Notes under the pieces: model-generated | Seen by the model: the letters and a program-made list of their open reading frames with translations, nothing else | What the model was told of the DNA's origin: nothing | Database searches by the model: none | Sequence record: DRR378314_197 | Length of the DNA stretch: 64,000 nucleotides | Reading direction: 5' to 3' (one strand) | Made by a program: the position numbers and the translations under genes | Shown: one piece after another, positions 1-64,000 of the stretch | Layout: each line of letters opens with the position of its first letter | Position numbering within the stretch: the stretch's first letter is position 1

Positions 1-67
1 CGCAGCTTGGTAGCGCACTGTCATGGGGTGTCAGGGGTCGGAGGTTCAAATCCTCTCACGCCGACCA
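1..67 (+). tRNA. tRNA-Pro(GGG), 5' end cut off by the window edge
   Basis: D-arm GCGC/TGGTA, anticodon arm CTGTC-AT-GGG-GT-GTCAG (GGG at 25-27), T-loop GGTTCAAATCC, ends in ACCA at 67; closely resembles enteric proL. Confidence 0.95.
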
Positions 68-95
68 ATTCTTCTAGTGACACTCAATAAAGCAT

Positions 96-1151
96 TCACT
101 GGTTCCATTCTGGTAAGCTAAGTTGCTCTCCCATTTCAGTTGCCACTCGCCAGTAACCTCCTCTGGCAGAACCTTTTCGAATTAATACCCCTTGTTCTTT
201 CAATTTAGAAATGTGTTTTTCTACCGCGCGCGACGAAATATTCAACACTTCAGCGACTCTGGCGGCACTCCATTCGGGTTGCTCATTTAATAGCCTAAGT
301 ACCATGTTTCGTGTGCTCGTGCCCGAATATCGACCTTTACCCGAACCGTTATCCGAACCTAACAGCGAACTTTTTACCGAACTCGATGCCATTTCACTGG
401 AAAAATCATGCGAAATATTCGCTTCTTCCAGCACCTCTGCTTTGTCTTTTTCTTCTTTTACTGTGGTTGAAATACTCTGTTGCAGACAATCCAGAATAAA
501 CTCAACCATAAGACCTCTGTCATTTTCACTAATTGAGCGTCGCAAGCAATCAAGATATTCGTCTTTATTGAATTTAAAGATTTTCTCAAAGCTTAACCAG
601 GCAACTGCCGGATGCCATTTAGCTAAAATAAGGCTAAACCAGAGTCTTCCAACACAACCGTTGGCAACAGAAAACGGCTGAATAAATTCGAACTGCTGTA
701 AGAAAATAGCCGATTTAATTAAAGGGTGTTCGTTGCTTTCGTCTAACCAGGACAATAAACTTCTTACCGACTTACCGGCCTGCCCCGCCGGAGCTGTCAT
801 ATGAACCAGTTTGTTGTTGCGGTAAACGCCCATTCCCGTTGCGCGATAGCTTCCGGCACTGGGGGTTACTGCGGCGCAAATCATCTGGTGAGCGTTTTTA
901 AGATCTGACTCCGAATGTAAATTCCACTCAGACAATTTTTTATAGGCTTCATCTAGACGAATACCCTCCAGCGGTTGTGACTGCTCATCCAGGCCTACCG
1001 ACGCATGAGCTTTAATTGGCAATTGTTGAGACTTAAAATCTTCTAAATTGCTTTTACCGGATTCAAGTAATGCTAACCAACGGCCAAAGTCGGTGCTTAT
1101 TTGCGCCACTAAATTCACGCATTTACTGGTAATCAAATAATCTGCTGCCAT
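96..1151 (-). CDS. Fic/DOC-family protein with C-terminal winged HTH; catalytic motif degenerate
   Basis: Fic context HPLIKSAIF..QFEFIQPFSVANGCVGRLW (canonical HPFxxGNGRxxR); C-terminal HTH SAARVAEVLNISSRAVEKHISKLKEQGVLIRKGSARGGYW. Confidence 0.85.
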   Translation of the reverse strand: MAADYLITSKCVNLVAQISTDFGRWLALLESGKSNLEDFKSQQLPIKAHASVGLDEQSQPLEGIRLDEAYKKLSEWNLHSESDLKNAHQMICAAVTPSAGSYRATGMGVYRNNKLVHMTAPAGQAGKSVRSLLSWLDESNEHPLIKSAIFLQQFEFIQPFSVANGCVGRLWFSLILAKWHPAVAWLSFEKIFKFNKDEYLDCLRRSISENDRGLMVEFILDCLQQSISTTVKEEKDKAEVLEEANISHDFSSEMASSSVKSSLLGSDNGSGKGRYSGTSTRNMVLRLLNEQPEWSAARVAEVLNISSRAVEKHISKLKEQGVLIRKGSARGGYWRVATEMGEQLSLPEWNQ

Positions 1152-1219
1152 TTGTTATTAGTAACCTCTGGGGGTTACTCTCCGTTATTTTGTTAACGCA
1201 TACACTCAGTCTAAAACAC

Positions 1220-1624
1220 TTACACTGTAATATCAGCGAATACCGATTGCAGCCTTGCCACTTCACTTTCTTCCAGCGGAAGCATAGGTTGTTTCCCCCA
1301 GACGGGAGCAGGCCAGGCAACGTCAGTTTGAAACCGCGCTATATGATGAACATGCAACTGCGGAACCTGATTTCCTAAAGCAGCGACATTAAGTTTATCG
1401 GGTTGGTATTCAGCCTTTAGCCAGTGGCATAGAAATCGGCTTTCTTTTAACAACTGCAGTTGATCGTCTTCAGAAAGGTCTATGGCTTCGCGCACGTCTG
1501 CCACTTTAGGAACCAACAAAAACCACGGAAATTGCCTGTCATTCATGACTCGGACTTCGCATAGCGGCCAATCGGTTAAATGATAACTGTCTCTGGCTAA
1601 TTCCGGAGCTAATGTATATTCCAT
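1220..1624 (-). CDS. HIT-family nucleotide hydrolase
   Basis: NVAALGNQVPQLHVHHIARF, PAPVWG. Confidence 0.85.
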   Translation of the reverse strand: MEYTLAPELARDSYHLTDWPLCEVRVMNDRQFPWFLLVPKVADVREAIDLSEDDQLQLLKESRFLCHWLKAEYQPDKLNVAALGNQVPQLHVHHIARFQTDVAWPAPVWGKQPMLPLEESEVARLQSVFADITV

Positions 1625-1627
1625 AAC

Positions 1628-2128
1628 CTACCCTTTTAATAACGTTTCAAGAAACCGTTTAAACAGTGCATTAGTTTGCGGCAAGCTGTCAATTAAACGG
1701 TGGTCATCATTCACCAGGTGTAACTCTGCCCTGGTTCTTTCCGCATAACGCCAACTGTTCTCAACAGGAACAATATCGTCGTTCCAGCCATGAACAATTT
1801 GAGTCTCACAAGGCGGTGTCAGTTCATCAAAATTTGCCTGACCACCTAAGTAAAAGGCCGGAGCCATTAAGAACAGCCCCCGGCTCTTTGTTTTAGCTGC
1901 AGCTACCGTTGCCACGTAACCGCCCATGCTGGAACCGACCAGTAAGAAATTTTCCGTTAGTGCTTCAATATATGTTGTGAGTTTTTCCACGCGCTGATCA
2001 GGATCATCAATACCCTGATAATCGACACTGGTTACGCTAAACCCCAAAGCTTCAGCGGTTTTTGCTAAAACTTTAATTTTGCTGCCCCAGGGGCCGCTCT
2101 CTTTTCCGTGATTAAAAATAACCAGCAT
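1628..2128 (-). CDS. small alpha/beta hydrolase (YqiA/YcfP-like)
   Basis: HG oxyanion motif, GSSMGG nucleophile elbow, HGWNDDIVP, C-terminal DDH. Confidence 0.8.
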   Translation of the reverse strand: MLVIFNHGKESGPWGSKIKVLAKTAEALGFSVTSVDYQGIDDPDQRVEKLTTYIEALTENFLLVGSSMGGYVATVAAAKTKSRGLFLMAPAFYLGGQANFDELTPPCETQIVHGWNDDIVPVENSWRYAERTRAELHLVNDDHRLIDSLPQTNALFKRFLETLLKG

Positions 2129-2243
2129 TTAGCAATTACCTATATTTTGTGCTTAGATAAAACTATCAGATATAACAATTAAGTAACAATGTAAGCTTTT
2201 ATCATGATAGTCAAAACGTTCATTATAAAGAAAGGCGGTTACT

Positions 2244-3086
2244 ATGACCTTTAACAAGCAACTTGTTGCGCTGTACACCGTATTATCTATAGTGGCTCTG
2301 TTTAGCTCAAGCAGCCTTGCCGAGCACGAAGACATTATCTGGGGAGTAAACTCCTCCCCGCCGTTTCATATATTTGATGGTAAATACGAAGAACAAGGCT
2401 TTTGCGATGCTTTAGTCAGCAGCTTTCAGCGCCAGCTACCGGAACTGTCGCACAAGGTCAGAAAGCTTCCCTCCCGCCGTATTACCATGCTTATGAAAAA
2501 GAACAAGAACCTCTGCTTTCCCTGCCTGATTAAAGGAGCAAGTTACAATTCCGAGTTTAATTACACCGACACAACTCACCGGTATCAACCACACGGTATC
2601 ATCACCCGTGCTGACACCGCGGCCAGAATCATTGGAAAGTATGGCCAGCCAGTAGATTTTTCCAGCCTGGTTCAGGACTCAAATTTACGCTTTGCGCAAC
2701 CGGCTGAACGCCGATACGGCCGCCTGCAGCCGCTACTGGAAGAGCACCTTATCGATTCAGATAATTTCAGTTTTATCAGCGGCGACAATGCCCACATCAA
2801 CTTGCTGACTATGATAGTCAACGAGCGTATTGATTACACTATCGATTATGAAATGATTATGACTTACTACAACGAAACAGAATTTAAAAACAGCGGACTG
2901 GTGTTTTTGCCTATTGAAGAGTACGAGGGTGTGGTTATTGAGGGCGCGGTTGGTTGCAGTAATAATGAATGGGGACGTAAAGCTGTGCGACACCTTAATG
3001 AAGTCATCAATGAACTTAAAGCTGATCCGGACTTTCAAAAAAGCCTGGATCAGTGGTTAGGAACTAGTCGCCCAATGGTTGATTAA
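2244..3086 (+). CDS. orphan periplasmic substrate-binding protein (SBP family 3-like)
   Basis: signal peptide, PPFHI, L..MI..RIDY, GCS..WG pattern; no permease next to it. Confidence 0.65.
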   Translation: MTFNKQLVALYTVLSIVALFSSSSLAEHEDIIWGVNSSPPFHIFDGKYEEQGFCDALVSSFQRQLPELSHKVRKLPSRRITMLMKKNKNLCFPCLIKGASYNSEFNYTDTTHRYQPHGIITRADTAARIIGKYGQPVDFSSLVQDSNLRFAQPAERRYGRLQPLLEEHLIDSDNFSFISGDNAHINLLTMIVNERIDYTIDYEMIMTYYNETEFKNSGLVFLPIEEYEGVVIEGAVGCSNNEWGRKAVRHLNEVINELKADPDFQKSLDQWLGTSRPMVD

Positions 3087-3466
3087 GCAAAGCGCTGTTG
3101 TAAATACTGGTTAATGTCATCGGACTCATACATCCACTGTACTTTATCGTCCTGCTCAATGCGCAAGCACGGCACTTTAACTCTGCCGCCGCCATCTAAC
3201 AGCTCTTGTCTGTGCTGCTCATTATTTTTTGCATCTCTTAATTCTATATTTAAATTAAGGCGGGCAATTTCCTTACGTACCTTGACGCAAAAAGGGCAAG
3301 CGGCAAATTGATAAAGAGCCAACGACTTGCAGGCTTCGTCTACCTGTTGCTGAGCCTCATCACTGCGGCTCAGGCCTTTTGGGGTGGTCAATTTTTCGAC
3401 CAGTAAAACAATGGGCGTCAAAATAAGCCGTAGAGTACGAAAAAAGTAACGAATGATAATTCTCAT
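3083..3466 (-). CDS. glutaredoxin-like / GST N-terminal domain protein
   Basis: CPFC, KVPCL, YESDDINQYL. Confidence 0.85.
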   Translation of the reverse strand: MRIIIRYFFRTLRLILTPIVLLVEKLTTPKGLSRSDEAQQQVDEACKSLALYQFAACPFCVKVRKEIARLNLNIELRDAKNNEQHRQELLDGGGRVKVPCLRIEQDDKVQWMYESDDINQYLQQRFA

Positions 3467-3550
3467 AGAAATACAACCAGACTGCCTGTTAAAGATGCAG
3501 CTATTCTAACGTGTTTAAGGTAAAGCGTCAGTCTTTTAACTAAACGCTTT

Positions 3551-4534
3551 TCACTTTCCGTTTAAAGCTTCCGCGGCAATTTCGAACGACCTTAAACGAG
3601 CCTGATGATCAAAGGCATGACAGGTAAGAATAACTTCATCTATACCGGTATCATCAATAAACTGATTAATATGCCGTTGAACTGAATCCTTAGTGCCAAC
3701 CGCCGTATAGGTTAATGCATGATTCGTCCCGGCCAGTTCATGAGGCGCAGCAACCGTTCTTATGTCATCCACCGGTGCTTTTAAAGGCCCGGGTGTACCG
3801 CGCCGCAACGCAATAAACTGTTGTTGCATTGAACTCATCATTTTTCGCGCATCGTTTTCGCTGTCTGCCGCAAAAACGTTCATTGCCGCAGCAACATAAG
3901 GCTTGCTGAGGTAACGCGACGGACGAAAGTTCTCGCGATACGCTTTTAACGCATGCTGCAAATAGTCTGGTGCAAAATGCGATGCAAAGGCATAAGGCAG
4001 ACCTAAATGCGCAGCAAGCTGAGCGCCAAAAGTGCTTGAGCCTAGCAACCACACCGGAATTTTCTGTCCAAACCCGGGCACCGCTTTAATTGGGTCGCTT
4101 TCCTGCGCTTCTTCCAGATAACCTAAAAGCTCCTGAACATCGTTAGGAAACTGCTCGGCGTCGTCGGGTTTACGTCTTAACGCGCGTAAAGTTCGGCCGT
4201 CTGTTCCCGGCGCCCTGCCCAATCCAATATCAACACGCCCGGGATACAAAGCATCCAAGGTGCCAAACTGTTCGGCGACCACAAACGGCGCGTGGTTTGG
4301 TAACATAACACCGCCTGAACCTACCCGAATTTTATCGGTTTTGCCGGCGACATAACCTAAAGCAACCGCCGTTGCGGCCGAGGCAATTCCGGTCATATTG
4401 TGATGTTCAGCCATCCAGAAGCGGTGGTAACCCCACCGCTCTGCATGCTGGGCCAAATCAGCCGAGTTATGCAATGATTCAGCCACAGACCCACCTTCGG
4501 TAATGGGCGCTAAATCAAGAATTGAGTATTTCAT
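3551..4534 (-). CDS. luciferase-like (LLM) flavin-dependent monooxygenase
   Basis: [29 protein letters not shown]. Confidence 0.9.
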
Positions 4535-4540
4535 ACTGAA

Positions 4541-5278
4541 TTACAATTCTTGCTTGGTTGGACGAATGATCATTTCATTCACGTCAACTTGCTGAGGTTG
4601 CTCAATTGCAAAGGTAATGGCACGAGCAATAGCCGCAGAATCAATCGCGTCTGAATACAAACTGTCAGCCATTTCTTTCGCGTCTTTGTCACTAATGTGA
4701 TCCGTCAGTTCTGTTGCTACAGCGCCCGGTGAAATATTGGTCGCGCGAATTTCACCATTAGATTCCTGACGAATGCCTTCGGAAATGGCTTTTACCGCAA
4801 ACTTGGTTGCGCAATACACCGTTCCGCCGGCAAAGACTTTCTGACCTGCAACCGATGACAGGTTGATGATATGACCCACATGCTGTTCACGCATAACCGG
4901 TAATACAGCAGCTACGCCATATAGAACACCTTTAATGTTCACATCGATCATGGTGTCCCATTCGTCCACTTTCAGCGCGTCGAGCGGAGCCAATGGCATG
5001 AGTCCGGCGTTATTAATTAAGACATCAATACGACCAAATTCAGCTTTAGTGTCGTCAGCCAGTTTTTGAACTGCGGCTTTGTCGGTTACATCAACCACAC
5101 GGTAAGCTGCCTGACCACCGTCTTTCTTAATTGATTCAGTTAACTCTTTCAAACGATCTTCGCGACGCGCCGCTAACATCAGTTTTGCGCCTTTTGCTGC
5201 AAGCATACGAGCGGTCTCTTCTCCTAAGCCGCTGCTTGCGCCCGTAATAATTACAACTTTATCTTGTACTTCTGACAT
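4541..5278 (-). CDS. short-chain dehydrogenase/reductase
   Basis: TGASSGLG, NNAG, catalytic YCATK. Confidence 0.92.
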   Translation of the reverse strand: MSEVQDKVVIITGASSGLGEETARMLAAKGAKLMLAARREDRLKELTESIKKDGGQAAYRVVDVTDKAAVQKLADDTKAEFGRIDVLINNAGLMPLAPLDALKVDEWDTMIDVNIKGVLYGVAAVLPVMREQHVGHIINLSSVAGQKVFAGGTVYCATKFAVKAISEGIRQESNGEIRATNISPGAVATELTDHISDKDAKEMADSLYSDAIDSAAIARAITFAIEQPQQVDVNEMIIRPTKQEL

Positions 5279-5298
5279 AGCTTTACCTCCGGTTAGTG

Positions 5299-5889
5299 CT
5301 ATTGGTCAACTGCCCCTAACTGCTTTAATATCATCTCTTCAAAACGCAGTAGCGGCAGCATAGAACGCTGAACTTTGGCTCGCAGTAATGCTCCCTGCCA
5401 ACCCGAAAGAATGAAGGCTCCCATCTGTTCGGTGTCAATGCACTGCTGAATTTGCTGTGCGTCCTGTGCAGCTTTTAAACACCGAGCAATACGCTGCTCC
5501 CAGTCAGAAAAAATGTCATCTAACCGTTCGCGAAATAAGTCACTCTGAGATGCCATTTCCTGACCCAGGTTACCTATCAAGCAGCCTTTGGAGAAATCAC
5601 ACGACTTTAAGTCCTCTACCGAGCGACGCAAATAGCTGCGCAAACGATCAACCGGCTCCAACGTCTCGTTAGCCAGAGTTTCGTCCATGCGTGCTTCATA
5701 ATCCTCGGCGTAGGTTTCGATAACAGCCAGGCCAAAATCATTCTTACTTTTGAAGTAATGATAAAAGGAGCCCTTGGGCACCTGCGCCTCGCTCAGAATT
5801 TTATTCAAACCGGTGCTGCCGAACCCATGTATGGATATCAGGTCAGCACCGATTGTTATGATGTTTTGTCGTGTGTCATTCTTAGTCAT
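5299..5889 (-). CDS. TetR/AcrR-family repressor, NemR-like
   Basis: HTH VPKGSFYHYFKSK, GCLIGNL, WQGALL; start moved to ATG 5889 because the ORF-track TTG at 5925 is part of the -35 box. Confidence 0.88.
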   Translation of the reverse strand: MTKNDTRQNIITIGADLISIHGFGSTGLNKILSEAQVPKGSFYHYFKSKNDFGLAVIETYAEDYEARMDETLANETLEPVDRLRSYLRRSVEDLKSCDFSKGCLIGNLGQEMASQSDLFRERLDDIFSDWEQRIARCLKAAQDAQQIQQCIDTEQMGAFILSGWQGALLRAKVQRSMLPLLRFEEMILKQLGAVDQ

Positions 5890-5896
5890 GCGATCT

Positions 5897-5925
5897 ATAT
5901 TAGACCAGTCGTCTAGAAACTTCAA
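5897..5925 (-). promoter_or_regulatory. sigma70 promoter with a NemR-like operator in the spacer
   Basis: TTGAAG(5925-5920)-N17-TAATAT(5902-5897); palindrome TAGAC-CAGTC-GTCTA at 5901-5915. Confidence 0.7.
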
Positions 5926-5945
5926 GATCAGTCTGTTAATTGCAA

Positions 5946-6926
5946 CTATAGGGCTTCAGCAATGGGTTCCGGCCAGACACCGCACTGAACTTTAGCAATG
6001 TGGTCACTTTGTAAAATTTGCATAACCACCCGTGACTGACCTATTCCCCCTCCAATAGTTAAAGGCAATTCACCCGCTAACAAGGACTGATGCCAGGGTA
6101 GCTTGAGCTTTTCCTCCTGTTGGCTAATAGCCAACTGACGCTTTAATGCCTGCTGGTCAACACGTATCCCCATAGAAGAAAGTTCCAGCGCGTCATCTAA
6201 TACCGGATGCCAGACAAGAATATCGCCGTTTAAGCCCGTACTGCCCTGCTCGTTAACCGAACTCCAGTCATCGTAATCCGGCGCTCTTACGTCATGTGCA
6301 TGACCATGACTCAGCTCCCCGCCAATACCGACCAAAAATACTGCGCCATGTTGTTTAACCACTTTGCGCTCACGTTGTTTTGCAGTAAGGTCTGGATAGG
6401 CAGTAATTAAATCCTCTGCATGCACAACCTGTATTTTCTCCGGTAAGGTTCCGGTTCCACCGTGTTGTTCAATATATTGCTGCTCCGTTTGACGCAAAGC
6501 AGCGTAAATACGCTCGACGGTCTGGATCAGAAACGCCAGCGAACGCTGCTCTTCAGTAATGACTTTTTCCCAGTCCCACTGGTCAACGTAAACAGAATGT
6601 ACGGAACTCAAAGCTTCTTCGTCAGGCCGCAAGGCTTTCATCTGGGTAACTATGCCCTCACCTGCACCAAAGCCGTAACGGCCAAGGGTAAAGCGTTTCC
6701 ACTTAGCTAATGAATGAACTACTTCATAATCTTTGTCGGGCACGGCTTTTACTTTAACTGCAACCGCCTTTTCCCAGCCCGACAAATCGTCCTGAACACC
6801 ACTGCCCAACTCACTTAGTAGTGGCGACTGCACTTCAATAAGCCCAAGCTGAAGCTGTAACTGCTGAGTAAAGCCGGCTTTTACGAATTGAATTTTCTGT
6901 TGCTGTAACATGTATTGTGACTTCAT
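5946..6926 (-). CDS. asnA: aspartate-ammonia ligase
   Basis: [40 protein letters not shown]. Confidence 0.97.
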
Positions 6927-7076
6927 AAATACTCCGAATCGTTAATAAAAGAATAGAAACACAATTCAATTAATACCTTTTAGAACTATTTATTCAATAA
7001 CGTTTAACAAAAATAGCTTTACTTATTATTTTCCGTTAATTTATACCTAACTTAATTAACGAAGCTTTAATAAAAC

Positions 7077-7547
7077 ATGAAAAAATCACCTGAAAATTAT
7101 CAAATCGATGATCTGGACCGTTCCATACTAAGAACTCTGATGGAAGACGCACGTATTCCTTACGCTGAGCTGGCCAAACGCTATAAGGTGAGTCCGGCCA
7201 CTATTCACGTACGGGTTGAAAAAATGAAGCGTGCCGGGATTATTGAGGGTACGCGTTTACAGGTTAACGCCAAACGCTTAGGCTACGATGTCTGTTGTTT
7301 CATTGGCATTACGCTGAAAAGCGCGGGTGACTACCCGGCCGCAATTGAAAAACTGGAAAAGCTCGAAGAAGTTATTGAGGCTTACTACACCACCGGTCAG
7401 TACAACGTCTTTATTAAAATTATGACACCGTCAATAAACGAGCTACAACACACGCTAATCAATCGAATTCAGGCTATTGATGAAATACAATCGACAGAAA
7501 CGCTTATATCATTACAGCAACCCATTAACAGAGACATACAGCCATGA
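7077..7547 (+). CDS. asnC: Lrp-family regulator AsnC
   Basis: [32 protein letters not shown]; divergent from asnA. Confidence 0.95.
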
Positions 7548-8584
7548 GTCAGGACGTTAAACTAACAGAATACAGTCACGGTGCCGGTTGTGGCTGTAAA
7601 ATATCACCCCAGGTTCTGTCGACCATATTACAGAGCAAACTGGATATAGCACCCGATCCTAAACTGCTGGTGGGGAACAGCACCCGTGACGATGCTGCCG
7701 CCTATGACTTAGGCAACGGTCAGGTTGTATTAAGTACTACCGACTTCTTTATGCCAATTTGTGATGACCCTTTCGACTTTGGCCGCATAGCTGCAACAAA
7801 CGCTATTAGCGACATCTATGCTATGGGCGGTCAGCCTATAATGGCTATCGCTATTTTCGGCTGGCCAATTAACAAACTACCCGCGGAAGTGGCGCAGCAA
7901 GTTATTGATGGTGGTCGACAAGCCTGTGCTGACGCGGGCATTATGCTTGCCGGCGGACACAGTATTGATGCACCAGAGCCAATTTTCGGGCTAGCAGTCA
8001 CCGGTCAGGTAGAAAAACAAAAACTCAAACAAAACGATACGGCCCGGGAAGGCGATGTATTAATGCTAACCAAACCTTTAGGGGTTGGTATTTTAACTAC
8101 GGCACAAAAACAGAAAAAACTGTTGCCCGAGCATAGCGGAATTGCGATAGAGACCATGTGCCAGCTGAATCGAATTGGCAGCGTCTTTGCAGATATTAAA
8201 GGCATTAACGCCATGACAGACGTGACCGGATTCGGTTTAGCCGGACACTTGATTGAAATGGCTGAAGGTGCCGACCTTTATGCAAAAATACAGTTCGATA
8301 CAATCCCGACCTTGCCCCACGTACATGACTACCTCAATCAAGGCTGTGTTCCCGGAGGCAGCTTGCGCAACTTCGAGAGCTACGGTCAGCATATCAGCCC
8401 GGTACCTGAGCAACAGCGTAACCTTTTATGTGACCCGCAAACTTCCGGCGGCTTACTCATTAGTGTGGCAAAAGAAGACGTTGAAGCCGTTTATCAAACC
8501 TGTCGCGAACATAATCAATCAATTCAGATTATTGGTGAGCTCTATACTGCTGAAACGCAAACATACCGAGTGGTCGTTGAATAA
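7544..8584 (+). CDS. selD: selenide, water dikinase (Cys form)
   Basis: [46 protein letters not shown]. Confidence 0.97.
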
Positions 8585-9589
8585 ATGTCTGGTAAATGGA
8601 TAACCCACTCACAATTTGATCAACTGTTTATTAACGATACCCCCTTGCTGGATTTAAGAGCTCCGGCGGAATTTAAAAAAGGCGCTTTTAGTACCGCGGT
8701 GAACCAACCTCTAATGACAGACAACGAGCGCGCTAAAGTGGGTACTTGTTATAAACAGCACGGTCAGGATGCCGCTATTGCGCTGGGACACGAGCTGGTC
8801 AGCGGAGAAACAAAACAACAAAGAATTAGCGCCTGGAAAAGTTTTTTCAATACACATCCAGATGGTCTGATTTATTGTTTCCGGGGCGGTTTACGATCAC
8901 AAATAGTACAACAGTGGTTAAATGATGAAGGCGTTGCCCGACCTCGTATTGAGGGAGGTTATAAAGCACTCAGACAACACCTGATTCAGCGCACGCAAGA
9001 GCTTGTCTCCGAGTTTAACTGGATTGTAGTAAGCGGCCGCACCGGCTGTCAGAAAACAGAGTTTATTAAGAATCAGCCGAACTCAATTGACTTAGAAGGC
9101 TTAGCCCACCACAGAGGGTCCGCATTCGGCCGTTACCCCGAGCCTCAACCCACCCAGATTGACTTTGAAAACCAATTAGCCGTTGAACTGATAAAACTTA
9201 AGGCTCATGGCGCGACCACCCTCTTTATTGAGGACGAAGGCAGCCATATTGGCTCGGTTTCCGTTCCTGAATGCCTGCGCCACGCCACTCAAAAAGCTGA
9301 GCGTCACCCTATTAAAGCAAGTATAGAGCAACGTGTAGAAGTCATTTACCAGGAATATGTTGTAGCAGCCCAAGGGCTTTATCCGTCACGTGAGCAGTTT
9401 GAAAATTATCTAATCGACAGTTTAGCCCGAACCCGCAAGCGGCTCGGTGACCTCCGCTTTCGCCAACTGTTCGGTATATTGCAACAAGCGTTAAACCGTG
9501 ACAGCGCAGAACTGCATAAACAGTGGATAGAAGGCTTACTGGTTGACTACTACGACCCCATGTACGACTACCAAATGAAAAAGCGATAA
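8585..9589 (+). CDS. mnmH: tRNA 2-selenouridine synthase
   Basis: rhodanese YCFRGGLRS, GGYKALR, DLEGLAHHRGSAFG, YYDPMYDYQ; abuts selD. Confidence 0.95.
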   Translation: MSGKWITHSQFDQLFINDTPLLDLRAPAEFKKGAFSTAVNQPLMTDNERAKVGTCYKQHGQDAAIALGHELVSGETKQQRISAWKSFFNTHPDGLIYCFRGGLRSQIVQQWLNDEGVARPRIEGGYKALRQHLIQRTQELVSEFNWIVVSGRTGCQKTEFIKNQPNSIDLEGLAHHRGSAFGRYPEPQPTQIDFENQLAVELIKLKAHGATTLFIEDEGSHIGSVSVPECLRHATQKAERHPIKASIEQRVEVIYQEYVVAAQGLYPSREQFENYLIDSLARTRKRLGDLRFRQLFGILQQALNRDSAELHKQWIEGLLVDYYDPMYDYQMKKR

Positions 9590-9683
9590 GCATCGCTAAA
9601 AATCTGCGACCCGCCGAAAACAACAGTCAATGCGTTAAGCTTTTGTTATGGTATTGGCATAATTACACCAAGGGGATCTATCT

Positions 9684-12302
9684 ATGTTGAAACGAATGTT
9701 AAGCCGTGTCACCGCGGCCGCATTGGTCATCGTTGCCCTGCCTTCTATGGCAGCAACAAAAGACCTTTCTTACTATCTGCCACAGGATGTCAGTTACAAC
9801 CCGGAAATTACCAAACCCAAAGATGTGCTTGGTTATCAGGTTGGTGAATGGCATGCCCGCCCCGAACAAATTGTAAAGTATATGGAAGTTCTGGCCGAAG
9901 AGTCAGATCGCATTACGCTGGAAGTGACCGGTCGCACACATGAGCAGCGTCCTTTGTTACTTCTTACCGTCACCTCAGAAAACAACCACCGCAATATTGA
10001 TGACGTTCGTGAGCGTCATTTGGCCGCAGCTGATCCAAACCGTGATGCCGACCCGGACAATACGCCGGTCGTAATGTACATGGGCTATAGTATTCACGGG
10101 GACGAATCGAGCGGCAGTAATGCAGCAATACTGTTTGCTTATTACCTTGCCGCGGCAGAAGGTGAAGCTGTGGATGAGCTTTTGAGCGATTCAGTTATTC
10201 TGCTTGATCCGGCGTTTAACCCTGATGGACTAGCTCGCTTTGCACAATGGGCAAACCAGCACCGCAGTCAAAATCTGGTTGCCGATCCACAGCATCGTGA
10301 GCACGTGCAACCTTTTATTCGTGGCCGGGTCAACCATTACTGGTTCGATATGAACCGCGACTGGCTGTTACTGCAACACCCTGAATCGCGCGCGCGTATC
10401 GCTAACTTTCAGAAATGGAAGCCAAACGTACTGACCGATTACCACGAAATGGGAACCAACAGCACGTATTTCTTCCAGCCGGGTATTCCGTCTCGTAAAA
10501 ACCCATTAACGCCAGATGAAAACGTGCGCTTAACCGAAATTCTTGCGTCAGAACACGCCGACTCGCTGGATGATATTGGCAGCCTGTATTACACCGAAGA
10601 GTCATTTGATGACTTCTATTATGGCAAAGGCTCTACCTACCCTGACATTCAGGGCGCCGTAGGTATTTTATTTGAACAAGCCTCCAGCCGAGGACACTTG
10701 CAGGACTCGGTTAATGGTGAGGTCAGCTTTCCGTTCACTATTCGTAACCAGTTTGTCGCCTCACTCAGTACCATTTACGGCACACACAAAAACAAAAGTC
10801 GTTTTATTGAGTTTCAGGAGCGTGCTTACGACGAAGGCATGGAGGCCGCACAAAAAGCCAAGTTTGAAGGTTATCTAATTGGTGACTCAAGCGATCCGTC
10901 GCGTGTAGAAGGTCTACTGGAAATCTTTAAACAGCACGGTATTAAAGCTTATCGTGTAGAAAAAGATATTGAACAGAACGGCACTCAGTTTAAAGCCGGA
11001 AGCAGTTATTATATCCCTCTGGCTCAGGCTCAGTACGGTTTGATTCAGGGAATATTCAGTACGCGCAAGAACTTCCCGAACAATACCTTCTACGATGTTT
11101 CAGGCTGGACTCTGCCATTAGCCTTTAACGTGCCATTTGAGACTCATCGTGGTCGTATTCAAATTGCGGATAATGCCTGGGATGCGCCAAAACGCAAGAC
11201 GTCGGCTCTCACTGATGCCTACGCTTACGCATTTAACTGGAACGATTACTTCGCTCCGGGTTTATTACAAGAGTTGCTGGAGCAGAACATTCACGTTCGT
11301 CAGACAACAAAACCCTTCACTGTAGAAGGTGAACAAGGCCGTCAGGAGTTTTCAGCCGGTTCTATTGTTGTACCTAAAGCCTATCAGGAACGGGAATGGC
11401 GCGATGTACAACGTCGTCTGGCTACCGCAGCAAAAGAAAAAGGTATTCAGGTAACCTCTATCGAGACCGGATTAACACCTGAAGGTGTTGACCTGGGTAG
11501 CCGCAATATTCAACCGGTGGAAAAGCCCAGCGTAATGATGCTGACCGGCGAAGGGGTTAACCTTTACGAAGCTGGGGAAACCTGGTACTACCTTGACCGC
11601 CACGTAGGTATTCCATTGTCGATGGTTGATACTGAACGTCTGCCCAGCGCTGACTTAACCCGTTATAGCCATATTATTATGGTGGACGGACATTACAGCA
11701 ATTTAGATAAACAACTGCGTAAAAAAATCCAAAACTGGGTAAGCCAGGGTGGAACAATAATTGGTCAGCGTGGTGGTGCTGAATGGTTAGCAGAAAATGG
11801 TCTTCTGCAAACTCGCTTTATTGATGATGCCGTCTTCCAGAGCGCTTTTACTAAAAAGCAGCTAAGTTACGAAGAGCGCGACGACTTCTACGCTGAACAG
11901 CGAATTGCCGGAGCGATATTCTCAATGGATGTCGATACTTCTCACCCATTATTCTTTGGCTTCCCGCGTGACCAAATGCCAGTATTCAAGAATTCGGCTG
12001 CCGCCATGGAAGAACCCGAGTCGCCTTTCGTTTCAGTCGCTCGCTATTCGGAGCAGCCTTTAATGAGTGGTTACACTGATGAGCGCAATCGCGAAATACT
12101 AAAAGGTAAAACCAATATTGCCGCCCATCGTTTAGGCAACGGTCAGGTAATTGGTTTTGCCGACAACATTAATTTCCGCGCCTATTTTTGGGGGACATCC
12201 AAGTTACTCAGTAATGCTATTTATTTAGCTCCCCGTATTCAGGTTTACGCGAAAAAACTGGACGATAAAGCAGCAGCGGATGCCGCCGCTGAAGCCCATT
12301 AA
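9684..12302 (+). CDS. secreted M14 zinc carboxypeptidase-like protein
   Basis: signal peptide, IHGDE, NPDG, DMNRDW, DYHEM. Confidence 0.88.
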   Translation: MLKRMLSRVTAAALVIVALPSMAATKDLSYYLPQDVSYNPEITKPKDVLGYQVGEWHARPEQIVKYMEVLAEESDRITLEVTGRTHEQRPLLLLTVTSENNHRNIDDVRERHLAAADPNRDADPDNTPVVMYMGYSIHGDESSGSNAAILFAYYLAAAEGEAVDELLSDSVILLDPAFNPDGLARFAQWANQHRSQNLVADPQHREHVQPFIRGRVNHYWFDMNRDWLLLQHPESRARIANFQKWKPNVLTDYHEMGTNSTYFFQPGIPSRKNPLTPDENVRLTEILASEHADSLDDIGSLYYTEESFDDFYYGKGSTYPDIQGAVGILFEQASSRGHLQDSVNGEVSFPFTIRNQFVASLSTIYGTHKNKSRFIEFQERAYDEGMEAAQKAKFEGYLIGDSSDPSRVEGLLEIFKQHGIKAYRVEKDIEQNGTQFKAGSSYYIPLAQAQYGLIQGIFSTRKNFPNNTFYDVSGWTLPLAFNVPFETHRGRIQIADNAWDAPKRKTSALTDAYAYAFNWNDYFAPGLLQELLEQNIHVRQTTKPFTVEGEQGRQEFSAGSIVVPKAYQEREWRDVQRRLATAAKEKGIQVTSIETGLTPEGVDLGSRNIQPVEKPSVMMLTGEGVNLYEAGETWYYLDRHVGIPLSMVDTERLPSADLTRYSHIIMVDGHYSNLDKQLRKKIQNWVSQGGTIIGQRGGAEWLAENGLLQTRFIDDAVFQSAFTKKQLSYEERDDFYAEQRIAGAIFSMDVDTSHPLFFGFPRDQMPVFKNSAAAMEEPESPFVSVARYSEQPLMSGYTDERNREILKGKTNIAAHRLGNGQVIGFADNINFRAYFWGTSKLLSNAIYLAPRIQVYAKKLDDKAAADAAAEAH

Positions 12303-12321
12303 TTAATAAATTAATAGAGAT

Positions 12322-12357
12322 AAAACCGCTAGGATTTTTTGTCTTAGCGGTTTTTTT
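12322..12357 (+). terminator. intrinsic terminator after the M14 gene
   Basis: AAAACCGCTAGGA-loop-TCTTAGCGGTTTT followed by a T run. Confidence 0.8.
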
Positions 12358-12437
12358 ACACTTGGATATATTGGTTGTTTTTCGAATAATGGTCTACCTT
12401 ACTAATTGAATCTTCTAAATTAATCAGTGAGGTGTAT

Positions 12438-12611
12438 ATGTTACGTTGGGTTCTAATCTTTCTAGCCGTGGCTGTAGTTGCCGCTATTTTAGGCTTTGGC
12501 GGAATTGCCGGAACAGCTGCCGGAATAGCTAAAATTATCTTCTATATCTTTATTATCCTCTTTGCGATTTCTTTAGTCGTTCGCCTGCTTCAGGGGAATA
12601 AAAGGCTTTAA
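12438..12611 (+). CDS. DUF1328/UPF0391 (YtjA-like) small membrane protein, 57 aa
   Basis: translated by hand: [63 protein letters not shown] Shine-Dalgarno. Confidence 0.92.
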
Positions 12612-12648
12612 ATGTTTTAGCCTTTGTTAGATATTAGACATTGGTCGT

Positions 12649-12695
12649 ATGCCAACCGTTATTGAGTTTACGCTACAATAACGGTTGGCATTTTT
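12649..12695 (+). repeat. perfect 16-bp inverted repeat followed by a T tract (terminator or regulatory hairpin)
   Basis: ATGCCAACCGTTATTG-N11-CAATAACGGTTGGCAT-TTTT. Confidence 0.75.
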
Positions 12696-12733
12696 CGTTA
12701 TCTGTCTAACACTACAACAATGAGGCTCTTGCC

Positions 12734-14413
12734 ATGAACGCAATCGTAATGATGGTTCTGGGTTTAGGCGCAATGTTTCTCGGTTATGTTTTTTACTCTA
12801 AATTTATTGCTGAGAAAATTTTTAAGCTTGATCCGAACTTCAGAACACCCGCTCACGAATTAGAAGACGGAGTCGACTTCGTCCCTACCAATAAATACGT
12901 TCTGTGGGGCCACCACTTTACTTCTGTAGCCGGTGCGGCACCTATTATTGGTCCTGCCATTGCGGTTATCTGGGGTTGGGTACCTGCTTTCTTATGGGTT
13001 ATTTTCGGTACCATATTCTTTGCTGGCGTACACGATGCTGGCGCGATCTGGGCAAGTAACCGTAATAAAGCCAAATCTATTGGTAACTTGACTGGCGATG
13101 TTGTTGGCAAACGCTCTCAAACGCTGTTCATGATCGTTATCTTCCTTGTGTTACTAATGGTCAACGCGGTTTTCGCTACTGCTATTTCAGGTCTGTTGAT
13201 TAAATTCTCCAGCTCAGTAGTGCCAGTTTGGGGTGCTATTTTTGTCGCACTTATTATCGGACAAATTATTTTCCGTAAATGGATGGGCTTAGGTGCAATA
13301 TCCATTATCGGTGTACTGGCACTGTACGCACTTATATGGGCAGGTCCCTCATTTCCAATAGAATTGCCAGAAACGGTAATGGGTATCAGTGACAACGCGC
13401 AATGGGTTCTTATCCTGTTTGGCTACGCCGCCATCGCTTCATTACTGCCTGTTTGGATGTTGCTTCAGCCACGTGACTACATCAATGGCCTACAGCTATT
13501 CATTGGTCTTATTTTGCTTTACGGTGCCACGTTATTACTGGCTCCGGAAATTTCAGCTCCGGCCTTCAATAGCAATACCCCGGAAGGCACTCCTTCGATG
13601 TTGCCACTGTTGTTCGTTACCATAGCCTGTGGAGCAATTTCGGGCTTCCACGGTCTGGTTGCATCGGGTACAACCTCGAAGCAACTTGATAAAGAAACCG
13701 ACGCCCGTTTTGTCGGATACTTTGGTGCGGTTGGTGAAGGCTCATTGTCGCTGGCGACTATCATCGCCGCCACAGCCGGTTTTGCAACATTAGCCGACTG
13801 GGAAGCGGTCTACTCATCTTTCGGACAAGGCGGCGTATCAGCCTTTGTTGAAGGTGGCGCCAACATTATTAGTCAGGGGCTTGGCCTGGACATTGGCGTA
13901 TCAGAAACCCTGCTGACGGTAATGGCTGTGCTTTTTGCCGGTACCACAATGGATACTGGATTACGTCTGCAACGCTATATTTTCCAGGAATGGGGAAACC
14001 TGTATAACATTAACTGGATGCAAAAAGCCTTTCCGGCAACGATGCTAGCTGTAGGAAGCTGCTTATTGTTAGCCTTCGGTGCTGGCGGCGCAGACGGTTC
14101 CGGCGGCTTAGTTATCTGGCCTCTGTTCGGTACCACAAACCAGTTATTAGCAGGGTTGACCTTGTTGGTTATTACGGTCATGTTGGTGCGCTTAGGCCGA
14201 CCAATGTATTACACCTTAATACCGTTAATTTTCCTGTTGATAATGACAGTCTTCGCTCTTATTGTTCAGCTTAAAGATTTCTATAACAGCGGTGACTGGT
14301 TCTTAATGGGTCTGGATTTAGTGGTGCTGGTTGCCGCTATCTGGATTGCTCTTGAAGCTAGCGCAGGCTTAACTAAAATCCGTAAGGAACAAAAAGCCCA
14401 GAAGCAGCAATAA
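12734..14413 (+). CDS. cstA: CstA-family (carbon starvation A-like) transporter
   Basis: GHHFTSVAGAAPIIGP, IACGAISGFH, TTMDTGLR, IWPLFGTTNQLLA; many hydrophobic segments. Confidence 0.92.
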   Translation: MNAIVMMVLGLGAMFLGYVFYSKFIAEKIFKLDPNFRTPAHELEDGVDFVPTNKYVLWGHHFTSVAGAAPIIGPAIAVIWGWVPAFLWVIFGTIFFAGVHDAGAIWASNRNKAKSIGNLTGDVVGKRSQTLFMIVIFLVLLMVNAVFATAISGLLIKFSSSVVPVWGAIFVALIIGQIIFRKWMGLGAISIIGVLALYALIWAGPSFPIELPETVMGISDNAQWVLILFGYAAIASLLPVWMLLQPRDYINGLQLFIGLILLYGATLLLAPEISAPAFNSNTPEGTPSMLPLLFVTIACGAISGFHGLVASGTTSKQLDKETDARFVGYFGAVGEGSLSLATIIAATAGFATLADWEAVYSSFGQGGVSAFVEGGANIISQGLGLDIGVSETLLTVMAVLFAGTTMDTGLRLQRYIFQEWGNLYNINWMQKAFPATMLAVGSCLLLAFGAGGADGSGGLVIWPLFGTTNQLLAGLTLLVITVMLVRLGRPMYYTLIPLIFLLIMTVFALIVQLKDFYNSGDWFLMGLDLVVLVAAIWIALEASAGLTKIRKEQKAQKQQ

Positions 14414-14433
14414 GAGTAACGGGAGTAAGTAGC

Positions 14434-14706
14434 ATGAATATACAGTCAGTGCGCCGTTGGTTCAGCCGGGCAAGTGATTTGGCCAATGAGTTTTATAATG
14501 CGCCCTATCGCTCTGCTATTGCCCGGGCAAAGCGCGACGAAGACGATTTATTCATGCTACTGGTTTTTTCTGAAATGATGGGCGTGCCGAACCCGGCCGC
14601 CTATTATACTTTAGAGTTACAGCCATTAATGCTGGAACGTTTCCACGAATGGCATCAACGCATGGGGATGGAACACTCACCTCTTGATCACTTCCGTTGT
14701 TGCTAA
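14434..14706 (+). CDS. small CstA-associated protein ending Cys-Cys-stop (cory-CC-star-like)
   Basis: EFYNAPYR..IAR..RDEDDLFMLLVFSE..GVPNP..YYTLEL.P...E.FHEWH.RMG..HSPLD.FRCC*; GGGAG Shine-Dalgarno. Confidence 0.8.
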   Translation: MNIQSVRRWFSRASDLANEFYNAPYRSAIARAKRDEDDLFMLLVFSEMMGVPNPAAYYTLELQPLMLERFHEWHQRMGMEHSPLDHFRCC

Positions 14707-14741
14707 TTTTATAACCCGACCAAAAACAGGGTTCATTTCTC

Positions 14742-15752
14742 ATGTTGTTAAGCGATAAAAAAGTTTTATTAGTTGGTGGTAAAGGCGGAGTTGGTAAAAC
14801 AACCGTGTCTTCTGCTCTGGCGGTTCTTGCTGCACGCCAAGGTAAAAAGGTATTGCTGGTTTCAACCGACCCGGCGCATAGCCTGGCCGACGTATTCGAC
14901 AAGAAAATCGGCGATAAAAAAACTGTTATGCGCGAAAATTTAACCGCATTAGAAATTGATCCTGACCACGAAGTTAAGGCTCATATTGAACGCGTCAGTT
15001 CTCAAATGAAGCGCTTTACAAACCCCGATCTCTTTCCCGAAATTGAACGCCAGATGCGTTTAACCCAGCAGTCTCCGGGAGCCCAGGAGGCTGCTTTGCT
15101 AGAGCGCATTTGCAACGTCATTGATGAAGCAGAGAAAGACTACGATTTGTTAATTTTTGACACAGCCCCGACCGGTCATACTTTGCGTTTACTGACATTA
15201 CCCGAGGCTATGGCAGCCTGGACGCAGGGAATGCTGCGCTCGCAAAAGCGCTCTGAAGACTTTGATTCAGTCCTTGAGCACTTATCACCCAAAGCTGGTA
15301 AAGATATTAATAACCCAATGGCTGACCCTCAAGACAATGCCAGCGACGGTATGACCGACCGCACTAAAGCAATTACAGAACAACTATTAACACGACAGAG
15401 GCTTTTTCAACGAACCCGACGCTTATTGCAGGATAGCAGTTACACATCCATTCTGTTTGTGTTAACACCAGAACGTCTCCCTATTCAGGAAACTGATCGG
15501 GCACTGCAGTCGTTAACCGCGGAAAAGTTACCCGTTGGTGGTGTTGTCATTAATAGAATATTGCCTGAACAGGCCGACGGCAGCTTTTTGGCCAAACGCA
15601 GGCTTCAGGAGAAAACTTACATAGAAGACATTCACAAACGTTTTAAAGCATGGCGAAATTACTCTCTTTATCTATTAGAAGAAGATGTCCAAGGTCTTGA
15701 TGCATTAGAAGCCTTTGCAAATAATCTGGAGCAAGCAGGATTTTCTGCCTAA
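14742..15752 (+). CDS. single-domain ArsA/Get3(TRC40)-family ATPase
   Basis: GKGGVGKTT, STDPAH, DTAPTGH. Confidence 0.93.
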   Translation: MLLSDKKVLLVGGKGGVGKTTVSSALAVLAARQGKKVLLVSTDPAHSLADVFDKKIGDKKTVMRENLTALEIDPDHEVKAHIERVSSQMKRFTNPDLFPEIERQMRLTQQSPGAQEAALLERICNVIDEAEKDYDLLIFDTAPTGHTLRLLTLPEAMAAWTQGMLRSQKRSEDFDSVLEHLSPKAGKDINNPMADPQDNASDGMTDRTKAITEQLLTRQRLFQRTRRLLQDSSYTSILFVLTPERLPIQETDRALQSLTAEKLPVGGVVINRILPEQADGSFLAKRRLQEKTYIEDIHKRFKAWRNYSLYLLEEDVQGLDALEAFANNLEQAGFSA

Positions 15753-15825
15753 CTGCCATTTTTTTGTCATCGCTTTCTCTAATAATACGTATACAGTGTG
15801 ATTGTTGTTAATTAAGGAGAAGACT

Positions 15826-16842
15826 ATGCGCGCTGTAGGATACAAAGAATCACTTCCGGCCGAAGATCCAAGTTCACTGCTGGATATTACTGTCGATGAT
15901 CCGGTTCCCGGAGCCAACGATTTACTGGTTAAAGTTAAAGCCGTAGCCGTTAACCCGGTTGATACCAAAATCAGAATGCGCATGGCGCCTGAATCTGGCC
16001 ACAAAATTATTGGCTGGGATGCAGTCGGGGAAGTTGTCTCTGCCGGAGATAAAGTAACAGGTTTTAAAACCGGAGACCGTGTTTGGTACGCGGGGGACTT
16101 GACCCGACCAGGTTGTAACGCGCAATTGCAAACCGTCGATTATCGCATTGTAGGCAAAGCACCGGAGAACCTCGATGACACTCAGGCAGCCGCCCTTCCA
16201 CTGACCAGCATTACTGCCTGGGAAATTCTGTTTGATCGCTTACAGGTTGATAAACCTTCACCGCACAACAAAAGAACGTTATTAATCATTGGTGGAGCCG
16301 GTGGCGTTGGTTCGGTCTTAATTCAGCTTGCCGCGCAGCTAACCGATGTCACCGTTATCGCTACGGCCTCCCGCGCAGAGTCTCAACAATGGGTAAAAGC
16401 TCTGGGGGCTGACCACGTTATCAATCATTACGACGACTTAGCTAAGCAGATAGAGTCTGTTGGCGCCTCTCCGGTAACCGATGTGGCCTGTTTGACTCAT
16501 AGCGAACAGTATTTCGCACAATGCATGAAATTAATGGCTCCTCAGGGTCGCTTTTGCCTTATAGATGATCCGTCAGAAAGTATCGACATTACCCTGATGA
16601 AACAAAAAAGTATCAGCTTGCACTGGGAGTTTATGTTTACCCGTTCTATGTTTACTACAGCAGACATGATAAAGCAGCAGGAATTACTGAACCATATTGC
16701 GAAAATGGTCGAAAAAGGCCAGATTCGTTCGACTCTGGGTAAAAGCTTTGGCGAAATGAATGCGAATAATCTTCGGAAGGCGCATCAGGCATTAGAAAGT
16801 CAGAAAACCATCGGAAAAATAGCGCTAACTGTCGCTGAATAG
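15826..16842 (+). CDS. MDR / zinc-binding alcohol dehydrogenase-family oxidoreductase
   Basis: AVNPVDTK, AAALPLT.ITAWE, GGAGGVGS, HWEFMFTR; AAGGAG Shine-Dalgarno before ATG 15826. Confidence 0.9.
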   Translation: MRAVGYKESLPAEDPSSLLDITVDDPVPGANDLLVKVKAVAVNPVDTKIRMRMAPESGHKIIGWDAVGEVVSAGDKVTGFKTGDRVWYAGDLTRPGCNAQLQTVDYRIVGKAPENLDDTQAAALPLTSITAWEILFDRLQVDKPSPHNKRTLLIIGGAGGVGSVLIQLAAQLTDVTVIATASRAESQQWVKALGADHVINHYDDLAKQIESVGASPVTDVACLTHSEQYFAQCMKLMAPQGRFCLIDDPSESIDITLMKQKSISLHWEFMFTRSMFTTADMIKQQELLNHIAKMVEKGQIRSTLGKSFGEMNANNLRKAHQALESQKTIGKIALTVAE

Positions 16843-16843
16843 T

Positions 16844-16873
16844 TTTACAAACATACATGAATGTATGTATAAT
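16844..16873 (+). promoter_or_regulatory. acrAB-like promoter overlapped by an AcrR-type operator
   Basis: TTTACA...TATAAT(16868-16873); TACAAACATACATGAATGTATGTA at 16846-16869. Confidence 0.75.
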
Positions 16874-16911
16874 TCCGGATTGATATAAATTAATAGGTCA
16901 GAGGTAATTTA

Positions 16912-18066
16912 ATGAACACGCGTTTTAGGTTTGCCCCGATTTTTGCCGCGAGTCTTCTGTTAACGGGAGCACTAACCGCATGCAGCGACCAACAACAGCA
17001 GCAACAAGGCCAGCAGCAAGCAGCTCAGGTTGATGTGATTACCGTAACGCCTGAGTCAATCAGCCTTAGTACCGATTTGCCTGGACGTACAGCTGCCTAC
17101 CGAGTTGCTCAGGTGCGTCCACAAGTTAGTGGTGTATTGCTGAAACGGACTTTTGAAGAAGGAACTTTTGTAGAGAAAGGACAACAACTCTATCAAATTG
17201 ATCCTGCCGTTTACGAAGCAGAATTAGCCAGCGCCAAAGCTGAAGTTGAAAGCGCCAAAGCTGTGCTGCGCAGCTCGGAACTTCGTTATAAACGCTTTCA
17301 GGAATTACTTGAAGAGAACGCTGTCAGTCAAGACGAATTTGATAGTGCAGAAGCCACTTTTTATCAAAACAAAGCGGCTGTTTCAGTCGCTGAAGCCCAG
17401 TTAAAAAATGCCCGTATTAATCTTGAATATACAAAAGTCAACGCCCCTATTAACGGTGTCATTGGCCGCTCTAATTTCACTGAAGGTGCATTATTAACGG
17501 CGTCGCAGACTGAGCCTTTGGTTACGATTAATCAACTGGATCCAATTTATGTTGATATCAACCAGTCCAGTAAGCAATTTATGGAATTACAGGCTGATAT
17601 AAAATCTGGCCGTATTCAGGCGAACGAGAAAGGTAACGCACCCGTTCGTCTAAAATTAAATGGTCTGGATTACGATCAAAAAGGTGAGCTGCTTTTTTCT
17701 GAAGTCAGTGTCGATGAGGATACAGGAGCAATTCTATTACGTGCTGAATTCCCTAACCCGGATAAAACGTTGTATCCCGGCATGTTTGTGCGTGCTGAAG
17801 TGAGTGAAGGCACTATTAACTCAGCCATTAAAGTACCACAAACAGCCGTAACTCGAGACCCCAGAGGACGACCTTATGTCATGCTGGTAAATGATGACAA
17901 AAAAGTTGAACAACGGATGATAACGACAGAACGCGCTGTAGGCAGCAGTTGGTTAGTATCTGAAGGCCTTAAAGAAGGCGATACCGTTATCACTTCAGGT
18001 CTGCAAAAAATTCGTCCGGGCGCATCGGTGACTATCGATTCATCTAACTCTGAACAGCAGCAGTAA
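16912..18066 (+). CDS. acrA: RND efflux periplasmic adaptor (AcrA/MexA-like) lipoprotein
   Basis: lipobox LTAC, RPQVSG, LYQIDP, APINGVIG, LRAEFPNP. Confidence 0.92.
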   Translation: MNTRFRFAPIFAASLLLTGALTACSDQQQQQQGQQQAAQVDVITVTPESISLSTDLPGRTAAYRVAQVRPQVSGVLLKRTFEEGTFVEKGQQLYQIDPAVYEAELASAKAEVESAKAVLRSSELRYKRFQELLEENAVSQDEFDSAEATFYQNKAAVSVAEAQLKNARINLEYTKVNAPINGVIGRSNFTEGALLTASQTEPLVTINQLDPIYVDINQSSKQFMELQADIKSGRIQANEKGNAPVRLKLNGLDYDQKGELLFSEVSVDEDTGAILLRAEFPNPDKTLYPGMFVRAEVSEGTINSAIKVPQTAVTRDPRGRPYVMLVNDDKKVEQRMITTERAVGSSWLVSEGLKEGDTVITSGLQKIRPGASVTIDSSNSEQQQ

Positions 18067-18078
18067 GGGAAGTCAGTA

Positions 18079-21000
18079 ATGGCCAAGTTTTTTATAAATC
18101 GCCCGATATTTGCCTGGGTTATCGCGCTACTGACCATGATGGCCGGTGCTATCGCGATGCTGCAGCTACCTATAGCTCAGTATCCGACTATCGCTCCGCC
18201 TGCAGTCGAAATTCAGGTGAGTTACCCTGGCGCTAACGCCGAAACCGTTTCAAATACCGTAACCAAAGTGATTGAGCAGAATATGACAGGTATTGATAAC
18301 CTGCTCTACTTCTCTTCTCAGAGCAACTTTGGCAACGGTACCGTTAGTCTGACTTTTGCTTCAGGAACGGATCCTGATATTGCTCAGGTGCAAGTTCAGA
18401 ATAAGCTTTCTCAGGCAACCCCCCAGTTGCCTCAGGCAGTTCAGGCTCAGGGCATTACCGTTAGTAAAGCAAGTAGCTCATTCTTAATGGTAGCCGCACT
18501 CGTGGCCTCAGACGACCGTTACTCTCAAACCGACTTAAGTGACTATATTGCGTCAAATATTCAGGATCCTATAGCCCGTACAACCGGCGTTGGTAACGTT
18601 CAGCTCTTTGGCTCGCCCTACTCAATGAGAATTTGGGTAGACCCGTCAGCGCTGGTTAACTACGGCATGACAATGGCTGACCTTAAAAGTGCTATTCAGG
18701 CACAAAATGCTCAGGTTGCTGCCGGTGAACTCGGTGGTACCCCAGCCGTAGAGGGGCAACGTCTGAACGCAACCATTATTGCGCAAACTCGTATGTCTGA
18801 TGTCTCTGAGTTTGAAAATATCACCTTAAAAGTGTTGTCTGATGGTTCGCAAGTCCGCCTTAAAGACGTTGCTGAGGTCGAAAAAGGCGCAGAAAACTAT
18901 TCCATTCAGGCCAATTATAACGGTAAGCCGGCAACAGGTCTGGCAATTAACCTACAGACCGGCGCTAACGCTCTGGAAACAGCCGATGCGGTAAAAGCGC
19001 GAATGGCTGAACTGGAAGAGTTTTTCCCTGATGGAATGGAGTTGGTTACAGCGTACGATACGACTCCCTTTATCAAAATCTCAATTTCAGAAGTTGCGCA
19101 GGTTTTAATAGAAGCCATTATTCTGGTCTTCCTGCTGATGTTCGTTTTCCTGCAGAACCTACGCGCTACCTTAATACCCACCTTAGCAATACCGGTGGTT
19201 ATTCTGGGAACCATGGGGGTCATGGCATTAGCTGGTTTCTCAATTAACACCCTGACCATGTTCGGTATGGTGTTGTCCATCGGCCTGTTGGTTGATGATG
19301 CCATCGTGGTTGTAGAGAACGTTGAGCGCTTAATGTCTGAAGAGGGCTTGTCACCCAAGCAGGCAACGATTAAGTCGATGGGACAAATTACCGGTGCACT
19401 TGTTGCTATCGGTGTTGTTATGGCCGCGGTATTCGCACCTATGGCCTTTTTCCCAGGCTCGACTGGTGCCGTTTACCGACAGTTCTCACTGACCATCATT
19501 ACCTCGATGGGTCTGTCTGTTCTCGTCGCAATCGTGTTCTCACCAGCATTGTGTGCCACCCTGCTGAAACCGGTTAAGCACGACAAAAGCAGTGGCTGGG
19601 GCCCGCTTGGTTGGTTCAACCGTACCTTAGAAAAATGGACCGATAAGTACACCAATACCATTCACTCAATTTTACGTCGTACCGTACGGTTTGGCGTACT
19701 TTACCTGGGGATTATTGGTATTCTGGTGTTCTTATTCATGAAATTGCCAGCGGCCTTCTTGCCCGACGAAGATCGCGGCGTATTCTTGACTCAGATGCAG
19801 TTACCGGTCGGTTCGACTATTGAGCAGTCGGTTAATACCATGGACAAAATAGAAAACTATTACCTTAACCAGGAAGATGCGGTTCAGTCAGTATTTTCTG
19901 TTGTTGGTTTCAGTTTCTCAGGACGAAGTCAGGCTAATGGTATCGCCTTCGTGCGTTTGAAAGACTGGAGCGAACGTGACGAAAGCCAGAGTGTTAATGC
20001 CGTTATAGGCAGAGCTTTTGGGTTCTTCGCTGGTATTAAAGAGGCGATGATATTTGCCTTTAACCTGCCACCTATTCCAGAACTTGGTGTTTCCAGTGGT
20101 TTCAACCTGTTCCTGCAGGATCGCGGTAACCTGGGTCATGCAGGTTTACTCGAAGCCCGTAACCAATTGCTGGGTATGGCAGGACAGAACGACAAGCTGG
20201 TACAGGTACGTCCAAATGGTCTTGAAGATGCGCCACAGTTGCGTATTGATATCGACTTTGAAAAAGCTCAGGCGCTGGGACTGACTATTACCAATATCAA
20301 TGAAACCTTAAGCACAGCCTGGGGTTCATCCTACGTTAACGACTTTATCGATCGGGGCCGGGTTAAAAAGGTCTATCTGCAGGGCGAGGCGGAATCGCGC
20401 ATGTTGCCTGAAGATATCAACGAATGGTATGTCAAAAATAACCAGGGTGATATGGTGCCATTTAGCTCATTCTCGAGCTGGGAATGGACTTATGGTGCCC
20501 AGCGAGTTGAAAGCTACAACGGTGTTGCTGCAATGGAAATCCAGGGGCAGGCAGCTCCGGGAGTCAGTACCGGCGAAGCCATGATTGAAATGGAAAAGAT
20601 GATTGCTAAGCTTCCTCCGGGTATTGGTTTCGAATGGACAGGTATTTCTTTACAAGAGCGTCAATCTGGTGATTTTGCGCCGATCCTTTATAGCGTATCG
20701 CTGATTGTTGTATTCCTGTTCCTGGCAGCCCTGTACGAAAGCTGGTCAATACCTTTCTCAGTCATGCTGGTTGTCCCTCTGGGTATTCTGGGTGCTGTCG
20801 TTGCTGTCATGCTTCGCGGTATCTCTAACGATGTTTACTTCCAGGTAGGTCTGCTAACAACCGTAGGGGTGTCAGCAAGGAACGCCATACTGATTGTTGA
20901 GTTTGCGAAAGACTTACAGGCTCAGGGTAAAGAGCTACTGGATGCCACGCTGGAAGCCGTGCGCTTACGTCTGCGCCCTATCCTTATGACGTCCTTAGCC

Positions 21001-21180
21001 TTTATCTTTGGTGTTATGCCTCTGGCACTAAGCGATGGTGCAGGTGCTGCAAGCCGTAATGCCATCGGTACCAGTGTTATAGGCGGAATGATTGGCGGTA
21101 CTGTACTGGCAATCTTCTTCGTACCATTATTCTTCTATGTTGTGCGGCGAATATTCCCGCCTAAACAAGCGGAAGAATAA
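18079..21180 (+). CDS. acrB: RND efflux permease (AcrB/MexB-like)
   Basis: [35 protein letters not shown]. Confidence 0.95.
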
Positions 21181-21194
21181 CGAATAGCAGATAC

Positions 21195-21230
21195 AAAAAA
21201 CCCGGAGCTTAAACTCCGGGTTTTCTTTTT
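21195..21230. terminator. bidirectional intrinsic terminator
   Basis: AAAACCCGGAG-loop-CTCCGGGTTTT between convergent genes. Confidence 0.8.
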
Positions 21231-21244
21231 AAAAGGACGGTTTA

Positions 21245-22288
21245 TTAAGTTGCTTTTTTAAAAACCAAGCGTTTTTGTCCGCCGTAACTCAATAGAAAGA
21301 CTAGACCTTCAGCTAATGGCTTACCAATAAAGGGGGTAACACCAAAATACCGGAAAGCCTCCGTAAGGCCGTAATTAGCAGCCACTAAAACAATCGCCAA
21401 ACAACTGTACTTAGTTGCGTCCCAGGCGACATGAGCCCCCTGTTTGAATACCCATTGGCGATTCAAAGAAAAGTTGAACACCCCGGATATAATTCGCGCC
21501 AGAACAATAGACTCCAACACCTGGCCGGAGAAAAAGTAAGCTGTCGCAAAAATAGAGTAATCAAGGCCGGCAGACAGAATGCCAATACTCGCAAACTTTA
21601 AAAACTTTTGGTAAATTTTTATCGAGTCGATTACTGGTCGGTAATGACTTGTTTCATTACCCTCTTCATAAACCGTGGTTATTTCCTGAGAGTTTATGCG
21701 ATAGCCGCAGCGCTTAGCCGAAAGCAGCATTTCCAACTCAAACTCATAACCTGAACTGTTAAAGTGAACTAACTGTTTAAGGAAACCTAACGGAATTCCA
21801 CGTAGTCCGGTTTGGGTATCTTTAATATCCTGACCCGTTACCAGCCGAAAAATAACCCGGGTAAATTTATTACCGAGTCTGGAGCGGAAAGGAATGTCTT
21901 TTTCATCGAAAGTGCGGCTACCCAGCCATAGTTTATCCGGGTATCCTTTTAGGCAGGTGCAAATAGCGAGAATGTCTTTCGCCAAATGCTGACCGTCTGC
22001 GTCAGCAGTTACGGCACCGGAACAGCGTTCATCACTTTGCTTAATAATCCAGTTAAATGCCGTGCGCAACGCCGCGCCTTTTCCCTTATTTTGCTCATGC
22101 CTTAGAACATGAACACGATGACGATCAGCCAGTTGCTGAAAAACGTCGGGGAGGCGACTACCGTCATCAACAACAATAATACCCAGGTAGTGATTCCATT
22201 CTGGATCTCCAGTGGTAATGCTATCAATAAGCTCCAGCAAGTGCTGGTCGGGATCCAGCGCTGGAATAACAATATAAGGTTTTTTCAT
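21245..22288 (-). CDS. GT2 glycosyltransferase fused to a GtrA-like flippase domain
   Basis: VVDDGS, N.GKG.AL, DADGQH, DTQTGLR; C-terminal 4-TM region with FNFSLNRQWVF. Confidence 0.88.
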   Translation of the reverse strand: MKKPYIVIPALDPDQHLLELIDSITTGDPEWNHYLGIIVVDDGSRLPDVFQQLADRHRVHVLRHEQNKGKGAALRTAFNWIIKQSDERCSGAVTADADGQHLAKDILAICTCLKGYPDKLWLGSRTFDEKDIPFRSRLGNKFTRVIFRLVTGQDIKDTQTGLRGIPLGFLKQLVHFNSSGYEFELEMLLSAKRCGYRINSQEITTVYEEGNETSHYRPVIDSIKIYQKFLKFASIGILSAGLDYSIFATAYFFSGQVLESIVLARIISGVFNFSLNRQWVFKQGAHVAWDATKYSCLAIVLVAANYGLTEAFRYFGVTPFIGKPLAEGLVFLLSYGGQKRLVFKKAT

Positions 22289-22309
22289 TCCAGCACTGGA
22301 CCTTTGTTT

Positions 22310-22678
22310 CTATGTTTTTTTGTCCTGATCTTCTTTAACTTCGTACTCTCCATCAATAACCGAGCCACGGTCTTCCTTATTATTTTCATAATGTTCTTGT
22401 TGTTTTTGATGCTGCCGTTGTTGCTCCTGATAATGCTGTTTCGCTTGCTTACGCATACGCCAAACCTGTTTAATAGCATGACGTTGACGCCACATAACCG
22501 GAATCATCAGCACAAATAAAACGGCGGCGATAACCATGCCAAAAGCCAATCCAAGGCCTATCAGAACCAATAACAAAAAAAGGCCCAGCAAACGGCTGAG
22601 CCAGTTACCGGAGGATGAACCTCCGGCGCGTGAACCCTGGTTGAAACGGACATAAACTTTATCTCGTTTATGAGTCAT
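22310..22678 (-). CDS. hypothetical inner-membrane protein
   Basis: AGGAG Shine-Dalgarno, hydrophobic hairpin, Gln-rich tail ending VIDGEYEV. Confidence 0.7.
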   Translation of the reverse strand: MTHKRDKVYVRFNQGSRAGGSSSGNWLSRLLGLFLLLVLIGLGLAFGMVIAAVLFVLMIPVMWRQRHAIKQVWRMRKQAKQHYQEQQRQHQKQQEHYENNKEDRGSVIDGEYEVKEDQDKKT

Positions 22679-22753
22679 AACTGCTCCTAAAAAATGACTA
22701 CAAAGCTAAGACAACATAAGGCACAGACCGTTCCTACAAGGTTATCTTAACGT

Positions 22754-24427
22754 CTATTTACGCATATCTTCTGTTGCTTTACGTACCGCTTCAAATTCAT
22801 TGCCCGGTGCCCATTGCGGCCAATCCCGTGAGTTTGCTAACTCATTGCCAATTGAATAAAAAACGGACATGTCCTGCTGTACACCACGTAAATCCCAGTT
22901 TTCATCAAACTCATCAGCCGGTTTATGATAAGCGTCGCGATTAAATATAGCACGCTGCTCTTCAGTCCACTCGCGGCCCTTTTCAAAGTGGTCATTGCCA
23001 CCTTCAGCGTAAAGCATCGGCACGCCTTTCTTCGCCAGGCTAAAATGATCCGAGCGGTAGAATGAACCCACTTCAGGAGTTGGCTCAGGTGCTACATAAC
23101 GATCTTGGGCCTTTACGTAGCGTTTCAAGTAGTCTTCCATAGAAGAATTGCCATAACCAACCACAACCATGTCTTTCATTGGACCATAAACGTTCATAAC
23201 GTCCATATTGATACCTCCAACAGCTTTGCCCAGCGGCAGCATTGGATGTGACGCGTACCAGCCAGAACCGAGCAGGCCACTCTCCTCTGCACCGACCGCA
23301 GCAAACACAATAGAGCGCTCTGGTTGTGGCCCTTTAGCAAACTGCTCAGCCATAGCCATTAATGCGGCCGTGCCGGAGGCATTATCCTGCGCACCATTAT
23401 AGATAGGATCATCTTCACGCACCGGATCGGTTCCCAGATGGTCGTGGTGAGCCATATAAATAACGTGTTCTTCTGGATATTTAGAGCCCTCAATGTAACC
23501 AATCACGTTATTGGTATCTAAATATTCAAATTTGTTTTGCACCGTCAGTGAAGCTTCAATATTCAGCGGCTGAGGCTTAAACTCACCACTTAACGCCAGC
23601 TCCCGCATTTGTTCTAAATTCTTGCCTACAGTAGCAAAAAGCGCATTTGCACTCTCTTCGGTTATCCAACCTTCAATGGCTGAGCGATCCATATTCTTGT
23701 TTTCACGCTTTAAGTCAAAACGCACTGGAGAACCGCCAGCAACAACCCCCCAGCCATATCCGGCAGGTCCAGTCTCGTGTATCACAAAAGCGGCTTCAGC
23801 GCCCTGTCTGGCGGCTTCCTCAAATTTATAAGTCCAACGACCATAGTAAGTCATTGCATTGCCATTAAATAGCTCAGGATCACCTGTTGCGTAGCCCGGG
23901 TCATTTACTAGCATAACAACGGTTTTACCTTCAACATCCAGTCCTTCGTAGTCGTTCCAGTCGTATTCAGGAGCAACAATACCGTATCCGACAAAAACAA
24001 CGTCGCTGTTTTCGACTTTAACTTCGTCAACCACTCGCGGTGTCCACGCCATCATTTCCGTACGGTACTTCATTGACTCTGGTGCTGACTCACCATCAAA
24101 GTTTAGAGAACTCACTTTATACGGCATCAATTTGACTAAGGGGACAGGTTGACGATAACTGTCATTTTCCTGGTCATACGGCTTTAAGCCCCACTCGCGG
24201 AAATTATTTTCAATAAAGCTAACCGTTTTTTCACCACCAGCTGATGCAGGTGCGCGCCCTTCAAACTCGTCAGAAGATAACGTTTTAAGATAATCCCGGT
24301 AATTGGGGTTAAAAGCTGAATCCTTTATATCGGCAACGGCTTTATCTGTTTCTTTGTTTGATTCGTTTGCCGGCCCGCAAGCAGCTAAGACACTTAAGCT
24401 CAGTGCTCCCAATATGACGTACTTCAT
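22754..24427 (-). CDS. M28 aminopeptidase lipoprotein with PA domain
   Basis: lipobox LAAC, AHHDHLG, NGAQDNASG, AEESGLLGS, RSDH, YHKPADE; start moved to MKYVIL behind an AAGGAG Shine-Dalgarno. Confidence 0.9.
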   Translation of the reverse strand: MKYVILGALSLSVLAACGPANESNKETDKAVADIKDSAFNPNYRDYLKTLSSDEFEGRAPASAGGEKTVSFIENNFREWGLKPYDQENDSYRQPVPLVKLMPYKVSSLNFDGESAPESMKYRTEMMAWTPRVVDEVKVENSDVVFVGYGIVAPEYDWNDYEGLDVEGKTVVMLVNDPGYATGDPELFNGNAMTYYGRWTYKFEEAARQGAEAAFVIHETGPAGYGWGVVAGGSPVRFDLKRENKNMDRSAIEGWITEESANALFATVGKNLEQMRELALSGEFKPQPLNIEASLTVQNKFEYLDTNNVIGYIEGSKYPEEHVIYMAHHDHLGTDPVREDDPIYNGAQDNASGTAALMAMAEQFAKGPQPERSIVFAAVGAEESGLLGSGWYASHPMLPLGKAVGGINMDVMNVYGPMKDMVVVGYGNSSMEDYLKRYVKAQDRYVAPEPTPEVGSFYRSDHFSLAKKGVPMLYAEGGNDHFEKGREWTEEQRAIFNRDAYHKPADEFDENWDLRGVQQDMSVFYSIGNELANSRDWPQWAPGNEFEAVRKATEDMRK

Positions 24428-24456
24428 GGTTTCTCCTTTTATATTACTTTTCATTA

Positions 24457-24963
24457 TTACTCTTTACCGTATTTTTGCTCACAGCTTTCGCCCTCAGCCT
24501 GTCTTAATTGATCGCCCATGCGAATATCGTGTTCAGCAAAAAATCCGCCATTGACCTCAAGTACGCTCCAGTAATTTTCCCCCGGAGAATAGCTTCTGCA
24601 TTGCGTTGGATCATCGCTGCCGCAAGGTCGCATCGTGAACGTTTTCACAATACGGCCTTGTCGATCAAGGTAAGCAATATCTAATGGAATTAATGTCTGG
24701 TACATCCAGAAACCACTGTAGCCGGGCCGCTCATTTCCATAACGGAACCACATTCCATTGTACTCACCCAGTGACTCACGCTGCATTAAACCCCGCGCTT
24801 GTTGCTGCTGATTATCCGCTAGCTCGACTGTCAAAGGTTGTTCAAGTTCGCCCAGACAGACTTCGGTTTTATCAAATTCTTGTGGTTCAGGAACATTCCA
24901 TTGCTGCGCCAGACTGCAAAAAGGTAAGGCGCTGATTAATATAAAAAGCACTCGATAGTTCAT
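24457..24963 (-). CDS. DUF192-family exported protein
   Basis: VELA..RGLM.R, GM.F, FWM.QT.IPLDIAYLD, VLEVNGG. Confidence 0.85.
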   Translation of the reverse strand: MNYRVLFILISALPFCSLAQQWNVPEPQEFDKTEVCLGELEQPLTVELADNQQQQARGLMQRESLGEYNGMWFRYGNERPGYSGFWMYQTLIPLDIAYLDRQGRIVKTFTMRPCGSDDPTQCRSYSPGENYWSVLEVNGGFFAEHDIRMGDQLRQAEGESCEQKYGKE

Positions 24964-25031
24964 TTGCTTGACCCTGTCATAATCGGTAACTCTGATTTTG
25001 TCCTATCCAGTGGGAGATCGCAATTCAAACC

Positions 25032-26438
25032 TCAACTTGAGCAGGACAGTTCAGAGACCTGCTCCTCAGCCGTTGGCGGCTTCGCCCAGGGGCTTTCGCG
25101 TAAACGTTCAGAAAAGGGGTTCATTAAAGCCTGCACATAGTCGTGTAATAACGAGTCGTCACCTGCTTCCGCGGCATCGATTACCCGCTGCGCATGGTGT
25201 GTCCTGACAATAACCCAGGGGTTAACTTGCTTCATAACGTCAATATCGCTATTTCCGTTTACCGCGTTATTGTATTCCTGCCACCAGCTGTCACCGCTTC
25301 GTGCCAACAACCCTTTCGGTTCTTTCGCTTCAAGCGAGTCAATTAAGTCACGGAACGCCAATTGATAATCGGCCTGGTTCACCTCCAGCAGACTTAACCA
25401 GCCGCCAACTAACTGCATTCTCTCTTTGGCCGGTACTGACGACATCCCCAGACGCTTTGTCATTCGGTTTAAGTAAGCTTTTCGAAGTTCGGGTTCGTAA
25501 GTGTCCAGTGCCGCCCGCAGTTTATCCGCCTCAATTAAAGGGCTAACTGCCTGAGCCAGTCGCTGTAAATTCCAGAGTCCGACTCCCGGTTGTTGCAAAA
25601 GACCGTAACGCCCGCCCGCATCAGTATGATTAAAAATCTTTTCGGGCTGGTAATCATCCAGAAAGGCGTAGGGGCCAAAGTCGAAGGTTTCACCCACTAG
25701 ACTCATATTGTCGGTATTCATTACACCATGAATAAAACCATAAGCCTGCCACGCAGCAATCATCTCAGCGGTACTTTTAACCACCTGCGAAAATTGTTCC
25801 TCGATATCCGCATCCGCTAAGTGTGGCCAGGTCACTTCTATGGTGTCCTGCCAGAGGTTGTGCATGGTATCTTCCAGCCCGCGGTGAAAACAGTGTTCAA
25901 AATGACCAAAACGGACATGCGTCGTCGCTGTGCGGGCCAGCATCGCGCCGGGTTCAACCCGCTCCCGTTGTATCTTCCCTTGTGTCGAAATTAAGGCCAA
26001 AGCGCGCGTTGTCGGAATAGTTAGCGCGTGCAGCGCTTCGCTTGCCAGCAATTCCCGTATAGAAGAGCGCAACACCGCCCTGCCATCGGCACCCCGGCTG
26101 TACGGAGTCGGTCCGGCACCTTTGATATGGATATCCGTTATTTTATCTCCCACCACAGCCTGACCCAGCAGCAGGCCGCGACCATCGCCTAAATAAGGGT
26201 TAAAATGTCCGAACTGATGCCCTGCGTACTTTTGCGCAACCGGGTCACTTCCCGGCCAGTGCTCGAGCCCTCCCAGCCACTGAGACAATTCAGCGGGAGG
26301 CGTTTCTCCATTGGTTAATTCAGCCCATAATGAACTGTTTAACCAACGTAAATTGGCCTCGCCGTCGGGCTTTATTGGCTGGCGAGTTGTAATTTCCGGG
26401 AACTTACGGGCAAAGCGGTTATCAAAAACTATTGGCAT
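25032..26438 (-). CDS. selO: protein adenylyltransferase SelO/YdiU
   Basis: YAGHQFG, GDGRG, KGAG.TPYSR.ADGRAVLRS, HGVMNTDN, C-terminal SCSS; GGAGGA Shine-Dalgarno before ATG 26438. Confidence 0.93.
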   Translation of the reverse strand: MPIVFDNRFARKFPEITTRQPIKPDGEANLRWLNSSLWAELTNGETPPAELSQWLGGLEHWPGSDPVAQKYAGHQFGHFNPYLGDGRGLLLGQAVVGDKITDIHIKGAGPTPYSRGADGRAVLRSSIRELLASEALHALTIPTTRALALISTQGKIQRERVEPGAMLARTATTHVRFGHFEHCFHRGLEDTMHNLWQDTIEVTWPHLADADIEEQFSQVVKSTAEMIAAWQAYGFIHGVMNTDNMSLVGETFDFGPYAFLDDYQPEKIFNHTDAGGRYGLLQQPGVGLWNLQRLAQAVSPLIEADKLRAALDTYEPELRKAYLNRMTKRLGMSSVPAKERMQLVGGWLSLLEVNQADYQLAFRDLIDSLEAKEPKGLLARSGDSWWQEYNNAVNGNSDIDVMKQVNPWVIVRTHHAQRVIDAAEAGDDSLLHDYVQALMNPFSERLRESPWAKPPTAEEQVSELSCSS

Positions 26439-26544
26439 ACATCCTCCTGCTAAATAGATTGTTACACAGTCAGCGAGGCTTGCATAACTCATAATAAATC
26501 AGCTAAGGTCGCAACGTTTGGCCATTGGCAGCAAAGGAAGCCAC

Positions 26545-27441
26545 ATGCAACTTCATTCTTTACGACGTATCACCGCAATAGGCGGTGGCCACGGTCTCGG
26601 TCGGGTACTGTCGACTCTGTCGTTTATGAAACATAAGTTAGTCGGTATTGTAGCAACCACAGATAACGGCGGCGCAACCGGTTTGTTACGTGAGTCACAA
26701 CACTGCATTGCCTGGGGTGATATCCGCAACTGCCTGTCACAACTTGTTGAACAACCGCTAGCGGCCGAAGTACTGAATTATCGTTTTGATTGCACATCGT
26801 CACTGCATGGTCATAACTTCGGTAACCTGCTGCTTTATACACTGGACCAGCTCAGTGCCCGCCCGTTAGATGGTATACAGCTATTAAGTCGTTTGCTGAA
26901 CGTCGATAATCGCATACTTCCTATGTCGGAATGCCCGACCGATCTCATTGCGACAACCAACGATGGCATTCAGTGTCATGGTGAAATACGCATTGATAAA
27001 CTGCCGGTTATGCCACGCAAGCTCTCCTTATCCGGCAGCGTTACTGCAACCCCCGAAGCGATACGCCATATTCGAAGCAGTCAGTTAATCTTGCTGGGAC
27101 CGGGAAGTTTCATGACCTCGGTTATGCCACCGTTACTCATTAATGGTATCCGCGATGCCTTACGAACAACTCAGGCCAAAGTGGTGTTTATTGATAATCT
27201 GGTGGATGAAAACGGTCCTGCCGGGAAACTCAGTCTGGCTGAAAAAGTCGGCTTTATCGAGAAGCAATTGGATAAACAGGTTATCGACTTAGTTTTAAGC
27301 AACAAGCAAGAAAAAGACCTAAAATTACCGGTTATTGGCGGTTTGCAGAGTGATGAAGATGTCTACTACCGCCATAATACAAGCAATTTACTGGCTAAAC
27401 TGGAAGAAGCCGCGAAACAACTCCTGGTGGAGAGTGCTTAG
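26545..27441 (+). CDS. yvcK: YvcK/YbhK (CofD-like) UDP-GlcNAc-binding protein
   Basis: [31 protein letters not shown]. Confidence 0.9.
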
Positions 27442-28025
27442 CCGCCGTCAGCTGAAATACGCGAAGCCACGGCGCTGTGCTGATCCCGATATTTAGCGTC
27501 TTCACGCTTGTTGTAAGGCCTTGCACAAGGACCACTGAGCTTCTCAAAACTAATAGCACCTATCTTCATACCCGCTCGTAATGCCAAAGGTAACTTACCG
27601 CTATTAAAGAACTCCAGAACAATTTGTCCTGACCACCCCGGGTCAATCCGGTGAGCCGTTACATGTACCATCAATCCTAAACGCGCTAATGACGAGCGAC
27701 CGTCTAACCAACCCACCATATCGGCCGGCAAGGTAATAGACTCATGTGTTACTGCTAAAGCAAATTCGCCAGGGTGAATAAAAAAGGCCTGGTCATCTTT
27801 AAGCACAATTTCATCACTCATAACTTCCTGAATTGCCGCTTCAATAGCTTCGCGCGAGCCGCTAATATCTATAAAAGGTGCCGCATGATCCTGCAGCACA
27901 CGAAAATCGTTGCCTAAATGAATATCTAGTGTAACGCCTGAGATATTATTGGCTTGGGGTGCAGGTTCGACACCTATAATTCCATCTTTCAAATGCTGTT
28001 CTATTTCAGTGTCGTTTAGGCGCAT
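27438..28025 (-). CDS. dcd: dCTP deaminase
   Basis: [27 protein letters not shown]. Confidence 0.97.
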
Positions 28026-28070
28026 GGTTCATCGTTCTCCGTGTTGTCATTTAAGACCTTAAGGCCAGTA

Positions 28071-29054
28071 CTATAACGAATTTTCTTGCTGATAATAGAG
28101 GTTTGCTGCAACTTGTTGCGCTGAATTTAAAATTAGCTGACTTAACGGGTGTTCCGGCTGTGCTAACAATAGTGGTGTATCGCCATCCAGACTCTCGCGC
28201 AGCTCACTGTTCAAAGGCCACTGCCCCAATAACGGTAAGTTGTGTTCAGTTGCCATAACCGCCCCCCCGTTTTTGCCAAAAACCGCATCTTCATGCCCAC
28301 ACGACGGGCATTGGTAAAAACTCATGTTTTCCAATATGCCTATGAGCGGAATATTCAGCTTTTCAAACATAGCCACGCCTTTCTCAGCGTCTTTAAGTGC
28401 AACGGTTTGAGGTGTGGTTACTACCACCGCGCCAGTTACCGGTAATTTTTGCGCCATGGTCAACTGAATGTCGCCAGTACCCGGCGGCATATCCACAATA
28501 AGATAATCAAGCGCTGGCCAGGCCGTGTCTTTGTAAAGCTGCTGCAGAGCGCCACTTGCCATAGGACCGCGCCAAATAGTCGCATCGTTGTCCTCAACCA
28601 GGTATCCCAGCGAATGTACCTGCAATCCGTGGCGCTCTAAAGGCATCATTTTATTGTTCTTGGTCAGCTCCATCTCTGAGCCGCCACCGCCAAGCATGGT
28701 CGGAATTGATGGCCCGTAAATATCGGCATCCAGCAAACCGACCTTAGCGCCTAGCTGTGACAAGGCTAATGCCAGATTCACACTCACAGAGGATTTCCCC
28801 ACTCCGCCTTTGCCTGAGGAGACAACAATAACATTACCCGTGGTAAGCGGTAATTCCGGCTGTGAGTTCTTCAGTTTTTTTATCTGACAATTAAGCTGCC
28901 AGTCAAACTCGCCCAGTTCAGAATCCTCCTGTATAGCCTTCAGCAAAGATTCACCAGCAACAAACGGCAAGTTCAGTATCCGTTGCTTACCGGAGCCAGT
29001 TACCCAGTTATCGGGTATGCCATTAGGCAATAAGGGGTGAGTAAAATCTTTCAT
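28071..29054 (-). CDS. apbC: Fe-S cluster carrier ApbC/Mrp
   Basis: SGKGGVGKS, DADIYGPS, WRGPM, DMPPGTGD, ENMS..CPSC; start uncertain (29054-29060). Confidence 0.92.
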   Translation of the reverse strand: MKDFTHPLLPNGIPDNWVTGSGKQRILNLPFVAGESLLKAIQEDSELGEFDWQLNCQIKKLKNSQPELPLTTGNVIVVSSGKGGVGKSSVSVNLALALSQLGAKVGLLDADIYGPSIPTMLGGGGSEMELTKNNKMMPLERHGLQVHSLGYLVEDNDATIWRGPMASGALQQLYKDTAWPALDYLIVDMPPGTGDIQLTMAQKLPVTGAVVVTTPQTVALKDAEKGVAMFEKLNIPLIGILENMSFYQCPSCGHEDAVFGKNGGAVMATEHNLPLLGQWPLNSELRESLDGDTPLLLAQPEHPLSQLILNSAQQVAANLYYQQENSL

Positions 29055-29162
29055 CATCAACCTCGGGGATCTGTGTATCAGCCAAGAGCTATGCTAACAT
29101 GAGCGGCATAAAACTTTAGGGTTTACATTCGATTAATCAACAAAACGGAAGCAGATTTTCGC

Positions 29163-31196
29163 ATGAGCCAATCCGCACGTAAAATACTGGTTACTAACGC
29201 ACTGCCTTACGCAAACGGCCCTATCCATATCGGTCACATGTTGGGCTATATTCAGGCCGATATCTGGGTACGCTTTCAGAAGCTGCGCGGCAATGAATGC
29301 CACTTCGTCTGTGCTGACGATGCGCATGGCACACCTATTATGCTGAAAGCCCAGCAGCTAGGTATAACGCCGGAACAAATGATTGGCGACATGCAACGCT
29401 CGCATGAATCCGATTTTAGTGACTTTTTAGTCGGTTTTGACCATTACTACAGCACACATAGTGACGAAAACCGTGAGTTGGCTGAGACTATCTACACGCG
29501 TCTTGATAAAGCCGGACATATTAAAACCAAAGTCATTGAACAGCTGTATGACCCACAAAAAGAGATGTTCCTGCCCGATCGCTTCGTTAAGGGCGAGTGT
29601 CCGGATTGCGGTGCAGAAGACCAGTACGGCGACAACTGCGATGTTTGTGGTGCAACATACGCACCAACCGACCTGAAAAACCCCAAGTCGGTGGTTTCTG
29701 GCGCAGAACCCGAACTGCGTGAGTCAGAACATTACTTTTTCGATCTGCCGGCATTTGGTGACATGCTAAAAAGCTGGACGCGCTCTGGCTCATTGCAAAA
29801 TGAAATGGCGAACAAGCTCAACGAATGGTTTGAACAAGGCTTGCAACGGTGGGACATTTCCCGCGACGCGCCCTACTTTGGCTTTAAAATTCCCGGCACC
29901 GAAAATAAATACTTCTACGTATGGCTGGATGCGCCTATAGGCTACATGAGCAGCTTTAAAAACTATTGCTCAACCACAGGCAAAGCAGACTGGGACACTT
30001 ATTGGCAAGCTGACAGCGAAGCCGAGCTTTATCACTTTATTGGCAAAGACATTATCTACTTCCACAGCTTATTCTGGCCTGCCATGTTAAAAGGTGCCGA
30101 TTTCCGTCAACCAACCAATGTCTGGGCACATGGCTTTATTACGGTTAACGGGACTAAAATGTCCAAATCGAAAGGGACATTCATTAAGGCTCGTACCTAC
30201 CTTGAGCATCTTGATCCGGAATATTTGCGTTATTACTTTGCAGCCAAACTGACAAGCCGTATTGACGATTTAGACCTAAATCTGACCGACTTCGCTCAAC
30301 GGGTCAATTCAGACCTTGTTGGCAAGGTGATTAACATTGCCAGCCGCTGCGCCGGTTTTATTCAGAAGAAGTTCGATGGAAGACTTTCAGCTAACGTAGC
30401 TGACTCAGCACTGTTAGAAGACTTTCAGCTAGCCGGTGACAACATCGCTGAGCTTTATGAAAAACGAGAGTTCTCACGTGCCATGCGCGACATTATGGCG
30501 TTGGCTGATCGTGCGAACCAGTACATTGCGGATAAAGAACCCTGGCAGTTAATTAAGCAGGAAGGCAGCGAGCAGGAAGTTCATGAAATTTGCTCGTTGG
30601 GTATCAACCTATTCCGAGTGTTAATGGTTTATTTAGCGCCAGTTGTACCAAAACTGACCGAAGAAGTGCAGAGCTTCTTAAACGACAACTTCACCTGGGA
30701 CAGCCACAAAATGGCTTTAACAGACCACCCGATAGACAAATTCAAAGCGCTCATGCAGCGCGTTGAAATGGATGACGTAAACGCCATGATTGACGCATCA
30801 AAAGAAGAGCAAGCTTCACAAGCTCCGGCTGTGGAAATCAATGACGAATTGAAGAAAGAACCCATTGCCGATGAAATCAGTTTTGACGATTTTGCTAAAG
30901 TTGATTTACGCGTTGCCCGCATAGCAAATGCTGAGCACGTCGAAGGTGCTGATAAGTTATTGAAACTGACATTGGATCTTGGCGGTGAAACTCGTCAGGT
31001 ATTTGCCGGCATTAAATCAGCTTATGATCCGGAAGCATTGAAAGGTCAATTAACCGTTATGGTTGCGAACTTGGCACCTCGAAAAATGCGCTTTGGTTTA
31101 TCTGAAGGCATGGTGCTTGCAGCAGGCCCGGGTAAAGATGAAATCTACATTCTGAACCCGCACGATGGCGCCAAACCCGGTATGAGAATAATGTAA
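29163..31196 (+). CDS. metG: methionine--tRNA ligase
   Basis: [11 protein letters not shown], zinc knuckle, KMSKS, C-terminal tRNA-binding OB domain. Confidence 0.98.
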
Positions 31197-31208
31197 TCAA
31201 TCGGGCAA

Positions 31209-31511
31209 CTAGTCCATTGATATAATACGACACCCCAGAATAAAGTCGCCGCTGTTGTCTTCCAGTCTCTGACTGCGAACAACTTCAGCGGTAACTTTCA
31301 ACGGGGCTATGGAACCAGACGAGCCAATTTCCGCAAATAAGCTATCGCCAATTTCTGCGTTTTCAGGTAATTGCAAAGATAAACCAACCGCACTTAAATC
31401 AAGACAAATCCCCTGTAACTGCTGCTCTCCCTTTTCATTTTTAAGAGTAACCTTTACATCTGCATTGACTGCCATTCGCATGAAATTTCGATTTTCCGGG
31501 GATTCCAACAT
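31209..31511 (-). CDS. stand-alone PilZ-domain c-di-GMP receptor
   Basis: RNFMR (RxxxR) and DLSAVG (DxSxxG). Confidence 0.88.
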   Translation of the reverse strand: MLESPENRNFMRMAVNADVKVTLKNEKGEQQLQGICLDLSAVGLSLQLPENAEIGDSLFAEIGSSGSIAPLKVTAEVVRSQRLEDNSGDFILGCRIISMD

Positions 31512-31549
31512 GTTGCCCTCTTATTTGTATATTAAGTGTAAATCTTACT

Positions 31550-31576
31550 TAAGTTTTAGCACGCCTTAGCCGATAA
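31550..31576 (+). promoter_or_regulatory. possible sigma28 promoter upstream of hspQ
   Basis: TAAG-N15-GCCGATAA. Confidence 0.4.
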
Positions 31577-31609
31577 AAAAACATTATCGGATAACATGGA
31601 ACCGTCATC

Positions 31610-31921
31610 ATGGTAGAAGCGAAGTTTTCAATTGGTCAACTTATAACACACAGCCTATACGGTTACCGTGGTGTTATTATTGATGCTGACCCGTGCTTCA
31701 CGCTATCTGACAGCTGGTACAATAAAATGGCAACCTCTAAACCGGCCAAAGATCAGCCGTGGTACCATATTTTAGTTAACAACTCGTCAATTCAGACTTA
31801 TGTCAGTGAAAGCAGCTTAGAAGCCGACTTTTCAGAGCAGGCAATTCAACACCCAATGGTTGACCTTTTGTTTTCGGGAAAATCCGCCAGCCAATATAAG
31901 CTGTCCGAAAACCTCAACTGA
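31610..31921 (+). CDS. hspQ: heat shock protein HspQ
   Basis: KFSIGQL.H..GYRGVI.D.DP, PWYH.L, TYV.E. Confidence 0.88.
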   Translation: MVEAKFSIGQLITHSLYGYRGVIIDADPCFTLSDSWYNKMATSKPAKDQPWYHILVNNSSIQTYVSESSLEADFSEQAIQHPMVDLLFSGKSASQYKLSENLN

Positions 31922-31982
31922 ATTTGCCGATGCCCAATGCTATAGTTACCATAGACTAAAATAGCGTAATAAGGGTAAGACA

Positions 31983-32351
31983 ATGGCAGAAGAAACGATT
32001 TTCACAAAAATTATTAACCGTGACATCCCTGCGGACATTATCTACGAAGATGACAAAGCGCTTGCGTTTAAAGATATAAATCCACAAGCCCCGTTCCACT
32101 GTTTGATCATTCCCAAACAACCTATTGCGACAGCAAACGACATTAATGAAGACAACGCCGGTTTGGTTGGTCACTTGTATGTGGTTGCAGCTAAATTAGC
32201 AGCGGAACATAATTTTTCACAAGACGGTTACCGGTTAGTCATGAACTGTAATGAGTATGGTGGCCAGACGGTGTATCACATTCATCTGCACATGCTGGCT
32301 GGAAAACAAATGGGCTGGCCACCTTATACTGATAAGAAAAAAGAAGCGTAA
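31983..32351 (+). CDS. hinT: histidine triad nucleotide-binding protein
   Basis: ETIF.KII, GQTVYHIHLH, GWPP. Confidence 0.92.
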   Translation: MAEETIFTKIINRDIPADIIYEDDKALAFKDINPQAPFHCLIIPKQPIATANDINEDNAGLVGHLYVVAAKLAAEHNFSQDGYRLVMNCNEYGGQTVYHIHLHMLAGKQMGWPPYTDKKKEA

Positions 32352-32356
32352 AGCAA

Positions 32357-32800
32357 TTAAGGGCGATACCGTGTATCAAGAATTTTATCAACGACCCAGG
32401 CATCGTCCCTTTTAATCAGTACCACATCACGGCTGTCCTTCGCTCTCTCACCGTTGTGATAGCCGTCAAAAATGACAGTTACTCGTAAATCTTCCGAATT
32501 ATTTAAGTAATCGGTAAAAGAGTTGGTTTCCACTTCAATTTCAACGGTTTCAAAATAGCGGCCAAGAACGTACCTCTGAACCGCACTAACCGCACCATAA
32601 TGATCAATTAAGTCAGCCATACGCTCTGAAGACAGCTGTTTCGCCTGCTCTAAGTCTCCGTCTTTATAAATTGAGTCATAAAAACCCTGGATAACTTCTT
32701 CCGGTTGGGCTTGTGCATAATTTATCGGTTCGTCGTCTCCACACGCAGATAACGTCACTATAGTGAAAGCCACTACCAATAAGTTTATAATTTTCATCAC
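32357..32800 (-). CDS. hypothetical lipoprotein (NTF2-like fold possible)
   Basis: lipobox LSAC; C-terminal L.K..D.W.V pattern. Confidence 0.65.
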   Translation of the reverse strand: MMKIINLLVVAFTIVTLSACGDDEPINYAQAQPEEVIQGFYDSIYKDGDLEQAKQLSSERMADLIDHYGAVSAVQRYVLGRYFETVEIEVETNSFTDYLNNSEDLRVTVIFDGYHNGERAKDSRDVVLIKRDDAWVVDKILDTRYRP

Positions 32801-32803
32801 CTG

Positions 32804-34543
32804 CTATTCTCCTTTTGCCACACCTTCGCGACGTGGGTCAGCACCGCCAATAAGAGTGCCGTCTGAATCAATGCTAACTCCGTGTAAGCCACTGTTTAAA
32901 TCAATAACCTTAACGTCATGTCCGCGCTTCTCTAAATCTGCTTTGAGTTCACTTATGTCCCGACCTTTTTCCAGCGAGGTATAATCATTACGGTTAGTTA
33001 CGTGACCAAGATTGATAGCTTGCTGGACGTTTAGGTTCCAGTCCAGCATGCCAACTAATGTCTGGCTGACATAATTAATAATTCGGCTGCCGCCGGGGGA
33101 ACCTAACGCGTGTAAAACCTGTTCACCCTTCTCGTCCAGTACAATAATGGGATCCATTGAACTACGGGGGCGTTTACCCGCCTCAACTCTGTTCGCATAC
33201 TTTTCTTTACCATCGCCCGGCGCCAGAGAAAAGTCCGTTAATTGGTTGTTTAACAAGAAACCGCCGGCCATGACCGTTGAGCCGAAACCCATTTCAATAC
33301 TGGTGGTCATAGACAATACATTGCCTTCGGCGTCGACTATTGAGACATGGCTGGTATTTGGCAGTTCATAAGCAATATCCTGCTCATACTCGGGCTGTAA
33401 CTGAACTCCCGGTTTTGCCTTGCCCATGTCATTTTCGGTAATTTTATCTGCCCGGCTCGACAAGTAAGTTTTGTCCAGCATGGCTTCAACTGGCATCTCT
33501 ACAAAGTCAGGATCCGCAATCCATTGGTTCCTGTCGGCATAAGCCATGCGTGACGCCTGAGTAAACAAATGAACGAATTGTTCTGAATTAGGTTCAAGCT
33601 CACCTAACTCAAAGTTTTCCAGCACGCCTAGTGTTTGCAGTGTTGTAATCCCCCCAGAACTTGGAGGTCCCATGCCACAGACTTGATATTGTCGATATGC
33701 GCTGCATACTGGTTCGCGCAGTTTGGCTTTGTATTGGCTTAAATCTTTAAGACTTAATGCGCCTGGCTCGATAGGGCTGTTTTGTACCGCATCCACAATC
33801 TTTGCTGCCAGTTCCCCCTGATAAAATGCATCAGCCCCCTGCTCAGCAATAAGACTTAAGCTCTTTGCATAGTCAGGGTTCTTGAGAATGGACCCCGCTT
33901 TCAATGGCTCTCCGTTAGGGAAAAAGTAGTCGCTGGCTTCAGGCATTTTTTTCACACCAGGGTTAATCTCCATCTCAACCAGCTTGGCCAGTCGCGGAGA
34001 TACTTCAAAACCCTCTTTTGAAAGTTCAATAGTTTGACTGAAAAGTGACGACCAATCCGCTTTGCCCCAACGTTTATGAGCTAATTCCAGGCCGCGAATG
34101 ACTCCCGGTGTCCCGACTGAACGGCCACCGACGACGGCGTCAATCCACTTAGGCGCATTACCTTCTTCATCCAGAAACAAAGACTCAGTAGCGTCCATAG
34201 GAGCAGTCTCACGCGCATCTATGCTGTACAGCTTGTTCTTTTCGTTATCCCAATACAGAATAAACGCACCGCCCCCCGGCCCCGATGACTGAGGTTCAAC
34301 CAGCCCGAGCATAGCCTGTACAGCAATAGCGGCATCAACTGCAGAACCACCACGCTTTAAAACCTGATAGCCAGCGTCAACAGCGTGCGGGTTCGCTGCA
34401 GCCACCATAAAGTTATCGGCAGTTACCGCACTCTTCTCAACAAAGCCAGTTGCGGCTTCCGGTTCACGCGTTTCTTGTTCGGATGCAGGCGTACAGGCAG
34501 TTAATACGCTTGCTGCAATTATTGTCGGTAGCCAGAACTTCAT
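32804..34543 (-). CDS. ggt: gamma-glutamyltransferase (lipoprotein)
   Basis: LTAC lipobox, VEPQSSG.GGG, N-TSH.SIVD (Thr nucleophile), KRPRSSM, GSPGGSRI, GADPRR. Confidence 0.95.
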   Translation of the reverse strand: MKFWLPTIIAASVLTACTPASEQETREPEAATGFVEKSAVTADNFMVAAANPHAVDAGYQVLKRGGSAVDAAIAVQAMLGLVEPQSSGPGGGAFILYWDNEKNKLYSIDARETAPMDATESLFLDEEGNAPKWIDAVVGGRSVGTPGVIRGLELAHKRWGKADWSSLFSQTIELSKEGFEVSPRLAKLVEMEINPGVKKMPEASDYFFPNGEPLKAGSILKNPDYAKSLSLIAEQGADAFYQGELAAKIVDAVQNSPIEPGALSLKDLSQYKAKLREPVCSAYRQYQVCGMGPPSSGGITTLQTLGVLENFELGELEPNSEQFVHLFTQASRMAYADRNQWIADPDFVEMPVEAMLDKTYLSSRADKITENDMGKAKPGVQLQPEYEQDIAYELPNTSHVSIVDAEGNVLSMTTSIEMGFGSTVMAGGFLLNNQLTDFSLAPGDGKEKYANRVEAGKRPRSSMDPIIVLDEKGEQVLHALGSPGGSRIINYVSQTLVGMLDWNLNVQQAINLGHVTNRNDYTSLEKGRDISELKADLEKRGHDVKVIDLNSGLHGVSIDSDGTLIGGADPRREGVAKGE

Positions 34544-34620
34544 AAGGCCTCATTCATATTGGGAGGAATTTCCCCTATCATACGAATCAGAAACCAATGA
34601 CGCAACGAAAAGGAAAACGA

Positions 34621-35190
34621 ATGGAGAGGTTTAATCAATACTGGGCAGGGCTTGCCCTTGTTCTGATTTTATCCATTTTTTTACAACTGATGCCTCAGTG
34701 GCACTCGTTACTGACTTTTAACTCAGAAACAGTTATGGCTGAAGGCTGGCCATTGATTAGCGCCCACTTTATTCATTTAGACTGGTGGCATGCGTTGTTT
34801 AACTTCATTGGGCTGGCGCTCATTGTTCTCATTTGGCGTGAATACTGGAGCACACGGTGGCTAATAAACGCTCTGCTGATAAGCGGTGTTGCAACCTCTC
34901 TAATGCTCTGGATTATGCCGGTTAATTTAAGCTTTGTCGGTTTATCTGGTGTGTTACACGGACTGCTTGCTTATTGCTTAATTAAGGACATTCGTGCGGG
35001 TAAAAAATGGATGTGGCTTATTCTAATTGCACTTGTCGCAAAGGTCGTTGCCGAGTTACTTGGCTGGCAGCCGGAGCATTTTGTTGGCGAGCATGTCAGC
35101 TATATTCACGCTGCAGGTCTGCTGAGCTCATTACTGATTTATAAATTAGAACGGCGCCGCATTAGTGACGCCGTTCCTCATGATAAGTAA
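34621..35190 (+). CDS. rhombosortase (rhomboid-family intramembrane protease)
   Basis: HFIH..WWHALFN, GLSGVLHGL, C-terminal H..G; alternative start at 34597. Confidence 0.75.
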   Translation: MERFNQYWAGLALVLILSIFLQLMPQWHSLLTFNSETVMAEGWPLISAHFIHLDWWHALFNFIGLALIVLIWREYWSTRWLINALLISGVATSLMLWIMPVNLSFVGLSGVLHGLLAYCLIKDIRAGKKWMWLILIALVAKVVAELLGWQPEHFVGEHVSYIHAAGLLSSLLIYKLERRRISDAVPHDK

Positions 35191-35198
35191 AATTAGTT

Positions 35199-37682
35199 TT
35201 ACTTCAGGTTTTCTTCAAACAACTTAAAAATCCGACGGTATTCGTTCAGCCAACTTTCAGGCTGACGGAAACCGTGCGGTTCCACCGGATAAATTGCCGT
35301 TTCCCAGTCTTCTTTCTTCAGCTCAATTAAACGCTGCACAAGGCGAACACTGTCCTGAAAAAACACATTGTCATCAACCATCGGAGAGTTGATAAGCAGC
35401 GCATCTTCTAAACCTTCAGCAAAGTAGATAGGGGAACTGCGACGATACGCAATAGTATCGTCCTGCGGTAAATTCAGAATGTTTGAGGTATAGCTGGTGT
35501 TATAATGAGCCCAGTCAGTCACCGGACGCAAAGCAGAGCCAGCCTCGAATAAACCAGGCTCTTTAAACAAGGCCATAAAAGTCAAAAAGCCACCATAAGA
35601 ACCGCCATAGGTTCCTAACTTGTCGCCATCAACGTTCAAGTCATTTTCTAAGTAAGTAGCAACATCGACCAGGTCTTCAACTTCCGGTGTTCCCATTTGA
35701 CGATAAATAGCGGTACGCCAGTCGCGCCCATAGCCTTTTGAGCCGCGGTAGTCGAGGTCTGCAACCACATAACCATTTTTATTTAATAAGCTGTGGAACA
35801 TGAACTCGCGGAAATAGCCTGACCAGCCCATGTGCGCGTTTTGCAAATAGCCAGCACCGTGAATGAACACAACAGCAGGATATTCTTTGGCTCTGTTTTC
35901 ATCAAAGCCTTCTGGCTTATAGATACGGGTATAAATAGGCTCTTCCACATGCGAAGACTCAATTCCAACCACTTCAGGCGCAGTCCAGTCAATACTCAGG
36001 AACTTTTCCGAAACCGTATGTGTCAGGCGCTTCGCTGTTTGAGATGAGTCTACAGCTTTATGATAAAGCTCAGGTGGCATTAACGGTGTTGAATGAGTCA
36101 GCAACAGCTCGTCACTTTCAGGGCTGAGCTCAAATGCGGTCATACCATCAAGGTCAGTCAAAGCTTCCGGTTCGCCGCTACCATCGGTTTTCACCCGGTA
36201 CACTTCGTAGATACCAGGATGTTCAATGTTCGCCTGAAAATACAGATAGTCTCCGCTACGATTTAAGTCGGCAGACTCGACAACATAATGACCTTTAGTT
36301 AACTGGCGCGTACTGCCATCAATGCTCGTCGCATACAACTGTGAATAACCATCAGCCTCGGACATGAACCACAACTCACTGCTGTTTAACCAACCAAACT
36401 CGTTGTGAGTGTAATTGATCCATGCATCGTCGTGTAAGCGGTCTTGAGAAACCAGTTTTTTACCGGCAGTATCAACAGTAGCAAGCCAGCGATCTTTGTT
36501 ATCCCAGGCTTCCAGCATCACCGCAACTTCAGTTCCTTCAGCGTTCCACTGAATAGCACCGTTATCCCAACCCCAGTCGGACATCAGAGTTATTGGGCGC
36601 GGCTTCTCTTCAGAGGTGTAGCTTTCGCCTTCTGCCTCAAGATTTTCGCGCTTCACTTCTGCCAAAACATCTTCATTCCAGCCTGGTAACGTATTGTAGG
36701 TTAGCGTCGACTGGCTGCCGTCGCTTAAATTGAGTAAAACCAATTGGTGTTCAACAGGCTTGGCATCAGCCACACGGCGACGCACGTTCTCACTTTTTAC
36801 GCGGCCATCTTCACTGATGTAGTTCGGCATAATATCGCCTTCATCACGCCAGCTTTGCGGCTCAGTAATAGCCACCAGCAAAAAGTCGCCTTTTGGTGAC
36901 AAACTGGCCGATACCAACTCTTTATTTTCAGGTAAGTAGAAAGGCTTAGGCGCTAAGGTTGAGTTTTGCGCATGTAAATTGGAACGCTGAGCAAAACGTT
37001 CTTCCGATGCCTTACGCTCTTTTTGCACAAACTGAATTAACTCTTGTTCTTCACGAGCAAGGTAATCCTTCGGTTCTTCGTTTGCCTTAGGCTTTTCTTT
37101 AAAAGCTAATGAAGCAACCTGGCGGCTTAACCCCGAGTTCACATCAATAACAAAAAAGTTATTATCTTGTTGGTAGCTCAACTGCCCATTGGTCATAGGC
37201 TGCAGATTATGCTGGCGAGCATCGTCACGGGTTAATTGACGGAGACTGCCGTCATTAAAACGAACAAAAATATTGCCTTCAAAGGTATAAGCTAAAAAGC
37301 TGTCATCCGCTGCATGCACTTTTTCATCGGCAACGTACTGATGCAGGTTTTCTATAGCCACTTTCTGTGGTTCACCGGCACCATTTTCCAGCATCATTAA
37401 GTCACGAATGTCGCTGCCTTCGCGCTTTTGATAAAAAAGAATGTCCTCACCATCCATACTCCAGAAAGCCTGCTCCGGGAAACGTCCCATCCAGTCCGGA
37501 TCAGCCATAATTTGTTCCATGGTGAGAGCGGCTGTTCCCTGCGCACTGGCAAGAGAGTTAGCTTGTAAGGTCGGTGTGTTTTTCTGCGTGTCAGCAGTAT
37601 TCGTATTCTGAGGAGAGGTTGATGCGCAAGAGGCGACAAACAATGCCGCCCCAATGGCCATCACCAGACGTGACTTCACCAT
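35199..37682 (-). CDS. S9 (DPP-IV/prolyl oligopeptidase) family lipoprotein peptidase
   Basis: VASC lipobox, HGAGY, DYRGS.GYG, GGSYGG, DDNV, E.HGF. Confidence 0.92.
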   Translation of the reverse strand: MVKSRLVMAIGAALFVASCASTSPQNTNTADTQKNTPTLQANSLASAQGTAALTMEQIMADPDWMGRFPEQAFWSMDGEDILFYQKREGSDIRDLMMLENGAGEPQKVAIENLHQYVADEKVHAADDSFLAYTFEGNIFVRFNDGSLRQLTRDDARQHNLQPMTNGQLSYQQDNNFFVIDVNSGLSRQVASLAFKEKPKANEEPKDYLAREEQELIQFVQKERKASEERFAQRSNLHAQNSTLAPKPFYLPENKELVSASLSPKGDFLLVAITEPQSWRDEGDIMPNYISEDGRVKSENVRRRVADAKPVEHQLVLLNLSDGSQSTLTYNTLPGWNEDVLAEVKRENLEAEGESYTSEEKPRPITLMSDWGWDNGAIQWNAEGTEVAVMLEAWDNKDRWLATVDTAGKKLVSQDRLHDDAWINYTHNEFGWLNSSELWFMSEADGYSQLYATSIDGSTRQLTKGHYVVESADLNRSGDYLYFQANIEHPGIYEVYRVKTDGSGEPEALTDLDGMTAFELSPESDELLLTHSTPLMPPELYHKAVDSSQTAKRLTHTVSEKFLSIDWTAPEVVGIESSHVEEPIYTRIYKPEGFDENRAKEYPAVVFIHGAGYLQNAHMGWSGYFREFMFHSLLNKNGYVVADLDYRGSKGYGRDWRTAIYRQMGTPEVEDLVDVATYLENDLNVDGDKLGTYGGSYGGFLTFMALFKEPGLFEAGSALRPVTDWAHYNTSYTSNILNLPQDDTIAYRRSSPIYFAEGLEDALLINSPMVDDNVFFQDSVRLVQRLIELKKEDWETAIYPVEPHGFRQPESWLNEYRRIFKLFEENLK

Positions 37683-37712
37683 ATTATTATTTTCCTTTTT
37701 AGGATCCCTGGA

Positions 37713-38351
37713 TTACTGTGCATCCGCTTGATTTTCAGGCCGAGCCTGTTGCACTGCGTCAAGCGCCTGCAAACGTTCATGCACCGCCATTAAAGTTGGA
37801 TATGCCGTTAAATCCAAATTAAAGCGTTGTGCATTGTATACCTGAGGTATCAAACAGATATCAGCCAATGTTACCGAATTACCATAGCAATAATCACCTG
37901 CATACTCGGTAAGCCGCTGTTCAAATGCGGTAAAACTTCGTTCTACCCAGTTAGCTATCCAGGCTGAGCGTTGCTCGTCACTGCAATTCAGCTCACCGGT
38001 TAAGTACTGTAGCACTCGTAAATTTGTAACAGGTTGCAGTTCGCAGGCTAAATCATAAGCCAAGGCTCTGACTCTGGCTTTGTCAGCTGGAGCGGAGGGC
38101 AATAAAGGTTTCTTTGGATAACACTCTTCCAGATACTCAATAATGGCTAAGGACTGATTTAATCTAACGTCGCCATCTAAAAAAGTAGGAACCAAACGCG
38201 CAGGATTAAGCTTTCGATAAGCCTCACTGTGCTGTTGTCCGCCGTCTTTTACTAAATGCACCGGTTCGTACTCGTACGCCAGCCCTTTGAGGTTTAACGC
38301 AATACGAACCCGGTAACTGGCGCTTGAGCGCCAGTAGCCGTAAAGTTTCAT
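37713..38351 (-). CDS. maiA: maleylacetoacetate isomerase
   Basis: YWRSSASYRVRIALNLK, QSLAIIEYL, PQVYNA.RF. Confidence 0.95.
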   Translation of the reverse strand: MKLYGYWRSSASYRVRIALNLKGLAYEYEPVHLVKDGGQQHSEAYRKLNPARLVPTFLDGDVRLNQSLAIIEYLEECYPKKPLLPSAPADKARVRALAYDLACELQPVTNLRVLQYLTGELNCSDEQRSAWIANWVERSFTAFEQRLTEYAGDYCYGNSVTLADICLIPQVYNAQRFNLDLTAYPTLMAVHERLQALDAVQQARPENQADAQ

Positions 38352-39376
38352 CACTTTTCAGGACCTTCGTATTGAACAACTTTTTGGTTAATGGTGCCGA
38401 ATATTGACTGGCCACCATCATCTTTCATTTCCATTTTTATGGTGTCACCAAATTGCATAAACTGCGTCGCCGGCTTGCCATCACGAATGGTTTCAATCAT
38501 ACGCACTTCGGCAATACAGCTGTAGCCAACACCACCTTCTTCAATAGAGGTTCCGTGGTCAGTTCCCTGTTTATTGGAAACTGTACCCGAGCCAATAATA
38601 GCACCAGCCCCTAAATGACGAGTCTTCGCTGCATGAGCAACCAACTGGCCAAAGTCAAAGGTCATATCTTCACCGGCATTAGGTTTACCAAAAGCTTTAC
38701 CGTTGTACTCTGACAATAGTGGCAAATGCACCTTGTTGGCTTTCCACGCGTCGCCCAGTTCATCTGGTGTTACCGCGACCGGCGAAAAAGCTGACGATGG
38801 TTTACTCTGGAAAAAGCCAAAACCTTTGCCCAGCTCGCCCGGAATAAGCCCGCGCAATGAAACGTCATTAACCAGCATCAATAACTTAATGTGCTGCCCG
38901 GCGGTCTTAGCATCAATACCCATTGGAACATCGTCAGTAATAATGGCAATTTCGCCTTCAAAGTCGATGCCCCATTCAGTGCTGCCCATTTCAATATCGT
39001 CGTAAGGCGCTAAGAAATCATCAGAACCGCCCTGGTACATTAAAGGATCTTCCCAGAAGCTCGGTGGCATCTCGGCACCACGTGCACGCCGAACTAATTC
39101 AACGTGGTTTACATAGGCACTGCCATCAGCCCACTGATACGCACGAGGTAGAGGCGACTCACATAAAGCTTCATCGAACTGGATACTGCCATCCACGTCG
39201 CTGTCGTTAAGCTGCTGATAGATTTTTTCGAGCTTAGGTGCAATGCCGTCCCAGTTGTCGAGCAACTCTTGCATGCAAGACGCAATAGCAGGAACCGCTA
39301 CTGCTGCATTTAAATTCCTGCTGACGACCATTAACTGACCGTCACGAGTACCATTTCTGTATGTGGCGAGTTTCAT
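38351..39376 (-). CDS. fumarylacetoacetate hydrolase-family protein
   Basis: PLPRAYQWADGSAY, IDFEGE, NDVSLR, GSGTVSN; pathway context. Confidence 0.9.
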   Translation of the reverse strand: MKLATYRNGTRDGQLMVVSRNLNAAVAVPAIASCMQELLDNWDGIAPKLEKIYQQLNDSDVDGSIQFDEALCESPLPRAYQWADGSAYVNHVELVRRARGAEMPPSFWEDPLMYQGGSDDFLAPYDDIEMGSTEWGIDFEGEIAIITDDVPMGIDAKTAGQHIKLLMLVNDVSLRGLIPGELGKGFGFFQSKPSSAFSPVAVTPDELGDAWKANKVHLPLLSEYNGKAFGKPNAGEDMTFDFGQLVAHAAKTRHLGAGAIIGSGTVSNKQGTDHGTSIEEGGVGYSCIAEVRMIETIRDGKPATQFMQFGDTIKMEMKDDGGQSIFGTINQKVVQYEGPEK

Positions 39377-39382
39377 AAGTTG

Positions 39383-40513
39383 TTATTTCTCCTGCCAACT
39401 GTAGACGTAGTCCGGGTTTTCAACCGCTAAAGCCTCATCACTTGCTTGCAAGGCATCGCGGGTATCAAGCATAACCGCAACTTCGTCTGTGAATTTCTTT
39501 TTATGCTCACGCCCGGCTTTAAACGCTTTCGGGTGTGGGCCATGAGTAAATCCTGCCGGATGGAAGGTTACCATACCGCGGTCGATATTATCACGACTGA
39601 AAAAGTCACCTTCATGATAGAACAGCACTTCGTCGTAATCGTCGTTGTTGTGGTAGAAAGGCACCTTCAATGCGCCCGGATCTGACTCGATAGGACGCGG
39701 AACAAAAGTGCAGACCACAAAACGATCAGCAACAAAAGTTGTATGCGCTGAAGGCGGCAAATGATAACGATGGCTCATTAACGGCCGGATATCACGCCAA
39801 TTCAGACGAACCGGAGCTAACTCACCGTGCCAGCCTATCGCATCCAGCGGGTTATAAGGGTACGTGATAACCGACACCTGCTGATGACGTTTTACATACA
39901 CCTGCCACTGTTCTTCGCTGTATTGCGCCTGAAACGCCTCATCGATATCCGGTGTATCCAGCACTGCCGGATCGAAAATAGCATGATTACCCACCAGACC
40001 TTTTTCCGGCAAGCTATAAGAGCCATTTGTTGCTTCAATCATCAACAACTGCATGGTTTCATCAGGCTCAAGACGCCAGTTAGTAGAGCGGGGAATTAAA
40101 AAGTAGTCCCCTTTCACCAGGTGAATATGCCCGTAATCACAATGCAGATGACCACTGCCTTCATGAACAAAGAGCAAGTCATCGCCGTCGGCATTACGCA
40201 CTAAATAATCCATTTTGCTATGGCAATGCCACAAGCGAAAACGGCAGTTATTATTGTGCAATAAGTCAGGCGTTAACCAGGGGTTTTCCGGAGCTATGGC
40301 TTCTAACTTATTAAAGTCAAACGCCCGTGGACGCAGAGGCCCACGCCACTCCGACCAACCGGTCGGAGCATGCTGATGGTGAAAATGCGTGGCCGGACCG
40401 AAAAAGCCACTACGACCAGCTTCACGTTCATAAATGGCTTGCTCCGGAAAATCAGCGTGGGCCTGTCGAGATGACTTGCCCACCTGTTTCGGAAAGCTGA
40501 TCCATTTACGCAT
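39383..40513 (-). CDS. hmgA: homogentisate 1,2-dioxygenase
   Basis: RNADGD, PFYHNNDDYDEVLFY, HGPHP. Confidence 0.93.
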   Translation of the reverse strand: MRKWISFPKQVGKSSRQAHADFPEQAIYEREAGRSGFFGPATHFHHQHAPTGWSEWRGPLRPRAFDFNKLEAIAPENPWLTPDLLHNNNCRFRLWHCHSKMDYLVRNADGDDLLFVHEGSGHLHCDYGHIHLVKGDYFLIPRSTNWRLEPDETMQLLMIEATNGSYSLPEKGLVGNHAIFDPAVLDTPDIDEAFQAQYSEEQWQVYVKRHQQVSVITYPYNPLDAIGWHGELAPVRLNWRDIRPLMSHRYHLPPSAHTTFVADRFVVCTFVPRPIESDPGALKVPFYHNNDDYDEVLFYHEGDFFSRDNIDRGMVTFHPAGFTHGPHPKAFKAGREHKKKFTDEVAVMLDTRDALQASDEALAVENPDYVYSWQEK

Positions 40514-41579
40514 CGCTTAACACTCCCCGGCGGATCTGATCTTCTTCAATGCTTTCGAATAGCGCTTTGAAGTTACCTTCGCCGAAACCTTCGTTGCCTT
40601 TACGCTGAATGATTTCAAAGAACACCGGACCAATTACGGTTTGAGTAAAGATTTGCAGTAAAATGCCATCTTTCATTGGCGCACCGTCGATTAGGATACG
40701 CTGTTCACGTAGTGCGTCTAAATCTTCCTGATGCCCTTCAACGCGGTCATTCACTTTCTCGTAGTAAGTTTCCGGCGTATCCATGAAGTCCATACCAATA
40801 GAACGCAGGTCTTTTACAGTTTTGTAGATATTGTCACTGGTTAAAGCAATGTGCTGAATACCCTCGCCTTTGTACTCTTTTAAGTACTCTTCAATTTGCG
40901 ATTTGTCATCGTGAGATTCGTTAATTGGAATACGGATCTTACCGCAAGGCGCTGTCATAGCGCGGCTTAACAAGCCTGTCAGTTTGCCTTCAATGTCGAA
41001 GTAACGAATTTCACGGAAGTTACCAATGCGCTCATAGAAGCCAGCCCAAGTATCCATGTTGCCACGGAATACGTTGTGCGTCAGATGGTCTATTTCAAAC
41101 AGACCAGCGGCGTGCTCGCTCATTTTCGCTTCCCAGTTTTCATAGAAGTCGAAATGCTGCTTATAAATTTCATGGTTTTCGTAGTTGTCGACAAAATACA
41201 ACGCACTTTCGCCAATACCAAAAACTGCCGGAACACCTTCAACAACGCCTTTATCAGCAGGAAAAGCTTTGGCACCGTTATCAAGTGAGTGCTTCAATGC
41301 ATGAGCCGAATCTTCGACACGCCAAGCCATACCACAAACACTTGGACCATGGTCTTTCGCAAACTCTTCAGCCTGCCCGCCCGGTTCAGCGTTAATAATG
41401 AAATTAATGTCGTTCTGCTTGTACAACCAGGCCTGCTTGCTCTTGTGCTTAGCCACTTCAGTGAAACCCAGTTTATCGAACAAGTCTTTTAACGCATCAA
41501 TGCCTTTCTGGTCCGGAGCGGTATACTCAACGAACTCAAAACCGTCTGTATTTAACGGATTAATCATTTTATCTGTCAT
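40506..41579 (-). CDS. hppD: 4-hydroxyphenylpyruvate dioxygenase
   Basis: GFEFVE, IDHLTHNV, GEGIQHIA, FFEIIQRKG..GFGEGNFKALFE. Confidence 0.97.
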   Translation of the reverse strand: MTDKMINPLNTDGFEFVEYTAPDQKGIDALKDLFDKLGFTEVAKHKSKQAWLYKQNDINFIINAEPGGQAEEFAKDHGPSVCGMAWRVEDSAHALKHSLDNGAKAFPADKGVVEGVPAVFGIGESALYFVDNYENHEIYKQHFDFYENWEAKMSEHAAGLFEIDHLTHNVFRGNMDTWAGFYERIGNFREIRYFDIEGKLTGLLSRAMTAPCGKIRIPINESHDDKSQIEEYLKEYKGEGIQHIALTSDNIYKTVKDLRSIGMDFMDTPETYYEKVNDRVEGHQEDLDALREQRILIDGAPMKDGILLQIFTQTVIGPVFFEIIQRKGNEGFGEGNFKALFESIEEDQIRRGVLSDA

Positions 41580-41688
41580 GGTTACTTCCTCTTATTATTC
41601 GGTTGTTAACACCATGACTGTAGCGGTAGTTGTGGGGAAAAGGCGAATAAGAGGAGAAGATAGCAAATTGCTGAAGTTAAGGTTAAAA

Positions 41689-41706
41689 CGTAAAGTTTAA
41701 TGTACA
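41689..41706. promoter_or_regulatory. TyrR box (weak) upstream of hppD
   Basis: CGTAAA-N6-TGTACA versus consensus TGTAAA-N6-TTTACA. Confidence 0.55.
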
Positions 41707-41748
41707 GGCTGAACACTTGCTCTGGATCAAGGTACAGCCTGTTTAACT

Positions 41749-41766
41749 TGTAAAGCTTTTGTTACA
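41749..41766. promoter_or_regulatory. TyrR box (strong) upstream of hppD
   Basis: TGTAAA-GCTTTT-GTTACA, one mismatch. Confidence 0.7.
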
Positions 41767-41769
41767 AGA

Positions 41770-43350
41770 CTACTTTTTTGTCTGTTCTGCTTTACGGGCA
41801 CGACCACTGCGTTGCTTACCAATGCCATAATCGCGTAATTTATTGGCCACTGCGGTATGGGAAAGCCCTAAACGTTTTGCCAGTTGCCTTGTACTGGGGA
41901 AGCTAGGATATAAACGGCGTAGTACGTGGCTTTCAAAACGACGAACTGCATCGTCCAGGCTCATATCGTCGATATCCAGTGCTAGCTGGTCATCTTCCTG
42001 ATTCAACTCAGGCAAACGGATATCCGCGGGCTCCAGCGTATAGCCTTCTATCATTGAAACCGAACGAAACATGGTGTTTTCCAGCTGGCGCACATTACCC
42101 GGCCACTGGTAACGCTTGAGCCGCTCTTTCGCCGCCCGACTTAAACTTACCTGACTGCGCCCGAGCTTTTTACAGGCCTGAGTCACAAAATGCTCTGCCA
42201 ACAATAAAATATCGCTTTTGCGTTCACGCAGTGGCGGGACATTCAGTGCCAGGACGTTAAGCCGATAATACAAGTCTTCACGAAATTCGCCGTTTTCAAC
42301 GAGTTCATAAAGATTCCCCTGAGCAGTGCAAATAACTCGCACGTCTACGCTCACTTCCTGCTCTTCGCCAATGCGGCGAAACACACCGTCTTCTAAAAAG
42401 CGTAGTAATTTTGCCTGCAGGCCAATAGACATTTCACTGACTGAGTCCAGTAATACTGTGCCCCCGGCAGATTGTTCCAGGACTCCGGTTTTACGAGTGC
42501 TCTGGCTGCTTATACTGCCTTCACCATGACCAAAAAGTTCGCTCTCAGCAACATTGTCTGGTAGTGCCGCACAATTTATGGCTAAAAAAGGTTTATCCTG
42601 ACGCTGGCTGGCTAAATGACAGGCTTTTGCCAACAGCTCTTTACCGACACCCGTTTCACCTTCAATTAACAGCGGCGCGTCAAGCTCTGCCATACGCTGG
42701 GCATCTTTAATAACGCGCTTCATAGTGCTGTTATCGGTCAGCAGGCGCTCAAAGGCTTTTTCATTGTCCTGACTCTGCCAGGTTGCTGTTACGGGCTCTG
42801 ACTTACAAGTCATTACCGCACCGGCAAACGCCGTACTGCCTTCTTCGTCGTTAACCCAGATAGGCAATAATTGAGCGTAGTACTCTGAATTGCCTATGGT
42901 CACGGCCTCGTAAATAGGGTCACGGGGCTTTTTATCCAGCCAGCGTTGTAGCGAGATGCCATGCACATACTGCATAAGCGGCTCACCTTTAAGGCTGTCT
43001 TCCTGACCCGCTAATAAACGTAAGCCGGCGTCATTGATAATGTCGATATGACCTTTGCTATCAATGGAAAGAACCGGATCCGGCAAGGTACTTAACAGCA
43101 AACTAAATTCATAATGCTCGCGTTCAAACGGCATGTAAGGAATGGTTTTTACGTCAATAATATTGGGAATGCGACGAATCTGAGGCATCAAATGCCGAAA
43201 ATCATCGAAGGCTAATTCAGGAAAATTTAGGAAGATTTTTCCTTTAGGATCGACTTCAATGCCACGTAAATCAATTTCGTGGTCTCGCAAAATTTGCAGA
43301 ACATCCTGACAGATACCCAGACGGTCATCACAAGTTATCTCAAGTCGCAT
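41770..43350 (-). CDS. tyrR: aromatic amino acid regulator TyrR/PhhR
   Basis: MRLEI.C.DRLG ACT domain, PAS, AAA+ lacking GAFTGA, HTH STRQLAKRLGLSHTAVANKLR. Confidence 0.95.
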   Translation of the reverse strand: MRLEITCDDRLGICQDVLQILRDHEIDLRGIEVDPKGKIFLNFPELAFDDFRHLMPQIRRIPNIIDVKTIPYMPFEREHYEFSLLLSTLPDPVLSIDSKGHIDIINDAGLRLLAGQEDSLKGEPLMQYVHGISLQRWLDKKPRDPIYEAVTIGNSEYYAQLLPIWVNDEEGSTAFAGAVMTCKSEPVTATWQSQDNEKAFERLLTDNSTMKRVIKDAQRMAELDAPLLIEGETGVGKELLAKACHLASQRQDKPFLAINCAALPDNVAESELFGHGEGSISSQSTRKTGVLEQSAGGTVLLDSVSEMSIGLQAKLLRFLEDGVFRRIGEEQEVSVDVRVICTAQGNLYELVENGEFREDLYYRLNVLALNVPPLRERKSDILLLAEHFVTQACKKLGRSQVSLSRAAKERLKRYQWPGNVRQLENTMFRSVSMIEGYTLEPADIRLPELNQEDDQLALDIDDMSLDDAVRRFESHVLRRLYPSFPSTRQLAKRLGLSHTAVANKLRDYGIGKQRSGRARKAEQTKK

Positions 43351-43373
43351 AAACCCTACTACATTGAACTAAA

Positions 43374-43391
43374 TGTAAAGCAAATAATACA
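43374..43391. promoter_or_regulatory. TyrR box upstream of tyrR (autoregulation)
   Basis: TGTAAA-GCAAAT-AATACA, 24 bp before the tyrR start. Confidence 0.5.
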
Positions 43392-43406
43392 CTATTGTTC
43401 CCGCTT

Positions 43407-43440
43407 AAAAAACAAAAACCCCGGCCAATAGACCGGGGTT
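43407..43440 (-). terminator. terminator after phhAB
   Basis: minus strand AACCCCGGTC-loop-GCCGGGGTTTTTGTTTTT. Confidence 0.8.
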
Positions 43441-43465
43441 CCATGCAGTTCATCGACAAAGCTGG

Positions 43466-43807
43466 CTAAGCGTCAAGTACACTGTCGGTTTTTGCCGCCA
43501 TAATAAAGTCATTTTTATGCAAACCGTTAATGGCGTGGGTCCACCAGGTAACCGTTACTTTGCCCCATTCAGTCACCAGCTCAGGGTGATGTTTTTCTTC
43601 CTCAGCAAGGTCACCTACTCGGTTAGTAAAAGCCAGCGCCTGCTTAAAGTTTTTAAACTTAAATTCGCGCTGCAACATCATAACGTTGTCGTTTGTTACC
43701 GGCGTCCAGTCAGGTATCTCACGCATCAGCTCTTTCAGCTCTTCATCGCTGACTTGTGGCGCGTCTGCATGACACGCTTCGCAACGTGCATTTTCCAAGT
43801 TTGACAT
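43466..43807 (-). CDS. phhB: pterin-4a-carbinolamine dehydratase
   Basis: [22 protein letters not shown]. Confidence 0.96.
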
Positions 43808-43826
43808 TCTTTAATACTCCTTTGCC

Positions 43827-44621
43827 TTAAGCTGCATCTTTTGGTGGAAATTTTGGTTCAAACAACCCTAGCTCCATAGCTTCATGAACCAGCGACATGA
43901 TATCCATATCGGATATCTTAAACAGCTCGTCCACACTCTCTATGGTGTAGTAGATAGGTTGAATAATATCAATTCGGTACGGTGTACGTAGCGCATCTAA
44001 CGCTTTCAGTGGTTTGCGCTCTGGCGTATCGCTGTTAACGGCGTATTCCGTTTCAGCCGGAGACGATAAAATACCGCCACCATAAATTCGGATACCCTCT
44101 TCGGTTTTCAATAACCCGAACTCTACAGTAAACCAGTACAGGCGAGCCAGATAGACCCGTTCTTTGGGTGTGGCTGCATAACCCAATTTACCGTATTGGT
44201 GAGTAAAATGCGCAAACGCCGGGTTGGTTAATAGCGGGCAGTGTCCGAATATTTCGTGAAAAATATCAGGTTCCTGCAAGTAATCAAACTCTTCCCGTGT
44301 GCGAATAAAGGTTGCTACCGGAAACTGCTTGTTTGCCAGTAGGCGAAAAAACTCGTCAAATGGAATTAACGCTGGAACTGCTGCAACTTGCCAGCCTGTC
44401 TCTCTCTCCAGCACATTATTAATTTCATGCATTTGTGGCAAGCGATCCTTCGGCAAGTCGAGTAACTCCAGTCCCTTCATATACTCATCGCAAGCTTTAC
44501 CCGGTATGCATTCCAACTGACGTTCGACCAAATCCTTCCAGACCTGATTTTCTTCGTCACTCCACTGAATAATACCGTTTTCATCCGGTTGCCTTGATAC
44601 GTATTGACTTTGTTTACCCAT
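43827..44621 (-). CDS. phhA: phenylalanine 4-monooxygenase
   Basis: EPDIFHEIFGHCP, LYWFTVEFGL, YGGGILSS. Confidence 0.97.
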   Translation of the reverse strand: MGKQSQYVSRQPDENGIIQWSDEENQVWKDLVERQLECIPGKACDEYMKGLELLDLPKDRLPQMHEINNVLERETGWQVAAVPALIPFDEFFRLLANKQFPVATFIRTREEFDYLQEPDIFHEIFGHCPLLTNPAFAHFTHQYGKLGYAATPKERVYLARLYWFTVEFGLLKTEEGIRIYGGGILSSPAETEYAVNSDTPERKPLKALDALRTPYRIDIIQPIYYTIESVDELFKISDMDIMSLVHEAMELGLFEPKFPPKDAA

Positions 44622-44690
44622 AATTCAGCCTTGTTGCTTCCTCATTAATGTTTGATCGTTTTTGTTATTATTAGTTCATCTTTCGCAGAA

Positions 44691-45917
44691 TTACGCGGAC
44701 TTCTGCCACTGCACACGGCAGGCCTCCAGCGCCTGTTCAAGATCCGCAATAATATCGTCTGCTGCTTCTAAGCCTACCGCAATTCGGATCAATGTATCCG
44801 AAATCCCCGCCTTAAGACGAGCCTCCGGCGTATACGGGGAATGCGTCATTGACGCCGGGTGCTGAATGAGAGTTTCAGCATCGCCCAGACTCACTGCCAG
44901 AGCTATCATCCGCAATTGATTCAGAAAGTAACGTGCTTTCGCTTCATCGCCTTCCAGTTCAAAAGCAATAACCGCCCCGTTACGGCTCATCTGTTTACCC
45001 ATTAAAGCTTGTGCCTCGTGGTCAGGAGCTCCGGGGTAGTAAATCTTTTTTATATCCTGCCGCGCGGCCAGAAAATCGTAAACCGCATCGGCGTTTTCAC
45101 AGTGGCGCTGCATGCGCACATCCAGGGTTTTCAGACCACGCAGTATAAGCCAGGCGTCATGTGGACTGATGGTGGCGCCCATATCCTTTAAGGTTGTACT
45201 TTTAATGGTGTTAATATCGTCGTCACTGCCACAAATAATGCCGGCGACCACGTCACCATGACCATTGAGGAACTTAGTTGCACTGTGCACAACAATATCG
45301 GCACCATGTCGTTTGGGCTGCTGCATCAGTGGCGTCATAAAGGTATTATCCACCACCAGACGAATATCTGAGTCAGCAATTACCGCATGAACTTTTTCGA
45401 TATCAACCACTTTCAGGTGCGGGTTAGCCGGGGTTTCCAGAAAAACTAAGCGGGTATTCTCACGCAGGGTTTCTTTCAACAGGCCTTCGTTGTTTAAATC
45501 AATAAAGTCGGCTTCGACGCCGAAGCGTTCAAACAACTCACTGAACAATGCAAAACTGCAACCGTAAATGGCATCTGATACCACAATATGATCACCGCTG
45601 CGCACAAAAGCCATAGTAGCAGCCGCAATAGCACCCATCCCGGTCGCTGCCGCAGCAGCAGATTCATAACCTTCAAGCGACGCCATCCGGCGCTCCAGTT
45701 CTGCTGTTGTCGGGTTACCTAAACGGCTGTAAATATAGCCTTCTTCCTCGCCGGCAAAGCGGCGAGTGCCCTGCTCCGCAGAAGAAAACCGAAAAGTCGA
45801 GGTCTGATAAAGTGGCGCGGTTAACGCGCCATGAGGGTCATCATGCGCGGCTCCGGCATGAATTACCTGAGTCGCTGGCTGCCATTTATTATTATGTGGT
45901 TTTAAATCAGAAGACAT
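44691..45917 (-). CDS. megL: methionine gamma-lyase (Cys/Met PLP enzyme)
   Basis: YSRLGNPT, IYGC (MGL-type YGC), VDNTF, HSATKFLNGHGD, AVSLGDAE.L.QHPASMTH; start uncertain. Confidence 0.85.
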   Translation of the reverse strand: MSSDLKPHNNKWQPATQVIHAGAAHDDPHGALTAPLYQTSTFRFSSAEQGTRRFAGEEEGYIYSRLGNPTTAELERRMASLEGYESAAAAATGMGAIAAATMAFVRSGDHIVVSDAIYGCSFALFSELFERFGVEADFIDLNNEGLLKETLRENTRLVFLETPANPHLKVVDIEKVHAVIADSDIRLVVDNTFMTPLMQQPKRHGADIVVHSATKFLNGHGDVVAGIICGSDDDINTIKSTTLKDMGATISPHDAWLILRGLKTLDVRMQRHCENADAVYDFLAARQDIKKIYYPGAPDHEAQALMGKQMSRNGAVIAFELEGDEAKARYFLNQLRMIALAVSLGDAETLIQHPASMTHSPYTPEARLKAGISDTLIRIAVGLEAADDIIADLEQALEACRVQWQKSA

Positions 45918-46024
45918 GCGTTTTGGCTCGTTTGTCAGAAATTTGTTAACGAGCAACAGAGTGCAACGAGCTTACCTTAGTTGGCAATCTTTGCGCTGTG
46001 TCAAACCTATAAACAACTGTAACG

Positions 46025-47014
46025 CTAGTTTTCCACTTTCTGCTCAGATGTGGCTGTAGCCTTTGCCTGACGCGATTTATAAATAAAAGGTAAAACGCTC
46101 TTTAGCTGGCTTAGTAAGTCTTTTTGCAGTTTTAAATAGCCCGGCTTTTTAACCTTCTCGAACGGCATGGGTCGACATAATTCAATCACTTGGTAGCCCA
46201 GCCTGGCGGTGAGCAAACCAGCCCCTAAACCCTGTCCGGCCCGGGTTGATAAACGCGTTAATAGCTCGGCGCTAACCCACTGAGCACCTAAATCAACCGC
46301 AACTTCGCTTAGCCCTGCGTAAACAATATTGGCAAACACCTGACGCCATAAGCGAACTCTGGCCCAATACCCCAGTTTTACGCCGTACAACTCGGCAATA
46401 CGCGATATCATGCGCTGGTTACGCCACATAACGATAAGCATATCCAACAAGGCGAAGGGGCTCACTGCCACCATGGCGGCGGCTTCTGCCGACCAGCGAC
46501 TTGTAATACGGGTAGCCTGCTGGTCTATACGGCTTAAGACGTCCACTTCAAAACGTTCGCGTTCTTCATCCGCAGACCAATACGGTTGTTTGATTTGCTG
46601 CCAGCGATGTTCTAAATCCGGATGTTGCAGAAGCTGTAACTGTTGCTCCGGTTTGGGATCTTCAGACTGTCTTTTCCAGCGCCGTTTCAACTTTTGCAGC
46701 AACCAGATTTCACGCACCATAAAGCTCAATAATGCCAACGCAATAACACCAAAACCAACCGCCCACAAACTGCCTAAAAATATGTTTTGTTGAAAACGCT
46801 CAATAACCATCAATACCGATTCGATAACAGCGGCCGATAAAGCAACCACTAAACCCAGTGCCAGCCACTTACCCCAGCGACCAGACTTGGCGCCCGCAGC
46901 TGCCTGCGTAGCCCCCGTTTCAAGTCCTGCTTGCTCAGGCATGTTATCGGTATCAGAAACTTCAACTGCCGGTTCATCCACCGAATAGTAAGTTAACTTG
47001 CGCGGATCACTCAT
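46025..47014 (-). CDS. ycjF: YcjF (UPF0283) membrane protein
   Basis: AVSP.A.LDM, GQGLGAGLLTARLG, CRP.PF. Confidence 0.92.
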   Translation of the reverse strand: MSDPRKLTYYSVDEPAVEVSDTDNMPEQAGLETGATQAAAGAKSGRWGKWLALGLVVALSAAVIESVLMVIERFQQNIFLGSLWAVGFGVIALALLSFMVREIWLLQKLKRRWKRQSEDPKPEQQLQLLQHPDLEHRWQQIKQPYWSADEERERFEVDVLSRIDQQATRITSRWSAEAAAMVAVSPFALLDMLIVMWRNQRMISRIAELYGVKLGYWARVRLWRQVFANIVYAGLSEVAVDLGAQWVSAELLTRLSTRAGQGLGAGLLTARLGYQVIELCRPMPFEKVKKPGYLKLQKDLLSQLKSVLPFIYKSRQAKATATSEQKVEN

Positions 47015-48384
47015 TTGAGTTTATCTCCCAGAACGTATTCAAGCAGCTGATCCAGCCGTATATGCGGCAGAGGTGAGTTCTGCGCGGTGAAGCCGGGGTA
47101 AAACTGCGGATAAATATAGCCTTGTTGCCAGTCCGCAGCCGTTGGTATGGCATTAGGCACCTCTGGTGCACCAACCCGCACAAACTCACGGCTTTCATTA
47201 ATACCGTCCAGAACAGTCGTACCGTTACTTAATTTTTTAATTTGACTGGTGGCAATGCCGGCCACGCTAAATACCTGGTGAGGTATTTGATCAAACTGTA
47301 GCTCCTGACGCTGCTTCTGCGTCATAACACGTAGTAATTCCGTCAGTTTTTGATGGTCTTGCGGGGCAATACTGTCGGCTTTTGTCGCAACCAGCGCGAC
47401 TTTATCAATAACCGGCGACATCAACCGTTTTAGCAAGCTATTATTGCCATAAGAAAAGCTCTTCATCAGTTCATTTATTGCCAACTGTAATTCAGCAAAA
47501 TGATGCTCACCATTTTGCAACGCCTGCAGGACATCAACTAACACAACCTGCCGATTGAAGTGCTTAAAGTATTTTTGATAAAACGGAGTCACCACATGCT
47601 GCTGATAGTAACGGTATTTCTCCCGCAAGCGTTTCGCCCAGGCATCGGGTATTGGTTGTGACAACGGCCAGGGGAAAAACTCCAGCGCCGGAGCTCCCTC
47701 AAGCTCTCCGGGTAACACCATTCTTCCGGGTTGCAACAATAATAATTTTTGCTCCCGGCACTGGCGTAAAAAAGTGCGATACCCCGATGCCAGTTCACGT
47801 ATCTGCTGCTCAGCTTTATCCTCTGACGCGGCGTTTGCAGCTGTCTGCACCTTAATCAACCAGCTCTCTGCCAGTTTATGTCGTAACTCAGCTTTCAGTA
47901 AGCGCTGCTGTTGCTGGCTCCACTCGTCATAGCTCAGTTTTAGTAGCGGCAAATCCAGCAGCCATTCGCCCGGATAGTCAATTAAATCCAGGGTTAACCG
48001 ACGAGTGTCGAGCACTCGCCCGGCTAAGCCTCGATGCGGCTTATACTTTATTTCGACACGTATTTCACTCACATCGCGTGTCGACTGTGGCCACCGGGGC
48101 ACATCTGTGGTTAAACAGTTTATTGCCCCTTCGTAGTCAAAACGCGAGACTTGCCAGTTACTACTGGTGTGCAAACGACAGCCATTAAGACGCTGTTGTT
48201 GCTTCACCTTAAAATACGGCAATTGCTGCGTTTCATTCGCATATAATAGCTGCTCAAGTAAACCGGTGATTAACGCGGTTTTTCCCGCTCCGCTTAACCC
48301 CGTTACAGCCAGACGTATATGACGATCAAACCCGCGATGAATAACGTCGCGGGTTTGGTGTTGTAGCTTTTGAAAACGGCTCAC
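47011..48384 (-). CDS. ycjX: YcjX GTP-binding protein
   Basis: RLAVTGLS.AGKT, DYPGEWLLDLPL, TKAD, LPHIRLD. Confidence 0.94.
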   Translation of the reverse strand: MSRFQKLQHQTRDVIHRGFDRHIRLAVTGLSGAGKTALITGLLEQLLYANETQQLPYFKVKQQQRLNGCRLHTSSNWQVSRFDYEGAINCLTTDVPRWPQSTRDVSEIRVEIKYKPHRGLAGRVLDTRRLTLDLIDYPGEWLLDLPLLKLSYDEWSQQQQRLLKAELRHKLAESWLIKVQTAANAASEDKAEQQIRELASGYRTFLRQCREQKLLLLQPGRMVLPGELEGAPALEFFPWPLSQPIPDAWAKRLREKYRYYQQHVVTPFYQKYFKHFNRQVVLVDVLQALQNGEHHFAELQLAINELMKSFSYGNNSLLKRLMSPVIDKVALVATKADSIAPQDHQKLTELLRVMTQKQRQELQFDQIPHQVFSVAGIATSQIKKLSNGTTVLDGINESREFVRVGAPEVPNAIPTAADWQQGYIYPQFYPGFTAQNSPLPHIRLDQLLEYVLGDKLK

Positions 48385-48764
48385 AGACGATTAAATTCTC
48401 GTTGAAGATTATAGTGATTTGAGGTTACGTACTTTTCCATTGATTGCAACTGTTGTTCCAGTTCATCAAACTCTCGCTTTATATCGCGAAAAGCTTCACG
48501 CGGCGGTTCTCCGCCCTGCCAGACCTTAGTCTTTACATCAACATTATGACGCTCAGTATTCGGTAGCTTTTTATCCAGAATTAACCAACCGGCAATATAA
48601 AGTACAAAGAAAGAGCCATTAGTAAAAATCACTCCAGTAACAAAGGCCACTCGTATTAGCCAGGGTTCCAGGTTCAGGTAATCTGCAATACCAGCACAAA
48701 CACCTGCAATTTTTCCTCGCTCTGAGTCACGACGCAGTTCTCGTTTGGGTCTTCTCTCGCTCAT
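48381..48764 (-). CDS. pspC: phage shock protein C
   Basis: GKIAGVCAGIA.Y, ME.YVTS..Y.L.REF. Confidence 0.93.
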   Translation of the reverse strand: MSERRPKRELRRDSERGKIAGVCAGIADYLNLEPWLIRVAFVTGVIFTNGSFFVLYIAGWLILDKKLPNTERHNVDVKTKVWQGGEPPREAFRDIKREFDELEQQLQSMEKYVTSNHYNLQREFNRL

Positions 48765-49003
48765 TGTCTGTCCCTCCAGCCCGGAGCGTCAGCATCCAGA
48801 ATACGTTCCAGTGTCTGTACACGCTCACGGATGCGTTTTGCCTGATTCGCCAGTAACGCTAAAGATTCCCTTTCTTCCTCGTTCAATCCCTGATTCATTT
48901 GTCGTTTACTGCGGTAATGAAGGATGATCCAGATAGGCGCGACTATAATGACAAACAAAATAATCGGCGCCATCAACATCCCTAGTATTGCTTCAATATC
49001 CAT
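48761..49003 (-). CDS. pspB: phage shock protein B
   Basis: VAPIWIILHY, TLERILDA..P.WR. Confidence 0.95.
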   Translation of the reverse strand: MDIEAILGMLMAPIILFVIIVAPIWIILHYRSKRQMNQGLNEEERESLALLANQAKRIRERVQTLERILDADAPGWRDRQ

Positions 49004-49018
49004 TTTTTTAAGCCTGTT

Positions 49019-49693
49019 TTAAGAGTCTTGTTTGGTTTTTGAGCTCATACGAGCACGCAATGCTTCCAGCTCGTCATTCACTTTACTCTCGTTTTCCAGC
49101 TCTGCAAATTCGTCACGCAATGTCCGTTTACCCATATCATAAGATTCAACCTGGGCTTCTAAATCATCGATTTTAGCTTCGTAACGGTCAAACCGCTGCA
49201 TCGCGTCATCGACTTTGCCACTATCAACCTGTTGCTTAACCTGCAAGCGGCTGCTGGCTGCCTTCTGGCGCATCAGAATCGCTTTTTGGCGAGACTTCGC
49301 ATCGGCCAGTTTTTCCTGAAGTTGGCCAATTTCATCATTTAGCTTGTCCAGGTTTTCATTAACGCGATCCATTTCCTGCTGCAACGAGTCAACGCCCTGC
49401 TGTGCTTTTTGCTTTTCAATTAATGCCTGACGAGCTAAATCATCACGCTCTTTGGTTAACGCCAGCTCAGCTTTGTTTTCCCAGTCCTGAACTTCGTTTT
49501 CCATCCGTTGCTGCTGACGCTGAATGTCTTTCTTTTCAGCTAACAGGCGCGCTGACGTAGAGCGTACTTCAACTAACGTATCTTCCATCTCCTGAATAAT
49601 CAGGCGTACCATTTTTTGCGGATCTTCGGCTTTATCCAATAAAGAATTGATATTGGAGTTCACGATATCGCTAAAACGTGAAAAAATACCCAT
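49019..49693 (-). CDS. pspA: phage shock protein A
   Basis: MGIFSRFSDIVNSNI..LLDKAEDPQKMVRLIIQEMEDTLVE; GAGG Shine-Dalgarno. Confidence 0.97.
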   Translation of the reverse strand: MGIFSRFSDIVNSNINSLLDKAEDPQKMVRLIIQEMEDTLVEVRSTSARLLAEKKDIQRQQQRMENEVQDWENKAELALTKERDDLARQALIEKQKAQQGVDSLQQEMDRVNENLDKLNDEIGQLQEKLADAKSRQKAILMRQKAASSRLQVKQQVDSGKVDDAMQRFDRYEAKIDDLEAQVESYDMGKRTLRDEFAELENESKVNDELEALRARMSSKTKQDS

Positions 49694-49739
49694 AATAATG
49701 ACCTCATACTGGTTTAATAAACAACTCGATGATTTATTA

Positions 49740-49756
49740 TTCAAGTATCAGGCCAA
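49740..49756 (-). promoter_or_regulatory. sigma54 promoter of pspA
   Basis: TTGGCCTGATACTTGAA (-24 GG, -12 variant GA); AT-rich IHF/UAS-like region towards pspF. Confidence 0.7.
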
Positions 49757-49883
49757 CTTTTATTTATGCCATAACAACTTGTTTTATAAATACTTTTTAT
49801 AGTTTATGTGAATTACACCCTTGCGGGAGTTCGTAAAATAAACTAATAATTAGCAAAAATAACTATAATATAAGGCATTCGAC

Positions 49884-50960
49884 ATGCGCCCTGAGCGAAA
49901 ACCCGACAACCTCATCGGACAATCCAACAGCTTTTCCGATGTGCTGGAACAAGTGTCGCAGATTGCTCCTCTTGATAAGCCCGTATTAATTATTGGTGAA
50001 CGTGGTACTGGTAAAGAGCTTATTGCGGCGCGTTGTCATTACCTGTCCAGACGCTGGCAACAGCAATACGTTACCCTCAACTGTGCCGCACTGAATGAAA
50101 ACTTACTCGACAGTGAACTCTTTGGACATGAAGCTGGTGCTTTCACCGGAGCCGCAAAGAAGCACGAAGGTCGTTTTGAACGCGCTGACAGTGGTTCGCT
50201 ATTTCTTGATGAATTAGCCAATACGTCTTTGCGAGTTCAGGAAAAGCTGCTGCGGGTTATTGAGTACGGAGAATTTGAGCGAGTGGGTGGCCGTCATTCA
50301 GTTAAAGTCGACACTCGCCTCATTGCCGCTACCAATGAAGACCTCCCATCACTTGCTGCCAAAGGCCAATTTCGTTCAGATTTGCTGGATCGCCTGGCAT
50401 TTGATGTCATTACGCTGCCGCCATTACGCGAGCGCCGTGACGATATTATGTTACTTGCTGAGCACTTTGCTATTTCTATGGCACGCGAAATGGAACTGGA
50501 GTTATTCAGTGGTTTTTCCGAGAAAGCCCGTAAAACCTTGCTTGAATATCATTGGCCCGGTAATGTACGCGAGCTTAAAAACACAGTAGAGCGAAGCTTA
50601 TATCGGCTGGGAAATGGGCATGTGCCTATTCACGATATTATTATTGACCCGTTTAACAGTCCGTTCCGGCCAAAAACTCCGGTTACCGAAAAAGCTGTAC
50701 CGCAAGAGCCTGTAGCTAATGAACAAAGCAATGCTGAAAGTAATGAATTAATTGATATGCCGAAACTCAACGCCGAACAGCCAATAGACTTTAAGCAAAA
50801 GTCGCAAGAGTATGAAATTGATGTCTTGTCGCAAGCCTTGCGTTTATGTCAGTTTAACCAAAAGAAAACAGCTAATTTTCTTGGACTGACTTATCATCAG
50901 TTACGGGGTTACTTAAAAAAGTATCAGTTATTGGAAGGGGCTTCTGCAGCTAATGATTAA
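49884..50960 (+). CDS. pspF: psp operon activator
   Basis: GERGTGKE, GAFTGA, FLDE, HTH LGLTYHQLRG. Confidence 0.96.
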   Translation: MRPERKPDNLIGQSNSFSDVLEQVSQIAPLDKPVLIIGERGTGKELIAARCHYLSRRWQQQYVTLNCAALNENLLDSELFGHEAGAFTGAAKKHEGRFERADSGSLFLDELANTSLRVQEKLLRVIEYGEFERVGGRHSVKVDTRLIAATNEDLPSLAAKGQFRSDLLDRLAFDVITLPPLRERRDDIMLLAEHFAISMAREMELELFSGFSEKARKTLLEYHWPGNVRELKNTVERSLYRLGNGHVPIHDIIIDPFNSPFRPKTPVTEKAVPQEPVANEQSNAESNELIDMPKLNAEQPIDFKQKSQEYEIDVLSQALRLCQFNQKKTANFLGLTYHQLRGYLKKYQLLEGASAAND

Positions 50961-52578
50961 AGCGTACGCCAATGTAGCTGTTATAGCAGCAGCGTTTCTC
51001 TCAGGCTGCCAGTCCGATGAACCTGAGCCGGCTCCTCTGGCCAACGGTATTATTTATTGTTCGGAAGGCAACCCCGCTTCTTTTAATCCTCAGCTTGTTA
51101 CCTCCGGCACCACCGTTGATGCCACCGCTGCTCAACTCTATGACAGGTTAATTGATTACGATGCTGAGCAACAAAAATTTGTACCGGCGCTTGCGAAGCG
51201 CTGGGAAACTTTGGATAACGGCACTCGTTATCGATTTCATTTGCGCGAAGGCGTAAAATTTCATACCACCAACTACTTTCAGCCTAGCCGCGAACTAACA
51301 GCTGAAGACGTTCAGTTCAGCTTTAACCGGTGGCTGGATGAAACCAGTCTTTATCATCAAGTTGGAGGGAGTTATCCGTTTTTCAGAGCCACAGGGCTGG
51401 ACCAGTTAATAAATAAAGTTGTCAAAATTGATAAAATGACGGTCGATATTGTGCTGAATAATGCCGATAGTTCGTTTTTAGCGAACCTGGCAACAGACTT
51501 TGCCGTTATTTTATCCGCAGAGTACGCACAACAACTATTAATTGAAGAGCGACCCGGACAAATAGATGCTCTACCGATAGGAACCGGCCCCTACCGTTTC
51601 GAAAGTTATCGCAAAGACGTGTTAATACGTTACTCCCGACATCCTGGGTACTGGCGGGAAGGCCCCGGAATTGAACATTTGGTGTACTCTATTACCCCAA
51701 ATGCAAACAAGCGTATGCTTAAGCTAGTTACCGGCGAATGTGACATTATTCCTTACCCGCTGGTGAGTGAATTACAGGCTCTCAACCGAGATCAGTTAAT
51801 TGTCACTGATGAGGTAAGTCCAAATGTGTCTTTCTGGGCATTTAATACTGAGAAAGAACCTTTTGATGACCCTCTGGTTCGTCAGGCACTGAGCCACGCT
51901 ATTAATCGCGAAGCGATTATTCAGACCATATACTACGGTAATGCTGAGCTGGCACAGTCAATATTACCTCCAACGTCCTGGGCTTATGATGACCGCGGTA
52001 TCCAGTATCAATATGACCCGGAAAAGGCTAAACGCTTATTAAAAGAAGCCGGTCATTCAAATTTAAATATAAATATCTGGGCTATGCCAGTACAGCGGGT
52101 TTACAACCCGAACGCTCGCAGAATGGCGGAACTAATGCAGTCAGACTTAGCCCAAATTGGTGTTTCCGCAAGCATTGTTTCTTATGAATGGAACACCTTT
52201 CGTCGCCGCCTTTCTCGTGGTGAACACGACACTGTTCTAATTGGCTGGTACGCCGATAATGCTGACCCTGATAACTTTTTCAGGCCATTGTTGAGCTGTG
52301 CTGCCGTAGCAACAGGAGGTAACCGGGCTAACTGGTGCCACCCGGGTTTTGACCAATTGCTTTACAGCGCCATTGCAACCACGGTACCAGAGGAGCGTAA
52401 AGCTCTGTATCAATCAGCTCAGCACTTACTGAATCAGCAACAACCTTTGCTGCCTATTGCCCATTCCAAACGCTTTCAGGCACAGCAGAAAAATATCAGC
52501 GGCGTAGAGCTTCCCCCTTATGGTGGTATTAACTTTCGCCTGGCCACTAAAGATACGGTGGAGGAAGAATCACAATGA
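50953..52578 (+). CDS. sapA: Sap ABC transporter substrate-binding lipoprotein
   Basis: FNPQ, PIGTGPY, WAMPVQR.YNP; sap synteny behind pspF. Confidence 0.88.
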   Translation: MIKAYANVAVIAAAFLSGCQSDEPEPAPLANGIIYCSEGNPASFNPQLVTSGTTVDATAAQLYDRLIDYDAEQQKFVPALAKRWETLDNGTRYRFHLREGVKFHTTNYFQPSRELTAEDVQFSFNRWLDETSLYHQVGGSYPFFRATGLDQLINKVVKIDKMTVDIVLNNADSSFLANLATDFAVILSAEYAQQLLIEERPGQIDALPIGTGPYRFESYRKDVLIRYSRHPGYWREGPGIEHLVYSITPNANKRMLKLVTGECDIIPYPLVSELQALNRDQLIVTDEVSPNVSFWAFNTEKEPFDDPLVRQALSHAINREAIIQTIYYGNAELAQSILPPTSWAYDDRGIQYQYDPEKAKRLLKEAGHSNLNINIWAMPVQRVYNPNARRMAELMQSDLAQIGVSASIVSYEWNTFRRRLSRGEHDTVLIGWYADNADPDNFFRPLLSCAAVATGGNRANWCHPGFDQLLYSAIATTVPEERKALYQSAQHLLNQQQPLLPIAHSKRFQAQQKNISGVELPPYGGINFRLATKDTVEEESQ

Positions 52579-53603
52579 CCCGCTATCTTTTAGGCCGTTT
52601 AAGCGTTTTTATTATTGCTGTGTTTTTACTAACGCTGTTTAGCTTTAGCCTTAATTACTTGTTTCCAGGCGACCCAATAACCAATATGAGCGGCATCCGG
52701 TCGTTCCAGAGCAGTTACCCATTAATGGCTGAACTGCGTGGCGGCGACCAGAACCTGGCCATTCAATACCTAAGTTACTTGCAACACCTGTTCGCCGGAG
52801 ACTGGGGATTATCTCTGAGTAATGGTACACCGGTATTTGCCGATGGTATTCAACACTTTATGGCGTCAATCGAACTTATCCTTATGGCTTTACTGGTTGC
52901 CGTTCTTTTTGGACTACCATTGGGCGTATTTGCTGCCTCCCGCTTTCGGCAGCGTTCAGACCAAACTGTAATAAGTCTGGCGATGGTTGGGTACTCCATT
53001 CCGGTTTTCTGGTTAGCCCAGTTACTGATACTGCTGTTTGCCATAAAGCTAGGCTGGTTCCCCATTACCGGTCAGATAAACCCTTTATATGGCGTCGAAC
53101 CAAAGACCGGTTCAATTCTCATCGATGTCTTTTTAAGCGACTCCGACTACAAAGCCGCAGCGCTTCAGGACGCTTTGAATCATATTGTTCTACCGGTAAT
53201 CATACTGGCTATCATGCCAATGATGCTGTTACTTCGCTTAATGCGAAACGCTACTCAGGAAATGCTGCAAAAGCCTTTCGTAAAAGCCGCCCGAGCCCGT
53301 GGATTAAATGAGTTCCGAGTATTAGTAAAACACGCTATTCCAAATGCGGTGCAATCGGTGCTGCAACAAACCACTCTCATCTTCAGTTTACTGTTAACTA
53401 ACAGTATTGTGGTTGAGTCCATTTTTAACTGGCCGGGAATGGGCAACTGGCTTATCCGTAGTATTTTTGAGCGTGACTACCCTATTATCCAGGCAGCTGT
53501 ATTAATGTTTGCTTTCGTTATTTTGTTCTTTAACCTACTGGTCGAGCTTTACCATGGCTGGCGATTTCCGATAGTGAGGCACGAACAATATGCCACACGT
53601 TAA
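52575..53603 (+). CDS. sapB: Sap ABC permease
   Basis: SIPVFW, A.ARGL, ESIFNWPG.G.W. Confidence 0.88.
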   Translation: MTRYLLGRLSVFIIAVFLLTLFSFSLNYLFPGDPITNMSGIRSFQSSYPLMAELRGGDQNLAIQYLSYLQHLFAGDWGLSLSNGTPVFADGIQHFMASIELILMALLVAVLFGLPLGVFAASRFRQRSDQTVISLAMVGYSIPVFWLAQLLILLFAIKLGWFPITGQINPLYGVEPKTGSILIDVFLSDSDYKAAALQDALNHIVLPVIILAIMPMMLLLRLMRNATQEMLQKPFVKAARARGLNEFRVLVKHAIPNAVQSVLQQTTLIFSLLLTNSIVVESIFNWPGMGNWLIRSIFERDYPIIQAAVLMFAFVILFFNLLVELYHGWRFPIVRHEQYATR

Positions 53604-54483
53604 TCTTTACCATCACGATGAAACCCCGTCGCCACTCAAGCTAGTATGGAAAAGCTTCCAGTCAAGGTTTCTCTCCATGGCTGCCTTATATGTTCTGCTG
53701 GCAATGATATTGGTTGTGTTGCTGTCCCCGTTGCTGACGCCCTTCAATACATCAACCCAGTTCTCTGACGCCATTGCGCTTCCCCCTTCATGGGTTGAAA
53801 GCGGTAATATGAATTATTTATTTGGCACCGACGATCTAGGTCGGGATATGTTATCGCGACTATTAATTGGCGGACTGTACAGTTTGGGCCTACCGATACT
53901 CATGGTCGCAGTATCCTCATTAATTGGCATGAGCATAGGGGCTCTTGCCGGTATTGACCGAACCATAAAATACCAAAGCTTGTCACGGCTTTTTGATACC
54001 TTGCTGTCTATTCCGTCTTTTTTAATGGCACTTATCATTATTGCGATTCTCGGTACTGGTTTTAACAACGTAGCCTTTGCCATAACGCTTTCATTAATTC
54101 CGCAGTTTATCTTCGTTACCCGCAACGCGGTACACGAAGAGTGGCATAAGGACTACGTTACCGCCTCACGACTCAATGGTTGTTCCAAGGCCTACTTGCT
54201 TTACCGGGTTATATTACCTAATGTGACCCCCACATTGGTCATGCAGCTTACAGTATCCCTTTCCGTCGCTATTATGGATATTGCGGCTCTTAGCTTCCTT
54301 GGTCTGGGTATTCAGGCACCAACTCCTGAATGGGGTAGTATGCTGGCGCGCAGCCTGGACGAGGTTTACTTGTCTCCCTGGTCAATGGTGCTACCGGGCA
54401 TAACGTTGTTTATTACCATTATGTCCATTAACATTGTCGGAGACAGTCTGCGGCGTGCTTTAAAAGAAAGGGTCAACAGCTAA
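53590..54483 (+). CDS. sapC: Sap ABC permease
   Basis: GTDDLGRD.LSRL, LSFLGLG.Q.P.PEWG. Confidence 0.88.
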   Translation: MPHVNLYHHDETPSPLKLVWKSFQSRFLSMAALYVLLAMILVVLLSPLLTPFNTSTQFSDAIALPPSWVESGNMNYLFGTDDLGRDMLSRLLIGGLYSLGLPILMVAVSSLIGMSIGALAGIDRTIKYQSLSRLFDTLLSIPSFLMALIIIAILGTGFNNVAFAITLSLIPQFIFVTRNAVHEEWHKDYVTASRLNGCSKAYLLYRVILPNVTPTLVMQLTVSLSVAIMDIAALSFLGLGIQAPTPEWGSMLARSLDEVYLSPWSMVLPGITLFITIMSINIVGDSLRRALKERVNS

Positions 54484-55475
54484 TGCAGTTACTCGACATA
54501 CGCAACCTCACGGTAGAAATGCAGACAGCGCACGGCATCGTTCGAGTATTGGATAAAGTCAATCTGCAACTTACCGAGGGCGAAATTCATAGTATTGTAG
54601 GCGAGTCTGGATCGGGAAAGAGCCTGCTGGCAAAAGCCATTATGGGCTTTATAAACCCCAACTGGCAGGTTACCGCCGACAGACTTTGGTGGAATGGCCA
54701 GGATCTACTAGCAATGACGCCTAAACAGCGACGGAAAATTACCGGGCGCGATATGGCTATGATTTTTCAGGACCCTAATGCCTATCTGGATCCTAACAGC
54801 ACAGTCGAGCAACAAATTGTAGAGGCCATTCCACAAGGGGATGTTCGCGGTACATTCATGCGTCGCCGGGTTGACCGTAAAACCCGGGTTAAAAGGCTGC
54901 TTCACCGAGTGGGTATTCGCGACCACGAGTCAATAATGGAGAGCTACCCTTTTGAATTGTCTCAGGGTATCGCGCAAAAGGTGAGTATTGCTATAGCCAT
55001 TGCTCACCGTCCCAGACTTCTTATTGCCGACGAACCCACCACTGCAATGGAGCCTTCAACCCGTTTACAGATCCATCGTTTGCTAGCGCGCCTGGCGGTT
55101 AGCCAAAAGATGTCCGTTGTATTGATTTCGCAGGATGTTGGCTCCATTTTGCCTGAGACCAAACGTTTAACACTGCTTTATTGTGGGCAGCTAATGGAAA
55201 CAGGACCCGCCCACGAGATTTTGTCAGAACCGGCGCACCCTTACACCGATTCGATGCTTCGCATGTCATTGCAAACGCAGCAGGAGTTGCCTCACAAAGC
55301 GCGTTTACCGACCCTACCCGGTTCTATACCAACCTTGCGGCATATGCCAATTGGGTGTCGTCTGGGGCCCCGATGCCCTTACGCTCAAAAGACCTGCGTT
55401 AAAGCCCCACGGGCGACTCACGACCGGCAACGTGTGTATCATTGCCATTTCCCGCTACTGGATAGCAGCTCATGA
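54483..55475 (+). CDS. sapD: Sap ABC ATPase
   Basis: LLDIRNLT, GESGSGKS, ADEPT, C-terminal GCRLGPRCPYAQ..C. Confidence 0.9.
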   Translation: MQLLDIRNLTVEMQTAHGIVRVLDKVNLQLTEGEIHSIVGESGSGKSLLAKAIMGFINPNWQVTADRLWWNGQDLLAMTPKQRRKITGRDMAMIFQDPNAYLDPNSTVEQQIVEAIPQGDVRGTFMRRRVDRKTRVKRLLHRVGIRDHESIMESYPFELSQGIAQKVSIAIAIAHRPRLLIADEPTTAMEPSTRLQIHRLLARLAVSQKMSVVLISQDVGSILPETKRLTLLYCGQLMETGPAHEILSEPAHPYTDSMLRMSLQTQQELPHKARLPTLPGSIPTLRHMPIGCRLGPRCPYAQKTCVKAPRATHDRQRVYHCHFPLLDSSS

Positions 55476-56284
55476 GTCACTTACTGGAAGTTCGGAACCT
55501 CGGCAAAACGTACCGCTCTCGAAAAGGCTGGCCATGGACTCCTAAGTCGGTAGCCATAGAACCTTTGTCTTTCACCCTTGAAGCCGGAGAAATATTGGCT
55601 GTAATGGGTGAGACCGGGTCGGGGAAGTCTACCCTGGCGCAAATTATTGGCGGGGTAGATACCGCAACCAGTGGCGAAATTCTGCTTAATGGCCAAAAGC
55701 TCCATAGCAATAACTATCCGCAGCTATGTAACAACATTCGTATGATATTTCAGGACAGTGAAAACTCTCTGAATGCGCATCTGAATATAGGTAAACAGCT
55801 GGAAGAGCCTCTGTTATTTAATACCCAGTTAACGGCTGCCGAACGTCAGGAGCGGGTCAATTTAACCTTGCAACGCGTTGGTATGCTACGTGAACACTGG
55901 GAATTCTACCCTCACATGCTGTCCAGCGGACAAAAACAAAGAGTCTGTATTGCGCGTGCCATTATTCTGGAACCGCAGATTGTTGTCGCCGACGAAGCCC
56001 TGGTTGCACTTGACCCATCAATTAGAGCTCAAATCATTAATCTAATGCTCGATCTTCAGAAAGATATGGGTATTTCTTACATTTTAGTGACACATTCGCC
56101 GCAAATCGTGAAACACATTGCGGATAAGATCTTAATTTTATATCGTGGTAAAATGATCGCGTTTGATAAAACAGACATAGTACTAGAGGACACGCAGCAA
56201 ACTTACGTTCAACAATTGCTGCACGAACATTTAAAACAGAACATTCAATATAACAGCGACAGAAGCGCTAAGATCGCTGACTAA
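55472..56284 (+). CDS. sapF: Sap ABC ATPase
   Basis: GSGKST, YPHMLS.GQKQR, ADEAL. Confidence 0.9.
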   Translation: MSHLLEVRNLGKTYRSRKGWPWTPKSVAIEPLSFTLEAGEILAVMGETGSGKSTLAQIIGGVDTATSGEILLNGQKLHSNNYPQLCNNIRMIFQDSENSLNAHLNIGKQLEEPLLFNTQLTAAERQERVNLTLQRVGMLREHWEFYPHMLSSGQKQRVCIARAIILEPQIVVADEALVALDPSIRAQIINLMLDLQKDMGISYILVTHSPQIVKHIADKILILYRGKMIAFDKTDIVLEDTQQTYVQQLLHEHLKQNIQYNSDRSAKIAD

Positions 56285-56307
56285 AAACTAAAAAACGGGA
56301 GTTTAAT

Positions 56308-57840
56308 GTGGAAACAGGTACTCTGATATCACTAGCGCTGTACTTTATTGTCATGCTAGGTATTGGGCTTTACGCCTATAAAAAGTCTACCGACTCAGTT
56401 TCAGGCTATATGCTTGGAGGACGAGGCTTAGGCCCTGCAGTTACGGCATTATCAGCAGGTGCATCCGATATGAGTGGTTGGATGTTGATGGGCTTACCCG
56501 GTGCAATTTACGTCTCTGGCGTATCGCAGTTGTGGATTGCAGTGGGTCTGGTCATTGGTGCATTCTTAAACTATGTCATAGTGGCGCCCCGCCTCAGAAC
56601 CTACACCGAAGTTGCTAACGACTCAATTACGATACCAGGCTATTTCTCTAATCGTTTTAACGATAAAGGTCGACGTCTACGTATCTTTTCTTCAGTTGTT
56701 ATTATCATCTTTTTCACCTTGTACACGTCTGCCAGCTTAGTTGCGGGAGGAAAGCTGTTCGACAGCTCCTTCGGCATGGACTACACCACAGGGCTCTGGG
56801 TAACGGCCGGTGTTGTCTGTGCTTACACCCTGTTCGGGGGCTTTTTGGCGGTGAGTATGACCGATTTTGTGCAAGGCTGTATTATGTTTGTCGCTTTGGT
56901 ACTGGTGCCTATCGTGGCTTTTGTCGACCTCGGTGGATACAGCAGTGTAGTTGGACAGGTTAACGACATTGATACTAACTTCCTCGACTTTTTCTACAAC
57001 GTAGACAAAGGCGAAGCGATTGGCTTTCTGGGTATCGTCTCACTGCTGGCATGGGGTCTTGGCTACTTTGGCCAACCACACATTATCGTACGCTTTATGG
57101 CAATACGTTCAGTTAGCGATGTAAAAGCCGCTCGTCGTATTGGCGTGTCGTGGATGGTGGTATCCATCATCGGCGCTATGGCAACCGGTTTTGTTGGTAT
57201 CGCTTATGTGGCAACTCAGCCAATGGGAATAGCTGATGCTGAGACCATCTTTATTGAGTTCTCTCAGGTACTGTTCCACCCACTTATTGGTGGTTTCCTA
57301 CTTGCCGCTATTCTTGCCGCAATTATGAGTACAATTTCTTCTCAATTACTGGTTAGTTCCAGTTCATTAACTGAGGACTTTTATAAAGCCTTCCTGCGTA
57401 AAGACGCAAGTGAAAGAGAGCTTGTAATGGTCGGTCGATTGTCAGTTTTAGTAGTGACCCTGATCGCTATTTATCTAGCGTACGGTGAGACAGAAACGGT
57501 ACTCGCTCTGGTATCTAAAGCCTGGGCAGGATTCGGGGCTGCCTTCGGTCCGGTCGTTATTCTCAGTCTATTTTGGAAGCGTATGAACCGTAACGGCGCA
57601 CTAGCGGGCATGCTTACCGGAGCAATTACCGTTCTACTTTGGATTTTCAGTCCAATACTGTTCGGTATCGACCTTAGTGACGAAGTTGTCTATGAAATGG
57701 TGCCTGGCTTTATTCTGTCGACTCTGGCGATTATCATCTTCAGTAAGCTGACAGATGAACCGGCTCAGGAGCTTCAGGACAAGTTTGTTGAAATGGAGAG
57801 CGTCATTGACGGTTACTACCATGGTGACAAAAAAGGCTAA
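56308..57840 (+). CDS. putP: sodium/proline symporter
   Basis: ALSAGASDMSGWMLMGLPG, WGLGYFGQPHI..RFMA, AWAGFGAAFGP. Confidence 0.93.
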   Translation: METGTLISLALYFIVMLGIGLYAYKKSTDSVSGYMLGGRGLGPAVTALSAGASDMSGWMLMGLPGAIYVSGVSQLWIAVGLVIGAFLNYVIVAPRLRTYTEVANDSITIPGYFSNRFNDKGRRLRIFSSVVIIIFFTLYTSASLVAGGKLFDSSFGMDYTTGLWVTAGVVCAYTLFGGFLAVSMTDFVQGCIMFVALVLVPIVAFVDLGGYSSVVGQVNDIDTNFLDFFYNVDKGEAIGFLGIVSLLAWGLGYFGQPHIIVRFMAIRSVSDVKAARRIGVSWMVVSIIGAMATGFVGIAYVATQPMGIADAETIFIEFSQVLFHPLIGGFLLAAILAAIMSTISSQLLVSSSSLTEDFYKAFLRKDASERELVMVGRLSVLVVTLIAIYLAYGETETVLALVSKAWAGFGAAFGPVVILSLFWKRMNRNGALAGMLTGAITVLLWIFSPILFGIDLSDEVVYEMVPGFILSTLAIIIFSKLTDEPAQELQDKFVEMESVIDGYYHGDKKG

Positions 57841-57863
57841 GCTATTTACGCCTTGTAACTGAT

Positions 57864-57900
57864 AAAAAGACCAGCCCATCGTGGCTGGTCTTTTTTGTTT
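57864..57900 (+). terminator. terminator after putP
   Basis: AAAAAGACCAGCC-loop-GGCTGGTCTTTTTT. Confidence 0.85.
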
Positions 57901-57945
57901 TAGAAGTCCGGCCTATAGTGGTAGAAAAACAAAAAGGTAACCACT

Positions 57946-59655
57946 ATGGCTAAATTAAATATTATTGCATCCGCGGCGCTCGCATTTTCCTGCGCGGCAA
58001 CAACCTTACCCAGTAATGCCAGTGACCGTATTACCGGACACCACTTTGCTACCCGCTCAGAAGCGATGGCACCAACGGCAATGGCCGCAACAAGTCAGCC
58101 ATTAGCCACGCAAGTTGCATTAGATATTATGCAGGATGGCGGCAATGCAATAGATGCCGCTATTGCAGCTAATGCGGTATTAGGTCTGGTTGAGCCAACC
58201 GGAAACGGCATTGGTGGTGACCTCTACGCCATTGTCTGGGATGCTGAAACTAAGAAACTTCATGGTCTCAATGCCTCTGGCCGTTCCCCGCAAAGCTTAA
58301 CGCTCGACTATTTTAAAGAAAACGGATACGAGTCAATTCCGGCTCGCGGTGTACTTCCCTTATCCGTACCTGGGGCGGTAGATGGCTGGTTTGAGTTGCA
58401 CGACCGCTTCGGTGAGTTAAGCATGGAGAAAATATTGCAGCCAGCTATTAACTATGCTGAATCCGGTTTTCCGGTTACTGAAGTTATCGCTTATTACATG
58501 AAGCGTAACGCCGAAGTACTAAAAGATATCCCCGGCTTTGCCGACGTCTTTATGCGTGACGGCAATGTTCCGGAGAAAGGCGAACGTTTTAAAAACCCAG
58601 ACCTTGCCAACACATACAAAATACTGGCAAATGAGGGCCGCGACAGCTTTTACAAAGGGAAAATAGCCCACACTATCAGTGACTTTGTCGAAGAACACGA
58701 CGGTTTTCTGTCATATGAAGATTTAGCACAACACAGCTCCACCTGGGTCGACCCTGTATCCACTAGCTATCGTGGCTACGACTTATGGGAATTACCACCC
58801 AATACACAGGGTATCGCCGCACTGCAGATTCTGAATATACTTGAGCAATTTGATATCAAAGCCATGGGTTACGATAGCCCCGAATACATTCACCATTTTG
58901 TAGAAGCCAAAAAGCTGGCGTTTGAAGACCGTGCTAAATACTATTCGGATCCAGCGTTCAATGACGTACCTGTTCAAGGCCTTATTGACAAAGAGTACGG
59001 CAAAAAACGTGCGCAGTTGATTAATTCTGAACGCGCCGGACGCTCTTATGAGCCGGGTAATCCGCCAACAGAGGGCGACACTATTTATCTGACCACTGCC
59101 GATAAAGACGGCAATATGGTGTCACTCATTCAAAGTAACTACCGCGGTATGGGTTCCGGCGTCACTCCAACTGGCTTAGGTTTCGTTCTACAAAACCGGG
59201 GCGAGCTCTTTGCGTTAGACCCAAACCACCGTAACGTATTTGAACCAGGTAAACGCCCTTTCCATACCATTATTCCTGCCTTCGTCACTAAAGACGGAAA
59301 GCCGCTTATGAGCTATGGAGTTATGGGAGGAGCTACTCAGCCACAAATGCATGCACAAATTCTTATCAACCTCATTGATTTTGGCATGAACCTGCAAGAA
59401 GCCGGTGACGCGCCGCGTATTCTGCATACAGGCTCAAGTCAGCCAACAGGAGCAGTAATGGAAGATGGTGGCGTTGTTAGTCTGGAAAATGGTTTCTCAA
59501 AACACACTCGCCGTGAGCTAATAAAAATGGGGCACACATTGCAGGAAGCCGTGGGACCCTACGGTGGCTATCAGGCTATCTGGAAAGACCATGAGGAAGA
59601 TGTTTATATTGGTGCTTCTGAAAGCCGTAAGGATGGGCACGCCGCTGGTTATTAA
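57946..59655 (+). CDS. second gamma-glutamyltransferase-family Ntn hydrolase (exported)
   Basis: VEPTGNGIGGD, D-TIYLTTAD (Thr nucleophile), KRPFHTIIP, GVMGG..QPQ, SE.RKDG. Confidence 0.9.
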   Translation: MAKLNIIASAALAFSCAATTLPSNASDRITGHHFATRSEAMAPTAMAATSQPLATQVALDIMQDGGNAIDAAIAANAVLGLVEPTGNGIGGDLYAIVWDAETKKLHGLNASGRSPQSLTLDYFKENGYESIPARGVLPLSVPGAVDGWFELHDRFGELSMEKILQPAINYAESGFPVTEVIAYYMKRNAEVLKDIPGFADVFMRDGNVPEKGERFKNPDLANTYKILANEGRDSFYKGKIAHTISDFVEEHDGFLSYEDLAQHSSTWVDPVSTSYRGYDLWELPPNTQGIAALQILNILEQFDIKAMGYDSPEYIHHFVEAKKLAFEDRAKYYSDPAFNDVPVQGLIDKEYGKKRAQLINSERAGRSYEPGNPPTEGDTIYLTTADKDGNMVSLIQSNYRGMGSGVTPTGLGFVLQNRGELFALDPNHRNVFEPGKRPFHTIIPAFVTKDGKPLMSYGVMGGATQPQMHAQILINLIDFGMNLQEAGDAPRILHTGSSQPTGAVMEDGGVVSLENGFSKHTRRELIKMGHTLQEAVGPYGGYQAIWKDHEEDVYIGASESRKDGHAAGY

Positions 59656-59663
59656 CAATAAAA

Positions 59664-59704
59664 GCCGTTTCGTCTCAGACCAGACGAAGCGGCCTTATCT
59701 TTTC
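59664..59704. terminator. hairpin between the convergent ggt2 and rssA genes
   Basis: GCCGTTTCGTCT-CAGACC-AGACGAAGCGGC. Confidence 0.6.
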
Positions 59705-59720
59705 AGGTGAGAGATTCCTA

Positions 59721-60695
59721 TTAACCTCTGCGCTCACGATAGAGTTCAATTTCTTCCATGATCAAATCACGCATTCTGGTAGTTGTTTCGTAACCAAGAT
59801 CAATAGCTTCCTGACCTCGATAAAACTCCATAATGCCAATATGGCCGAGCTTAGGCTGCACTAAGATATCGGGTGGATCGCCTGCCATGCGAGCTTTAGT
59901 AATACGCTCCTGCATAATATCTATGGAGCTGGCCATAACACTGAACATACCGGGTGCTTTCTCACCATTATTCCTAAAGCGTTCTTTAAAGCTGTCCAGA
60001 TACTCTTTACTGCCTGACCACATATTATCGAAAAAGCCGTTTTCGTTATCCTGAATCTCTGTATCCGCCTTTTCTTTATCCAACTGTTCAGCTTCTGTCT
60101 GAGGCGGAATACTACGCCCTTTTCGTTGTTGCGCCTTAGAGTTCAACTGTGAGTTAAGGTGAACAGCGATAACAAAGTCGGCACCTAAAGCGCGGCATAA
60201 AGACACCGGAACCGGGTTAACCAAACCACCGTCAATTAACCAGCGACCATCAAATGACTTAGGCGATAATATTCCGGGCATGGCACAGGAAGCTCTGGAG
60301 GCATCGTAAAGGTCACCGTTGCGTAACCAAATCTCGCGACCACTATATAAATCGGTAGCTACTGCGCCATAAGTAACAGGTAAGTCTTCAATATTACGTT
60401 GCCCAAATTCCTCCCGAGCGCGATTAAAGACTTTCTCTCCACCAATAATACCGCCGTGGTTGAAACCAAAGTCCAGCAAATTAAACACTTCCCAACGGTT
60501 CATGCCCTGAACCCATTGTTCTATCTCCGCCAACCGCCCGGACGCATAACCAGCCCCCACTAACGAGCCAATTGATGTGCCGGCCACCATATTTATACGT
60601 ACGCCCATCTCTTCCAATGCCTTAATGACACCAATGTGCGCCCATCCTCTTGCCGCTCCAGAGCCCAGAGCTAAAGCGACTTTCACTTCAGACAT
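59721..60695 (-). CDS. rssA: patatin-like phospholipase RssA
   Basis: LGSGAARGWAHIGV, GTSIG, DGG, AGDPPD. Confidence 0.9.
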   Translation of the reverse strand: MSEVKVALALGSGAARGWAHIGVIKALEEMGVRINMVAGTSIGSLVGAGYASGRLAEIEQWVQGMNRWEVFNLLDFGFNHGGIIGGEKVFNRAREEFGQRNIEDLPVTYGAVATDLYSGREIWLRNGDLYDASRASCAMPGILSPKSFDGRWLIDGGLVNPVPVSLCRALGADFVIAVHLNSQLNSKAQQRKGRSIPPQTEAEQLDKEKADTEIQDNENGFFDNMWSGSKEYLDSFKERFRNNGEKAPGMFSVMASSIDIMQERITKARMAGDPPDILVQPKLGHIGIMEFYRGQEAIDLGYETTTRMRDLIMEEIELYRERRG

Positions 60696-60775
60696 GTGCT
60701 GTTTCCTACTTTTCTTAATAATGTATCTATCGTACTATGATTACTCATTCGTCAACAACATCACTGAGCAGTTAG

Positions 60776-62098
60776 ATGATTTGGACAGAACGTCAGTCAG
60801 GTACATCAGAACGGCGCCCTAACGATACCCGCACAAACTTTCAACGGGACAAAGCCCGAATTCTTCACAGTGCGGCATTCAGACGGCTGCAGGCAAAAAC
60901 TCAGGTTATGTATGTTGGTATGCACGACTTCCCCCGTACACGACTGACCCATTCGCTGGAAGCCAGTCAAATTGGTGCCAGCCTGGTAGTTCATTTAAGT
61001 AACCAGCATCCGGCACTGGCTGAGCAACTGGAGCTGTCAGAGCCTTTGCTAGAGTCTTTATGTCTGGCTCACGACATAGGCCATCCGCCATTTGGCCACG
61101 GTGGCGAAATTGCTCTTAATTATATGATGCGCAATAACGGCGGGTTTGAAGGTAACGGCCAAACATTTCGTATTGTCACCCAGCTTGAAGCTTACACGCC
61201 TGAGCATGGCATGAGCTTAACCAGAAGAACTCTGCTGGGGCTGTTAAAGTACCCGGTATTAGCGAGCGCAATCCGAAGGCAAGAACTTCCCCCTGAGGTA
61301 ACAAACTTTCGTCATTTGCCCACCCGCGAATGGCTACCACCAAAAGCCTTGTATGACGACGACTCAGAGCAGCTAGACTGGGTACTTCAGCCGCTAAGCA
61401 CTAACGATAAGAAAAATTTTCAGGCATTAGTGCACGAAGCGACACAAAGTACCCACGGAAAAAGCGCCCTTAAAAGTATTGATGCGTCCATTATGGAAGC
61501 CGCAGACGATATCGCATACGGCGTTCACGATCTTGAGGACGCCATTGTTGTCGGCCTGATCCAGCGGCATCACTGGGAAGAACACATGTTCTTCGATTTA
61601 CAGCAGCTTGAAGCAGAGCTTTCCGACTTTAACGCCCGAAAGTTAACCGAAGATCTTTTTTCTGGCAGCCATCACCTCCGCAAGCAGGCAATAGGAGGGT
61701 TAGTTAACCGGCTGCTTACCTCAGCAAGGCTGAACTCTACTGAATACAATTTTGACTGCCCTTTGCTGCAATATGAAGTTCAGTTAGGAGCTGCCGAAAA
61801 AATTCTGCTGAACTCGTTAAAGCAATTTATTTTTAAATGGGTGATTCGAAAGCCTGAGATGCAGGCACAGGAGTTTAAAGGCCAACAGATTGTTATGGAA
61901 CTGTTTGAGGTTTTAGCCGTAGAGCCGGAACGTTTATTGCCTGAAAATACCCGTTTGCGTTATCTGCAACAGCAACAAAAAGGTGGGAATGCTCTGCGCG
62001 TAATTTCTGATTACCTTTCCGGCATGACTGATGGGTATGCCGCTAAACTTTATCAGGAGCTGTTCTCAGTCAGCTCACCCAAAAGTGCGTTTCAGTAA
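60776..62098 (+). CDS. dgt: HD-superfamily dGTP triphosphohydrolase-like protein
   Basis: RRLQAKTQV, RTRLTHSLE, AHDIGHPPFGHGGE, FEGNGQ, ADDIAY..HDLEDA, GMTD. Confidence 0.92.
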   Translation: MIWTERQSGTSERRPNDTRTNFQRDKARILHSAAFRRLQAKTQVMYVGMHDFPRTRLTHSLEASQIGASLVVHLSNQHPALAEQLELSEPLLESLCLAHDIGHPPFGHGGEIALNYMMRNNGGFEGNGQTFRIVTQLEAYTPEHGMSLTRRTLLGLLKYPVLASAIRRQELPPEVTNFRHLPTREWLPPKALYDDDSEQLDWVLQPLSTNDKKNFQALVHEATQSTHGKSALKSIDASIMEAADDIAYGVHDLEDAIVVGLIQRHHWEEHMFFDLQQLEAELSDFNARKLTEDLFSGSHHLRKQAIGGLVNRLLTSARLNSTEYNFDCPLLQYEVQLGAAEKILLNSLKQFIFKWVIRKPEMQAQEFKGQQIVMELFEVLAVEPERLLPENTRLRYLQQQQKGGNALRVISDYLSGMTDGYAAKLYQELFSVSSPKSAFQ

Positions 62099-62107
62099 CT
62101 TTTACTT

Positions 62108-62138
62108 ATAAAAAAACCGGAGCAATAAGCTCCGGCTT
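62108..62138 (-). terminator. terminator after recA (likely bidirectional)
   Basis: CCGGAGC-loop-GCTCCGG with a T run on the minus strand. Confidence 0.8.
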
Positions 62139-62160
62139 GTTATTCCGAAAAACAAATCAG

Positions 62161-63279
62161 TTATGACAAACTGATATCATCTTTCTCATTACCTTTCTTT
62201 TCTGTTTTCTTGTCTGCTTTAGCTTCGCTCTTCGCATCTTCTTTTGCAGCAGCGCGCTCAGCTTCACGAATTTCTTTTGTTCTCTTTTCTGGTTTCGACA
62301 ACAACAGTTCGCGAATACGACCTTCTAATTCATCGGCAATTTTAGGGTTGTCCTGCAAAAACTTCATTGAGTTAGCTTTACCCTGACCAATTTTGTCGCC
62401 GTTATAACTGTACCAGGCACCGGCTTTATCAACCATTTTGTGCTTAACACCCAGGTCAATAAGCTCACCTTCTTTAGAAATACCTTTGCCGTATAAAATT
62501 TGGAAGTGCGCTTCTTTAAACGGAGGAGCCACCTTGTTTTTAACCACTTTCACGCGGGTTTCGTTACCCACAACTTCGTCACCTTCTTTCAATGCACCGG
62601 TACGGCGAATATCCAGACGAACAGAAGAGTAAAACTTCAGGGCGTTACCACCCGTGGTAGTTTCAGGGTTACCAAACATCACACCAATTTTCATCCGAAT
62701 TTGGTTGATGAAAATACACATGGTGTTGGACTTCTTAATGTTCGACGTTAATTTACGCAAGGCTTGTGACATTAAACGAGCCTGCAAGCCAACATGGCTA
62801 TCGCCCATTTCGCCTTCAATTTCCGCTTTTGGTGTTAGCGCTGCTACCGAGTCAACAATCACAATATCGACTGCGCCGGAACGAACCAGCATGTCACAAA
62901 TTTCTAAAGCCTGCTCACCGGTATCTGGTTGCGATATTAATAAATCATCAACGTTAACACCTAAAGCTTCGGCATAAATCGGGTCTAACGCGTGCTCAGC
63001 ATCTACGAAGGCACAGGTCTTACCCATTTTTTGCGCTTCGGCGATGACTTCCAGAGTCATGGTCGTTTTACCACTGGACTCAGGACCGTAAATTTCTACA
63101 ACCCGCCCAAAAGGCAAACCACCAATACCAAGAGCAATATCCAGCCCTAACGAACCGGTTGAAACAGAATCGATATCCAGGGTCTGGTTATCACCCAGAC
63201 GCATGATAGAACCTTTACCAAATTGACGTTCGATTTGTCCGAGCGCTGCATCTAACGCCTTTTGACGATCATTGCTCAT
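62161..63279 (-). CDS. recA: recombinase A
   Basis: [38 protein letters not shown]. Confidence 0.99.
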
Positions 63280-63300
63280 TATAAGCTCCGTTATTAATCA

Positions 63301-63342
63301 CTGGTTTTATAAACAGTATACTGTACACATTTACAGTATCAA
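63301..63342 (-). promoter_or_regulatory. recA promoter with two tandem LexA (SOS) boxes
   Basis: CTG-N10-CAG at 63301-63316 and 63321-63336; TTGATA-N16-TATACT on the minus strand. Confidence 0.9.
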
Positions 63343-63378
63343 GCGTTGTTCTTATTTTTTCATTAAAACAAAAGTAAG

Positions 63379-63885
63379 TTATTGTAATTCAATTAGATTT
63401 ATAAGTTTATCCAGAACTGTATCTAAGGTTTGTAAGCGCACCTGAGTGCGGTCACCTGCAAATTGTTCAGACCAGCACCAACAGCTTTCACTATTTGCTA
63501 TTGCCATCCACACCAAACCCACTGGTTTATCCGCTGTACCGCCTGCGGGGCCTGCCACACCACTCACAGCAATAGCCCAATCGGCATCACATGCCGCTAT
63601 GGCTCCAACGGCCATTTGCCGAACACAGGCTTCAGAAACTGCACCATGCTTTTCCAGTACGTCAGACTCAACCAGCAGCAACTTTTGCTTAAGGGCATTA
63701 GTATAGGTGATTAATCCACCATTAAACCAAGCAGAACTTCCCGCAACTTCGGTAATAGCGTATCCTATCCCTCCTCCGGTACAAGATTCTGCGGTGCATA
63801 ATGTCTGCTGCTTCTGCTGTAGACTCGAACCCACTTGTTCCGCGAGTTTAAAGGTTTGCGGCGCGATTGCCGTGGTTGCTAACAT
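63379..63885 (-). CDS. pncC: NMN deamidase PncC (CinA C-terminal domain)
   Basis: TAESCTGG, GSS.WF, HGAVSE, SGVAGP.GG...KPVG.V. Confidence 0.92.
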   Translation of the reverse strand: MLATTAIAPQTFKLAEQVGSSLQQKQQTLCTAESCTGGGIGYAITEVAGSSAWFNGGLITYTNALKQKLLLVESDVLEKHGAVSEACVRQMAVGAIAACDADWAIAVSGVAGPAGGTADKPVGLVWMAIANSESCWCWSEQFAGDRTQVRLQTLDTVLDKLINLIELQ

Positions 63886-63915
63886 AACACTGGCTCCAGA
63901 TAAGAATAATCAATT

Positions 63916-64000
63916 ATGCCTGAATTCTCTGATAAACAGATCCAATCACATACCCCAATGATGCAGCAATACCTACGGATAAAAGCGGAGCATGCTGACA
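63916..64000 (+). CDS. mutS: DNA mismatch repair MutS, 5' end only
   Basis: translated by hand: MPEFSDKQIQSHTPMMQQYLRIKAEHAD; HTPMMQQYL signature and mutS-pncC-recA synteny. Confidence 0.92.
   Translation, partial: MPEFSDKQIQSHTPMMQQYLRIKAEHAD

Follow-up and report, generated by a model that had tools for sequence, protein, structure and literature searches.

CstA-family carriers are widespread nutrient importers, taking up pyruvate and peptides, and in Escherichia coli their genes lie beside those of small proteins: as the original prediction for the locus described here had noted, cstA is annotated next to ybdD and btsT next to yjiX and yjiA, with YjiX ending in MRCC and YjiA annotated as a P-loop GTPase. 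In the accessible parts of PMC5847655, CstA and YbdD are each needed for pyruvate uptake, and from the same source and from annotation the E. coli CstA and BtsT are proton symporters that work without an ATPase of the kind considered below. A closer precedent is the cstA–cstX–arsA-homologue operon of Castillo & Saier 2010 (Int J Microbiol 2010:187373, PMC2963123), for which the available portions of the paper give 26 instances (24 with a CstX of about 90 amino acids, aa), single-domain ATPases of about 330 aa, no arsR, and ArsA-homologue clusters 14–18, with a 336-aa Idiomarina loihiensis protein in Cluster 18. It was proposed there that the ATPase energises CstA in the manner of ArsA and ArsB, with CstX as the linker or coupler.

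The three-gene unit described here comes from a 64,000-nucleotide (nt) stretch of DNA (hereafter the window; sequence record DRR378314_197) and is almost certainly an Idiomarina-type copy of that operon, a small system of non-pathogenic marine bacteria. From its size, position and genus, we infer that the CstX of the 2010 paper, as far as this can be judged from the accessible parts, is the NF041419/DUF7990 protein found here. The original prediction of an undescribed system is therefore not borne out, as comparative genomics had described the operon in 2010, and the suggestion of an ATPase-energised carrier with a small-protein adaptor stands only as a proposal already made in the same paper. 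Its further remark that no functional study of the triple was known agrees with our literature search, which found none, and the function of the unit has apparently never been tested. What we add is the recognition of CstX and the ATPase as the core of the unit, the separation of CstX from YbdD and YjiX, an ATPase without the cysteines of either ArsA or Get3, and a CC tail which is not universal.

The locus and its three gene products

The three genes are co-oriented as predicted, with gaps of 20 nt between cstA and cstX and 35 nt between cstX and the ATPase gene (Table 1), and the 90-aa open reading frame (ORF) ends DHFRCC-stop in the ORF listing. The upstream hairpin is the 5' edge of the unit, about 40–45 nt ahead of the cstA start codon, and likely terminates the preceding DUF1328 gene; it was not listed by a simple terminator scan and has no Rfam match, and the region spanning it (12612–12740) folds with a dG of -44.5 kcal/mol (z -6.4, equalled by 0/200 shuffles). 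The predicted absence of ars determinants near the unit held in a family scan of window positions 1–31193, whose 28 non-overlapping ORFs (each of 90 aa or more) gave no match to arsR or any other ars family (23 of the 28 were scanned at E <= 1e-10, seven of these having no family match, and the other five were covered in a separate family scan). Contigs from the RNA libraries of two studies span both gene junctions (X1 record 4, corresponding to 13999–14977) or bridge one junction each (X5 records 19 and 20); these give a weak hint of expression, with library DNA as a possible source, and do not prove a single transcript.

Table 1. Features of the three-gene unit and its 5' boundary, in window coordinates.
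Feature	Position	Strand	Description
hairpin then U run	12649..12694	+	likely intrinsic terminator, upstream DUF1328 gene
cstA	12734..14413	+	short-form CstA-family permease, 559 aa; PF02554 452.6 bits
cstX	14434..14706	+	cory-CC-star / DUF7990, 90 aa, ends FRCC-stop; NF041419 142.4 bits
arsA homologue	14742..15752	+	single-domain Get3/ArsA-fold ATPase, 336 aa, CstA-associated clade

The permease belongs to the Pfam family PF02554, where its score compares with a threshold of 27 bits, and was rejected as an E. coli-type CstA equivalog (NF011590, 232.3 against a cut-off of 1188). Sequence comparison places it in a separate short-form clade. Among 71 orthologues, 229 of its 559 residues are at least 98% conserved, including two invariant cysteines (C299 and C443) and five invariant histidines (H41, H60, H61, H100 and H306), and searching the PDB by sequence turned up no solved homologue. 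In a quick tree of 46 rows, the CstA proteins with linked DUF7990 and ATPase genes were split from the long-form, DUF466-linked proteins at 100% SH-aLRT, so that on this phylogeny a distinct short-form CstA clade travels with the CstX–ATPase pair. No long-form gene had the pair. In our gammaproteobacterial class sample, four of the 12 short-form genes also had no pair nearby, which suggests that the pair adds a function and is not required for the CstA fold.

The small protein is, as predicted, a member of the catalogued cory-CC-star family, scoring above the curated NF041419 cut-off of 80 bits and covering 79 of the 80 model positions. The family is PF25952 (DUF7990) by Atlas assignment, and homologues carry PF25952; our local Pfam copy gave no match at E <= 0.01. 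Membership in DUF466 (PF04328), the family of YbdD and YjiX, was rejected on this null result and on a profile–profile comparison with five DUF466 proteins (hhalign probability 0.5%), and there is no detectable homology with the two E. coli proteins though all end in RCC. Within an alignment of 53 diverse relatives, all chosen for their CC ending, C89 and C90 never vary, and conservation is at least 90% for H71, W73 and H74. The AF2 model (pLDDT 84) has a helix at 3–48, a PNP loop, helices at 56–61 and 63–76 and an extended tail at 77–90, and the centre of the protein (residues 37–60) is moderately hydrophobic with a mean Eisenberg value of 0.4–0.5. Castillo & Saier treat CstX as a single-TMS protein in the accessible text of PMC2963123, whereas a helical hairpin, amphipathic or hydrophobic but not of transmembrane grade, is suggested by the model and the hydrophobicity; the CC terminus is not mentioned in those parts of their paper.

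The ATPase matches PF02374 ArsA_ATPase (266 bits, one domain) and TIGR00345 GET3_arsA_TRC40 (273.7 bits), and scores under the cut-offs of true ArsA, BagA/BagB and NosAFP. True ArsA (TIGR04291 / NF041417) was rejected for a protein with one domain and 336 aa that scored 153.2 against 650 and 156.4 against 800. Across 29 orthologues GGKGGVGKTT, DPAHSL and FDTAPxGxTxRLL vary little or not at all, DTAPTGH is also conserved, and the protein combines the Get3/ArsA fold with a deviant Walker A and the motifs of switches I and II; together with the Get3-like modelled fold, the invariant P-loop, DPAHS and DTAP motifs suggest an active enzyme. By sequence, the solved structures nearest to it are 5zme, 3zq6 and 3ug6 (phmmer E 1.6e-54 for 3zq6), and 3zq6 is also the top Foldseek match of the AF2 model (pLDDT 80.7; TM 0.84 normalised to target), so that in both sequence and fold the ATPase is nearer to archaeal Get3 chaperones than to ArsA. 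No cysteine is conserved in the 29 orthologues. The metalloid cysteines of E. coli ArsA (C113, C172 and C422) are missing, none of the three being conserved in single-domain homologues according to the available part of PMC2963123, and the alignment has G-S-F-L where the Get3 CXXC zinc motif of 3zq6 reads C-E-F-C, a motif which some functional Get3 forms likewise lack according to what is accessible of PMC6593721. Between long helices at 144–181 and 206–230 lies an insert-like region (181–205), a low-confidence loop with pLDDT <50 at 181–196. The two helical segments are 30–32% charged and 32–36% hydrophobic with 4–5% Met, and specific polar residues of these helical subdomains are conserved in the 29 orthologues.

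A conserved unit with CstX and the ATPase at its core

Neighbourhoods were counted by tblastn in the best 80 of at least 591 species loci carrying the small protein. The three genes proved to be the conserved unit that had been predicted, with co-occurrence far above chance: CstA lies upstream of the small gene in 78/80 of these best loci and the ATPase downstream in 78/80. The CstA misses are a contig which begins 138 nt before the small gene (L037) and one true CstA-less locus of the close branch (L053), and in the two ATPase misses the locus stops about 66–109 nt past the small gene (L059 and L076). The order cstA–cstX–ATPase is fixed in 78 of the 80 best loci, with differing flanks and across several phyla (at least four bacterial phyla are represented), no fourth gene is conserved with the trio in these neighbourhoods, and many loci show start/stop overlaps, with -4 and -10 nt recurring (rough values from longest-ORF calls). 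Within an even sample of 251 gammaproteobacterial genomes, exactly five had full-length ATPase matches at E <= 1e-40 and the same five were those over the NF041419 cut-off; a sixth (G144) has a divergent CstX–ATPase pair beside its CstA. The three genes form a self-contained, horizontally mobile unit. Several hundred species, and at least four phyla among the 80 best loci, have kept the permease together with a Get3/ArsA-type ATPase and a mini-protein of high conservation, which shows that the function is an important one.

Conservation of the small protein equals that of the permease and exceeds that of the ATPase, with mean pairwise distances over 62 operons of 0.280 for CstX, 0.275 for CstA and 0.439 for the ATPase. 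Partial correlations of these distances were 0.55 for CstX and ATPase given CstA, 0.79 for CstA and ATPase given CstX, and -0.08 for CstX and CstA given the ATPase, though as the 62 operons are kin these values are weak evidence. CstX conservation and, more weakly, the correlations suggest a complex rather than a catalytic helper.

The invariant core of the unit is CstX plus the ATPase, an obligate pair. In a distant branch of the family, the ATPase sits directly behind the small gene in 77/80 metagenome loci, while CstA is present in only 40 of the 80 and other genes take its place in 23; of the 63 informative loci, 23 lack CstA over at least the 2.5 kb upstream of the pair. These CstA-less pairs follow Amt in four loci, P-type metal ATPases in two, PcrA/UvrD in three, BrnQ and a Lon-like protease in one each, and other genes elsewhere, and the upstream gene is transporter-related in nine of the 23 (Amt 4, BrnQ 1, P-type ATPase 2, AAE permease 1 and Bmp binding protein 1). 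In one lineage the pair lies between pcrA and ligA (L162 and L168), and in another a universal stress protein gene is found downstream (L154, L155, L161, L165 and L166). Occurrence of the pair without CstA, here and in L053, argues against a CstA-only role, and revises the statement in the accessible text of PMC2963123 that CstX is never found without CstA.

The CC tail is likewise not universal in the wider CstX family. Distant relatives mostly end in DLDA, DMDP, YDFT or similar and have no HxWH motif, and those without CC still keep the ATPase and often CstA too. The tail is missing in most distant relatives, including the 25 found directly behind a same-strand CstA, and so it cannot be a general CstA contact.

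Possible roles of the unit

Our main reading, to which we would give a probability of only about 0.4, is that CstX and the ATPase form an ATP-dependent accessory complex which energises or gates CstA. As with Get3 and ArsA, the ATPase would act as a homodimer that depends on ATP, with CstX as its dedicated partner, the conserved helical core (residues about 38–76) binding the ATPase and the tail (HxWHxRMGMxxSPxxxxxCC) reaching the cytoplasmic face of CstA. The pair would dock on CstA and couple ATP binding and hydrolysis to small-carbon uptake, e.g. of pyruvate or peptides, and this coupling might either energise transport, as ArsA does for ArsB, or gate the carrier. Precedents supporting an energising or gating role are the need for both CstA and YbdD in pyruvate uptake (accessible parts of PMC5847655) and the btsT–yjiX–yjiA arrangement. 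The role is weakened by the ATPase being closer to archaeal Get3 than to ArsA, and by the E. coli CstA and BtsT running as proton symporters without such an ATPase. It is also weakened because the pair is found beside P-type metal ATPases, which need no extra energiser. If the ATPase does energise or gate a secondary carrier, the ArsA–ArsB principle would extend to nutrient uptake, and a concrete job would be found for the bacterial homologues of Get3, which have an unclear role according to the available portion of PMC6593721.

A broader and unlikely version would make CstX and the Get3-like ATPase a portable ATP-dependent accessory module for unrelated transporters, usually CstA and in some lineages Amt, BrnQ or P-type ATPases, with the CC tail as a lineage-specific redox or metal switch. 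If true, ArsA–ArsB energisation and Get3-receptor docking would both have in it a prokaryotic counterpart, which might be their ancestral state, and the 2010 view of CstX as belonging to CstA alone would be contradicted.

A less likely but live rival reading is that the ATPase dimer is a Get3-like biogenesis chaperone which captures hydrophobic segments and delivers them, and so helps polytopic permeases, here CstA, with insertion, assembly or quality control; CstX would be its co-chaperone, its receptor or its first client. The archaeal Get3/TRC40 proteins as best solved relatives, the insert-like region between the long helices, the moderately hydrophobic centre of CstX and the placing of the pair beside several unrelated membrane transporters, and sometimes none, are consistent with such a role; Bodensohn et al. 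2019 (PMC6593721), as far as the accessible text goes, list single-domain bacterial Get3 homologues with the TRC40 insert and no CxxC, and suggest that they are general chaperones. However, the subdomains that would form the client groove are charged and poor in Met, their conserved specific polar residues suit one dedicated ligand over generic transmembrane segments, and the CXXC zinc motif is missing. Moreover, a third of the related short-form CstA genes and all of the long-form genes exist without the pair, and the tight, probably equimolar coupling of three genes is more in keeping with stable subunits than with a catalytic chaperone.

We regard as improbable a thiol or metal module, in which the Cys-Cys and HxWH of CstX would bind a soft metal or metalloid, or form a redox-active vicinal disulfide, as a sensor or carrier loosely like ArsD that switches the ATPase or CstA by redox or metal state. 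ArsD uses vicinal cysteines, and the conservation of C89, C90, H71, W73 and H74 among CC-ended relatives, the accessibility of the tail in the model and the invariant Cys and His of CstA would all suit such a switch. RCC is likewise the ending of the DUF466 proteins encoded behind other CstA genes, which are not homologous to CstX, and some of these proteins are Cys-Sec selenoproteins according to the parts available of the Haft preprint (10.1101/2022.07.06.499078). Against this, the ATPase has no conserved Cys, as with the unconserved metalloid cysteines of single-domain homologues, and the conserved neighbourhood includes no ars, metal or redox genes. Most distant members are without CC or HxWH yet keep the ATPase and often CstA, which weakens redox or metal gating as a family-wide explanation.

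A cytosolic job of the pair's own, e.g. as a holdase in starvation or stress that only shares expression with CstA and has no contact with the carrier, is also improbable, as the CstA-less pairs, the pcrA–ligA lineage and the universal stress protein genes that would fit it are set against the fixed gene order in 78/80 best loci, the dedicated CstA clade, the co-varying CstA and ATPase distances (partial r 0.79 among the 62 operons, which are kin) and the transporter-related genes of other families just upstream in 9/23 CstA-less loci.

Comparison with described systems

Compared with what is accessible of the Castillo & Saier operons, the window unit has the same gene set, order and sizes, an ATPase without ArsA's cysteines and no ars genes, and shows no difference in kind. 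E. coli CstA–YbdD and BtsT–YjiX–YjiA are like the window in that a CstA-family carrier is followed by an RCC-ended small protein and, for btsT, also by a P-loop NTPase. However, the E. coli small proteins are DUF466 members, the carriers are of the long form (about 690–740 aa) and in a separate clade, and YjiA is annotated as a GTPase whereas the window NTPase is a Get3/ArsA ATPase. The window CstX ends FRCC and starts 20 nt past cstA, and the DUF466 examples behind CstA all end in RCC; an RCC-ended small protein behind CstA is a likeness to DUF466 in design and not membership.

Get3/TRC40 (archaeal 3zq6 and 3ug6) is the closest match of the ATPase in fold and sequence, sharing the deviant Walker A, the switch motifs and a helical subdomain, in which the window ATPase has an insert-like region. 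The window ATPase differs in having no CXXC zinc motif and a charged helical subdomain, and its dedicated neighbours are a small soluble-looking protein and a permease rather than a tail-anchored client set; we know of no Get1/Get2-like receptor for an ATPase of this type.

The likeness to ArsA–ArsB(–ArsD) is that both encode, alongside a secondary carrier able to function by itself, an ATPase of this superfamily, and that a small cysteine-bearing partner could feed or couple the ATPase. The differences are that ArsA has two tandem ATPase domains (about 580 aa) and the window ATPase one, without the metalloid cysteines or nearby ars genes, and that the carrier here is unrelated to ArsB or Acr3. 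We use ArsA–ArsB(–ArsD) as a working analogy for how the unit might act.

The three-gene unit and its setting

ORF listing recovered the genes for the CstA-family permease, the small protein CstX and the single-domain ATPase as a co-oriented run, with gaps of 20 nt between cstA and cstX and 35 nt between cstX and the ATPase gene, as had been read from the sequence alone (the coordinates are collected in the table below). The accompanying claim that there are no ars genes nearby also holds, since family scans of the first 31 kb of the window (1–31 kb), where 28 ORFs reach 90 aa or more, matched none of these to an ars determinant. The relatives of CstX carry the Pfam domain PF25952 (DUF7990) and are frequently given the wrong name of 'DNA helicase' in public records. 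The best-matching named records are from Idiomarina species, and in the nearest genome (G001; 2.8 Mb, single contig) the ATPase is 99% identical to that of the window and the only CstA gene is adjacent to the only ArsA-type gene.

Features of the unit and of the DNA around it
Feature	Coordinates	Strand	Details
selD (selenide, water dikinase)	7544-8581		~3 kb upstream of the operon
mnmH/selU (tRNA 2-selenouridine synthase)	8585-9586		~3 kb upstream of the operon
M14 zinc-carboxypeptidase domain protein gene	9684-12302		872 aa; domain N-terminal; signal-peptide-like start; just upstream
DUF1328 membrane protein gene	12432-12611		59 aa; upstream of cstA
16-bp hairpin then U run	12649-12694		~40-45 nt before the cstA start codon; dG -44.5 kcal/mol, z -6.4
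cstA-family permease gene	12734-14413	+	559 aa; PF02554 452.6 bits
Small-protein gene (cstX)	14434-14706	+	90 aa, ending DHFRCC-stop; NF041419 (cory-CC-star protein) 142.4 bits, cut-off 80
Single-domain ArsA/Get3 ATPase gene	14742-15752	+	336 aa; TIGR00345 273.7 bits
SelO/YdiU adenylyltransferase gene	25035-26492		~9 kb downstream of the operon

The hairpin before cstA is probably the terminator for the DUF1328 gene that precedes it, and the hairpin's position leaves only some 40–45 nt for a cstA promoter; a simple promoter scan found no site between the hairpin and the start codon, and Rfam gave no match at E ≤ 1 over 12250–15900. RNA-library contigs from two studies cover the genes and bridge both gene junctions, which is a weak hint of co-transcription, as such contigs cannot establish a single transcript and may be of DNA origin (the gap in their cover at ~15062–15182 carries no meaning). 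The M14 protein could be a source of peptides or amino acids for a CstA-type importer, and its position is kept in four Idiomarina loci (L008–L011) and not in the other 76 of the 80 closely related loci described below. The presence of selD, mnmH/selU and SelO is curious because DUF466 (PF04328, the YbdD/YjiX family), the other CstA-linked small-protein family, includes Cys–Sec forms according to 10.1101/2022.07.06.499078, and their nearness to the operon may well be coincidence.

Conservation and context of the CstX–ATPase pair

Relatives of CstX are encoded in at least 591 species genomes, and relatives from Pseudomonas stutzeri, Alcanivorax and Halomonas are among the carriers of the operon. 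The 80 best of these loci cover the Gammaproteobacteria, Betaproteobacteria, Acidobacteriota (Vicinamibacterales) and Gemmatimonadota (Longimicrobiales), and in tblastn searches 78 of them have CstA upstream of the small gene and the same number have the ATPase downstream of it, in agreement with the co-occurrence expected of the triple. One of the two CstA misses is a contig starting 138 nt before the small gene (L037) and the other is a genuine pair without CstA (L053), while both ATPase misses (L059 and L076) are loci which end just past the small gene. No fourth conserved gene was found on clustering all of the flanking ORFs of these 80 loci. Many of them show overlapping start and stop codons, with -4 and -10 nt as the recurring values, though these figures are rough because they are based on longest-ORF calls. 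We note that one Vicinamibacterales genome has two ORFs of 290 and 403 aa inserted between cstA and cstX (L038:3724-5947), and that in Pseudidiomarina salinarum cstA is split into ORFs of 353 and 188 aa with cstX and the ATPase gene intact (L013:4323-6004).

The three-gene unit is mobile. The small protein is rare in an even sample of 251 gammaproteobacterial genomes, with five over the cut-off, and the same five genomes are those in which the window's ATPase has a full-length match at E ≤ 1e-40; a sixth (G144) has a divergent pair directly behind its CstA, and five further ATPase hits were two-domain, ArsA-sized frames. Identity to the window proteins in other phyla is 70–81% for the small protein, 61–64% for CstA and 39–45% for the ATPase, and the mean pairwise distances across 62 operons are 0.280, 0.275 and 0.439, respectively. 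In a CstA tree the Castellaniella (Betaproteobacteria) protein pairs with that of Gallaecimonas (Gammaproteobacteria), and a MAG labelled as Gammaproteobacteria groups with the Longimicrobiales (rows L023, L064, L086, L019 and L041); this mixing of taxa, together with the small-protein identity seen across phyla, points to the unit having been transferred horizontally as a whole.

CstX and the ATPase form an obligate pair which is the core of the unit. When metagenome contigs were searched with the Clostridium-like branch of DUF7990, the ATPase gene directly followed the small gene in 77 of the 80 distant loci obtained and two further loci were cut short. Of the 80 loci, 40 have CstA, in 25 cases upstream in the same orientation as the small gene, in 14 in a divergent position and in one downstream; another 23 have no CstA over at least 2.5 kb of upstream sequence, and the remaining 17 are uninformative. 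As the ATPase is kept in 77 of these loci and CstA in 40, the pair is the invariant unit, and the CstA-less pairs contradict the claim, made in 2010, that CstX is always accompanied by CstA. Pairwise distances give partial correlations (0.55 for CstX–ATPase given CstA, -0.08 for CstX–CstA given ATPase, and 0.79 for CstA–ATPase given CstX) which agree only weakly with this, because the operons are kin.

A variety of genes lie upstream of the CstA-less pairs. Transporter-related genes adjoin the pair in nine of the 23 loci, four of the nine being from a single lineage in which the gene for the ammonium transporter Amt takes the position of cstA, directly upstream of the small gene on the same strand (L098, L099, L100 and L102), and the neighbours include BrnQ (L133), P-type metal ATPases (L124 and L163), a divergent AAE permease (L137) and a divergent Bmp binding protein (L121). 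Elsewhere there is a Lon-like protease (L174), a PcrA/UvrD helicase with the pair directly after it in one lineage (L162, L168 and L173, with the NAD-dependent DNA ligase gene ligA directly downstream of the pair in the first two), and other genes or ORFs without a Pfam hit. The pcrA-adjacent lineage may be the source of the helicase misnaming of cory-CC-star proteins. In L102, the exception to the 77, an IS110-family transposase follows the small gene in the expected place of the ATPase.

A dedicated CstA clade accompanies the pair. The window's CstA is far below the cut-off of the E. coli CstA equivalog (232 vs 1188), and DUF7990/ATPase-linked CstA proteins are short (528–588 aa) whereas those followed by DUF466 are long (687–811 aa by longest ORF, mostly ~690–740 aa). 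The two forms were split with 100% SH-aLRT in a quick IQ-TREE search of 46 rows, with the 14 CC-star-linked rows in one group at the same support; it should be noted that this tree has only five DUF466-linked rows, leaves out L176 (wrong ORF call), and has groups defined by the feature being counted. In a class sample, 38 of 250 genomes have CstA (including two flagged as unpublished, G040 and G142), with 24 full and two partial long forms and 12 short forms. Six of the short forms have the pair adjacent, two are cut by contig ends, and four (G126, G159, G114 and G154) have no pair in the downstream flank examined, indicating that the short CstA fold can exist without it. DUF466 was over the cut-off in seven genomes of a 101-genome sample, the same seven which have full long-form CstA (the unpublished G040 is one of these). 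Within the window's CstA clade, conservation across 71 sequences reaches 98% or more at 229 of the 559 residues, including C299 (motif TIACGAiSGFHG), C443 and five His, and a PDB sequence search with the window's CstA found no solved structure of the family.

Possible roles of the pair

Our preferred reading, to which we give a probability of about 0.4, is that an ATPase homodimer and CstX would form a cytoplasmic accessory complex docked on CstA, and that this complex would use the binding and hydrolysis of ATP either to energise uptake, as in ArsA–ArsB, or to gate it. This tentative choice is favoured by the apparent stoichiometric coupling of the three genes, by the very high conservation of CstX, by the co-variation between CstA and the ATPase, by related carriers that function without the pair, and by the genetic precedent of CstA–YbdD (PMC5847655). 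It is disfavoured by the Get3-like nature of the enzyme, by the existence of pairs without CstA, and by pairs which adjoin self-energised P-type ATPases.

The first of these objections leads to the strongest alternative, in which the pair is a Get3-like biogenesis chaperone. The window ATPase does not reach the cut-offs set for true ArsA, BagA/BagB or NosAFP, and an E. coli-type ArsA aligns with it over the N-terminal 150 residues only. Among solved structures, Chlamydomonas ArsA1 (5zme) and archaeal Get3/TRC40 3zq6 (E 1.6e-54) and 3ug6 are nearest to it in sequence, and its AlphaFold2 model (pLDDT 80.7, pTM 0.79) is closest to 3zq6 (target-normalised TM 0.84), followed by 3ug6 and eukaryotic Get3. 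In 29 orthologues the motifs GGKGGVGKTT, STDPAHSL and FDTAPTGHTLRLL vary little or not at all, and there is no conserved cysteine; the zinc motif C-E-F-C of 3zq6 is replaced by G-S-F-L in the window ATPase. Long helices (144–181 and 206–230) flank a low-confidence insert in the model, and the two helical segments are 30–32% charged with conserved Arg and Glu positions, so that a dedicated polar ligand would fit better than generic transmembrane clients, and we consider the chaperone role unlikely. Single-domain bacterial Get3 homologues with the TRC40 insert and without CxxC have been catalogued and their function called unclear, with CstA going unmentioned in the available portion of that paper (Bodensohn et al. 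2019, PMC6593721).

Less probable again is that the CC/HxWH tail makes CstX a thiol or metal sensor or carrier. Among 53 diverse relatives, chosen for their CC ending, the conserved part reads D..F.LL.F.E..G.PNP...YTLEL.P.LLE.FH.WH.RMGM..SP.....CC, and the wider DUF7990 family does not keep the CC tail throughout, its distant members ending in DLDA, GFDA, DMDP, YDFT, YDFC or FDFCC. The RCC tail was also considered as a common contact with CstA, an idea weakened by the 25 distant members behind a same-strand CstA, all of which are without CC, and by the 11 CC-tailed distant members, none of which are so placed (two have a divergent CstA, four have none and five are uninformative). No Cys-TGA-stop (selenocysteine) ending was seen in 160 loci. 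In L154 (L154:5286-5345) the small protein reads ...YDFC-TGA-TGC and the frame continues for a further 12 codons, the closest relatives have the endings YDFC-TAA or FDFCC-stop, and the fold downstream of the TGA is ambiguous (z -2.8). One metagenome protein (P0218, 163 aa) has the DUF7990 core tandemly duplicated in a single polypeptide which ends ...HHLHGL without CC.

The AlphaFold2 model of CstX (pLDDT 84, pTM 0.46) has a long helix at 3–48, the PNP turn, helices at 56–61 and 63–76, and an extended tail at 77–90. Residues 1–25 are strongly amphipathic and basic, and residues 37–60, which contain a conserved Glu and the PNP turn, are moderately hydrophobic (mean Eisenberg hydrophobicity 0.4–0.5). 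Taken with these hydrophobicity values, the model suggests a hairpin lying at an interface, where the 2010 paper had assumed one transmembrane segment. Foldseek gave no PDB matches to the model at E ≤ 10, VIA-align wide gave generic long-helix matches only (Z ≤ 5.7, residues 1–51), and a PDB sequence search with the CstX profile had no hit. Homology between CstX and DUF466 was undetectable (hhalign probability 0.5%, with a DUF466 profile of five sequences only).

The least probable reading, an independent stress function merely co-expressed with CstA, has pairs without CstA on its side and the co-variation of CstA and the ATPase against it.

Comparison with known systems

The original prediction took the operon to be the window's best candidate for an undescribed system, but it had already been reported by Castillo & Saier (2010, PMC2963123), who used SEED to list 26 bacterial and archaeal operons joining CstA with an ArsA homologue, 24 of which have a CstX of ~90 aa. 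The CstA-associated ATPases are described there as single-domain proteins of ~330 aa without ArsA's three cysteines, with arsR absent, and Idiomarina loihiensis (336 aa) and I. baltica are among the members of Cluster 18. In their proposal CstA is energised by the ArsA homologue and CstX "serves as the linker"; in the available portion of the paper cysteines are discussed for ArsA only, with no mention of the CC end of CstX. The predicted energising ATPase with a CC-protein adaptor, which is close to the accessory complex we prefer, is reasonable but restates this hypothesis and so is not new. Full-text searches on cory-CC-star, DUF7990, cstX, and CstA with ArsA/Get3 found, among the papers listed, no follow-up after 2010 and no experimental test of this already known system. 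What we add is the pair as the core of the unit, the CstA-less contexts, the split between short and long CstA, and the finding that CstX has no detectable homology to DUF466.

The parallels drawn earlier with E. coli are real: cstA and ybdD are adjacent, as are btsT, yjiX and yjiA, which encode a carrier, a protein ending in RCC and a P-loop GTPase. DUF466 proteins, like CstX, follow the CstA gene and end in RCC. The three-part design shared by these gene layouts thus appears to have been built from parts that are not homologous.
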